DNA of 64,000 bases. Source: Corallochytrium limacisporum Hawaii (Eukaryota > Protista > Pluriformea). Shown here in pieces: positions 1-64,000 of this stretch. The stretch is taken from positions 58,438-122,437 of the forward strand of contig PDIP01000054.1 of assembly GCA_002811645.1 (NCBI GenBank), in the 5' to 3' direction. Position numbers and translations under genes: made by a program. The notes under the pieces were generated by a model. The model ran no database searches, was not told the origin of the DNA, and saw nothing but the letters and a program-made list of their open reading frames with translations. The first letter of the stretch is position 1. The number at the start of each line of letters is the position of its first letter.

Positions 1-729
1 AATATAATGAAATAGAATGGAATCAATATAAGTTATTATACAATCAAGATTGAAAAAGATCCTCGGGAGTCAAGTTTTTCGGAGTTTTGACCCTGACATA
101 CCAGACAGAGGGTGGTACTGCGAAAAGGAAAAATGGGCGCACCAAGCGAGCTGCCGGGCTGCCCAAGCCGCCACCGACCCACGGTAGATCAAATCCCGAG
201 GCAAACACACGCACAACACACGCTCGCTTCCGCGCAAATCGACCCGGTGTGGTGCCTAAGTGGCCGCCCGGCACGGTACGGCAGGCCAATCGTCGGTACT
301 TTCGGTACTGAGACAGGGCCTGGGTGAGAGCAACGGATGATGGACAGGTATGTGATACGTGATGTATAGGTACTTATCGCCACATGTGTCGCGTATTAAG
401 TAGCAAATATATGAAGATTTAATCTGTAGAGATTACAACATTGCCCAATAGATCCCTCCATCGATGGGGAGAGCGGAAGATGGGGATGAAGAAAAATTCT
501 TCTCTTTGGCTAAACACTACGTACTTTTATTACCAAATGTCTTCCATTTTTTATCTATTATCCCGTTGTGTGCTGGGTGGTCAACTCCTGGTTCGTCGTT
601 CGCTTCCTCTGTCCCGTCCTCGATACGAGATAGGGAAGGCTTGGCAGAAAAACAATATTAGATAGATAATGCACCTCAAAATTTTGTGATTTTGGTATTC
701 TTTCTATTAATTCTCCAACAACGGACCAC

Positions 730-1640
730 CACAACCGTGCGGAGTGTGTGTGAGCGCTGGAGGCGTACTGAGAGAAGGGAAGGCAGCGGTTTGTGTGTCT
801 GCGTCAGTCAGACAGAGAGAGAGAGAGAATGTGTGTGTGTGTATGTGCGCATGTACACATACAAAAAACCGGGGGGTGGGGGGCTGACCTGAGAGTGCAC
901 CCGCTGCCCATCTCGTCCGGGAGGATCAGCAGAGAAATGGGAGCAAAAGGGAGAGGGGGGGGGAGAAATGGGAAGAGCTTTATAGGTAAACAATGGGGAA
1001 CGAAACAAAAAAAGTGGAGGAAATGGTCGAAAGTGAAGGAAACATTCCAAAAGGTTTGCAGAACTAAAGTTGAAGGGGAAGGAATTAAGAGGGGGAAGAC
1101 AAGGGTGGGTGGTCAGGACAGAATCCCCACATCGCCTCCTTATCCGGTAATAAAAGTACTGCAGAAACCACCCGGTAGGGAGGGCGCGTTGGCATGTCCT
1201 GGCCTCCCTGGCCTCTTCTTTTTTTTTAAGCTTGCTTTCGCTTATCTTTTTGTTTCGGCTTCCGTTTGTTTCGTCACGGAATTATTGGCTGGAACGTTGG
1301 GGGAAGGCGGGTGACGACGCACGCAAGTCAGGGAGTGGAGAGTTTTATTGGCTCCCTCTTCCCCCCCCCCCAATTCCCCGGGGAGTCCCTGCCTTGTTTT
1401 CTTGTTTTTTTTTTCCCTTTTCCTCCCCCTCCCACTTTTCTTTCTTTTTTTTTATTTGTGTTTTGTCGTCTATCTCTTTCTCTCCTTTCTGTATTTTTTT
1501 TTTGTCGGAAACGGTGTAGGATGGTGAGTACCAACGTAGTAGTCGGGAGAGTTAGAAGGGAAAGGGGGGAAGACCGCCCCCCGGGGGGAGGGGGGCAAAG
1601 TGGTGGTGGTAGGGATGGCGAGGTGGGTTTTTATGGCACT
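730..1640. promoter_or_regulatory. Low-complexity intergenic island upstream of syntenin
   Basis: Dense G/C/A/T runs, GA and GT microsatellites, purine-rich left half and pyrimidine-rich right half, C6G6 at 1577-1588. Regulatory role is inferred from position; boundaries are approximate. Confidence 0.5.
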
Positions 1641-1982
1641 CGCTGGTGGGCCCCTGACGCTCTGGATAGCTTAATGGAATCCACCGAACAGGAGCGCGAG
1701 TGAAAACAGAAGCAATTGGCAGTCTGTGCGGCGAAGACCTGTTGGGTTGTGCCTGTGGGTTTGTGTGCTGTATTGCTAGATGTGTGCCTGTTCAGAACTC
1801 CCACAGCGTCTGATAAGGCAAGGATCCGCCACAAGAGATTGAGCCACCGACCACACTGCGAAGGTATGAGAGACAGTGAACGGCAAGGGCGATGCATACA
1901 TGACCGTGTATTGTGTGAGCATATCTCAAAAACGACTATCGATCAGCAACAAGTAAAAGTAAAGTTAAAAAGCAAAACAATC

Positions 1983-2789
1983 ATGAGCCTCTATCCCAGT
2001 TTGGATGACATCGGTGGCCCCCAGGCACCTCTGAGGCCTCCGGCAGTGATGAATCATCCGGCCACTCGCCACAGTGCCCCAAATGTCGGTGACAACCCTT
2101 ACGCTGCTGCTCAACAGGAGCTGCAGTTGTTCATGGGTATGCAGGTCACTCCCGAGGTCAAGCAGGAACTTGAGACGTACATGCCTCGTACCGTCGAAGA
2201 GCGCCGTGCCTTCATTAAGCAGGGAGTTCGGGAACTGCGCCTGTGCAAGGGTCAGGACAACAAGATCGGTGTGGCTCTGAAGGCCATTGACAAGGGTGTC
2301 TTTGTATCCACAGTCGTGGCGGACACTCCGGCCGCAGTTGCCGGCCTTCGTTTCGGTGATCAGTTGCTGCGCGTCGGTGAGGAGGACGTGGCTGGCTACA
2401 GCAGCAGCAAGTGCATGAAGCTTTTGAAGAAGATGCCCCCGGGTGGCTTCAAGGTATATGTCCGGGATCGCCCCTTCGAGCGCACAATTACTCTGAACAA
2501 GGACAAGAGCGGTCATCTCGGTATCCTGTTGTCCGGTGGCAAGGTCAAGGCTATCGGTAAGGACACTAGTGCTGCCCGCAACGGTATGATTATTAACACA
2601 CAGGTTCTGGAGATCAACGGCCAGAACATTGTCGCTTTGAAGGACAAGGAGGTCAGCAAGATCATCGAAAACGCCGGCCCACGCGTCACTCTGACCATCA
2701 TTCCCTACTCCATCTACAAGCACATGATCAGCAACCTCGGTGAGAAGGCCATTGCCAAGGTCCAGGACCACTCCATTCCCTGGTTCTAA
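1983..2789 (+). CDS. SDCBP: Syntenin (tandem-PDZ adaptor)
   Basis: Starts MSLYPSLDD like animal syntenin (MSLYPSLED); two PDZ domains (IKQGVRELRLCK...GLRFGDQLL; RDRPFERTITLNKD...G); ends DHSIPWF. Start set at the ATG at 1983 by this homology, in an A-rich context. Confidence 0.93.
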   Translation: MSLYPSLDDIGGPQAPLRPPAVMNHPATRHSAPNVGDNPYAAAQQELQLFMGMQVTPEVKQELETYMPRTVEERRAFIKQGVRELRLCKGQDNKIGVALKAIDKGVFVSTVVADTPAAVAGLRFGDQLLRVGEEDVAGYSSSKCMKLLKKMPPGGFKVYVRDRPFERTITLNKDKSGHLGILLSGGKVKAIGKDTSAARNGMIINTQVLEINGQNIVALKDKEVSKIIENAGPRVTLTIIPYSIYKHMISNLGEKAIAKVQDHSIPWF

Positions 2790-2980
2790 GCGTTAAATTT
2801 CATATCCTTGTTTGTACCATTATAGAATACATTCTCTATCAAAGCATAATTCAATTTCATTACTAAATACTGCTCAATGTAAAGATCTCTTGCGGACGTT
2901 GGAGGCTGTTTAATGGGTTGTACTTACGTAATGTCAGTATGTATGTATATATATGTGAGTCATGACCGTGAATTGACAAT

Positions 2981-3760
2981 TCACATCAGATGCTCACCGG
3001 TACCGATGGTCCGTATGGACCCGATGTCCTCTTCTTCGGCCGCAACAGAGTCCTCATCAATTGTCAACGAGAGAGGTTTGCCTGGTGCACACCGGGTGTC
3101 ATTCGGATCAATACACAGACGAATGGAGGTCATGACCTGGCCGGTTGCTTCATCCACAATATTCATCCAGAAGTCTGTGCCGAGAATGGTCTTGACATTC
3201 AAGTACATCCAAGTCCACCGGCTCACTTTTACGGTCACCTCGTGCAAATTGAGGTTAACGCAAATGTGTTTGTTGCCAAGAGGCGTGTGAATCCGTTGGT
3301 CTTTGAAGTTCATGTGAAGGTGGTAGGTCTCGCCCCCCTTCAGGGTCCTGGGTGCACCCGGCCCGGCCAGATCCGGCACGCTGAAGTCCATGACCGCGTC
3401 GGCTCCCAGCAAACCAAATTTCTTGGTCTCCCATTGTTTCTTATTCGTATCAAAAGTCTGAATCTTTACCCTAGGCGTAAACTCTCGAACGCCTTCCTTT
3501 ACATTCAAGGTGAACACTGCAGCTAGTTGCTGGTCTCCACAGTGCTTCTTGCTTGACCCGGCCGAGAAGTCGACAAGGTCGACGTCACCCAATGGCACAG
3601 TCAGATCCTCTCCACCACGGGGAAGCGAGTGCGTTGAGTCCAGCAACAGTTTTTTACTCACCCCATCACTGCAATCTGCTTCATAGGTTGCAAAATAATC
3701 TGCAGCCACGAAATTCGACGACGCGATCAGCAGGGCAGTTATTGCAGACACAAGTCGCAT
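2981..3760 (-). CDS. Secreted protein of unknown function (259 aa)
   Basis: Signal-peptide-like N-terminus MRLVSAITALLIASSNFVAA, beta-strand-like composition, 5 Cys, coding-like codon usage; no family recognised. Confidence 0.75.
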   Translation of the reverse strand: MRLVSAITALLIASSNFVAADYFATYEADCSDGVSKKLLLDSTHSLPRGGEDLTVPLGDVDLVDFSAGSSKKHCGDQQLAAVFTLNVKEGVREFTPRVKIQTFDTNKKQWETKKFGLLGADAVMDFSVPDLAGPGAPRTLKGGETYHLHMNFKDQRIHTPLGNKHICVNLNLHEVTVKVSRWTWMYLNVKTILGTDFWMNIVDEATGQVMTSIRLCIDPNDTRCAPGKPLSLTIDEDSVAAEEEDIGSIRTIGTGEHLM

Positions 3761-3939
3761 GGTTACTGTATATCTCAAGTCCGGCTGCGAATGCTAGCGA
3801 TTAGTGTCAAAAGAAATCCATCCAAATGATTAATTCAGACCACAACAGTATAAATACCACACACAATAGCCACATACACCAACCGTCGCGGGTGGCTGTT
3901 GCGATGTAGGGACGTACCCATGGCTGTTCGGGCTATCCG

Positions 3940-4450
3940 GGCCTCCTTCGAACGTTGCCCCCGGGCGCAGAAGGGAGCGAGATGGGTCAGGGGGGGGAGG
4001 GAGGAGGAGGAGGGCGCACAAACTCCGTTCTCCTTTTTCCACGAGATCCCTATATAACGGATACCCTAATATAACAATGTTAGATGAATTAAACCACCGA
4101 ATCCTCATCGTCCGTCGCCACTCCCCCTTTCCCAATCCCCCCCCCCTCCCATTCAGTCCCGGTAGGGAAGGGGGGGTTCCCTTTCCCGCTGCTCTGCCTT
4201 CCCGCAGGTATTATTTCACAGTCCACGCTGAGCAGGAATTCTCCATAGCGAATCTATGGAAAAAGGGCGGAGGACGCAACCCCTTTTTTGGCAGCAGTAA
4301 AGCGATCGTAACTTGGTCGCGGTCATTCAATAGCAAATGTACTGCTAAGTGAGAACGATAAGATCCGAACGAGTTCGAGAGCGGTGTCTCTGCTTCTTTT
4401 CCTTCTCTCTCTCCTGTCGCTACGGAGTCTCACCCCGCAGAAAAGGAGAG
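3940..4450. promoter_or_regulatory. Low-complexity island in a divergent promoter (secreted protein / NDR kinase)
   Basis: G8, C9 and G8 runs and CT tracts between two head-to-head genes. Confidence 0.45.
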
Positions 4451-4751
4451 CGCTGTAGGCGATTTAGGCAGGCGTTTTCGCGGTGAGTTTTAAATATGAA
4501 GTGACGTCCATTTCCTGTTACCAGTAGCTGAATGGCTATTTCCATGGTCAATCTGACATCCTAAAGAACTTGGACAAGGATTACACTATTTATTACAAAT
4601 CTGAAACACTAAAAGTTCATCACTGAGTTGACAAACACGCGGAAGTACTCGAGATTTGTATATCAGTTTATCTCATAGTCACATTTGTGTCTTCTGAACA
4701 GCAGTGGTAAACGGAGAGGCAGTCCAGCGACAATTCAGGAAAACTGTCAAG

Positions 4752-6296
4752 ATGGCGAACGCAAGCCATGGTACATTGCATGACTTGAAGCAGAGGCAGG
4801 GTGGCTCGGGTGGTTCGGGGCAGGGCGAGATCTCGGAACTCACCAAGATGAAATCCGAGACAGCCAAACAGTATTTCGAGCAACACTTCAAGGGCGTGAT
4901 CCTGCAGCGAAGTGAAATGGAACTGCGCAAACAGGAGCTGAATCGTAAGATGCAGGCCTCGGACCTGACGGAAGACGAAAGAGCAGAACTGCGCAACATT
5001 TTGCAGGAAAGGGAGACCAACGCCCTGCGCGCGCGCAGGGCACGGAATCTGGGCAAGGACTCTTACAAGCAGGTGAAGGTGATTGGTAAGGGTGGATTTG
5101 GTGAAGTGCGTCTGGTCAAGGACAAGAATTCAAAAGAACACTACGCTATGAAGATGCTCAAGAAAGCGACCATGCTGAAGCGCGGTGAGCTGAGCAATGT
5201 TAGCAGTGAACAGTCCTTATTGAGTCGTGCAGACTCTCCGTGGATTGTCAATCTATTTGCATCTTTCCAGGATAAGGATTATCTGTATCTGGTTCTGGAG
5301 TTCTGTGTCGGTGGTGATCTGCTCAATCTCCTGATCAAGTATGACGTCTTCCCGGAGGTGGTGGCCCGCTTTTACGCCGCGGAAATCTTTTCCGGGATAG
5401 CTTACATGCACTCTATCGGGTTTGTGCATCGTGACTTGAAACCAGACAACATTTTGATCGATAGTACGGGTCATCTTAAGGTTACTGATTTCGGCCTTGC
5501 ATCAAGCTTCGGCATCAGCGCCGACAGTTCTCTCTACCGCAAGCTCAGCCAAGGCGAACTGCAGCACATCATGGACCTCATCACTCCGAGCAGCGAGCGC
5601 AAGAAGAAGGCCATGACAAAGGCCGGTGCGAAAGGAGGGGATTTTGACAAACTGACCCAGAGCGAGAAGGTCATGACCTGGAAGCGGGCCCGGAGGGAGA
5701 TGGCTTTCACCATTGTCGGCACACCGGATTACATGGCACCGGAGGTCTTCCTCGAGAAGGGCTACGGCCGGGAGGCTGACTTCTGGAGTTTGGGAGTGAT
5801 TCTCTTTGAAATGGTTGTGGGCTATCCTCCGTTTGCGTCTATGGACGGCAGCCGGGAGCCCAGGGAGACTGCCCTTCGCATTGTCCACTGGCGCGACCAT
5901 CTCAAATTCCCTCAGGATTCGAACGTTAGTGAAGAGTGCAGGTCGCTCATTGTGTCCCTTCTCACCGATTCAGACAAGCGTCTGGGTCGTCGTGATGTCA
6001 TGGACATCAAGCGTCACAAGTTCTTCGCGAAGCTCAACTGGGAACGGCTGCGCGAATATACCCCACCATTTGTGCCCAAGCTTAGCGGCCCGACCGACAC
6101 CCGATACTTTGACGCCGAGGAAGACATTGTTGGCCGGGGAAGGTTCTACGACACCGCGGCCGAAGAGCAGGTGCAATGGAAGCTCGCCAATTTCACATTT
6201 AAACGCGATGTAACGCCCGCGGTGCCGAGTGTGCGGGAGGTTCGATCTGGCAGTCGCAGCAGTGTCAAGGAGGTCTTCGGTGGTGGTCCAAAGTGA
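4752..6296 (+). CDS. NDR/LATS-family AGC Ser/Thr kinase (NDR/Cbk1/Orb6-like)
   Basis: N-terminal MOB-binding-type region (QERETNALRARR), GKGGFGEV, HRDLKPDN, DFGL, long insert between subdomains VII and VIII, VGTPDYMAPE, AGC tail with DTRYFD and hydrophobic motif LANFTF. Confidence 0.93.
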   Translation: MANASHGTLHDLKQRQGGSGGSGQGEISELTKMKSETAKQYFEQHFKGVILQRSEMELRKQELNRKMQASDLTEDERAELRNILQERETNALRARRARNLGKDSYKQVKVIGKGGFGEVRLVKDKNSKEHYAMKMLKKATMLKRGELSNVSSEQSLLSRADSPWIVNLFASFQDKDYLYLVLEFCVGGDLLNLLIKYDVFPEVVARFYAAEIFSGIAYMHSIGFVHRDLKPDNILIDSTGHLKVTDFGLASSFGISADSSLYRKLSQGELQHIMDLITPSSERKKKAMTKAGAKGGDFDKLTQSEKVMTWKRARREMAFTIVGTPDYMAPEVFLEKGYGREADFWSLGVILFEMVVGYPPFASMDGSREPRETALRIVHWRDHLKFPQDSNVSEECRSLIVSLLTDSDKRLGRRDVMDIKRHKFFAKLNWERLREYTPPFVPKLSGPTDTRYFDAEEDIVGRGRFYDTAAEEQVQWKLANFTFKRDVTPAVPSVREVRSGSRSSVKEVFGGGPK

Positions 6297-6514
6297 AAAC
6301 ACGCAAATCAGAAACGATAGGAAAATATAAAACATACAATCATTTTGAAAACTTTACTTTGATGTAGGAAAGATCTTGAAACTGACGAATGCTGTGAAAA
6401 GTTTAACATACAGGGAGAACGATCGTGTTGCCCTGTGCTTTAATGTCCAGTCGTTGGTTTGTACCTTTTGAAAGTCTTGATTCTTTGCTTTTTCTTACTT
6501 GAACGCTCTCTCTT

Positions 6515-7930
6515 TCACTTGGTGATCGCCTGCAGCAGAGCGGGAGCACCCTCACCAGAGCCGTCATGGAACCAGCAGGCGACGCCAATGATGGAGTACA
6601 CACTGACCAACATGGCACCCTCCAGCCAATTGCTTTCGCCGTCGTTGAGCGTTGACGTGACAATCAATACAGAGACCAGCATGATGGTCGTTTCGAACAA
6701 TTCAAAGTTGAGAGTCATTGGCACATCGATGATCCAGCCCATTACGACGGTCAAGGGCACCACCAGCAAGGCAATCTGGATGCTGGATCCCACGGCTACA
6801 CCGATACTCAGGTCCATCTTGTCCTTCACGGCCACTGTTACGGCAGTCACGTGCTCCGCTGCATTGCCCACAATAGGCAACAGAATAATACCTATGAACA
6901 TCTCACTTAAGCCGTAATTTTGCTGCACGGCTTCAATCGACCCGACCAGGTACTCCGAATTGACAGCGACAAGAGCTGTGACAGCAGCCAACAGGAAGAT
7001 GGTGAACCAGAGCGACAGAATTGCCTCGTCTTCCTCTTCTTCTTCATCCTCAAACATTTCGCTGTGCGTGTGTAGCTGGAAGAAGAGGTACAATCCGTAC
7101 ATGAGCATCAACACAAGAGCCGTGAAGTGGCTGACACCCTCGAGCTTTTTCTCCTCGTCCTGGCCAGCAACCGTCTGCGAAAAGGCAGTGGGTAGGATTA
7201 GTCCCACACTGCTCAGTGTCAGCAAGGAAGAGAAGGTGACTGCACCGCGCGCATTGAACGTCTGCCGGGGGAAGTAGATGCCGCCGAAAAGGAAGCTCAT
7301 ACCCATGACCAGCAACAAATTGCTCAGAATCGAACCCAACAAGGAGCCTTGCACCACGCGCACCAATTTCGGGCCCCTCAACAGTGCCGCGAAACTCACT
7401 ATGATTTCTACTGCGTTGCCAAATGTCGCGTTCAGCAAACCACCAACGATCTGCCCCGTGCGGCAGGCAAGCTCTTCAGTGGCCTTTCCAAGCAACCAGG
7501 CCTCCGGTATGATTGCCAGGAAATTCAGACTGAATGTGAGACCCGGACCCCAATTCAATGCACCACTGAGAATACCCAAGGGGGCAAAGATCAACAGAAG
7601 ATTCACGTAGTTACTTTTCAGGATCCACCAAAAGCTGGACAGGTCATTCATTTTGTACGGCAAAATATGCACCGAAGTGTAGTGTGAGGCACGCCGGGCT
7701 CCCAGGAACGGTGAGCTCTCGTTCGGGGGCAGTTGAGGAGACTCGCCTCCGCGCCGGATTGTAATGTCGTGCATGTCGGGAGGACTCAGCCGATTCACAG
7801 GACCATTACTGTGCTCTCCGGCTGCATCCTGGAGGTTTTCATGGCTCTGGGCGATGTGGTTCAGGTACTCCTTACTCAGGGCCTTCCGGAGGAACTGAGA
7901 TGCACCGCGCTTAGGGCCCAAACCAGACAT
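6515..7930 (-). CDS. Ca2+/H+ exchanger (CAX/VCX1 family)
   Basis: Alpha repeats GGLLNATFGNAVE and LLPIVGNAAEH, GSILSNLLLV, central acidic loop EDEEEEEDE, GSSIQIAL, SNWLEG; about 11 TM segments. Confidence 0.95.
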   Translation of the reverse strand: MSGLGPKRGASQFLRKALSKEYLNHIAQSHENLQDAAGEHSNGPVNRLSPPDMHDITIRRGGESPQLPPNESSPFLGARRASHYTSVHILPYKMNDLSSFWWILKSNYVNLLLIFAPLGILSGALNWGPGLTFSLNFLAIIPEAWLLGKATEELACRTGQIVGGLLNATFGNAVEIIVSFAALLRGPKLVRVVQGSLLGSILSNLLLVMGMSFLFGGIYFPRQTFNARGAVTFSSLLTLSSVGLILPTAFSQTVAGQDEEKKLEGVSHFTALVLMLMYGLYLFFQLHTHSEMFEDEEEEEDEAILSLWFTIFLLAAVTALVAVNSEYLVGSIEAVQQNYGLSEMFIGIILLPIVGNAAEHVTAVTVAVKDKMDLSIGVAVGSSIQIALLVVPLTVVMGWIIDVPMTLNFELFETTIMLVSVLIVTSTLNDGESNWLEGAMLVSVYSIIGVACWFHDGSGEGAPALLQAITK

Positions 7931-8289
7931 TTTTGTTCACCCTAGTGTGGAATACGTTCGTATCTGTATGGATGATCCAGTCTTGTTAAACAACAATTAA
8001 CGAGTTCCCCAGATAGCGTAGGTGTCTGCTTCTTTCTAGTCCATGACGAGCCCCTGTGTTAACAAGAAACCCCTAGTCCAAACGGATTCGGCAGGTTACT
8101 TGGAAGAAAGTTAACCCTTGCTTAGTAGAAGATCGCACTTACTACCATCATATCCTTGAATCAATCCAATATCTCTTGTCCAAAGTACCATTCACGTCAT
8201 ATAACTACCGGTCGAATGAATGGGTCTCATTCCATACGTCCTCTATTTCTTCCTTATTCGACGGCCAGTGACCCCCCCCCCCCACCCCC

Positions 8290-8491
8290 NNNNNNNNNNN
8301 NNNNNNNNNNNNNNNNNNNNNNNNNNNNNNNNNNNNNNNNNNNNNNNNNNNNNNNNNNNNNNNNNNNNNNNNNNNNNNNNNNNNNNNNNNNNNNNNNNNN
8401 NNNNNNNNNNNNNNNNNNNNNNNNNNNNNNNNNNNNNNNNNNNNNNNNNNNNNNNNNNNNNNNNNNNNNNNNNNNNNNNNNNNNNNNNNNN
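8290..8491. other. Assembly gap
   Basis: N run flanked by C-runs. Confidence 0.99.
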
Positions 8492-8593
8492 CCCGGGGCA
8501 CCCCCTCGTCCCGTCCGTCCGTGCCCGGTAACAAGAGCCCCACCCCCCCCTTTCTCTCCTCACTCTTCGTAGAGAGAGAACGCAAAGGCCAGG

Positions 8594-8598
<5 letters not shown>

Positions 8599-8640
<42 letters not shown>

Positions 8641-8670
8641 CACACACACACACACCCACACACCCACACA
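8599..8670. repeat. Compound (GA)n/(CA)n microsatellite
   Basis: About 19 GA units followed by an imperfect CA tract. Confidence 0.95.
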
Positions 8671-9336
8671 AGAGTCTGTCACCTCCGAACAGGCCAGGCA
8701 GCGCTGCGAGCAGGGCAAATGAAAAAGATTAGCAGCGGGCCCAAGACAACCGTCACAGAACGAGAGAGACCGAGAGACCGAGCGAGAGTGAGAGAGAGTG
8801 TGACAAGACAAGGGAGCGGGTAGCGGGAGAAGTGGTCAGAACGCGGACACCCCGGGCCGGTCGTCAAACACCGAGAGAGAGAGAGAGAGAGAGGAAGGGA
8901 GGGGGGGAGAGAAGGGTGAGTAAGTATAAATACCAGAACGAAGAATAAGAAGGCGACACGGAACGAATCCAAAAATTAACACAGAAGAAAAGAACTCAGA
9001 CAAGCGGCACCGTTGAGGAGGAGGAGGAACGGAGAACCCCTCCCTCCCTCTTCGCGTGCGTGGGTGTGTGTGTGTGTGGCCCTGTAGCTACGTAAGCTTC
9101 TATTCTGGGGTTCCCTTGTTATTTGGTTCTCTACTTTTACTTCTTCTCTATTTTTTTCTCTTTTGGTTTCCCGGGGCCTGGTGGTAAAGGGGAAAAAAAG
9201 GAAGGGTGTGTGTGTGTGTGTGTTTTGTTTGTTGACGGCGACCGAGTATATTTTGTTCCGTTGGGGCGCGCATAGCTTTCCTAGTATCGGTCCGAAGATC
9301 ACCAGCCAAAAAACTATAATCTCCCCCCCTCCCTTC

Positions 9337-9421
9337 NNNNNNNNNNNNNNNNNNNNNNNNNNNNNNNNNNNNNNNNNNNNNNNNNNNNNNNNNNNNNNNN
9401 NNNNNNNNNNNNNNNNNNNNN
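9337..9421. other. Assembly gap
   Basis: N run flanked by C-rich runs. Confidence 0.99.
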
Positions 9422-10619
9422 CCCCCCCCCCCTAGGGTCGCGCCCAGTGCCGTATCTACCGAATTCAAGACTTTTCTTCGCAAGCAAACCGATGTAAAAG
9501 GGAAAAGTCTCCCGGTGCAAAGTATATTTTTTTCCCTTTCGGCCCAAAAAAAATAACGCCGCTCTCACTCCCACTGTGGTCCCTGCGTTTTTTCCCTCTT
9601 TTTCTTTTTTTAATATTTGTGTCTGACTCCTGCCTTTTTGTTTCTCTAATTTTTTTCTCCCCTCCTCTCAGAAAAACTCTCTCACAGATCCGGGGGCTCC
9701 CTCCATTTTTACGTTGCTCACCCCCGCCGGGTTTCCAACTCTTGCCCAAGGAACGCGGACCCGGTACTGAACGTACCGTACTCTCTCCCTCTCGTCCTCC
9801 CCCCCCCAATCGCTGGAATAGAGAATTTTTTTCTTGTTCGATCCGAACGGGCCGTGGGGGCCGGACGGGTTCTTTGCGGGTGATGGTGGTGGTGGTAGTA
9901 GCCTGAACCTGTGTGTTAACTGGCCAGAATGCGCGGATCGCACAACGGTGAAACTCCCGAGGACTCTTGGCAAAGCGGTGGTGGGCTCGGCCCGTTTGTG
10001 TTTGTCCCTTCGGGGTTTCTCAGGGGTGTTGTGCTCCACCACTAACATTGGTGGTAAGACATGGGCCACATGCTGCCAGCAGCGCGGTATGGAAAATTTT
10101 CACCACACCGAACCCGTCACGTTCTTGGTAGCGCCATGTCGATATCTACAGTACGGGGCAAGCAATTTGGAGTTCGGACTGGTTACTGAATTGCGCTTGC
10201 ACACCGCGATCAGTATCGAGGGGTGCCCTGCGCTGATGAAGGTGAAGAATCTATTTCTAAATGGGATTAAGTGATGAATTGAACGATGGAGGAACCGATG
10301 AATATGAGCGATTGTCTTCCATGTATATCTCTATCAATACTTCGTCGGTCGCATGCACGGTGTGGTTGATGCCGACGTGCTGGCTCATACGGACAGGACA
10401 TTGGGGAAGACAAAGACGTAAGACCAAAAGGTTACAGCGAGGCGGGGCGTGTGCCTCTGCACGATGACGATTGTTGACTTGCGTACGTAAGTTCTCCGCT
10501 TTTTGCGACATACCCGTGCGTACAGATGATGTGCACACATATCACAGCATTTACCCACATGCGTGCGTGTGAGACACGCAGACAAGAGCACGATGGACGT
10601 AGACCCTTTTGTTGTATCG

Positions 10620-11146
10620 GACCATGGGGGCCTTAGGGCCTCGGGTGACGACGGTGGTGACGCATCGCTTAAAACTTAAAACGAGGTGGGGGCGACGACT
10701 GCGTAACGCCTAACCCCCCCCCCTCCTTTACCCATTTTCTTTATTGGCGGGGCAGGGGAAGGAGAAAAGCGTAATGGTAAGAAACAAAAGGAGGTAAAAA
10801 AAAACAACCAACAAAGAAACAGAGAAAAAAAAACTTGCCTCGGCGTGTATATGCAGCGGCGGTCCCGGAGAGGGTGACGGTTCGCTTGGTGGGGGGGATT
10901 GCCTAGGTTTCAAAAAAAAAAGAAAAGAGAAAGAAAAGTTTAAACCACCAACGTTGGTGAAAAGAAGTTCCTTCTTTTACTTTTTTTTTAGTTCTTAAGG
11001 CCTGCCTTGGCGCTCTATAATTTTGGACCTTCGTTGTCCTTTCACTTTTATCTTTAAGAAAATTTTCTAAAAGTTTCGGGGTTGGTTTGGGCACGCTGGT
11101 CCTACCCGGCACAGCAACGCCCTCCGCGCACAGACACACAGACGGC

Positions 11147-11178
<32 letters not shown>

Positions 11179-11440
11179 CCGACGGGGAGGTTACAGAGGG
11201 AGAGAGAGACAGAGAGCAAAATACAAACGGCAAAACAAGGAGGCGGCGGGCCGGGAAGAGGAGCGGGGAGGGGGGGGGTGCTGCGGTTTTCACCGCCTAA
11301 TGAAACTATGGCAGCAGCAGGCGAATACCGAACTCGAACATTGCGCGGCCGCGAGGGGAGGTCGGGGAGGTGGAGCCAGAGAGCAGCGTGAGCCGTGCTG
11401 GCTCGGCAGTGGGCCGGGCGTAACGCGGCGTTTTTGAACG
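10620..11440. promoter_or_regulatory. Low-complexity island downstream of the CoA-transferase gene
   Basis: A/T/G/C runs, (GA)11, G10; ApT-poor. Confidence 0.4.
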
Positions 11441-11719
11441 GTATATGGCCCCTCTCCTTAATGGCATGCTTGGATGGTTGTGTCTTTAGTGTGTGGAGTT
11501 GATCACTGGCATCGCCAGCGCCATGATGCTTGTAATAAGGGAAATGATGATATGTGTTCAAAGGATGTGATGGAGGAAGTCAAAGGTGTAGCCTGTGATG
11601 CGGCCGTTGACAACGATGGATCAATGGCACCGCCCTGCGGTTCATGTTGCTCCTGCTGTTCCTGCTGCAGACGATGATCCTCCCCATCTTCCTCAAAGTG
11701 TGTACTCGCCGGTGCGCCT

Positions 11720-22281: not shown

Positions 22282-23859
22282 ATGAGCATGTCCCCAGAGG
22301 AACAGAAGGTTATTGGTGCTGCCATGCAGCGGCTTCCCGAAGATGTGAAAGGACGGGTGGGCAAGCTCTTCACTACAGCCATGCCAGAGCTGCAGTTTGT
22401 GCTGAAGGAGATCCTGATCGCTCTGGCACCCCACATCAACAACGGTGCTGCTGCAGCACCTGCCACTGGGGGCACCGCAAATGCTGCCTCCCAACCCGCA
22501 GACGTTAAAACTGAAGAAGAGCAGGCGGAGACAAAACCAGCGCCCTCCAGGCAACCGAAAATTGTCTCTCGTAACTGCGCATCACAAACAGACATTACTC
22601 TGCCGGATCCGCTACCTTCAGCAGCAACAGTAACAGGAGTAGTTATGCCTACAGTTGCCAACGGATCCGCTGTGGTTTCAGCGGCCCCGGTTTCAAAGGT
22701 CGGAAAGGTATCGAAGCAGATTTCTGTATCCGAGTCGAAAGAGGATTTCACACTGCTCAAGAACGTCGGCTTCACAGTACCGAAACGCAAGGGCCTGGAC
22801 CTGGTGTACCACGCCACGGACCGGTGTCTTCGCGCAATGAAGGACGGAACGCAGGCCGTCGCGCAGATTGCCGTGGATAACATCGCTCTGGTGGCGATCG
22901 TTGTGGATCATGTCAGTCCGACAAAAGCAACGTGGCATGCGTTCATAATCGAACACCCGTCCCCGAACTTCAAGCGCGCCAAACGGGGCCAACAAAATGT
23001 GGGAGAAGTGCTGGCTATTGCTTCGCCTGCGGTCGAAGGGTCGGAGGATTGTGTGGTGGACAGCAGTGGAAGCGGTGATGCGGAGGATGGTGACGCTCCG
23101 GCCGATGGGGGCAAAAAGCAAAAGGAAGGAAGGGGTGCGAAGCGTGCGGCCGCATCTGCGGCCAAGACCCAACGTGTGCCATCGAACAGTGCCGAGTTCA
23201 ATGCTTGGCTTGGGAACGAGCATCCTGAAATCGCAACTTTGGTCAAACACCTAAAATCCCTTCGTCCAAGCGGAATTCCAATTATGTTTGCGCGGGATAG
23301 CAGTTTTAAGAGCCAGCGCCGAGTTGGTGGCGGCTACCCATTTGTCATGGCAAATGTGAACATGAAGGAAGGACCACTGTACATCATGAAAGATGGTCTA
23401 CTTTTTGCCAAGAACCCATATTTGTGGATCCCATATGACGACATTGCCAACATGGGCTTGGAAAACGTGAACAGGCACACATTTGAGCTGCACCTCACGC
23501 TCAAATCTGGTGGACCAGTGGAAGAGCTCTGCATGATATCGGCCGAGGAAGTCGATGTGCTGGCGGAGCATCTGAAGCGAAACGCGGGCAAGGCCACGAA
23601 CTGGCAGGAGACAAAGCAGGAAGACGGCGATGACGATGACGACGACGACGAAGACGATGAGGACGAACAGGATGCGGACTTCAAAGAGGAAAGCGAGGAA
23701 GAGAGCTCCAGCGATGAGGACAGCGAAGATGAAGGCTCAGGAGAGCCGGAGGACGAGGAAGATGAGGATGGAGAGGAAGACTTGGAGGACGAAGAGGAAG
23801 ATCTTGAGGAGGAAGAAGAGGAAGCCTCCAAACCCAAGAAAAAGCCGCGCCATGTCTAA
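22282..23859 (+). CDS. RTT106: Rtt106-like histone chaperone (double PH domain plus acidic tail)
   Basis: N-terminal helical LPEDVKGRV segment, PH1-type NVGFTVPKRKGLDL, PH2 KEGPLYIMKDGLLFAKNP...TFEL...LCMISAEE, Asp/Glu tail of about 70 aa, terminal NLS KPKKKPR. Confidence 0.75.
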   Translation: MSMSPEEQKVIGAAMQRLPEDVKGRVGKLFTTAMPELQFVLKEILIALAPHINNGAAAAPATGGTANAASQPADVKTEEEQAETKPAPSRQPKIVSRNCASQTDITLPDPLPSAATVTGVVMPTVANGSAVVSAAPVSKVGKVSKQISVSESKEDFTLLKNVGFTVPKRKGLDLVYHATDRCLRAMKDGTQAVAQIAVDNIALVAIVVDHVSPTKATWHAFIIEHPSPNFKRAKRGQQNVGEVLAIASPAVEGSEDCVVDSSGSGDAEDGDAPADGGKKQKEGRGAKRAAASAAKTQRVPSNSAEFNAWLGNEHPEIATLVKHLKSLRPSGIPIMFARDSSFKSQRRVGGGYPFVMANVNMKEGPLYIMKDGLLFAKNPYLWIPYDDIANMGLENVNRHTFELHLTLKSGGPVEELCMISAEEVDVLAEHLKRNAGKATNWQETKQEDGDDDDDDDEDDEDEQDADFKEESEEESSSDEDSEDEGSGEPEDEEDEDGEEDLEDEEEDLEEEEEEASKPKKKPRHV

Positions 23860-24036
23860 TGTTGTGACGCGAGGTAGTCTGGTATCACACTGTTCGATGG
23901 TCAGTCATCAAGTTTGTTGACATTCGACCGTATAGAAACGCAATTTCAAGTACATGTTACATAGTGAGGGTTCATGTTAACCGTATTATGTTGTGTATGT
24001 GTATGCTTGCTTATGTAGTTGAAGGGTGGATTTTGC

Positions 24037-26622
24037 TCACTTACCCCATTCTCGACGCAACTTCATGCGCGCTTCGTAGTCCCGGGCACCGGCTTCAACA
24101 GACATGGGCGTGTACCGAGTGGCCAGATTGCTGAAGAAACGGAGCTGGCTGTCCCGTACGTCCTCCGGGAAATACCAGACATGATACCACAGCGTGCCCT
24201 GGGCCAGGGCCATTAGCACTTCCGTGGTACCGACAGGGAATCGTTTGTATCCAGCTCGGTGCAGCAAAATCTTGGCCAAGGTCGCCAAAGCGTTGATGGC
24301 AGCGTAGAATTGAATGTCCCTCTGCCGCCAGACACTGCTCGCAGCAAAGGCGGCCAGGCCAGCACTGGCGGCAAACGCCGTCTGGGTCAGGGCCTCTGCA
24401 CCACTGCGCCTGCGGTTCAGCAGGGCTGTGATCAGCGGACCACCAGCACTCAGGAGGAATACGAAGACAGCCGGCCGGATGTTATCAATGCGCAGAATGG
24501 CTTGGAGAATTCGCTGAAGTGTGCTTTCGCCGCCTCCAGACCTCTTCATGCCAAGCGCCCTATAGACAAGATGTTCAATCTTGTACCCAGACTGAGTGGA
24601 TGACACCGCATCGACGGCGTCCTCCCCGGCCTCTAGACTGCTATCATCCACCACATCCGCGTCCTCCTCCCCGGCCATGACGCCAAGGCGCGGCCCTTTG
24701 CCGACTAGCGGAGTCCGTAGTCCCGCGGCTGGTCCGGTTGGGCTCACAATCGGTTCGCGCGCCGACTCAAAGCTCTGGTCATGATCACGACCGCGATTGC
24801 CAAAGGTTGATTGGTGCTGGCTCGTGTTGAGCATGTTGGAAGTATTCACGTTGCTGTCGCCAGCCAGTGGACCGTCTGTAATGGCACTGTTGTCCAGTAG
24901 AGGATTTCGTCTGAATCCGCCTATCTTCTTGCTCCGCTTACGCCGATTATAAACCAGGGCTATTAAAATACCGTAGGCCACTCGCACCGCCAGCATTGCA
25001 GCCGCTGTCCGTCCCGCTCGCTTCAGAATGGTAGACCGCGCAGTCGCCGCAGAGCCCGGCTGTGTTAATTTCATTGGATCCTGCCCGTACAACAAGCCCA
25101 GAGCAAACTGAGGCAGGCCGCGCAGCGTGTCAATCTTTGACTTGTCCCCGGATACCCACAGCGCCGACAGCGCAGCCCATGCACCCGCGAACATGAGTTC
25201 TGGTGCGTGCGGCACCCTGGGCAGCCAGCCAATCCGTACCAAGTGAGAGAACCACATGTCTAAACTGTTGTTCCACATGTACAGAGACAGGGCCTCCTTG
25301 CGTTGCGCGGTCTCCACAGTGCTGGCTGCCAGACTGGAAATAAAGCCTGCGGCAAACTCAGATTGGAGATGATGTTTACCCAGGGTACTCCGCAGCGCAC
25401 ACCGAGCTGCGCCATGACCCACAGAACTGATAGTCAGGAACAAACCGCTGCGCATGATCTTCGGGATAATCTGCCGCAGCGTGGTGATGGGTTGGCGAAA
25501 GACTTCACCGTTGAGGATCTTTGGGCCGAGGAAGACCACTGTGTAGACCCTGCAGAATTGCGGATACATGGCCACTGCAACCTTGAGCCAGTACGTGCGG
25601 CAGTCAGTGAGGCCAGTGTAAGGGTGGAAGAAGTCGCTGCATGATTCCTCGGTGATTCGGTCACCAATGTGTGGAGGTGGGTCGATGCCGGGGATGCGGA
25701 ATGGATCGTGGATTCGCAAGGCAGAGACGTCATCGTTGTCTTCAATGTAGTCGTTATCATCACCGTCTTCGTGACGGTCCTTCCGATGATGGGGACGTGG
25801 ATGTTTCAAGTCCTTTGACTTCAGCTTGCCCGTAGCCCCGCGCTTCCGTGGAGATGCATCTGCACTCTGATGCTTGCTTCCCTGTTGCGACTTCTTCGGT
25901 GAAGTTGTTTTGTTGTGCTTGCGGGGGGAAGGTAGCTTGCCGTTCTCGGGAGGGTTGTCGTTTTCATTGCCGTTCTCGTCCTTCCAGGTGAATTGAATGG
26001 CGTTTTCGCTAGTGTTAGTCGCGACGCTTTCCCGCAAAAATGTGGATCCACCGATTGGTAGGATACCCGGTGCTTCATCCGAGACGTTCGACTCCAGCCG
26101 CTTGCGCGGTCTGACGGCCATGGCATCCTCCGTTGATTGGATACTTGTCCGCGATTGGCTGCGGCGCCGACTACGTGGTTGGTGACGGGGCTGACTGGTT
26201 ACACTCCCTGGCGTAGCGGCCACAGTAGCAGTGTCAGTAGCCCGTTTTGGAGACAGTGCATGAAGCAAATCAGCGGAGAAGCTCGAGACCGTGGGCGTGG
26301 CCGTACCGACAGAGCCGGCAATTCCTGTGGCCGACACAGAGCTCTGGTTCAAATAGCTGCCGGCACTGGCTTTCCGATGTCGTGGAATTCCATGGCGACG
26401 AGGAGCCGCCGACATGGGATCGATGAGTCCCTCATGACTGGCATTCAGAGGGGTCTGTCCCGGATGGTCCACCATGGCGAGCCTGTTTGCGAAAGGTCCA
26501 CTCGAGTCCTTCCTCCCTGACCACACGCGTTTCCGTTCCGATCCAGTGCGTGGTGATGCAAAGTTACCCGACTTGGGCGTCCTTGCTTCTGTATTAGTGT
26601 TCAGCCTCTTCAGGTCACTCAT
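24037..26622 (-). CDS. TMEM135-family membrane protein with long disordered extensions
   Basis: Cys-rich motif SCSDFFHPYTGLTDCRTY, RSGLFL, AGFISS.A...VE..RK.ALSLY, C-terminal R..QLRFF; first ATG at 26622 (track start is GTG). Confidence 0.78.
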   Translation of the reverse strand: MSDLKRLNTNTEARTPKSGNFASPRTGSERKRVWSGRKDSSGPFANRLAMVDHPGQTPLNASHEGLIDPMSAAPRRHGIPRHRKASAGSYLNQSSVSATGIAGSVGTATPTVSSFSADLLHALSPKRATDTATVAATPGSVTSQPRHQPRSRRRSQSRTSIQSTEDAMAVRPRKRLESNVSDEAPGILPIGGSTFLRESVATNTSENAIQFTWKDENGNENDNPPENGKLPSPRKHNKTTSPKKSQQGSKHQSADASPRKRGATGKLKSKDLKHPRPHHRKDRHEDGDDNDYIEDNDDVSALRIHDPFRIPGIDPPPHIGDRITEESCSDFFHPYTGLTDCRTYWLKVAVAMYPQFCRVYTVVFLGPKILNGEVFRQPITTLRQIIPKIMRSGLFLTISSVGHGAARCALRSTLGKHHLQSEFAAGFISSLAASTVETAQRKEALSLYMWNNSLDMWFSHLVRIGWLPRVPHAPELMFAGAWAALSALWVSGDKSKIDTLRGLPQFALGLLYGQDPMKLTQPGSAATARSTILKRAGRTAAAMLAVRVAYGILIALVYNRRKRSKKIGGFRRNPLLDNSAITDGPLAGDSNVNTSNMLNTSQHQSTFGNRGRDHDQSFESAREPIVSPTGPAAGLRTPLVGKGPRLGVMAGEEDADVVDDSSLEAGEDAVDAVSSTQSGYKIEHLVYRALGMKRSGGGESTLQRILQAILRIDNIRPAVFVFLLSAGGPLITALLNRRRSGAEALTQTAFAASAGLAAFAASSVWRQRDIQFYAAINALATLAKILLHRAGYKRFPVGTTEVLMALAQGTLWYHVWYFPEDVRDSQLRFFSNLATRYTPMSVEAGARDYEARMKLRREWGK

Positions 26623-26839
26623 TGGGCCCGATAAGTGTTGGCAACCCGAATGTTTTGGCCGCAATACTCGTGCAAGAGTTTCTTGAGCGCTGAATACCAC
26701 GGCCCTGTTGGATTCGACAAACCTTGTGTAGGTTGCATGCACTTGATTACATGCGGTATCATATGTTCAGTTCATAGAAAAAATGCCTACCCCACGTACA
26801 CGTAACGCAGGCACCACGGCGTTTGCCTGTCATGCGCGA

Positions 26840-27820
26840 TACACTTTGCGGTCCCCCTGGGACTCCTTGCGGGAGTCCCGTACCCGCTGCAAGCGCGCTG
26901 GAAGTGGGTGACTGCTGAACAACAGTACCACTGGGCCCTTCCCTCTCCTCACAACCCAACAAGCGAGAAAGGGCAAAGAGTGAAAAAAAACGGAGGGGGA
27001 GGGGAGGACGAGAGAGAAAGGAAACCCCGTGCAAAACACAGAAACGGGTGGGCCTCAAGCCGCACCCAGCGAGAGAGCCTTTGGGGAGGGGGGGGGTTTT
27101 TGGGAGGGGAGGGTGGGCCCGGAACGGGAAAAGAAAAGAGAGACCCCCGAAAGAAAAAGAAACAAAAAAAAAGGAGAGATGAGAGAGGCAGAGATGAGAT
27201 CCCTCTCCCCCTCCCCGTCTCCCTTTTGGTCGTTTCAAAATTCTTACTAAACCCCAAAACCCCCAACTGAGCGTGCCAGTCAGTCAGCCAGCCAGCCAGC
27301 CAGCCAGCCAACAAAAGCAGGACGAAGAGTGATGTGGAGCCCGGGACAGTGAACCCTCCCCCCGGGGACCGCAGGTAACCCCGTCCCCTTCTCCCTGCCG
27401 GGGGCTGCAATCCAGGATAATCGACGAGGCCTGCTCATACCTACGGAACCGGAATTTTCTTCGCTGCAGAAGTCCTGTGCGCAAATACCCACTGCGAAGT
27501 TTTACAATTCGGAAAAACAGGGCCAGGGCCCCGGTGGGGTGCAAGAGAGAAAAAAAAAGGACAAGTGCGAGAGGGCGGGCTGAGCCAGAGCAAAGGGAAA
27601 AAAAAAAGAGAAACCCACGAGAGAACGGGATCCTAACCTAAGCACAGCACCACCAGCACTGGGCAAAAAGTCAAATGGGCACAACACAGCTGCACTTCAC
27701 CACCTCTCTCTCCCCCCCCCACCCTGGTCCTTCCCTTGCCTAATCCCCCACCGATCGTTCCGTCCAAGAATAACACACGCACGGCCCAAGAGCGCAGGGG
27801 CGGTGGTGGTGCATGGGGAC
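26840..27820. promoter_or_regulatory. Low-complexity island upstream of the TMEM135-like gene
   Basis: Purine runs, (GCCA)6, C6G4 (27358); no ApT seen in 26841-27178. Confidence 0.5.
27287..27310. repeat. (GCCA)6 tetranucleotide repeat
   Basis: Read directly. Confidence 0.9.
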
Positions 27821-28479
27821 ACCAAACCGAGAACAGCAATCAAACTCGTCAAAACGTCCACCGGATCACCATGGACAGGCGGCTCAGCATGGAACTAGCG
27901 AATCTCTGTGCTGACCTGGAAGAATGTGTATATGTGTGTGTGTGTAAGTCAGATAGTCTGTTAGCATGGCAGACATCGTCGTGGACTGGACACCAAATGG
28001 ATGAGATCTATGAATTACATGTGATATCGAACACCATGTTTTTTCTACGGTGCTCCGCAGCAACTGTTCGTGCTCTGTTTCCCTGGATAGAGACAAATGC
28101 CACACCTCCACATCACTGGTCTTTCGTCAAATGTGGTCGCGGTTCCATCATCTCTCTCCCCGAAGACAAACTGCAGGAGAATCGAACGAAACAGACCGTC
28201 TAACGGTCACTTTAACGCAACAACGAAGAAAATGGACATCAGCGGACACGGAGAGTTTGAGAAAGAATGCGCATGGTGGTCGTGCGCGTTGAATCTGGAA
28301 GCTTCCGTCTTCCCGTTATCACCATCCAGCATCAAACCAAGAAACCATAAAGCCCATCCAAAATGCAAAATACCCAATGAGACACGTACCTAAACACACC
28401 TCGGTCTGGCCATGGGGTTTCCCACCACGGGTGTGTACCCAATTGCCACCACCGTTCCCTCTGCATCATTGTTCTGGCC

Positions 28480-30060
28480 GAGTGTGTGTGTGTGTGTGTG
28501 TGTGTGTGAGCGAGTAGCGGGTTGCGGGCTGTAAGAATCGGGTGGCTAAAAATACATTCCCGTCCCCGTGCCTGGACTCTTCCACCGTCTCCCCCCCNNN
28601 NNNNNNNNNNNNNNNNNNNNNNNNNNNNNNNNNNNNNNNNNNNNNNNNNNNNNNNNNNNNNNNNNNNNNNNNNNNNNNNNNNNNNNNNNNNNNNNNNNNN
28701 NNNNNNNNNNNNNNNNNNNNNNNNNNNNNNNNNNNNNNNNNNNNNNNNNNCCCCCCCCCCCCCCCTGCCGTTCTACTACCACAGGAACCATGGGGGAATT
28801 CAGCGGAAATTCAGCCGGGCAAATGCCTGACGGTTTTGAAATCATTGCAGGACTCGCGAGTCCTCCTCCACCTCACCTTGGAACCACCCACCAGGCAGGA
28901 GACTGGGACAGCGGGCAGACTTGCCCTGGTTTTCTCTCTTTTGGGATCTTTTTTTGCTTTCAGTGTTTTTTGGGGGTGAGAGAGGAGCGAGCAAATGAAC
29001 CCCCCCCCCGGGGGGGGCCTGGGGAGGAAATAGGCCCCAAAACAATCACAAACTAAATCAGAAATCAAAAGGAGGCCCCCCCCAACCAGCGATAAACTTT
29101 CCTTTTGGGGGGGTTGCCGGCCACCATTCTGCCAAAGGGGAAGAAAGTCCAAAACCGCTCCTTACTTTCCCCTAACCTGGCCCGTCCGTTCCCTTTTGGC
29201 GGTGTATTGTAGATTTTTTTGAAATACGGTCCGGTACTTGGGCCATATTGAAAGGGGTTCCATTTTTGACCAACCTCCAGGCTCTCCAACCTGGGAGACG
29301 AAGGCACCCCCCCCCTTCCCCGGGCCTCCCATGGAAAAGGTAGAAGAAGCAAAGCCAGACCCCGGGAGAACGAAACACCCAAAAAAAAAATAAGGAATGG
29401 TTGGAGACCAAGAAGTTCCCGCCACTTTTTTCCATGAAGGTTTTCCTTCCCCTTCTTTTCTCTTTTTCTTTGTTGCTTTTATTTTCTTTCGCTTGTCTAA
29501 TAAAACAGACGCAGGCAATGAACACAAAACCCCCCCCCCCCCCGGGGGGGCCGTTCCGTCCGAACGCAGTGGAGGCCCGTCGCCGCCCCCCCCCTTCCCC
29601 AGGGACAGGGCTCTCCCCCTTTTTTTCTTTTTTCCGTGCTTTAGTATCGAATTTGTATGGGATGGATTTCAAGGAGAACCACCGAGAGCGCCGAGGCCCG
29701 GTTACAGCTCCGAAAACGAGAAAGAAAAATTGGAAAATTTCTGGGACGGTAACCATCGCCAGAGAACGAACGGTGGAAAAGGGAGGCCCCCCCTCCCCTC
29801 TGCGGCACAGGCGGGGAAGTGGGGCGGGAGACCTCGAATTGAACCGCCCCGTTCTTGAATCAATTTTCCGTCGGTTGGATAAAGAGATCCATTGTTTCGC
29901 TATTGGTCCGACGCCCTGTGTTGGGCCCCGAGTCTCCCAAATGTTGTCTGTGTGCGTGCGTCGGGGGCGGGTCGCCGGTTTTAGTTTTTATCGCCGGGTG
30001 GGTCCCGTGGCTACGGGCCCAAACCCCCACCCCGCGGGGCCCGCGCGGGGTAGGTGGCTC
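28480..30060. promoter_or_regulatory. Low-complexity island upstream of the TM/H1-tail gene (contains a gap)
   Basis: (TG)13, C15, C10G8 (29000), C14G7 (29530), A10, T-runs. Confidence 0.5.
28598..28750. other. Assembly gap
   Basis: N run between C7 and C15. Confidence 0.99.
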
Positions 30061-30385
30061 TCATTCATTTTTGATTCATCAACCAATGGACAACATACAC
30101 ATGCATCATTAGGAATATACGCACACCATTGACATACACATCTAAAGCTGAAAACCTTATACCCGGCTGCTTGCGCACCCAGAAAGACAAAGACAAAAAA
30201 CTTTGGAGGGTTCATGTTGACAACGGGCCGCTGGTTGGACAGTTTGTGTGTCCAAGACGAAAGGTATGTAAAGATCGGCAGAAATACTGACACTAAAGGA
30301 GCACAGAAGTTTACATTTTGAAAGGAAACAACCTCTTCTGTATATCACGGGATCATAAACGTGGAAAACAGTATACGCACACAAA

Positions 30386-31729
30386 ATGAGTCTCAAACTC
30401 ATGCAAGATTTCTTTCCGGGGCTATTCTGGCTGGTAGACCAGACGGTTCCGGACGTCATTGACATGGTCTACCCCTCGTATCTGCCAGCAGAGTGCAGAA
30501 CCGTGGCCCCAACAGCCCCCACCCCGGCTCTCCTTGAGCCCGTGTCAATGGGCAAGTCGGTCATGAAGTGGCCAACCTTGGCCCCTGTGGCAGCCCTGGG
30601 CATTCTGGTGGGCTTCCTGGGTGCCTTTGTGATCGTGAGCCAGCTGCAGGACGGCAAGGTCTCGGGACCTCGCTACTTCAGCTACGGCCTTTCTTTCTTC
30701 TTCTTTGGCTGCATGAATTTGGTCGCCATTTTCTTTCACTGCTTCCTCGATAAGGGCGAACCGGGTTGGGATGAGCTCTACGCCCTTGACGTTGGTTTCA
30801 CGTCGGTGGCGAGTCTGTCCTTGATTGCAGGGGCCCTTTGCGACGCCGGCTACTTGGATGACACCAAGGACGACGTCCGCATACCCCTGATGATCGCCTA
30901 TCCCAGCGTCTTGCTGACTGCCTATTTGGGTCAGATCAACGACATCTGGTTCGTCGCTGAGTTTCTGTACCTGGACGTCTCTTGCCTGGCCGCAATCGCC
31001 GTCATGTCTCTGATCGTACAGCGCACCTATGCTCTGACCGGAGACTTTCCTCCCGGTTGGGAGGGACTGGCTTTTGCTTCTGCCGCCGCAGGTGCCTTCA
31101 TGCTCGCGCCTGTGGACGGTTTGCTCTGTGAGTTCCTCGGACCGAACTTTACGGTCGTCATCTGGGTCTTCCTTGGCTGTGATCTCGCCTATGTCGGACT
31201 ATTTGTGTATCTGACCGCATCTGAAGGAAAGATTCCTCTGGGTGCCTCCAAGAAGAAGGCCAGCGCTCGTGCCTCTAAGGCAGCCAGTGCTGCGGCCAAG
31301 GCTGCGTCCAAGCCTCGCGGCAAACCCGGTCCCAAGCCCGGCTCCCGCAAGAGCTCCGCCAAGTCTTCGGCGAAGAGCAGCGGCAAGTCCTCCACCAAAT
31401 CTGCTGCGTCTACTCCGAAGCCTCGCGGCCGTCCCGCCGGTTCAAAGAACAAGACTCCGGCCAAGAGCAGCTCCAAAAAGACTCCGGCCAAGAGCAGCGC
31501 CAAGAAGACTCCGGCCAAGTCCAGCGCAAAAAAGACTCCAGCCAAATCCAGCGCCAAGAAGACTTCGGCCAAGGCCACGCCAAAATCTCGGGCGTCAGCA
31601 AAGAAGCCCGCCTCCAAGAGCAGCGCCAAGTCCACGCCCAAGGCGACCGGCGGACGCAAGCGCAGCGCTAAGGACCTCGTCAGCCCGCCTGTACTGCGGT
31701 CGGCCAGCAAGTCTCGCGGTCGTAAGTAA
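30386..31729 (+). CDS. Polytopic membrane protein (about 7 TM) with AT-hook and histone-H1-like C-terminal tail
   Basis: Residues about 60-277 contain about 7 hydrophobic helices; the last 160 aa or so are Lys/Ser/Ala/Pro-rich with KPRGRPAGSKNK and KTPAKSS(S/A)K repeats; GC3-rich codon usage throughout. Confidence 0.88.
   Translation: MSLKLMQDFFPGLFWLVDQTVPDVIDMVYPSYLPAECRTVAPTAPTPALLEPVSMGKSVMKWPTLAPVAALGILVGFLGAFVIVSQLQDGKVSGPRYFSYGLSFFFFGCMNLVAIFFHCFLDKGEPGWDELYALDVGFTSVASLSLIAGALCDAGYLDDTKDDVRIPLMIAYPSVLLTAYLGQINDIWFVAEFLYLDVSCLAAIAVMSLIVQRTYALTGDFPPGWEGLAFASAAAGAFMLAPVDGLLCEFLGPNFTVVIWVFLGCDLAYVGLFVYLTASEGKIPLGASKKKASARASKAASAAAKAASKPRGKPGPKPGSRKSSAKSSAKSSGKSSTKSAASTPKPRGRPAGSKNKTPAKSSSKKTPAKSSAKKTPAKSSAKKTPAKSSAKKTSAKATPKSRASAKKPASKSSAKSTPKATGGRKRSAKDLVSPPVLRSASKSRGRK
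31451..31573 (+). repeat. Coding 27-bp tandem repeat (KTPAKSSAK x about 4.5)
   Basis: AAGACTCCGGCCAAGAGCAGCGCCAAG-like units that differ mostly at synonymous positions. Confidence 0.92.
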
Positions 31730-32113
31730 AACTCTTCTGCGGCAGTAATCAAAGAAACAAATCACAAATTTCATCGCACACCTACCCCACACAAAAACAC
31801 ATACTTCATCCCTTATCTGCAAACTCGCACACATCACGCACTCCTCGCACACTTTTTCTAACACGGCTAAAAGCAAATTACACAGAGAGATACTCTATAT
31901 GGCCCTGGTCACTCCGCCCGCAGGCGTGCCGTTCTCATCGTGTTGATCATGGCGAAGGAAGCGCACTGCCCACAAACATAATTCAGAAAATTAAAATAAA
32001 TGGAACAAGTCTCATGTAATTTATAGTCTAAAGTCCGCTTTCTTCGTGAATTTTCGTGTTTCGTCCTCTCGGAGACACTGTTGAAGCGGTGCGTTGCTGC
32101 TGGGCCGAAGATA

Positions 32114-34780
32114 TCACAGAGCCGGAAATTCACTAATCTCCGCCTGCTCTACCGTCTGTTGTCCGGTGCCCGGGTCATTGTAAGTGATGCGCAGACGCAT
32201 CTTCAAGGCAGCCCCGGACGGATTGAGGACCTTGATGCCCTGAGTAACACCACCGTTGTTCATGGCAGGCACTTCCGTACCACTGGCCGAACTGAGTTGC
32301 AGCTTGAACTGCTTGGGTACGGCTGCCTGTAAATTGTACCCAGATAGAGCACTCATGCCAGAGTTCGTGGATGTCACGTGGATCTCTGTGACGTGGGCAT
32401 TGGATGGGCTCTTGCTGCAAGCAAACTCCACTGACAGTGGACCCTTTTGGTATGCTGTGAAGGTCCCTGGATCGGTAGCAGCCGGAGCAGCAGTGGCACC
32501 ACCTGCAGGAGGCGCAGAGCCACCGCTGTTGAAGAGATCGAGAATATTTTGATTCGTAGTTGACGCAGCAGGGGCCGCCGACGAAGCCGCGGGAGCGGCT
32601 GCGCCACCGCCGCCTCCCAGGAGGTCATCCAGGCCACCATCCATGGCAGCACCGACACCACTTGGGGCATTGGAACTACCGCCCATGCCACCAGCGCCTC
32701 CCAGTAAATCGTCTAGACCGCCACCCATTGCCGCAGGCGCTGCAGCAGGCTTAGCGTCTCCGCCTCCCATACTCATACCTCCTAGTAGATCATCAAGACC
32801 GCCACCCATGGCGGCAGGCGGAGCACCGCCACCATTTTGCGCCGGTTGGGTCGAAAAGTCGTCTCCGAGCAGGTCCAGGAGATCATCGCCTGACTTCTGA
32901 GGAGCAGAGCCCGCATCCACCTCCAGACCAGCAGCTCCTGTGTGGGGTCCCTTGGTCTTCTTCACACCGATGGCATCCTGGACGCTAAGTTCCATAGCCG
33001 GCATGCGCTCCAGCAAATTCTGCCGTAACGAACCGCCCTGGTTGTATAGTGCCAGATACTCCACGGCACGCTGCTGCAATTCTGCATCCATAGTCGAGGT
33101 GAAGCGATTGAGGATCTTCAGAGCGCTGTCCTCCACAGTAATGTCGGACAGACGCACGGTACACTTAACCACCGCATTGAGGGCGTAATCTTTGGTCACC
33201 TGGTTTGAATAGGGGCTCGTGCAAACCTTGTAGAGCAGGTTCATCACGTCGTGGCTGCTCACCGCGGTACTGGCGTCTGGGTCGTCATCGTCGGCATCCA
33301 GGCCCTCACCGGCAACCAACAGATCCGCATACTCGCCAATAGCCCACACGGACACCTGAGCAAGTGGCTGTGATCGCTGGTCCTCGTTCAGAGAATGGAA
33401 CAAGCGCTGTGTGGCGTAACCGTACAGCTGCTTTGAGGCACTGATGAGCTGGATCATACCACTCACCACGTCGTCCTTGACGTGGTTCTGTGCATTGACC
33501 AGGACCTTGATGCATGTGTCCATGAGCCATCGTCGATTGGGAGCAAAACGACTAGCAGCAATGAAAATGTTTGACGCCAGGTAGGCTTTGAATTCCGTAT
33601 CCGCGACCTCTAGGAACAACAGCAATTCCCGCACCAGTACCCGTACATTGTCCTGGTTGATGAGCACAAATATGAGCTCCATTGCACGACGACGAATTGA
33701 GACGTCCGGATCCCGCAGACAGTCCACGATAGTGCCCCGATGGCGCTGCACGGCAGTATTGTCAATCTGTACGCAGTGCTGCAGAGTAGACAGAGCCACA
33801 AAACGAATATTTTTGTCGTTGTTCAGCAGGAAGCGTCCGAGAATGTTGACCGCAAGTACCCGCAGTGATGAATCTGCTTCAATGCCCATGATGGTGAGCA
33901 CACTCTCATAGAGGATGGCGTTGCCCACGTTTCGTGCGCTTTCCGTATTGGTGGCCACCTGGGCCAGGACATCGTTGATGATGTCGCTGGTGTCCACATC
34001 GCCGGAGCCTAGTAGACGCAGCAAGCGCAAGATACGGACCTGCAAGAACGGATCCGTTACACCATTCACGTCGTGGTCTGCGAGATACGAGCTCTGGCTC
34101 AGGTTCTTGAGACTCCGCACTAAGTGGGGTACAGTATTCTTAAAATCTTCGGCCAACTCCAGTTGCTGCCTCAAAAACTCAGTCACCAGGGTCACACCAG
34201 TCAGCATCACTGCATGGTTCCGCTCCTGCAGCAATTCCTTCGCTCCCTCAACGTACAGATCAATCATGTCCGGCACTCTACGAATGATACGTACCGCACA
34301 CAGTGCAGCCTTCTTGCGTACGTACGGGTTCTGATGGTTGAGCAGGCCTTGTACAGCATCAGCCAGATCACGCGCCATGTCAGTTGAGCAGATCGTGGCC
34401 AACGTATTCAAGGCCAGCGAAACAACATGCTGGTTGTGACTGCCCATGTCAACCTTCAGACTGTTCGTTACCAGCAGATGCACCTCCGTCCGTTCATCAA
34501 GTAGAAGACTCACACCCAAGTAACCCACACGTTTATCAATAAAACGAGGAGACGCCACCAATTTCAGGCACTCCAGCTGGCCAAAATGGGCAGGGTAACC
34601 GAGGAGATAAATGTACAGCAGTTTGGCAACATTTTTGCACCGACTATCATTATCCTCCTCGCGAAAAGAGGTACGGATCAGAGCAGACTCTCTCTGAATA
34701 ACCGCACGCTCCTCGGCAGCAGTTTTTGTACCTCGAATCTGACGAATCAGTTCGCGGAGTCGGACGCTAGCTCCCACCAT
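32114..34780 (-). CDS. AP1G1: AP-1 complex gamma-adaptin
   Basis: RLRELIRQIR..KTAAEERAVI, LGYPAHFGQLECLKL, GNAILYE, ELQQRAVEY, LLERMP, hinge with LLDLL clathrin box, C-terminal GAE ear (QAAVPK..KLQL). Confidence 0.97.
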   Translation of the reverse strand: MVGASVRLRELIRQIRGTKTAAEERAVIQRESALIRTSFREEDNDSRCKNVAKLLYIYLLGYPAHFGQLECLKLVASPRFIDKRVGYLGVSLLLDERTEVHLLVTNSLKVDMGSHNQHVVSLALNTLATICSTDMARDLADAVQGLLNHQNPYVRKKAALCAVRIIRRVPDMIDLYVEGAKELLQERNHAVMLTGVTLVTEFLRQQLELAEDFKNTVPHLVRSLKNLSQSSYLADHDVNGVTDPFLQVRILRLLRLLGSGDVDTSDIINDVLAQVATNTESARNVGNAILYESVLTIMGIEADSSLRVLAVNILGRFLLNNDKNIRFVALSTLQHCVQIDNTAVQRHRGTIVDCLRDPDVSIRRRAMELIFVLINQDNVRVLVRELLLFLEVADTEFKAYLASNIFIAASRFAPNRRWLMDTCIKVLVNAQNHVKDDVVSGMIQLISASKQLYGYATQRLFHSLNEDQRSQPLAQVSVWAIGEYADLLVAGEGLDADDDDPDASTAVSSHDVMNLLYKVCTSPYSNQVTKDYALNAVVKCTVRLSDITVEDSALKILNRFTSTMDAELQQRAVEYLALYNQGGSLRQNLLERMPAMELSVQDAIGVKKTKGPHTGAAGLEVDAGSAPQKSGDDLLDLLGDDFSTQPAQNGGGAPPAAMGGGLDDLLGGMSMGGGDAKPAAAPAAMGGGLDDLLGGAGGMGGSSNAPSGVGAAMDGGLDDLLGGGGGAAAPAASSAAPAASTTNQNILDLFNSGGSAPPAGGATAAPAATDPGTFTAYQKGPLSVEFACSKSPSNAHVTEIHVTSTNSGMSALSGYNLQAAVPKQFKLQLSSASGTEVPAMNNGGVTQGIKVLNPSGAALKMRLRITYNDPGTGQQTVEQAEISEFPAL

Positions 34781-35149
34781 GTTTAGATCCCACTATGTGC
34801 GACTGTGTTTTTCTTTCGTGTTGCGTTTGTACAGAAACCCAGTCACAAAAGCAATGCAGAAATTGATCGTTTTCCCCGTTCAAATTGATCTACAAAGACA
34901 TCTTTTCCATACGTCCTGAAACGTCGGTTGAATGGTTTCGGCACTAAGTTTTATTGTTTGCCCTTGTATGCCCACGGGGAGACCGATTGACACGTGATAT
35001 AAGCATCGCTACACAATGAGATTATTTGACACTATGCCTTGCTTCAAATACATGTCCATCATGAAATTATCACAGTGTAGAGACGTTACAAACTGGTGAT
35101 AGAGTTAAGACAATCATGACGTGAAATCGACCGAAACACACCCAGTTAG

Positions 35150-36220
35150 CCTCTCTCCATACAACCCGGCAAAACCCGATTAGTCTCCGAAAGGGGGAGC
35201 TTGACTCCGAACGACGGAGAAAGGGAACTGGCGCCTCCCGGGTCCCCCGCCCCGCCTTTCTCTTCAGAGGTAGTAGAGAGACCAGGGGAGCGCAGCAGCA
35301 GCAAAGTGCCCCAAACGACCGCGAGCTCTTTCTTTCCGAGTTGCCGCCCGGGAACATTGTCTGTGGCAGGCAAAGGCACAGTAGCCTTCCCTCCCGACCG
35401 GACGCGCTTGAGAAAAAAAATAGAAAACGTTCGACCCGGGAGCTGACCGCCAAGCAAAGCCTCTCTCGGGCCGGCACACCCCCCCCTCCCCCAGCGGCCT
35501 ACCCTGGGGCGGCCGAGATTCGGGCCTTGGCCAGCTTTACACATTCTTCCCCTCCACTCACACACACCCAAGCTCCACTCTGGGATACCGTAAACCACCC
35601 CCAACCCCCTCCCGCCGTTCGTTTTCTTTGGCACAGGGAGCGACCGACAGCACCAGAAGAGACCGGGCAACTTGGGCTGGGAAGGAAGGAAGGAAGGGGG
35701 GATGGGGGGCAACTATGCACCGCGACCCCGCAGTGAAGGAGGGTTCAAAAAGCCACAACAACAACCACCCCTCCACCACCCCCCCCCGGGGGGGCGCCTT
35801 GCAAGGGAGTGACTGTGTGTGTTGGTTGTCCGACACCACAAAGCCCCGGTGGAAAGCTTAGTGCGCGGCCGGCAAAAAGAAAACAACAAAGAAAACGAAT
35901 GGCAAAACACCACCGTCGCCGGGGAAGGGAGAGGTCCCAAGAAAAAACTGAAAACGTCGGTTGGGGAGGAGAGAGGGGGGTTGCAAGAGAAAATCTCCTT
36001 CCTTATGCATAGTCAAAGTGCTTTGGACTGTGACCTGGGTTTGGTTGGGATTGGGGACGGGAGCGAGGGTGGGGAAACCAGGGACAGTGTTTTGCCTTCT
36101 GGGCCGGTCCTGGTTGGGTGGGGGGGTCCTTTTGGGGGGTGATGTGACCCTGCAATTTCCAATATGAACTGAACCCCTAAAAAAGAATTTAAGTCTCCCA
36201 GGGGGGCGGGGTCAAGATGG
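35150..36220. promoter_or_regulatory. Low-complexity island upstream of gamma-adaptin
   Basis: C9G7 (35779), (GGAA)4, G/C/A runs; ApT-poor against the ApT-rich 34790-35160 flank. Confidence 0.5.
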
Positions 36221-36305
36221 GGTCAAATGACACAAGGTTTTTAATCTTTGTATTGTACAGAGTGCAGTTCTTGCATTAAATGTACAATGAACCGGCAGAT
36301 CCTCT

Positions 36306-37442
36306 CTAAAACTCTTCCCGATTCTCACAGCACAGTGATGGTCGCTGAGACCAATCGTAGGCATAGCTGCGTCGTTTCAGTTCGTCGGTTCCATTCGGAC
36401 AACTCACCTCACCATTGCTGCGGGTTAACGCGTCCGCCATACCCCGCATGTCTTGTGGGCTGAGCTTGTGACGGATCAGGAACCCTTGCCGACACCCACG
36501 TGTCTTAAATTCAGTATCAAAGCGTACATCGTGGATCCGTTTGACTGCAATTGGTGCCAACGCCGTCCCAACGGTTACATCCTCGCTGAAGAAGCGTCGG
36601 AGAATGTTCGTGTTCTGGACGATGAATTCCGCACTCTTGTAGCTGAGCGTATAGCCGCCTCCGTAGGCGTAAGGGATGTAAAAGTCACAAAGGTCATAGT
36701 TATTCTCCGCCCACTGTACATCCTGATTACCTCTGCGGGGCTCGCCCTTGCCGCTGAAGTACCCAATGTATGAGTACGGTTCATTCATACGGTCAGGCTC
36801 TTCGTGAAGACTTTTCTGAAGCGCTGGAATGTCCACGAAGGAATCATCGTCGCACTTGACCACGAACCCATAGAGATAGGTGGTGTGTGCGGTGCGGAGA
36901 GCTTCCAGAACTTTATCGGTCAGCGCCTCGTACGTGTCGTTGGTCTTGGGCAGAAGCATCATGTCCCCGTGCTCCGCATGTTCATTCTTCACGGCACTTG
37001 CGGCAGCCGACGTTAGGTCCTTGCCACCGACCACGAACAAGACATCTGTCGAGTAACCATTTGAGGGCAGAGACCACTGCGGCTTGGCCCATGTTTCTCG
37101 GATGACATCCCTTCGTTCTTTATTGCCCGCTGCACTTACTACAAGCACGACTAGGTCTTTATAGATCCGTGTGGGCCTGACTGTGTCTCCGCCAGTCGGA
37201 TATGCAGTGTTCGTGCCCGTGCCACTTCCACTCGTAACGTAGGTAAGTAGACCATATGCGTACATTATCATCACCACGCCCATAACCATAAAGGCAATAA
37301 TATATGTACTGCGTTGCCGGCGCAAGGTTTGCAGGTTCTGGTTCACAAACGGCAAAGTTCCATTGAGGTTGATGGCATGTCGGCTGCGATTCTTCCCGGT
37401 GACATCAGGGCCACTGCTTCGGTACAAAGGTGAGGCTTGCAT
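36306..37442 (-). CDS. B3GALT6: Beta-1,3-galactosyltransferase 6-like (GT31, type II membrane)
   Basis: TM anchor, RRDVIRETW, KCDDDSF, LCDFYIPYAYGGGY, SEDVTVG, HDVRFDTEFKTRGC, YDWSQRPSLCC; these closely follow animal B3GALT6 motifs. Confidence 0.9.
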   Translation of the reverse strand: MQASPLYRSSGPDVTGKNRSRHAINLNGTLPFVNQNLQTLRRQRSTYIIAFMVMGVVMIMYAYGLLTYVTSGSGTGTNTAYPTGGDTVRPTRIYKDLVVLVVSAAGNKERRDVIRETWAKPQWSLPSNGYSTDVLFVVGGKDLTSAAASAVKNEHAEHGDMMLLPKTNDTYEALTDKVLEALRTAHTTYLYGFVVKCDDDSFVDIPALQKSLHEEPDRMNEPYSYIGYFSGKGEPRRGNQDVQWAENNYDLCDFYIPYAYGGGYTLSYKSAEFIVQNTNILRRFFSEDVTVGTALAPIAVKRIHDVRFDTEFKTRGCRQGFLIRHKLSPQDMRGMADALTRSNGEVSCPNGTDELKRRSYAYDWSQRPSLCCENREEF

Positions 37443-37739
37443 CCTTATTTAAATCTATGGAGCATGAACTCCTAACTTTTTACGTATCTCTTGCTTTGCG
37501 GCCAGCCGCTGGATCACCCCCCTTCATAGTATTCCATTTTTGAGGCTCTTTTCCGGAGGATCAAATGATCATCTTCACTTCACTGGGATGCAGTAGGCTG
37601 ATTAGTCTTTGAATGCTTGCTATCAGGTGTGAACTAAGCATACTTTTCAAATACGCACAGTTTCCACTTAGTCTACGAAAATTCCTGGAACGAGTTGCTG
37701 TGGTCTGCGCAGCTGCTCCAACTTCGTACGGGTAGCTCT

Positions 37740-37860
37740 TGGCCGTTCGCGAAGGAGGTCCTCTGCCAGGCGCCGCGCCAGCAGAGTGGCGCCGAGACCC
37801 CCCGGGGAGGGGGGGTTGGTGGCGGAAGGGAAGGTAGAACAAATGAAATCGGTCCCCAAC
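37740..37860. promoter_or_regulatory. Minimal island upstream of B3GALT6
   Basis: C6G4AG7 at 37798-37815 in a 500-bp intergenic. Confidence 0.4.
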
Positions 37861-37944
37861 GGGTACACTGCACTGAAAACTCATGAGCATGATGATATTT
37901 CTTTATATAGAAACCAAAGACTGAGTGGGCAAAGGATCTGGTGC

Positions 37945-40662
37945 TTACATCCACTTATTTGTACTGGCAGCCGCAATCTTCTGTCGGTAGTTGGCCACAG
38001 AGGCGTCAAAGTTGTCGGTAGCCTCGCGCTTACGCTTCAACTTCTTCTGCCTCTGCTTGTCTAGGAGGGCGGAGTGTGTACCATCGACGACCAGCTCGGC
38101 ACCCTCCAGAGCGGCCGCAAACTCGCGCTCTTCGTGGCTAACGATGCTGCCACTGCCGACTGTGGCACCCGCGGTACTCACAGCAACTTTGGCACCCCGC
38201 CGCTGCTTCGCGGACCGTTGGTTGGCCTTCGCCTCCTGGCGGGCCTTGACATCGCCAAGCAGCGGTTTTTCGTGCTTGGCCCAGGCCTGCGAGGTGCCGT
38301 TCTGTTGTTGCTGCCGTTGTGGTTGCTCAGCTTGCTGATCATCTTCGCTGGCCTTCTGCTGCCGGGTGCGCTCGCGACGTTCGCGCCGACGCTCGCTGCG
38401 GGACTTCTTTGCAGTCTTTGCCTTGTCTTTCCGCTTCTGTGCATTGGTATCATCGTCTAGTGGGATCTCCATCTCTGGTCCTTCGCCTACAGACTGATTC
38501 TGTTTCCGCTGCAGACGTTGCACCCGGGCCTCATGAAGGCGCATCTTGCGCACGTCCTCGACGCTGAACTCAACAATGGGACGCTGCTGCGGTCCAAACA
38601 CCTTTGGATTGTTGTTCAGAGCCCGAAGTGCTGTAAGGGCATCCTCATGCTTGTTGAAGTTGACAAAGGCAAATCCCTTGGACACCAACGGGGCTTCCGC
38701 ACTGGTGCGCTCTCGAAAATGGTTCAGCTTCGCAAACCTCACCCGCCGCTCCGTCTTATCAAATATGACATCCATGAAATGCTTACTCAGGCCATCGTTT
38801 TCGCCTTGATCCTTCGGAATGTTGCGTACAACAATGCGCAGGGGATTAATGTGGAAGTTTGGATCCTTAAGCTTGCGCAAGCGCTCAGCGTCGTAGCGTT
38901 GCCTGCGGCTCAGATCCTGCTCGCTTAGGCCTTTGGCTTCTAGACCTTCCGGATCGATGTGGCCCTCGACGGCCAGGTGTAGGTTGCGCTTGTCCTTGTC
39001 ACCGCCCAGAGCTTGCGTCTCGTTGCGCTTCTGAATGACGTCATCAACCCGATCACGGGACACGGCATACGAAACATACACTCTGCGGCCTGCCACAAAG
39101 AATGGACCCTCAGCGGGGCCATCGTCTGCAGCGGTGGTTTGGGCATCGTCCCCAAGGGCTTCATCCGCACCAACGCCAAAGTAGCTGCCGCCTTTGCCTC
39201 CCTTCGTGGCATTGTGTCCCATGGCTTTTCCACTGCGGTAGGCATCACTTTCTGCGTTGGACTGAGCCACACATTCCTTGGCACTGCTCTTCCTCTTGAA
39301 CTTGACGAATGCACTGCCCTTCGGGAGACCGGTGCGCTGGTCAATCACAATTTTTACGTCCTTGACGTCACCAAACTTCTCAAAGCATGTCTTCAGCTGG
39401 GCCTCATCAGCTTCAAAGGAAATGTTCCGCACAAACAAGGTCTTGCCATCATTTGCGTCAGTCATGGTCTTCGGATCAATGCGCTTGGGTGCTTCCTTGG
39501 CAGGCTTTGTTTTCTGCTCCCCCTCCTCCTTCGGGTCATCACCTTTCCCATCATCCTGAACATCGGCTTCTACCAAATTGTCCTCCGGTGCAGCGTCCAT
39601 TTCCGTTTGCTGTTGTTCCTTCTCGTAGTCCTCCCGCTTAATGCACCAATCCACGGCAATGGGCCTTCCAGCAATCTCCTGGGCATTTAGAGCATCCATA
39701 GCCTGCTTTGCGTGTGAAATACACATAAATTGCACAAATCCAAATCCACGGCGCTTACCCTTGGCATCCGTCGGCATGTTGATGGGTTCACTTAGCGGTG
39801 CACCAGGCACTGCCTCCCGAAATTTCTCTTCTAGCCGCTCCGGTGTCACGGTGAAGCTCAAATTGCGTATAATTAGACGCGCCTCCTTCAGTTCTGCGGC
39901 ACGCGCCTTGGCATGGCGAGACATGACATGGGCGTGGATCATTTGGCCCTTGAAAATGTGTCGGTTAAGCTTTTTCTCAGCAAGATGGGCACGGTAAGGT
40001 TCCTCATACTCCACCACAGCCGTGGCGAGGCTTGAGTCGGCATTTCCCTTGTACCCATGCTCTTTCTCCATAGTCACTTTGGCTACATCTGCAATCTTGC
40101 GCACCTTCTTGTACAGCACCTTCTGCGTCACATCCGCTGGGAAGCCACTGATGTAAACACTGCGACTGAGAAGTTCCCGCTCAGGATCTTTCTGTGCAGT
40201 TGCTCTTCCAGTTTCTTTAACGTCCTTCTGTACTAATGTGTATGCTTCTGGTGGTGCCTTGCTTGCTTCCGGGGGTTCCCCTTGTTCATGTGACCCTACA
40301 GTATGGTCTCCGGTTTCCGCGTCAGTCTGATTATCGTGGGTCTTTACTTTCCTTCCCGGTTGCGCGGGCTTAGCTACCATCAAGTGCACCTTGCGTCCAC
40401 GAATCTCTTTGCTCTGCAGTTCTTTAACTGCGTTATCAGCGTCTTCTTTAAAAGCATATGTCACGTATCCAAACCCACGGTTAAGTGGTTGCGCTGTGTT
40501 CTTAGTCTTTTCATCATGGATCACAAAGCATCTCCGCACGGCACCGACCTCAGAGAAGATCTCCTCTAGTTCTGCAGAAGTGACATGATAATTTAAATTG
40601 CGAACAAATACTGTCAATCCCTTTGACAGGGCCTCCTGGTCATCTATGGTATTGGAGGCCAT
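37945..40662 (-). CDS. RBM28: RBM28/Nop4 nucleolar multi-RRM protein
   Basis: RRMs (VFVRNL/RGFGYV; LIIRNL/RGFGFV; LFVRNI/KGSAFV; SKGFAFV) plus diagnostic DKRNLHLAVEG and LNNNPKVFG..RPIVEFSVED. Confidence 0.95.
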   Translation of the reverse strand: MASNTIDDQEALSKGLTVFVRNLNYHVTSAELEEIFSEVGAVRRCFVIHDEKTKNTAQPLNRGFGYVTYAFKEDADNAVKELQSKEIRGRKVHLMVAKPAQPGRKVKTHDNQTDAETGDHTVGSHEQGEPPEASKAPPEAYTLVQKDVKETGRATAQKDPERELLSRSVYISGFPADVTQKVLYKKVRKIADVAKVTMEKEHGYKGNADSSLATAVVEYEEPYRAHLAEKKLNRHIFKGQMIHAHVMSRHAKARAAELKEARLIIRNLSFTVTPERLEEKFREAVPGAPLSEPINMPTDAKGKRRGFGFVQFMCISHAKQAMDALNAQEIAGRPIAVDWCIKREDYEKEQQQTEMDAAPEDNLVEADVQDDGKGDDPKEEGEQKTKPAKEAPKRIDPKTMTDANDGKTLFVRNISFEADEAQLKTCFEKFGDVKDVKIVIDQRTGLPKGSAFVKFKRKSSAKECVAQSNAESDAYRSGKAMGHNATKGGKGGSYFGVGADEALGDDAQTTAADDGPAEGPFFVAGRRVYVSYAVSRDRVDDVIQKRNETQALGGDKDKRNLHLAVEGHIDPEGLEAKGLSEQDLSRRQRYDAERLRKLKDPNFHINPLRIVVRNIPKDQGENDGLSKHFMDVIFDKTERRVRFAKLNHFRERTSAEAPLVSKGFAFVNFNKHEDALTALRALNNNPKVFGPQQRPIVEFSVEDVRKMRLHEARVQRLQRKQNQSVGEGPEMEIPLDDDTNAQKRKDKAKTAKKSRSERRRERRERTRQQKASEDDQQAEQPQRQQQQNGTSQAWAKHEKPLLGDVKARQEAKANQRSAKQRRGAKVAVSTAGATVGSGSIVSHEEREFAAALEGAELVVDGTHSALLDKQRQKKLKRKREATDNFDASVANYRQKIAAASTNKWM

Positions 40663-42289
40663 GGTTGTGTGTCTGTATTTTGACGTGCACTCTACTCTAA
40701 TCTATCGTTGCATTTTGGGTTCCCAAATATCTACTGGGGATGAAACTTGTAACCTATCATGTTCTGTGTCCTGCTTTCACCTATACCTGATCTTGAGTTT
40801 TCGAGTACCAGAAAAATGAAAGCTCAGTCCAAGCAGTCTTCCGGGCTGTCCATTCGAGATCGACAAATGCATTGGAATGGTCCCTCCTCCCCTGGCACAC
40901 GCACTCATGAATTCCACGCGGGTCTGCGAGGTGCTGCCCTTTTCGAACCCGAGCCCCCTCTGCTCAGGTCCCAGTACTTTCACTATGGCGCTGGAAAGCC
41001 GACCTCTTAGAAGACTCGGGTGTATAGTGAATGAACTAAAATGCCGATCCCCTGGTGGGCATTCCTGGTGTAATTTAAATGAATTAGAATTCGAAAGTTA
41101 GGTTATTCAGTTATATTCATGAGTCACCTGGTGCCCTATCGTTGGAGGTACTCGCGAAATTATGTTTGCGGAACTCCAGGACTTGGATCGATGTATACCG
41201 AGGAATTGATAAGCATCCGAATCGTTCGGAGCCTGGATGTGGTTCCAATTGATTGCAATGGATCTTGAACATATTCTGCATACGTTACCAGCATGTTCCA
41301 ATCCACAGCATCAAATCAAACGCTGTCGATCTTTGCCTTGCTCATGGTGGCGGTACCGGATTCGTTGTGCCCACATCAAGAATCAAACACAGTCAAGGGC
41401 CTGGTCCCAAGGGCAAGCAATCCTCACCCGCCATTTGTTCCATCTGGCGGTGTCACATCGCTTTGTGGACTTTAGACCATTGAACCAAGGTTTGTTTACC
41501 ACCAGCAATGTCCCGACATATGGGCATGGTAGCAGCAGCAGGCTGCATTACGTGTGAACCACCCTGTTGTTTTGGACGGTGTTGGAGAGATATGGGCCGG
41601 GCCAGTGTATTCTATTATGTGTTTTTGATGATCATACCCTGCGCTACGAGTGGATTAGTAAGTGGTACGCAGTCGCCAACCAAGTCCAACGCTAATCCGG
41701 TCCGGTGTACCCGAGAAACGCAAGGGGAATTCAGACTTCGTACCTTCTCTTCCGCCAAGTCCTTGAAAAATTGGTGCGGTACGAGGTCCAGCCAGCGTTT
41801 CAATTCGTTAGTTTGGGCGGTTTTGCACCCGGAGAAAACGTCTGGGACAGATTGGATGGGGGCGCGGCCCGGTTCAATTTCTGCAGTCAACGCTACCCGG
41901 TGGGCGAAACAGAACCCATCGGAACCGCACATGTGATCCGTACGCCGGGTTGCCGAGAGTTCGTACACAGGCGTTGACTTGGATCGAGGGTGTGTAGGAA
42001 AGGCGGGAGACTGAGCGGCGGAGGACCCCTTCGCCGTACACTGGGCATCCATCCACCTAAGGGTTTGCTAGCAGCGGCAGAGAGAGAGAAGCCCAAAGCG
42101 AAGGAAAGCGGACGCGAACTGCGTGGCTTTTTCCGCGTGCCTAGAATGGTACCAATCCGTCTGGATTCTCCCGTCAAGTCGGTGTTCCATTGTAGGTCTG
42201 CTCGCTTGCCCTGGGCGGCAGAAACCCAATATATGACAAATGACCGGCACCGCTCCTATTGATGGAGGTGCCAGTAATAGTGGAGAGGA

Positions 42290-42760
42290 AAGTTGGCCTT
42301 CCGTGTTTTTCCATGTCTTCGGCAAAAATGCTCCCCGTGTGCCCTCTTCGCCCCCCGTCTCTTTCTCCCAATTCCTCCTCCAGCACGCACAATCCTCCTC
42401 GTCCCTCCTCCCGGGTTTCCTCTGAGTTGGGGGGAGGGGAAGGGGGGAAGGGTTCGGTGTATTCTATCTGCGTCAGTATGCCGACCAAATTTCCTGGCAT
42501 CGGAGTAAACTGCGCAGAGAAAATCGTTCTCTCGCACCTGAATGAGTAATCAGCAATTTTGGGCGGCAATCGGAGCGAAAAGAGAGGAGGGGGGGGGGGA
42601 GGAGACGGAGGAAAGAGAAGGGGAAAGGAGGGAGAAGGGCGAGAAGGACGGAAAGAGAAGAGAAGGAAAACGAAAAAAAAAAAGAAATGGTCGATGAGTT
42701 TTCACGGCATCGCAAGCCCCAAAACCCGGACGGAGGATGGTGGAGAATGGTCAGCAGACC
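42290..42760. promoter_or_regulatory. Low-complexity island in the divergent RBM28 / ependymin-like intergenic
   Basis: CT tract followed by G11, GA-rich tract and A11. Confidence 0.45.
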
Positions 42761-43346
42761 AGGGCACAATGACGACGTCTTTGGGACATATATGGGACAC
42801 GGGCGAGAAGGACAAGGATGGGCGAGTGCGTGCTCCGGTTGAGAACCGGTTACAGACAAGCAGGTCGGGGTCCCCAGTCTGCTCAAAGGCTCGCAACAAA
42901 CGGAATATGGCAAGGGGAACGGATGGTGCTGCGTCCGCACTGTCCGTCGTCTTGAAGCGAACAGTTTCCGAAGGAGAGACACCTCCGGCGAGCACGTATC
43001 CGCAGTAGGTCTCTAAGATCGCTAGGGAGCTGGAAAGGACACGAGTGTGCTACTGATGCGTACGACTCGCTTACAATTTCTGCTCAGGAATAGATAAGGA
43101 AAGGTATTTGAGATGTCAATGACCAAATAGGAACTAGAGGATCCAGTTACTTACAAACATGGTGATCCTGATTCCGAATTCGTGATCAAGTTTGGGAGGG
43201 GAACCCGGTGTACTGTTTGATCCAATTTTGTTCCGGTAATAAGCAATTCCGCTAGTCCTGCGTAGTCTGGCTTGCAACCCGAGGTCGGATTAAAACCAAA
43301 GAGAAGTTTTTTGCGTGGCACTCGAAGGCACGACCTGAACTCCGCC

Positions 43347-44297
43347 ATGATGAACCTGCTCCTGACTCTGGCTGTTTTTGTGGTCAACATCATGGGATCG
43401 TTGGGAGAAGTTGTCCCTGTGGCACCTGATATTCCTGAGCAATTCATTACCCGTGTTGAGGCCGTCATCACTGCGAAGAGTTACTCCATGTACGGCGACG
43501 AGTATTATGACTACAAGAATCAACGCAGTCGTTTCGACTTCAACGCTCCCCACTATGGGCCGCACACTGTCCTCCTCTTTGGACCAAACAGTCCGAAGCT
43601 TCCTGGCATTACCCCTGGCTACTCCTACCACATCAACGTCACCCACTCTGGCGATTACGCCTGCGAAAAGAGCAAACTCCAAGGAGACGAATTCGACACG
43701 GACAGCCAGGGCAATCTGAAGAGCAGCGGAAACCTCTTCCGATACTCCAAGCAAGGGTTGAATTATGTTGAGACAAAGAGGAACATTCGTGGTATACCAG
43801 CAAATGTGTACGAGACCCACGTCTCGGAAACGAAAAAAGACTCTGGAAAGGACGTTGATCTGAATTTCAAGATCGATTGGTTTTTCAACAAGGAAGGGTG
43901 GTCATTGGCGGACAAAATGGATGGTCACTTCGACAACAACAAGGACATTGTACCGCTGAGGATTGTGGTGAAGGGCTCGTACACGAAAGACAAGAAGACA
44001 ACGCAATTTGAAAACTTTTACGACTACACCAGCTTCCGCGTCGTGGAACCTACGGAATCCTTCTTTACCATTGTTAGGGATGAGGGTCATGGGTGTGTGG
44101 TAACAGAAAACTACGATCACTTCCACAGTCCCAGCGGTGCCTTTGTCGCCCCTCACGGTCCAAAATCGTGCGCAGGCCTGGGCTGGGGCATGTGGTTCCT
44201 GGGTGTGTTTTGCGGTGTTGGTTCCATCGTGGGATGGGTGTGGTACAACACCCACTACCGAAGTACTTCGGGTTCCTACATGCCCCTGAATGGTTAG
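43347..44297 (+). CDS. Type I membrane protein with ependymin-related (LolA-fold-like) luminal domain
   Basis: CCGCCATG start, signal peptide, PDIPEQF...EYYDYKNQRSRFD, RGIPANVY, YDYTSF...F...C, TM (GLGWGMWFLGVFCGVGSIVGWVW), short tail with YMPL. The fold call is inference. Confidence 0.75.
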   Translation: MMNLLLTLAVFVVNIMGSLGEVVPVAPDIPEQFITRVEAVITAKSYSMYGDEYYDYKNQRSRFDFNAPHYGPHTVLLFGPNSPKLPGITPGYSYHINVTHSGDYACEKSKLQGDEFDTDSQGNLKSSGNLFRYSKQGLNYVETKRNIRGIPANVYETHVSETKKDSGKDVDLNFKIDWFFNKEGWSLADKMDGHFDNNKDIVPLRIVVKGSYTKDKKTTQFENFYDYTSFRVVEPTESFFTIVRDEGHGCVVTENYDHFHSPSGAFVAPHGPKSCAGLGWGMWFLGVFCGVGSIVGWVWYNTHYRSTSGSYMPLNG

Positions 44298-44656
44298 GTG
44301 GGTGCTTTATCTGTGGATGCTAGAGTGGTTCAATGTCGTTTGTACACCGATCATGTGTGTCGAGTGTCGTCAAAATTATTGAACATGCTGCAATCATCGA
44401 AGTCTATCAGCCTAACCATTCAATTTAATGTTAGCGAATACAATCACCTTAGCATTGTTGAAGGGCATAAGATATTGAAAGCAACACGAAAGAAGGTCAT
44501 GGGCTCTCAATCACGTCCATTACACATTCATAACACCGTCTTCGATGGCGATGACGAGAGAAATTGTGGGCTTCGTACGAGGGATCTAGCCCGCTTTACT
44601 TTTGATACACATATTACTAGGAGACGTCTACAAGTATATGGTGTGCATGACACGTT

Positions 44657-47020
44657 TCATTTCTCAGCATCCTCGAAGACGGTGCGCATCTCAGTTAATA
44701 CTTGGTCCAAGTGATTGGCAAACTTGCGGCTGTTGGTGTTCACTGCACTTTTCTTGCTGGAGATGTGGAAGTAGATCAAGGCATCACCGGCAATCATGTA
44801 GGACACACCATATCCATCGTCTGCAACGGGACCGAAACCACCGCCAGGGCTGACCCTGGCCAGGTCTCGGGGATCGGACAGGTCCCACAGGTTTGTCTGC
44901 TGTTGTGGCTGTTGAGATGTGGACAGCTTCCAGGGAAGGGACAGCGCTGATTTCAGGAAGTCAGAGTCTACCCCCATACCGCGGCTGGCAACGTAGAGCG
45001 CGAACAGGTGACGGTCCACACCCTTACCCGACATTGCGTCCCGGTAGTAGCGTTGGTGACGATCTGCTGCCTTGCGCATGAGCGCCACCTTCTCCTTCTT
45101 GCTCACCCTACTATCTTCAAAGCCTAGCACAAATGCCCGGGCTTCGTTTGTACAGGCACGTACGGTCTCTGTGCGACCTTGGCGATAAAGACGGGTCATT
45201 GAGCTTTCGTACGTCATTCCAAACTTCTGCCCCTGATCACGGTAGTAGGCGATCTGGAAGGCAAGTTGAATATATGCATCCGGAGACACTCCACACTTCT
45301 TGATAAAGCCCTTGCCGTAGTTATTGTGCTCCATGATGTACAGATCGAATTCCTCAATGGCCTTTCGGGTCTCGGCATAGGCAGCGCTAACATCATCGGC
45401 GAGGCCGGAAGAGATGGTAAACTCCAGTTCTTGTGGGGCAGGGAGAATAGTGGTCTGCTGGGCTGCAATACGAGGAATTTTGTTCTTTCCGTCCTCGTAA
45501 GCACCCTTGCGGTACTCCATGTTTACGCAGTACTCCCACATGTGAGCAATTACGGGCGCGTCAGCCCAGGAATGCTCACAGTTCAGACCGATGCGACCAT
45601 TCTTGAAGGAAACCAGAGTGATACTCTTGTCAAACCAGCGGTTTGTGCCGTCTCCGTGAATCAGCTGGTGCCCCATAGCACTTGAATCACCACTCTCGTC
45701 GTCATCGAGTGATAAGAATAGGATGCCTTTCTCGATCGCGTCCAAGGAGGATTTGTTGATGCCTTCTGAGAAGTAGTGGCGCCGGCCCTTGGCCCAAGAG
45801 TCACGGTCCCAGGCGGTGAGAGCAGCAAGTTTTCGCTGATTGTCATTTGCGGGGGGTTGTGAGTCAGCGTCATGAACGATCCAGCGCAGTTGGCGCTCAA
45901 TCTCCCAGTCAGACAGTGGGGTCTGCTTGACATCCATGTGGCAGATGGACATGTAGTAGAAACGACCCTTGTAGCGAACAGTAATATGGTTCGATTTGGC
46001 AGTGGTCCGCAGCTCGTCTTGTTCGAGGTGAGGGATACGGGTACAGCTGAACATGCGACGGTATTGGTCCATGCACATGGGGATCATGTTACGAACCATA
46101 AAGGGTTCCAGGGACTCGCTATCAATTTGGCGTTTGAACTCGAGCATGCGGGCAATAGTTTGCGCCACGCGAGCCACCTGGTCCGTCGTGGGGTGGTAAT
46201 GCTTGGAATCCATGACGTAGTAATTGGAGTTGATCATGATGGAAGTGCGACCAGCCAGGTAAACATATTTCTCCCACCAGTCTGTGACGTAATTGGATGA
46301 AATCCAGCTCTTTGCCCAGAGCAAACGGTTCAGCTTGTTGGCCTCACCACGGAGAAATTTGTTGGCCTTTTTGGCGATTTCATCATATTCTGCGTCGTTC
46401 ATCACCGGGCGCACACTCTCTAGAAAGCCGTCGACAGTTTGCTTGACAGGAGGCACAGGCAGGCCCGGCAGGGCACCCTGCAGAGAGTACAAGTACGGAT
46501 GCTTTCCCGTTACCAGCTTGAGCAGTCCACCCCAGGCGAGAGTGGCGTAGCTCTGCTTTTTTGGAGGTTCGTACATCCATCCCCGGTAGCTGAGAAGTGC
46601 GCGCATGATGTACCGTCGCACACTGGCCACCACAACAAAAAAGGCAGTTCCGCAAAGAGCGGAAAAAACACCGTCCTTGGCAAGAAGCCCGGTGCCCTGA
46701 GGCCATGGGATCAGATCACGGACGTAAAGGACATGGCTGCGCACATACTGCAGACCAGGTACCGAAAGGAAGATGCCCTGGTCACCAAAATGAGTGATCG
46801 TGAATGTGGTGGTAATTAGCGGGAGCAGTTCACGAGGACGGGCAGGCCACACACCGTTGTAAATGGCAGTGCCAGTCTCGCTAAGGTACTTTGAGACTCT
46901 GTGCTGGGCAGTCTTGACGAAATGACTCAAGGCATTGCGGTCAACGCGCACCAACAGCGCCTCGTCCGCATACGAGAACTTTAAACCCGGTGCAGAAACA
47001 GCTTGACGTGCTTCAGCCAT
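44657..47020 (-). CDS. CPT1: Carnitine O-palmitoyltransferase 1
   Basis: MAEARQAV N-terminus, LYSLQGALPGLPVP, NYVTDWWEKYVYL, RWFDKS, catalytic EHSWADAP, SPDAYIQLA, GRTETVR, GKGVDRHLF, WKLSTSQ, GGGFGPVADDGYGVSY. Confidence 0.96.
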   Translation of the reverse strand: MAEARQAVSAPGLKFSYADEALLVRVDRNALSHFVKTAQHRVSKYLSETGTAIYNGVWPARPRELLPLITTTFTITHFGDQGIFLSVPGLQYVRSHVLYVRDLIPWPQGTGLLAKDGVFSALCGTAFFVVVASVRRYIMRALLSYRGWMYEPPKKQSYATLAWGGLLKLVTGKHPYLYSLQGALPGLPVPPVKQTVDGFLESVRPVMNDAEYDEIAKKANKFLRGEANKLNRLLWAKSWISSNYVTDWWEKYVYLAGRTSIMINSNYYVMDSKHYHPTTDQVARVAQTIARMLEFKRQIDSESLEPFMVRNMIPMCMDQYRRMFSCTRIPHLEQDELRTTAKSNHITVRYKGRFYYMSICHMDVKQTPLSDWEIERQLRWIVHDADSQPPANDNQRKLAALTAWDRDSWAKGRRHYFSEGINKSSLDAIEKGILFLSLDDDESGDSSAMGHQLIHGDGTNRWFDKSITLVSFKNGRIGLNCEHSWADAPVIAHMWEYCVNMEYRKGAYEDGKNKIPRIAAQQTTILPAPQELEFTISSGLADDVSAAYAETRKAIEEFDLYIMEHNNYGKGFIKKCGVSPDAYIQLAFQIAYYRDQGQKFGMTYESSMTRLYRQGRTETVRACTNEARAFVLGFEDSRVSKKEKVALMRKAADRHQRYYRDAMSGKGVDRHLFALYVASRGMGVDSDFLKSALSLPWKLSTSQQPQQQTNLWDLSDPRDLARVSPGGGFGPVADDGYGVSYMIAGDALIYFHISSKKSAVNTNSRKFANHLDQVLTEMRTVFEDAEK

Positions 47021-48329
47021 TTTTGAGGAGCAGTTCAAGTTCCCTGTGGCTCACTTTCAAGATCTCCAGTCGGCAATATTCTTTACACGACTCAAAATCG
47101 AATGAACCCTTTGACCCTAAACCCCAAAGGTCGAAGTCCAAGAGCAGGTTGTTCTTTAACAAGAGTTAGTGCCCGGAGACGGGGGTTCATGATATATTCA
47201 GAATGGGAACTCCATCCGCCGGGTCTGAGGAGTGTCCTGTGATGTACCTCTTTGACCTTGCATACGTTCGCACCTTCCCCACATACAGAAGGATTTGGCC
47301 TGTCTGTTGTACTGTCTTTAACGCAGTTGAACAACTGTTTCACATGTCCGAGAGCTGGTCTATGCACTGCGTCCCGATGGCCCATGCGCATTGAGTGCAG
47401 GATGGCCTGGGTTCCGAAGTGAACGGCTGACCGACCCCATGACAGCCTTTCTTCGATAAAAAACGTTTGATCCGTCGTCATCAGCGGCGGGGGACCCAAC
47501 ACGCCCGGGTCCGCACAGACACGCTTCGCAAGCCTCGCCGCTGGCGGTATTTGGGTATTCACGCAGTCACACCTTACCAAAATGAGAAAAAGGGGATTTA
47601 GCCCCGGTGGTACGCAAGCAATTGTAATGCTCCTCCCAATTCTCACAACGAGAGCCTTTGTTTGAGCACACCTGCTGTTGTCATGCGCAGTCGGTTATTG
47701 CTCGTCCGCCACCAAAGGCAGCCAGCATCGAGGAAACAGGCGAACAAGAACAGCCTCCAGCCACCACAACCGCATCCTCTCCATCACACATTCATTCCGT
47801 TTCTACACCAGAACCTGGAGCCATCCAAAGACATCTACAGTATTGCTGTAGCGTATATGGTCGATTACCCTTACAGCATCGTGCAAACCTTCTCACCAAG
47901 CAGGTGGTATCGGATGTTGATCGCTGTGAAATCTGGTCCCTTGAACTGTCCTCACCCACTGAACCAGCGCAAGATGGGAGAAGCAGCCGGGCGGCAAAGA
48001 GCGGATAGGTTCGATTGCAGGACACACTATAGTAATACATGTGTACCGGTAGCGAAACGGCCGTGGTGCAAGAACTCAGCAGTAAAGGAGAGAGAAAGAA
48101 ACAGAGAGAGAGGGGTGAGTGATAGAATTCGTGACCGCTACAGTTCTTGCCCATGGCGGGTTTCTCATACCCTCGCCTGTTTCAACCACCCCGCGCAACG
48201 CAACAAAAGGGATCGGGGAGTGGTTAAGGGAGTAAACGGGTAGGTAAAGTTAAACTACTTTGCGCAGAATGTACGGTTATTTCGGTACGGCGAAGAACGC
48301 ATAGACAATCCATCCAGGCGGCAAAGATC

Positions 48330-49700
48330 ACCCCACCAGCCGAATAACAGGGCCCTCATCAGTCTCCACCGTCTTCTGCCCGTTGGAAAGGAGGTTTTTT
48401 TGGGAGTCACGCCGGGTCCGTTCGCCCGTATGGTGGTTCTACCGTATTCGGTTGGCCCGCACATGCCTGTGCACACAACCCATACCCACCTTATGTTACG
48501 CGGGGAGGCGGGGAGGCCTGGACCAGCGGGAACCGGGCGGGTCAACAGAAAAGGAGAAAAGAAAAGGGAAAACAACACACTGTGGGGACCGGGAAGAAAA
48601 GCGTTGTGGAGTTTTGCTTATGTACGTTCGCCATCTCTGCGTTGGCACAACAGTGTGAATCCTATAGCAATGCAACCCATTAAAAAGCCTGGAAAAATCA
48701 CGTGAAATACTTACAAGAGTAACACGATCGGGCGCAAAGGTGAGAACGAAAGGAACAAATATCCCAAAAGTAGTGAAGAAATAAAGGGAACTAAGGAAAG
48801 GTTTACGGCACACGAAAGAAAATGAACAGCAGCGGGTGGTTGCGGTGGGCGGCCCGGGTGAGGCCTAAGGTTCGACTCTTGCGTGTGTTGAGCAGGCGAA
48901 GAACGGTGAGCTCCTTTTTGCACCCGTCCGAGGGCACACCTAGGCTTGCCCCGTGGGGAGCGGGTGGTGTGGCAAAGTCAGAAAGTACGATCCGTTTTAG
49001 TAAATGTATAGTCATTATGTCCCTAAAATTGGTACTGTTGTGTTGTTTACACGCTCAGTTCCTTGGGCACGCCTACCCCCTGCCACAAGCCCATCCATCA
49101 CCCCGTCCGAACGCGCTCCAATACTTATCAGAACATTTAGTATGGGATAAGTGACCGTGTTCTTTGTAGGAGGTGCGGGAACCGGGAGAGCCGTTCCGTC
49201 GAGAGCCTTTTCGCAAATCAACGAAGGCCAGCGCCCCCTCCACCCCCCGGGGGGGGGACAGCGATAAGAAATTAGGCCCCGGAGAGTGGCAGCTGGGGTG
49301 TAGGGAGTCTACTTTTTAACGGACACCAGTGGTCACTGTGGATTTATTAGTTAGGGTGATCAGTTATATAGATGCGTAACTGCCCTGCCTACCATTCCCC
49401 GTATACCACCCGTTTTCCCAGGCGGCAGAAAACCCGGGAAAAAGATGGCCAACGAACACCTCCCCCGGTAAAGGGGCTAGATGGGAGAAGGACGGGGGTG
49501 CCGGACACTCTCCATCACTGGGCCCGTGAAAGTGCCACCCGCCCGCCGTTGGTGGGCATATATTTTGGCTTACCTTACCATTGATAGGAGAAACAAAGGG
49601 CAGGGCCAGGGAGCCAGGAGTCTCCATTGGCAGGGGGGGGGTTGGTTGGTTCCCGGCCAGGAGGGGGTTGGATGAAGGGCCAGCCAAGCCGGAACAACAT
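48330..49700. promoter_or_regulatory. Low-complexity island in the divergent CPT1 / YKT6 intergenic
   Basis: C6G9 (49243), GGGAGTCTACTT (49303), G9-TTGGTTGGTT (49623), A-rich tracts. Confidence 0.45.
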
Positions 49701-49993
49701 GGCGACCTTTTTCGTCACCCTATATCGCCCGACAGGCAGGTGACCAATCGTATTTACTTGTTACTTGTGAGCTGTGCGATTTTTGCTACTTAACGGATAG
49801 AATGTATGAACGACCCAATCATGTAACATATTGTCATAGTGCACGATGAGTCTACTTCTAGGGGGTCTGCAGTAAAGTGGCATTTAAAGAAACAGACAAA
49901 CTAAAAGTGCTGCAATAGTTTACGTGAAACAAGAGCACTGGGACCTTCTTGACCTTGGCTTCTCGAAGACTGACAAAATATAAATTGTAAGCC

Positions 49994-50590
49994 ATGAAAA
50001 TCCTCGGTATTGTTCTTCTGGCCCGTAACGGCCGGGTTAGCAAAACCTTGTGCTCGGCAATGGACCTGACCAGCTTCAATTACTTCCAGCGTGGTTCTAT
50101 GAAAGAATTCGTGTTGTTTGTGAGCAAGACCCTGGCAGAACGTACTCAACCGGGCACACGTCACACAGTTAAGGAACAAAAGTCGGTCTGTCACGTGCAC
50201 GTACGCAACGATGGGCTGGTTGGGGTAGTCGTCTGTGACGAAGAGTACCCGCAGAGGGTTGCGTTCAGTCTGATCGCCAAAGCCTTTGAGGGGCTGCAGG
50301 AGAAGTACCCGGGACGAAACCTGACAGAAGCACAGGAGAACAGCGTGGTCTATGACGATTTAGAGGCTCTGATGACCCGATATCAGGACCCTACACAGGC
50401 AGATCCCATGATGCAGGTGCAGAAGGAAATTGATGAGACAAAAGTTATCCTGCACGGTACGCTGGAGTCCATGCTGGAGCGGGGTGAGAAGCTCGAGAAT
50501 CTAGTCGAACGGAGTGACGCTTTGAGTATGCAGAGCAAAATGTTTTATAAGAGTGCGAAGAAGACAAATTCTTGTTGCACATTCATGTAA
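49994..50590 (+). CDS. YKT6: R-SNARE Ykt6
   Basis: Longin domain (DLTSFNYFQRGSMKEF, YPQRVAF), YQDP..ADP, LERGEKLENLV..S..LS.QSKMFYK, prenylation box CCTFM. Confidence 0.98.
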   Translation: MKILGIVLLARNGRVSKTLCSAMDLTSFNYFQRGSMKEFVLFVSKTLAERTQPGTRHTVKEQKSVCHVHVRNDGLVGVVVCDEEYPQRVAFSLIAKAFEGLQEKYPGRNLTEAQENSVVYDDLEALMTRYQDPTQADPMMQVQKEIDETKVILHGTLESMLERGEKLENLVERSDALSMQSKMFYKSAKKTNSCCTFM

Positions 50591-50735
50591 TCAAGAGTTC
50601 AAAAGACAAATGACGAGAAATTCTTTTTTGTCACATTGTATTCAATAAAGTAACGAAAAAACAAGTGTTGTCATACATGCGTGATAGAACTTCGTCGGAA
50701 ACCACCGACCACGGCCAAACCTTTGGTTGTTGGCG

Positions 50736-53700
50736 TTATCTGATCCCGTTGGTGTACCACTGGTACGTATCGTACCACTTAGTTCGACCATTGTCAAATG
50801 CGTTCACAATCAAGTCTTGGACGTGCTTTGTCATCTGTTCCTCCGTCATGTTGCGGCCGAGGCGCTGGTCCAGCGTAGTGGCGACCTCAGTGTTCTTGTC
50901 AAAGCAAGGCAAAGTTGATTCGGTCTGCATGATGTGCACAAGTGCGAGCATCTTGTCCTTGTGTTTGCGGGCAGCGAGTAGCCCTTGCAGGATCAGCGCC
51001 TGGTAGTACTTGAACATGTCACTGTCTATGCCACCAAGAAGTTCCACCATCTCTGAGGTGAGTTTGAATGGGGCTGTTTCGAAGTTGAGATTGCGTGGGC
51101 TCTTGCCCAGCAAGAAACCGAAGTCAATGTGGATCATGTGGCCGTTTCGGTCCAGAAGGATGTTGCCATTGTGGCGGTCCTTTACCTGCAGAAGGTACGT
51201 CACCAAAGAGTAAGCCGCCGCACTGCGTACAAAATTCGTCTGGGCCTCCATAAAGGGCTCAGTATTTGTCTCGCCAAACTCTTGGCAGAACCACTCGAGA
51301 AGGGTTTTGCCAGTTTGTGTCTTTAGGGAGTGCAGGGACATGGAATCCACAACGGTTTCGATCAGACCGGCATCCTTCGAGACAGACAGGACACGATATG
51401 TGTTCAACCACAGTTTTACGTCCTCCTCGTGCCAAATGTTGGCCAACTGTTGGATAAGCTGTGAGGCAAATTGTTCCTGTCGCAGATCATCGCCCGTCTT
51501 CACAATCATTGACACCAGATCCCAACCGGGAAGGTCTCCATACGGACTGCTGCGACGGATCCGCTCTCGCCGTGCCTCGTGCTTGGACTTCAGCTCTGCG
51601 CCCGACGGATCGAGCAGGGCACACTGGTCGAGGATGGAGCGATTTTGACCGCACTCTTCCTCCAAACGCTTCCTCACATCGATTGCAGTAACAACTTTCG
51701 TATCACCGATGTCCGCATTCACCAACTCCACTGACTCCCGTGTATCACTGTTTGTGTTCGTGGTGCGCGCCTTGAGGGTAAGCATGCCTTCCTCAGACTC
51801 GTAGCTAATGTCGTCCTCTCTAGCAGCCGATAGACCACCATCATCCTCTGCACCACTGTTCGCAGAGTCTCCGTTGTGCTCACCCAGTGCAGATGCTCGG
51901 GACGTGGGCACGGACAACGGAGAGGCCACGGCAGGCCGGTTGAGGTCGCCGAGGCTTCCCCGAAGGGGCGTTGCACCGCCAGCTGGACTCTCGTCGTGAC
52001 TCATGTCCCCGTCGGAATTACGCAGTGAACCGCCGGACAGAGATTGCCGGGAGGTGCTGGATCTCTCTTCGGGCAAATTGGTCTTAAAGTTGGTGGCAGG
52101 CATCACACCTTGGCGCTGACGCCGCAGCATGGCAGGCACACGCAGACGAGAACTGCTGGAAGTGGAAACAGCGCCATTGGCACCACCCAGACCCTCGATG
52201 AAATCGCCAGAAATGCTTGCGGTTTCTGAGCCGTCCATGGACTCCCGGGATAGGCTCGAAAGCATCGAAGGCGAGCGGCTAAGAGAGTGCTCTGGCCGCT
52301 TGATGGGGCAAGGGTCGTGCAAACGATTATTGACCCACTGCACCTCCACAAACACCATAATCGGCACCCGGTCCTTGGAGTTGAGGATCAACGCCTCCCT
52401 CGAAGGGATGCGAAGGACGTGGTGATGGGACTGGCGGCCTGAAAAAATGGGCAGGTAGACGTTGGACGGCAGGGACAGGTTTAGCATTTTTAGATTCGCA
52501 ATCAACTCCTGCTTGCGAGCTTCCCGTGTTGGAAACTTGACCAATTTGTAGCTAATGAACATAAGGGACCAGACGAAGCGTTCCTGGGCAAAGATAAAGT
52601 TCTCAATGGCAACCCGATCCCCACTCATTAAAATGGAATTGACGTAGAGATCAAGGGCTGCGTCACGACTGCTGTCCGTGTGTGGATCCGACTCTTTGCT
52701 GCCACTGGTCGGTATTTGAGACCGAGAGCGTTGGCGAACAGGTGATGTCAGAGTCATCTTGTCCCTACCCCTTCCCTCGTGCCGCGGCGAGCGCTCTGAT
52801 GCGGCGTGTTTGGCAAGCGGACTCGGTTCCTTATCAGGGGGACTGCCTTGCTGATGGATCAGCCCGGCCACTGACGGGGAAGACCGGGATTTGGGCAGGC
52901 TAGGACCACCATCAGACGGCTTGTCGGTTGCCGTGGGCACCGCGATTTTTTCGTCTGAGTTGTCTTTCTGGAGCGTACCTGTCGAAATTTGTGGTTGATC
53001 ACTACCACTGCTCATTTCGCGGGCCAGGGGATCGTCTACTAGGTTCTCTTTTGAAATCGGTCCTTTGCGGGATCTGATTGCAGGAGGGGTGTAGATTGTG
53101 CCACTTCCGAGGGTGCGTGCGCGTATGTGGAATCCACCTACTCCGCCGTTGACGCCACTGGGCGATCCGCGAAACGCCTTGCCTGAGCCGAGCAACAAGC
53201 CAATGCTCTGCAAGTGACCCATTGACCGCGGTAATGGCTCACCGGTTGCCACATTAATGGGAGGCAAGCTCTGGTTGCTCTTTACAAACCCGTCCTGTAG
53301 TGCTATCGGCTTGACCTTTGGAGACTGGCGCCGCTTCCATTGGTCAGTGCCCGTGCTCACCGCACGGGGCATGTTTCCTTGTAACTGAGCAGGTTTGGTC
53401 GGTGTGTCGAATGCAGAGGCAGGCTGCTGAGCGATCACCTTGCTCTCTTGTGTAGTCTGCCACATAGCCTGGTTTGTTGACTTAGCGCGCTTGTGAGAAT
53501 GAGTTCGCGGTAAAGTTAGATCCGCGATGCCGAGTACAGAAGAATTTATGCGTGTTCCTGCGTTGCTTCTATTGTCCCCAATGCTTGTGTGTAGATTATG
53601 GACATCCTCAGGCCCTTCCTCGAGTACAGGCGAGGTTATCTGTACCATATCGCCCGTGCTTCCCTTGAGATTGCCCAGATAGTCAAACTGTGCGGCCGTA

Positions 53701-54164
53701 TGCAAAATCCTGTCACGGAGCTGGGCCACCTGGGCCTTGCTGCTAATGGCCATGGGATCGCTGAGGTATGTGTCAAGCAGACATACTGTAAGGAAGGCAA
53801 TTTCCCAACTGTACGCACATAGGCAAAGCAATGTGTTTTCTACCTCACTCACGCTGAACCGTGATGATCTAACCCGTTTGATGTAGATATGCACTAATTG
53901 CGGCAAATAAAATGAAACCTCTTCGGCGGGATAGCGCAAGATTTTCTTGCACAACAGGATCTGAATCTTGCCCTCAGGATATCGTTCCAGATAATCGATG
54001 GCCATGTGACAGTCGAACAACTCCGACAGCACTAAACGAACCAGGCCTGAAGTCTTTGCCTGTTCCTGGTATTCAGGTGTGTCGATCCGTGTGAGGTGGT
54101 CCATTACGTGGGCCCCAGAAGTGACCGGGAAAGATTTCTTTTTCGGTGACCCTTTCCGCAGCAT
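50736..54164 (-). CDS. PI4KB: Phosphatidylinositol 4-kinase III beta (Pik1-like)
   Basis: FYLPQL helical domain, LNSKDRVP, SPYGDLPGWDL, IVKTGDDLRQE, KDRHNGNIL, HIDFGF, FETAPFKLT, YDTYQWYTNGI. Start uncertain (54164 or the next Met at 54104). Confidence 0.95.
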   Translation of the reverse strand: MLRKGSPKKKSFPVTSGAHVMDHLTRIDTPEYQEQAKTSGLVRLVLSELFDCHMAIDYLERYPEGKIQILLCKKILRYPAEEVSFYLPQLVHIYIKRVRSSRFSVSEVENTLLCLCAYSWEIAFLTVCLLDTYLSDPMAISSKAQVAQLRDRILHTAAQFDYLGNLKGSTGDMVQITSPVLEEGPEDVHNLHTSIGDNRSNAGTRINSSVLGIADLTLPRTHSHKRAKSTNQAMWQTTQESKVIAQQPASAFDTPTKPAQLQGNMPRAVSTGTDQWKRRQSPKVKPIALQDGFVKSNQSLPPINVATGEPLPRSMGHLQSIGLLLGSGKAFRGSPSGVNGGVGGFHIRARTLGSGTIYTPPAIRSRKGPISKENLVDDPLAREMSSGSDQPQISTGTLQKDNSDEKIAVPTATDKPSDGGPSLPKSRSSPSVAGLIHQQGSPPDKEPSPLAKHAASERSPRHEGRGRDKMTLTSPVRQRSRSQIPTSGSKESDPHTDSSRDAALDLYVNSILMSGDRVAIENFIFAQERFVWSLMFISYKLVKFPTREARKQELIANLKMLNLSLPSNVYLPIFSGRQSHHHVLRIPSREALILNSKDRVPIMVFVEVQWVNNRLHDPCPIKRPEHSLSRSPSMLSSLSRESMDGSETASISGDFIEGLGGANGAVSTSSSSRLRVPAMLRRQRQGVMPATNFKTNLPEERSSTSRQSLSGGSLRNSDGDMSHDESPAGGATPLRGSLGDLNRPAVASPLSVPTSRASALGEHNGDSANSGAEDDGGLSAAREDDISYESEEGMLTLKARTTNTNSDTRESVELVNADIGDTKVVTAIDVRKRLEEECGQNRSILDQCALLDPSGAELKSKHEARRERIRRSSPYGDLPGWDLVSMIVKTGDDLRQEQFASQLIQQLANIWHEEDVKLWLNTYRVLSVSKDAGLIETVVDSMSLHSLKTQTGKTLLEWFCQEFGETNTEPFMEAQTNFVRSAAAYSLVTYLLQVKDRHNGNILLDRNGHMIHIDFGFLLGKSPRNLNFETAPFKLTSEMVELLGGIDSDMFKYYQALILQGLLAARKHKDKMLALVHIMQTESTLPCFDKNTEVATTLDQRLGRNMTEEQMTKHVQDLIVNAFDNGRTKWYDTYQWYTNGIR

Positions 54165-56479
54165 TCTTCCCGTGTCTAATGTCAAAAATGAACAGCTGCC
54201 CTCTATATATTACAAGAGTATAACCAATATGGCAATGTCAAACTGGGATTCATGACAACATGATGTATGGGATTTAGTGACCAACTAGAATTTACAATTA
54301 TTGCTCGCGCTAATTCACACACACGGTCTAGAACATAACCCGGTGCTCACTGTACTAACTTGAAATCTGATTGGTAGTCTGTGGCGGGTATTGGCAATGA
54401 AATACCCTTTGGTTGCGCCGGAGGTTCAGGGTGGATAGGAACCCCTGCCACATTAGTGTATAGGGAACTCACTGAGAATTTCAATAGAGAACCGGTGCCG
54501 AGGCGACGTTTTGCCTTTCATACTCAACACATAGCTCGTATGCTAGAGGTTTACCGTGTTCAAGCTTCGACCAGCCCTGTGACCCACTCTAGAGTGTCTG
54601 CGTGACCGAGTAGTTGTGCAGAAGGTAACTTGCATTGTTTGCTTTGGAACCCGAAAGGGCTGGTAGCGCAGCACACCCAATCACCTCTGTCCTCCCTCGC
54701 CAGCCACTCCCGAAAGCAAGCCACTGGTGCCTGGCACTTCGTCGCATCTCAATGAGTAATTGCCCCGGCATTTACGGCTCGGGCCACAGCTGAGATCAGA
54801 GTTCGTATTCGGTGTGCTTCCGAACTATTTCGTCCAAGTCAATGTATCGTAATTTGGTAGTAAATATATGATTCGTTTTCAGAAGAAACCAGATGAAATT
54901 TCCCTTCCGCAGCTGTATATCACGAGATTCTGTTGAGCTACGCGAGGGCATGGTACGCTGTATTCCGCCCAGCACGGGTACACACAACTGGCCTTGGACT
55001 CAAAATCTGCGGGGCTTTCATTGAAGGACATACTCGGCGAAGAGCGTAGCACGATACCACCGGTGGTATCTGCAATTGCGGGCAAGGGGCGTAAAATCAC
55101 GTTCTTCGCTTGGTAAGTGCATTGACACACCCACCATCACGGATATAACGCTGCTCGCGCTTTACCCCACCCCAGTGCAATGGGAATCTCTCAGAGTGGC
55201 CCATGTGAAAAAGCCAATATTCTCTGAATCTCCGCTCTTACAAGTTGCAGCCCACAGGTCGCAACGGATTTGTATATACTGCCGCCCGGCGCCGGGCGAG
55301 TGGTTCCGGTACGCAACTAACGGTGAGGCAAGAGGATCCCCTATGGAGAGAGTAGTGGTCCATAGATTCTGTGCTCGCACTAGACGAGTACATTCATATT
55401 GGCCTCTCTCTGGGTAGCACGTCCTGGGTGATAGTGATCATCTTCGCCTGCACCCCCGTCCCAAAACACAAAGCCATCTATATATCGTACACGGCAGACA
55501 AGTAATAGGGCGAGTGTATTACCGGTTCTATGCCGTTTTGCCGCAGTAATTCATATTGAAAGTACGTCTGGGTTTCCTTCCGGTCTACCACCCGCTACCA
55601 GTTCCCCACAGCCGGCCGGGTCCTTACGAAATGCGGCAACCAGGCCACAGAAACGGATCCACTCAGTTCGGCTGCAAATATCCCGCCCCCCCCCCCGCCC
55701 CCCCTTCCCCTTCACCCTTTAGGTCTGCGCTACAGTTCGTTGTGTTTGGCGATGGCGATGTGAGTCACGAACAGTACCGCACCCAACCTAGCTACCCACC
55801 TTTGGTGGGAGCGAAGAAGCGGGCGGTGCCGGGAAATCAGGGGCCTATTTACTACAAAACATTGCCTGCCAAAGCAAAAACGACTATTTCTCACCGTCGG
55901 TGTCCTGCACCGCTCAATCCGTGCATTCCTCGTTTGAATTTCTTGTTTCCCCCGAAGCAGTCTGGTGTGTGGCAATAGTCAAACCAGTTTAGCGGGAACG
56001 GCAATGAGAACCGGGGTTATGCGGGCCGGTACTGAGTGTGCTGCGCACTTCCACTTAGTGGACACAAAGAATTACAATTTTTCCATACATTCTGTACCAT
56101 TGGTGTCGTTTCTTGGACCAACAGGAACTGGAAGATGGGATCCCTACGCGGACACCACGGGCAACAGGGACTTCGGCCACTTGTGCGCAGGTCAAGGGGG
56201 GCGGCTTAGGGGACAACTGCCAACTTCTTGTCTGACAGTTAGCGGGCCTATATGGCACATCTTTGTGTCCTGCCGTAGCCATCCCATTGGCCACCCGGAG
56301 TCATCAACGGAAAGTAACCTAAGCCAAGGTGTTTCAGGAAAAGAGGATCCCTTGAGTAAATGGAAGAATATCAGGAACGGGGTCAATGCTTGCAGAGATC
56401 GAAACGTAAGAAACTTTCGAGAGGTGTGCCAATACCATGTTCAACTAATGTCCCGGCACAACAGAAGCATCGGACGACG

Positions 56480-56935
56480 ATGGAGGCTCCTCAGCTGCCA
56501 GGAGTAGTCAACAGCGATGTGGAGGACACCACCGCCCTGCCGGGCGAGACTTGCATCCGAGATGACGATGGTGAGACCTCGAGAAAACATCTTCGATACT
56601 ACAACCTCGGGCCCGACGGAATGATTCAAACAGCCTCTCACGAAGCTCTGCGTGATGGTGACCTTTTGGAGTTTGATGATGCATGCCGAGCCAATGTTGA
56701 AAAGCAACTATCCTTCCACTTACTTGAGCAGGTCGAACTCAAGCAAAAGCATGCCAGAGCCGAGGAAGAGCTGGATCTCTAATATCTTGAAGCCCTCCTC
56801 GCGTTGGACACACACCGCGCCCGGTTGGAATGAATACTTAAGGATCGTCAGTGAGCGTCATACCAAGAAAAAGCCTTGGGCAACAGAGCCAACAAGTGGT
56901 ACTATGCAATATTAGGCTCGCATGTGCCCATAGGA
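56480..56935 (+). pseudogene. Probable degraded coiled-coil protein gene, or a 100-aa orphan ORF ending at 56782
   Basis: Acidic protein-like ORF; the helical pattern continues in frame through stops at 56780 (TAA), 56831 (TGA) and 56852 (TGA). Confidence 0.4.
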
Positions 56936-57229
56936 TCCAGTTGTGCGCAAAACACATTTCCGTTCCTCCCTCCACTCACCCGCCCCCCCCCCCGGGGGGC
57001 GGGGGCGGGGTCGCTTTGTTTGTTGCGTAACATGTTTGGTACGTCTGATAGAGTGTGTGGGGCAATACTCAGCCAGGACTCCCCTCAAATTCTCCCCGTG
57101 GATTGCAGTGGCAAGGGAACTGGTGGCCGCAGCTATATGTGGTAAAGGGTAAATACCACAAACGAGAGAAACCAGAATCACAAGGCACAATCGATGTGGT
57201 GCTCCATTTGAAATGGGAAAAGTTCCGAG

Positions 57230-57916
57230 ATGACAAGGCCCGTGCTTCTCTTCGATGTCTACGGCACGTTGATTAATACTCATGGCTTGCTCACAACTCT
57301 ACAGTCATGGTTGGGTGAAGAGGCGGGAAAATCTTTCTCATTGGCCATGCGACGGTATCAGCTAGAGTATAGCTGGCGCAGATCGTTAATGGGTCGGTAC
57401 GAGGACTTTCCAAAAGTGACAAAACACGCAATACTTCACGCCAACAATGAATTACAAGCGGGTCTGTCAACAGATCAGATTCAGCAGCTTGTCGCTGGCT
57501 ACGCCACCTTGCCAGCATTTGAAGATTCCTTAGGAGGTCTGAAAATGATAACAGATGCAGGTTTCCAATGCTACGCCTTTTCCAATGGAACCCAAGCAGC
57601 ACTGGAGAAAATCCTGTCCCACGCCAACGTTCGGCAGTATCTCATCGATGTCATCTCATGTGACGAGATCAAACGGTACAAACCTGATCCTGTGACCTAT
57701 CAGCATGCATGTAGGCGGGTGGGCATGAAAATGTCGCAGACTTGGCTGATCAGCTGTAATAATTTTGACGTACTTGGGGCCATGAACTCAGGACTAAGTA
57801 GCGCGTGGATCCGACGCGACCCAAGTGCGGTGATGGATCCATGGGACATGGAACCAACTTACACCGCACGGGACCTGAGAGATTTCGCCAACCATTTGAT
57901 CTCAGATCATCAATAA
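57230..57916 (+). CDS. L-2-haloacid dehalogenase, HAD type II
   Basis: FDVYGTL, R.YQLEYSWRRSLM.RY.DF, FSNG, YKPDP..Y, SCNNFDVLGA, AWIRR. Confidence 0.93.
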   Translation: MTRPVLLFDVYGTLINTHGLLTTLQSWLGEEAGKSFSLAMRRYQLEYSWRRSLMGRYEDFPKVTKHAILHANNELQAGLSTDQIQQLVAGYATLPAFEDSLGGLKMITDAGFQCYAFSNGTQAALEKILSHANVRQYLIDVISCDEIKRYKPDPVTYQHACRRVGMKMSQTWLISCNNFDVLGAMNSGLSSAWIRRDPSAVMDPWDMEPTYTARDLRDFANHLISDHQ

Positions 57917-58213
57917 TTTAAGAAATGTATAAACACATTTTATCAACAGTGCGGATACTGCATATATATCGTTTGCGGGATTTCTCTAAGCAATGAGGCC
58001 TTATCCGTCCCAACGCGCACAGTTTGCCTCCCGCTCTAGATCGACTGAAGCACGTACGGAAGGGGCTATCGCTATCCGTACGAGCTGAAAGCGTAACTTG
58101 GGGAGCACGTGCCACTGGGGTATTTAAGAAGAAGTGATAAAGAAGGCTCTTTTTGCGAATAAAGTCACAATCGACCTGATCTGAATTATCATGAACCGAG
58201 TACACGTGAGAGA

Positions 58214-59509
58214 ATGGATTGGTCACGGGTCGATGTTCATTCCCTAGTGGAGAAAGTGGCGAAGATATTGGACCCACAAGCTACCGATAACTCTCTGTCT
58301 TCGCAGTTAACCGCGTCAGACCCAGCGAAACATGGGTCGCATTCACTGTCTTATACTCTTCATTTAACATATAGTACAAAACGTGGCCAAAAAATTACCT
58401 ACGATCTCTTCGGAAAGTATACGGACAGCAGGGAGCTCTTTTCCCAGGTGGCAAGCGTTGTGGACAATGAGTATGCACGCGTGCGGATTGAAAGAGCTCT
58501 CAAGTCATACTTGAATGAGGTCAGATTCTTGAATTTTTTACTGCACGGTACTCCACAGACAAGTGATGTGCTTCCTAAAGTAATCGATGTAACAGACCCG
58601 GACGAAATAACTACCGAACACCCGAGCTATGTCTCAATCCTCGAATACTATGATCCAAAACGGTTCAGTCACAAACTGGTACTCAATGAGATGGACGTGA
58701 AGAGATGTTGTAAAGCTCTGTCACAAATGCATGCAATTGATTTCAGTGCTGAGGTAGACCACGGAGAGGAATCACTCTGGCATCGCAGTACCTATTGGTC
58801 CCTCGACAAGAGGCGAATGGAATGTGAGAACTTGGCCACAGAATGGACGGACTTTGTGAACAGGAACAGCGAGAATTTGTCGGAGGTGTCCACAAAGACA
58901 GAGTTGCTGTCCCTAGGCCAATGGGTATATGCTAATGCAGGTGCCTGGGACGCAGAGATCAACGAACGTATCGTTTCAGGACCAAAATGGCGGACCAGTG
59001 GCCATGTCCACGGGGACTTCAAGACTGCCAATTTGCTTTGGGGAACAGCTGCTGGTGATGATGCCAGCTTGCCGCGAATCATTGATTTCCAATGGACGGG
59101 TCGTGGACTCGTGGCCCAAGACCTTATGCATATGATGTTTACCTCTGCAGAGGTGGATCTGCTGGAGGAGGACGGTTTGGATATAGCTTTGACGGAGTAC
59201 ATGCGCTCGACTCTAGAATCATCCTGCATAGATGATCAGAGCCTTGGTCAACTTAGAAATGACTTCCAACTGGTGTTCTTAGACTATTTCCGTTACCTCA
59301 TATCATCCAATGCTTGGCGAGGACTGACTCCGGCCGTTACTGGCTCCAACACAAACAAGATCAATCTGGGCATCCATAAACGCTCCTGGGCACATCTCCG
59401 CCGAACGATTCAATATGCGTGCACACTTTGGCGGTGTCGAACGACACATGCTAATTTACGCAACACAGAGGCTCCACTAAACTCTCATGGGGAAGATTGG
59501 AAGAGATGA
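58214..59509 (+). CDS. EcKinase/APH/choline-kinase-like phosphotransferase
   Basis: SYLNEVRF, L..MHA, Brenner motif HGDFKTANL, IIDFQW, QDL. Confidence 0.85.
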   Translation: MDWSRVDVHSLVEKVAKILDPQATDNSLSSQLTASDPAKHGSHSLSYTLHLTYSTKRGQKITYDLFGKYTDSRELFSQVASVVDNEYARVRIERALKSYLNEVRFLNFLLHGTPQTSDVLPKVIDVTDPDEITTEHPSYVSILEYYDPKRFSHKLVLNEMDVKRCCKALSQMHAIDFSAEVDHGEESLWHRSTYWSLDKRRMECENLATEWTDFVNRNSENLSEVSTKTELLSLGQWVYANAGAWDAEINERIVSGPKWRTSGHVHGDFKTANLLWGTAAGDDASLPRIIDFQWTGRGLVAQDLMHMMFTSAEVDLLEEDGLDIALTEYMRSTLESSCIDDQSLGQLRNDFQLVFLDYFRYLISSNAWRGLTPAVTGSNTNKINLGIHKRSWAHLRRTIQYACTLWRCRTTHANLRNTEAPLNSHGEDWKR

Positions 59510-59586
59510 AAGAAAGAGGTCAGGAAATGAACAAATAGAGACAAACTCGAAGTGAATTGCACAGAATTTATGGCTGTAGAACATAT

Positions 59587-60096
59587 TCACATATGCCTCG
59601 GCCATGATCTTCTTAAATGCTTCTTCGGTGGTATGTCCAAATATTTTTCGTACTCCGGAAAGTTGAGCAAGTCCAACTGACCGGGACTGCGGTGGTCAGA
59701 GGTCGGAAGGAGGTAGGCAATCACGCCAGTAATCGCGGCACTGACCAGAAAATAGAACTGACCAATGTAACCTAAGTCACTCATTGCACCCCCGAGCCAG
59801 TTGGAGAGAATCATGACACAGGCACCACCATTGCTAACTATGCCGACATATATTGTTTGTGTGGGTCTGACACCACTGCGAACATCTCCTAGACCCTTGT
59901 AGTATCCCACACACAAAGCCAAGTATGCCACACCAAGTAGCTTGGTAAAAATGCTCGGTTCCGGCAATCCTAAGATTGAGTGCACGAACGCAGGCAGCGG
60001 CAGAATGAGAGGAATACTCCACGCCACCATGGTGGCCACGATTTTTACCTGCAGGACATCTTCAAGAGAAACTCCCGAAGAATACTGATCAGACAT
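59587..60096 (-). CDS. Small 4-TM membrane protein, bacterial-hypothetical-like
   Basis: Four hydrophobic segments with KIVAT..WSIPL, KLLGVAYLALCVGY, VGIVSNGGAC; bacterial affinity is from recall and unverified. Confidence 0.72.
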   Translation of the reverse strand: MSDQYSSGVSLEDVLQVKIVATMVAWSIPLILPLPAFVHSILGLPEPSIFTKLLGVAYLALCVGYYKGLGDVRSGVRPTQTIYVGIVSNGGACVMILSNWLGGAMSDLGYIGQFYFLVSAAITGVIAYLLPTSDHRSPGQLDLLNFPEYEKYLDIPPKKHLRRSWPRHM

Positions 60097-62177
60097 ATTT
60101 CAACTTGAATTGACGGTCCACTGCGGTACCTATGCACATAGGTACACCCTCACGGAATCAGCGTATACAACGATACGATACTGGTAGACAAAGGGTACTT
60201 CAAATCTAGAGCCATGATGGCAAAAATTAGGCATGTCCTTGTATATCCATATAGCTAGAACGTAGTTCTAAAGACGATTCTATTGGATCAAACAAGCGAA
60301 TGGGACCGCGTCGTACAGTCGTCACAGAACCTTTCCCCCAAACCGTGGTCCACTTAAAAGACTCTGGTTATATAGTGTCACTGAGGATGACTCAACTTTA
60401 TCACCTGAGCTCCCCAACAGGCGCCGGAGAGATCCGAGGACTTTGGGTGCGAGTTTGGGCGCGCGCCGATTTCGCGCATCTGCGCTGGTAATTATACGAA
60501 GCGCAGGGGCAGCAGTATGGAAACTGTCACCGGCCACATCCACAATGAAACAAAAGAGAACCGGAGGTGGGCGAGAGAAATACAGGAAATGAGATGGTAA
60601 GAATTTATGGAAGAAAATCATATCGTGATTCTCCTGCTCAATAGTTGATCTTGACCCTGGACTTTTATTTTGGACTATTGAATGAGTTGGGTGCGCTACA
60701 TCACAACATTCATATTTCCCCAAAGGCATGGACAAGGAATGTACAAAAAAAGGTAAGGCAAGCCAATTCACATCAAATCAAATCCCCACGCCCGCAGTAG
60801 TTCGTATGCAACATATGGCGTAGACGTGATCCAAATACGGTAAGAAGGATGTCCGCCGAGTCCTTCTTGCTTTGGGGATGTTGGCTCCATTTTGAGCCAA
60901 TGGACATGTTCATATCTTTCATGGGTGTCTGTCCTGCGTTCCAGGGATCCATAGTTTCCAATCGACAGTCACTCGTGTCACGCCCATGCCAATCCTTACC
61001 TAGCTGTCGTGGTTCAACGACCATACTTGAGATCGTGTACAATCAGAGCAGCGAAAACCACACATTCAATTGGGATCGTCAGAGCTTATGTGCGATGAAT
61101 AGGACTATTTTCTTAGTATGTTTTAAGTGGTTCTGGACAAGAGTTAGGTGCTGTTTCAATCTTGGCGCGGAGAAATTGTCCATCCAAACCGAATCCGCCC
61201 TCACAACCAATACCTTAAACTCTATTGCAGAGCGGAAATTGATAGCCGGTCCACGATAATTGTCCGCAGATAAATGTTGGTCGCGCCACCAGACCGTAGC
61301 AACCTGGAGGGAGGTGTATACTTCGATGCTTGTTCATAACTGCCCGCACCCATCAATAGCGAAATACCCATTGGGGATTGTGAGCACACTTGAAGGAAGA
61401 CAACAAACCGTTGGGAGACGGTTCATGCCGTATCATCGCTAAACTGAAACCAAGCAAGATGTTTCCGATGAGTTTCCACGCATATCATTCACAAATCACT
61501 TACGTTGAACATCATCTACCTTTATATGGGACTCGGTTGGGCTTGAGCAGACTTTGTTTGCCTCATTTCATCTGTTCTGGTAGTTATGCGCCTGTTGATG
61601 TTGAAATAGATTGAGTGAACCAGAAGTCGTTACACAGCTAAATTAAGAACAAGGTCAATTGGCCATCATGTAACATCCAGAACACTGTGGTCGAAGCCAG
61701 ATATTTACCCTTGTGAGAACGACATAAAGTTTCGATTGGCCTACCGTTATTGGCAATTGAATTGGGTCTGGCTACAGTCCGTGCCCGATTGTTGTGTCCA
61801 CTATTCGTTGGCAATACCCAGCGCTGAGCCCCTTATACAAACCGACACTCTACTTCCAATGCTTTAGAATCAGCAAGTCAAACAAAAAAAGAACCAAGTA
61901 TCAAGAGGACCTAAGAAGGATAGGAAGCAAGGACAAAAAGACACCTACCAAATCGCATAGCGCCTCATGGCAGGGTCCGGTCGGGTTTCCAGTCATACAA
62001 CACAGCAGATATAGTTGAGAGGATGCCAGTACATAGCACAAGAAGGTATTTAAGGAGCAGAGTGTTGATGGATAACAGATCACTCACACTGCTCTAGTCA
62101 TATTGAACTCTACCATAGCCTAGTGCTTTTCGACACTACTGTAGCCCAAAAAATCATCAACCTGACCATTATTCAAC

Positions 62178-62582
62178 ATGATGCCAATCGGTCTTGCAGT
62201 CCTTGCTGTCACCATTGGAGTGACAACTGTATCTCCAGTTGGATGTGTACCTAACCAGCCTTGTACCATCTCGTCCGAGTGCTGTAATGACAATGAAACA
62301 TGCACTAAGGATCCTGAAGGGGAAGGCTTTGTCTGCTGGTTCATTCCCCACGGCTGGAAGCGTATCAACGGCGCATGCGGAAATAACTCCCAGTGCGCTT
62401 CAGGTAACTGTCAGAATGGCTACTGCGCACCACTTGACAACATGAAGGCCGATGGTGAGGAATGTAATTTTGACTTCGATTGCCGAGGAGGTTGGTGTTC
62501 ACTTGATGTCGATTCCGACCAGGGATACTGCACGGACCGATGCCTTTCTGCCGATCCTCCCAAGTGGAAGAGCTGTCATTAG
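62178..62582 (+). CDS. Secreted cysteine-rich protein (16 Cys; knottin-like module plus two 4-Cys modules)
   Basis: Hydrophobic N-terminus, C-x5-C-x5-CC-x5-C-x10-C, then two C-x5-C-x4-C-xn-C repeats. Confidence 0.82.
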   Translation: MMPIGLAVLAVTIGVTTVSPVGCVPNQPCTISSECCNDNETCTKDPEGEGFVCWFIPHGWKRINGACGNNSQCASGNCQNGYCAPLDNMKADGEECNFDFDCRGGWCSLDVDSDQGYCTDRCLSADPPKWKSCH

Positions 62583-64000
62583 GGAATCGGGGAGAAGGCA
62601 CTAAGTGCCTAAGGCCAGAAAGAACTCTTGAGAGCGTGATGTAAAGTAGGCACCGGGTATTGTCTCAGGTGCAAGTACTTGTGCGGTGTCCACTACCACC
62701 GATACACTGTGGCAGATCACAGTAGGTAAAAAAAGCACCGCAATTAAAGATTACCATGCTCTAATGTATAGATCAACATCAAATTCTGGCATTTCTCAGA
62801 TTCGCAGCAATATTGATGTATATCACAGGGAACGATAGAGACTGCTCTGTAGCTTCACGGTGCTGGGAAGTCGGGAATTTCGCATTGAATCTCTTCCTCG
62901 CTAAGTACGGCGGTCAAAATGCCCGGCACTTGCTTGTATGGCATCAGTACCTCGCTACGATGTCGCTGGGCCGAGGGAGGCACACCGGAGTGTCTCAGGC
63001 CCGGCGGTGGACAAATTGTAAGGGAGTTCAGGAGCCTAGGAATACAGAAATGTTAAGTTAGAGTAATCATGGACAACGGCCAACACAGAGGGGCTTATGT
63101 TCTGTTGCGCATCGAAATGCTCGTCCCACTCATTAACCATTCTCATCCGTTCGAACAATATGGTAGTGTGCTGCGAATTTGACACCTGTCAGAAATTTAT
63201 TCTTCCACCACCAGTGTAGAGCTGCAAGGGTTACATCACCACCATGATGAGCGTTTCAAGCCTGAAAGTTTGAGGCTCTGGTTAAGATATACCGTGGTAC
63301 TCCACAAATCCTGGACGTTGTCCGCCAAATATTTGTGCAGAGGGCGCTTGCAGACATCACCATTAATTGCTGCCAAGTATGCTACCAGACACCTGGATGT
63401 GGTGCGTTGCTGGCATAGGTCTACGTATAGCCGGGTGTATCCGACAAACAATAATTTTCAGTGGCGGAATACACGGCGGACCCCAGCTCCGTATTTTTTT
63501 AACCGACGGTCGGGCTGGAAAGCCGGCGACAAAAGATATAGGATTGCCCCGACCCCTGTACAATATACCAGAGAGTCGTCGCATCGTCAACTGGTAGCGA
63601 GACCACAGACTAGTACTCTTTCGGAGACAACCCGTTGTCTGACAACTGCAGTCCAAATATTCCTCTATAACAACTGCATTTGAATATATTTACCACATAC
63701 CAACATACAGTTATTGCCACTGGGCGTAACAAAAAATCAATGCACTTTGCGGTTTAGGTCTCACCACTCTTGAGGAGGGGGTTTTTCCAAGGCGCCGGAT
63801 TCCCGAAGGTAACGGGTGTGGGCTAGTACTGGAGGTGAGCACGGTCTAATATACTGACGCGAAGCCAAATTACAGCGACTAAAGGGAGTGAGAGATGTAT
63901 AGGAATCTTAGACATGAGCCAACTATTGTGTGGCTTCTACGATTCATAATTCTATCGGAAAATTGCAAACAGTTTCGCCACTCTGTGGTATTGTCTGGTG

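Follow-up and report, generated by a model that had tools for sequence, protein, structure and literature searches.

Does a membrane protein of Corallochytrium limacisporum hold DNA directly at the nuclear envelope? The question is raised by a gene at positions 30386..31729 (+ strand) of a 64-kb window, which is the whole stretch of DNA analysed. A preliminary description of this window had proposed that the gene joins about seven transmembrane helices to an AT-hook and a linker-histone-like tail, and that the product binds DNA at the inner nuclear membrane until mitotic phosphorylation releases it. The gene, its reading frame, the membrane core, the tail and the resemblance to known systems are considered here in turn, before the proposed role is weighed against its alternatives.

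Gene and reading frame

Both halves of the protein are encoded in one uninterrupted frame, as had been described: the coding sequence is a single exon of 447 codons that runs from ATG to TAA (30386..31729, +) with no internal stop. The start codon is backed by family alignments, which begin at residue 1 with a conserved MS...FFP motif. Codon-usage scores are 0.257 and 0.284 in the two halves, and this frame is the best of the + frames for both. An identical 447-aa protein is present in EukProt as a public gene model; this model may have been made ab initio, and so is possibly not independent support. Because the tail contains no Met, it is ruled out as a separate ATG-started gene, and a reading of the locus as two genes was rejected on the Met-free tail, the equal codon usage of the halves and the identical EukProt model. 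Two other open frames cover the tail (31242..31748, +, and 31189..31752, −), and the DNA in this part is therefore of low complexity. Rfam and tRNA scans of the 64-kb window were empty. The locus is judged a genuine one-exon gene from an opisthokont-like protist with few introns.

The membrane core and its family

Seven transmembrane helices were found by hydropathy and in an AlphaFold model (pLDDT 88, pTM 0.89), matching the earlier estimate, at residues 65-88, 97-120, 128-153, 162-184, 190-218, 224-251 (kinked) and 257-278. Together they make up a membrane core (residues 65-278; 30578..31219, +) that is also apparent in the family alignment. The core is preceded by an N-terminal cap (residues 1-64; 30386..30577, +), modelled by AlphaFold as three short helices and a beta-hairpin (48-61) and carrying the family-conserved FFP motif, Cys37 and Pro63. 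Conserved polar residues of the core are located at the end of helix 2 (M110, N111, H118), at the starts of helix 3 (D135, T139) and helix 5 (E192, Y195), in helix 6 (D244, C248) and in helix 7 (C265, D266). The conserved His, Asp, Glu and Cys residues form a cluster near the predicted luminal face of the core.

The membrane part has 95 relatives at E<=1e-3, the best with E 5e-23 to 1e-17 over residues 1-278, and their hosts include algae, a moss, Euglena, diatoms and a nucleariid. As judged from these alignments, the first 280 residues are a member of a widespread, uncharacterised and unannotated eukaryotic seven-helix family, unnamed and defined here by our own alignment. Its signature (MS...FFP, Cys37, Pro63, Met110/His118, Asp135/Thr139, Glu192/Tyr195, Asp244/Cys248 and a Gly-Cys-Asp in helix 7) is present in full in the 447-aa protein. 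The His of an AIFFH motif (H118) and an Asp in the next helix (D135), both singled out in the preliminary description, turn out to show the highest conservation in the family, being present in 59/61 and 61/61 sequences respectively, and Cys37 and Cys248 are conserved together in 52/61. Pfam gave nothing above threshold for the whole protein, the tail or the 61 relatives and holds no model of the family, with DUF6962 matching weakly in 4/61 members (best E 0.005). NCBIfam gave no match, a search of the PDB with the family profile found no match with E <0.2, and a word search with the membrane part returned the protein itself as the sole match. The 50 best Foldseek matches against the PDB were generic seven-helix bundles only (GPCRs, rhodopsins), with TM-scores of 0.26-0.49. 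An Mpo1-like fatty-acid dioxygenase domain, which passes the Pfam cut-off with 28.8 bits, is fused to one relative and is a hint of lipid metabolism in the ER. The name 'PGAP3', automatically attached to one relative in UniRef, is not reproduced by Pfam. The core is probably an endomembrane enzyme or a carrier for a lipid-like substrate. Regardless of the tail, the membrane domain represents a family conserved among eukaryotes, in which a His/Asp pair is invariant and for which no Pfam model, structure or name exists.

The core had also been likened, loosely, to CREST proteins (alkaline ceramidase, PAQR, Per1/PGAP3, SID-1, TMEM8), whose defining motifs are SxxxH where core helix 2 ends, an Asp where helix 3 begins and HxxxH where helix 7 begins. 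The second of these positions fits and the first may fit in part, both groups having seven core helices with a small-residue-xxx-His site and an invariant Asp on the same membrane face. His118 is found at the end of helix 2 in 59/61 sequences, preceded four residues earlier by Ala (34), Gly (14) or Ser (13), and Asp135, in 61/61, lies at the start of helix 128-153. The third position does not fit, since helix 7 here carries Gly264-Cys265-Asp266 with no conserved His or HxxxH. HMM scans likewise provide no CREST link, as the CREST Pfam families match none of the 61 members, nor six of them scanned at E<=10, and CREST structures are absent from the 50 best Foldseek matches.

Membrane topology

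Whether the tail faces the cytosol or nucleoplasm, as a DNA tether must, was addressed in silico with the positive-inside rule in 60 relatives. Loops 1+3+5 contain a mean of 3.6 K/R vs 1.2 in loops 2+4+6, and the C-termini of the relatives are basic; on account of this loop bias and these C-termini, the C-terminus is placed on the cytosolic or nucleoplasmic side. The prediction thus goes against a luminal or extracellular tail, which had been named earlier as a finding that would refute the tether. The N-terminus is accordingly predicted to be luminal or outer and the C-terminus cytosolic. The co-conserved Cys37 and Cys248 would then lie on the side opposite the C-terminus, which would fit an oxidising lumen. 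In such an orientation, the N-terminal 64 residues would need to be translocated in the absence of a signal peptide.

A polycationic tail with an HMGA-type AT-hook

All relatives stop soon after helix 7 (5-30 aa past it, with short basic C-termini), so the tail is unique to C. limacisporum. The earlier question of whether homologues carry it is thereby answered: none do, and the tail is an added module. The combination of membrane core and tail is a singleton among ~15 billion proteins. It is a genuine lineage-specific fusion, in which a disordered polycationic tail has been added to a C-terminus predicted to face the cytosol.

The tail comprises about 165 residues (residues 279-447 amount to 169 aa, pI 12.0, 16.8 kDa). 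Its first characterisation as rich in Lys, Ser, Ala and Pro with one acidic residue is accurate, residues 286-447 consisting largely of K39 S38 A32 P16 R11 G10 T10 with one Asp (Asp429), no Glu and a net charge of +49. There are 48 Ser/Thr residues, and a K-S-S-x-K spacing occurs eight times. In a full-length AlphaFold model, an Ala/Lys-rich juxtamembrane helix (residues 287-307; 31244..31306, +) has block pLDDT values of 83-86, and disorder is predicted beyond residue 308, including the distal basic tail (residues 401-447; 31586..31726, +), where pLDDT is <50 for 409-447. A word search with the tail alone gave no match at E<=1e-3, and a metagenome scan with the single protein as query gave one spurious 21-residue match only. 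A simple regex did not find a strict K-K/R-x-K/R nuclear localisation signal.

The AT-hook peptide lies where it had been placed, at residues 345-356 (31418-31453). With the upstream Thr-Pro-Lys site and the GSKNK extension, the canonical HMGA-type element covers residues 343-356 (31412..31453, +), and the Arg-Gly-Arg-Pro core with flanking Pro and basic residues occupies residues 345-350. When residues 335-365 were compared with the PDB, the sole match was 2EZD/2EZE, the DNA-bound second hook of HMG-I(Y), with E 0.0067 for this 31-aa query; the aligned stretch extends over the TPK site beside the hook, including the equivalent of HMGA1 T53. When the tail was shuffled 200,000 times with its composition preserved, the hook plus GSKNK extension was never obtained (0/200,000), a basic-Pro-RGRP string appeared in 23 shuffles and bare RGRP in 852. 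By sequence, this is a genuine AT-hook of the high-affinity type with a flanking CDK site. In HMGA1a, a GSKNK-type extension increases affinity 10-100 fold, and cdc2 phosphorylation beside the hooks cuts it by ~4.5 fold (PMC7145567). The second, hook-like motif noticed previously is also present: KPRGKP lies at residue 309, and the motif is a degenerate one (residues 309-315; 31310..31330, +) with a PRGKP core, identified by pattern search, in which Lys replaces the second Arg.

The hook is followed by five tandem 27-nt units (31451..31585, +), encoding the nonapeptide Lys-Thr-Pro-Ala-Lys-Ser-Ser-Ala/Ser-Lys. The full CDK consensus TPAK is found in 4/5 units, and the four reported sites are confirmed at residues 357, 366, 375 and 384. 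The claim that the units differ mostly at synonymous positions stands for units 1-4, with 16 synonymous vs 3 non-synonymous differences (pN/pS 0.24) that include an AGC/TCC serine switch, and does not extend to the divergent fifth unit, with which the counts become 19 vs 19. Any case for selection on the repeated peptide is built on 19 codon differences. An origin in dispersed repeat DNA was rejected, the unit being confined within the window to the 31451-31585 array.

Comparison with known systems

The tail of LBR is Ser-rich, CDK-phosphorylated and nucleoplasmic. Like LBR, the 447-aa protein combines a multi-pass, enzyme-type membrane domain with a basic tail of the kind that binds DNA or chromatin directly in LBR (PMC2063857). 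However, LBR carries its tail, with a Tudor domain plus an Arg-Ser region, at the N-terminus and has an ERG24-type sterol reductase as its core, whereas the tail described here is C-terminal, with an AT-hook, and the core belongs to an unrelated seven-helix family. Pfam detects no Tudor, ERG24 or LEM domain in the 447-aa protein, and the likeness to LBR and LEM proteins is one of architecture only. With HMGA1, similarity is local: residues 343-356 match hook 2 over Thr-Pro-Lys, Pro-Arg-Gly-Arg-Pro and Gly-Ser-Lys-Asn-Lys. HMGA proteins are otherwise small soluble molecules that have three hooks and end in an acidic tail, in contrast to the one canonical and one degenerate hook, the seven membrane helices and the lack of an acidic tail seen here.

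The term 'linker-histone-like' is justified by composition, both this tail and histone H1 tails being disordered Lys/Ala/Pro/Ser polycations with S/T-P-x-K sites. It does not hold further: there is no winged-helix (H1 globular) domain by Pfam, even at E<=10, no significant relative of the tail was found, and Ser is far above that of H1 tails. H1 tails are roughly 40% Lys, whereas the present tail is 24% Lys and 23% Ser. In ELYS/AHCTF1, an AT-hook is reported to dock nuclear-envelope and pore assembly on chromatin under mitotic phosphorylation control. The likeness is limited, since ELYS is not embedded in the membrane and is instead a soluble, beta-propeller-containing nucleoporin. The C-terminal repeats of Spt5 are also similar (PDB E 6e-6), as nonapeptides that start Thr-Pro-Ala, with Ser at position 6, Lys at 9 and a CDK-type Thr-Pro. 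This is a low-complexity similarity only; Spt5 is a transcription elongation factor, and the KOW and NGN domains are absent here.

A possible tether at the nuclear envelope

Among candidate nuclear-envelope membrane proteins, 46% have a basic cytosolic domain of >100 aa, vs 4% of ER/Golgi ones, and the tails of LBR, LAP2beta and MAN1 bind DNA directly (Ulbert et al. 2006; PMC2063857). The tail of the 447-aa protein, 169 aa long with pI 12.0 and on the predicted cytosolic side, is a domain of this type, a feature that is enriched in nuclear-envelope membrane proteins and does not define them. We tentatively propose that the protein is a putative inner-nuclear-membrane DNA tether with LBR-like logic that is released by phosphorylation, a possibility to which we give a little under an even chance. 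The protein would be inserted into the ER, and its 17-kDa tail would be small enough for passage along the nuclear pore membrane. At the inner nuclear membrane, binding of the tail to DNA would retain the protein at the nuclear rim, the hook occupying an AT-rich minor groove and the Lys-rich repeats touching the backbone. Proline-directed and basophilic kinases could then cancel the charge and so weaken the contact.

Corallochytreans have open mitosis (PMC11153136), and C. limacisporum can be stably transfected (reference 36 of PMC11153136). A wider, more doubtful proposal is that a relative of animals independently built an LBR-like device, turning a seven-helix, lipid-processing ER enzyme into a direct membrane-DNA tether by means of an HMGA-type AT-hook and a CDK-switchable tail. 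If the tethering reading is true, no earlier case is known of an integral membrane protein that holds chromatin at the nuclear envelope with an AT-hook, and the protein would be a minimal, tractable model for envelope-chromatin contacts made and broken in open mitosis and a compact reagent for phospho-regulated release. If the tail does hold DNA at the nuclear envelope, a tether could be built very simply, from any ER membrane protein and one AT-hook on a charged, phosphorylatable string, which would support the idea that basic tails binding DNA directly are an ancestral and easily evolved means of recruiting membranes to chromosomes.

Alternative explanations

The protein could instead be an enzyme or carrier of the ER, Golgi or plasma membrane whose polybasic tail acts outside the nucleus, the AT-hook being incidental or RNA-binding. 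The Lys-rich region of p180/RRBP1 anchors mRNA or ribosomes to the ER, and the tail might do the same, or bind acidic phospholipids at contact sites or microtubules. With its pI of 12, it is a generic polycation, and polycations also bind RNA, acidic lipids and microtubules; the regex finds no strict classical nuclear localisation signal, the relatives end in short basic C-termini only with no nuclear hallmark, and word searches link the tail to chromatin proteins through no significant relative. However, a 14-position match to a DNA-bound HMGA1 hook, including the affinity-raising extension, is hard to explain without minor-groove binding, and long basic cytosolic domains are rare (4%) among ER/Golgi membrane proteins (PMC2063857). 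An extranuclear role is on balance rather unlikely. More improbable is a recent and largely neutral extension, through stop-codon loss into a low-complexity repeat, or a gene-model artefact with a transcript ending near codon 285, as could be suspected from the singleton status of the fusion among ~15 billion proteins, the two further open frames that mark low-complexity DNA and the possibly ab initio EukProt model. Neither version sits easily with an exact HMGA-type hook in 0/200,000 shuffles, with a frame that has the top codon-usage score on its own strand, equal to that of the membrane part, with the 16:3 ratio of synonymous to non-synonymous differences and the AGC/TCC serine switch in units 1-4, or with the lack of a Met to start a separate product.

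Nuclear-acting parts of SREBP and ATF6 are released from membranes by cleavage, and the protein could similarly be a membrane-tethered regulator whose tail, freed on a signal, moves into the nucleus and acts there as a small chromatin protein of HMGA-like type. The resemblance of the tail to a small soluble AT-hook protein, and the separate helix (287-307) that links it to the last membrane helix, would suit such a scheme; yet neither a protease site nor a motif for regulated proteolysis was recognised, no relative behaves in this way and the idea, purely speculative, is very improbable. The tail also recalls diatom silaffins, which are Lys/Ser-rich with K-S-S-x-K-like spacing, as the eight occurrences of this spacing could suggest a luminal tail of a mineralising vesicle. 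This reading was rejected as scarcely credible: the charge rule places the tail in the cytosol, an AT-hook has no role in silica biology, and the neighbouring gamma-adaptin is closest to those of animals and unicellular holozoans, not diatoms.

Gene structure and integrity

By several lines of evidence, the gene at 30386-31729 (+) appears to be a single gene encoding a membrane protein with a basic tail. It is one ORF, 447 codons long, that opens with ATG and closes with TAA, and the layout of seven membrane helices followed by the tail, noted in the preliminary description, was recovered by both hydropathy and AlphaFold modeling. Residues 1-64 make up an N-terminal cap, with three short helices and a beta-hairpin, ahead of helices at residues 65-88, 97-120, 128-153, 162-184, 190-218, 224-251 (kinked) and 257-278; the model of this membrane part, built from 61 family sequences, has a mean pLDDT of 88 and a pTM of 0.89. 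Codon-usage scores are the highest of the three forward frames in both halves (0.257 in the membrane part, 0.284 in the tail), and GC3 is near-equal (0.69 and 0.73, respectively). Lacking any Met, the tail cannot be a separate gene that starts from its own ATG in that frame, and the start codon is secure, since a conserved motif opens the family alignments at residue 1. A EukProt entry is identical to the 447-aa sequence, so the public gene model is the same uninterrupted fusion; seven neighboring ORFs likewise occur in EukProt, and the match is weak independent support for one gene, given that the model may be ab initio. Two more open frames cross the tail, 31242-31748 (+, another sense frame) and 31189-31752 (-). 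The antisense frame scores 0.261 vs 0.284 for the real frame, a match explained by complementary codon bias, and both frames are most likely artefacts of low-complexity repeat DNA.

A family of seven-helix membrane proteins

The membrane domain (30386-31219), for which no sequence match was found in Pfam, NCBIfam or the PDB, defines a eukaryotic family lacking both a Pfam or NCBIfam model and a solved structure. A word search with the membrane part returned the protein itself and no other match; an exhaustive HMMER search yielded 95 relatives at E<=1e-3 (best E 5e-23; 28-33% identity over residues 1-278). Those with names come from the nucleariid Lithocolla, volvocine and other green algae, Pyramimonas, the moss Physcomitrium, Euglena and the stramenopiles Triparma and Attheya; marine metatranscriptomes supply many more. 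The annotation is "hypothetical" or "uncharacterized" throughout. In the alignment of 61 sequences, Met110 and Asp135 are invariant (61/61 each), followed by Thr139 (60/61), His118 and Tyr195 (59/61 each), Pro63 (58/61), Cys37 (56/61), Cys248 (53/61), Glu192 (49/61), Asp244 (44/61), Cys265 (42/61) and Asp266 (37/61). The best 50 Foldseek matches in the PDB were generic seven-helix bundles, GPCRs and rhodopsins only (TM-scores 0.26-0.49; best E among the matches listed, 3e-3). DUF6962 matches four family members weakly (best E 0.005).

The preliminary description had called the membrane part loosely CREST-like. Three motifs define CREST proteins (PMC3146951): helix 2 closes with SxxxH, an Asp lies where helix 3 begins, and HxxxH opens helix 7. 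The protein has a small residue-xxx-His118 and Asp135 in the first two positions, whereas helix 7 carries Gly-Cys-Asp in place of the two histidines, leaving CREST kinship as a lead rather than a finding. One Tetrabaena relative is named "PGAP3" automatically in UniRef, an identity to which Pfam gives no support. A hint that the family may act on lipids in the ER comes from P0008, a marine relative encoded on a TARA metagenome scaffold (L004:336-1694), whose continuous ORF joins the seven-helix domain to an Mpo1-like 2-hydroxy fatty-acid dioxygenase domain (PF06127, 28.8 bits vs a cut-off of 24).

Membrane topology

Basic loops of membrane proteins lie on the cytosolic side (the positive-inside rule). 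With the model's helix boundaries applied to 60 aligned relatives, loops 1, 3 and 5 hold a mean of 3.6 Lys+Arg vs 1.2 in loops 2, 4 and 6, a bias present in 48 of the 60; the relatives' short C-termini hold a mean of 3.5. The C-terminus is therefore predicted to be cytosolic and the cap luminal, which would place the tail in the cytosol, or in the nucleoplasm if the protein resides at the inner nuclear membrane, the orientation that the preliminary description required of its proposed tether. Cys37 lies in the cap and Cys248 in helix 6, at the end on the cap side; the two, conserved together in 52/61 sequences, would be compatible with a disulfide in an oxidizing lumen.

The basic tail and its AT-hook

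The preliminary description of the tail as rich in K/S/A/P with a single acidic residue agrees with the counts for residues 286-447 (K39 S38 A32 P16 R11 G10 T10, with a single Asp and neither Glu nor Met). Residues 279-447 amount to 16.8 kDa with a pI of 12.0, compared with 4.1 for the membrane part. The full-length model has a short helix at 287-307, beyond the last membrane helix; past about residue 308, the tail is predicted to be disordered, with pLDDT mostly near or below 50. Likeness to linker histone, also proposed earlier, extends to composition only; Pfam detects no H1 globular domain.

The AT-hook peptide (31418-31453, +) is more than a loose resemblance to an HMGA hook, in agreement with its first identification. 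For residues 335-365, the sole match among solved-structure sequences is to the second AT-hook of HMG-I(Y) bound to DNA (2EZD/2EZE), with an alignment that spans the Thr-Pro-Lys site, the core Pro-Arg-Gly-Arg-Pro and the extension Gly-Ser-Lys-Asn-Lys. Among 200,000 composition-preserving shuffles of the tail, bare RGRP arose 852 times, basic-Pro-RGRP 23 times and the extended form never. In HMGA1a, the extension increases affinity 10- to 100-fold, and cdc2 phosphorylation of S36, T53 and T78 beside the hooks reduces it about 4.5-fold (PMC7145567); Thr343 aligns with HMGA1 T53.

A degenerate hook at residue 309 and four TPAK sites (residues 357, 366, 375 and 384) were found as first described. 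Five tandem 27-nt units (31451-31585, +; residues 356-400) have no copy elsewhere within the 64-kb window. The early remark that they differ mostly at synonymous positions holds for units 1-4 (16 synonymous vs 3 non-synonymous codon differences, small numbers, pN/pS 0.24, including an AGC/TCC serine switch) and fails when the divergent fifth unit is added (19 vs 19). The nonapeptide (register Thr-Pro-Ala-Lys-Ser-Ser-Ala-Lys-Lys) can also be aligned to the C-terminal repeat region of Spt5 in solved structures (8QSZ chain Y, E 6e-6; 6IR9 as well). The two repeats have a period of 9 in common, with Thr-Pro-Ala at positions 1-3, Ser at position 6 and Lys at position 9, and each forms an array of Thr-Pro sites of the CDK type; the similarity is probably low-complexity convergence.

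Whether homologues carry the tail had been raised at the outset, and none of the 95 relatives of the membrane domain does: they stop 5-30 residues past helix 7 or bear unrelated Gly/Ala-rich, acidic or Mpo1-like extensions. At E<=1e-3, a search with the tail alone gave no relative; Pfam had no match to it, and no close relative was found in metagenome contigs. The tail is a lineage-specific addition at an extension-tolerant position.

Possible functions of the fusion

As judged from sequence, the fusion of membrane domain and AT-hook tail is real and unusual, and is seen in a single species. Among the papers listed that link AT-hooks with transmembrane proteins and the inner nuclear membrane, no title or abstract describes an integral membrane AT-hook protein. 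ELYS also employs an AT-hook, for envelope assembly, without being a membrane protein. The closest functional analogue is LBR, which likewise combines an enzyme-type multi-pass core with a basic, phosphorylated, chromatin-binding tail; its tail, however, lies at the opposite end and has other modules, and its core is unrelated. Membrane proteins diffuse past the nuclear pore below a size limit of roughly 60 kDa, under which the 17-kDa tail falls. In the most economical reading, tentative as a whole, the protein would diffuse from the ER to the inner nuclear membrane and be retained there through DNA binding; phosphorylation at the Thr-Pro sites and the many Ser would loosen this contact. Direct DNA binding is known for the tails of LBR, LAP2beta and MAN1 (PMC2063857).

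With a net charge of +49 (residues 286-447), the tail could instead serve as a polycation outside the nucleus, binding acidic lipids, mRNA/ribosomes or microtubules, a somewhat unlikely role. That the tail is a neutral extension or a mis-modelled 3' end is improbable. A cleavable membrane-tethered chromatin factor is very improbable, and a silaffin-like luminal domain is scarcely credible, as both the organism and the predicted topology speak against it.

Genomic setting

Genes are densely packed in the window, which has long uninterrupted ORFs on both strands, a GC content of about 52% and four assembly gaps (N runs at 8290-8491, 9337-9421, 14493-14698 and 28598-28750). The last lies within the 2.2 kb upstream of the gene (28200-30385), where none of the ORFs tested was located and C or G runs translate as poly-Pro/poly-Gly in several frames. 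Single long ORFs encode a gamma-adaptin (32114-34780, -), an Rtt106/FACT-like histone-chaperone middle-domain protein (22282-23859, +) and a five-RRM protein (37945-40662, -). Gamma-adaptin is closest to animal proteins (45-49% identity across its full length) and also matches EukProt entries labelled Opistho-2 and Colp12, both unicellular holozoans, with 60% identity to the Colp12 entry across 72% of the query. All proteins looked up in the protein collection, this one and the five-RRM protein among the neighbors, proved to be singletons at 90% identity. These features are consistent with an intron-free, sparsely sampled lineage; a human origin of the contig is rejected. Among holozoans, Corallochytrium would fit, with a reported intron density at conserved sites of about 0.0 per kb of CDS, and Chromosphaera, at 0.7, would fit less well (PMC5560861); open mitosis has been reported for both (PMC11153136). 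A 901-aa ORF (24037-26742, -) with a TMEM135-type N-terminal Cys-rich region (E 7e-7) contains a basic Ser/Pro/Lys-rich stretch at about residue 224 of its ATG-started form, and is another membrane-type protein in the window with a basic low-complexity insert.
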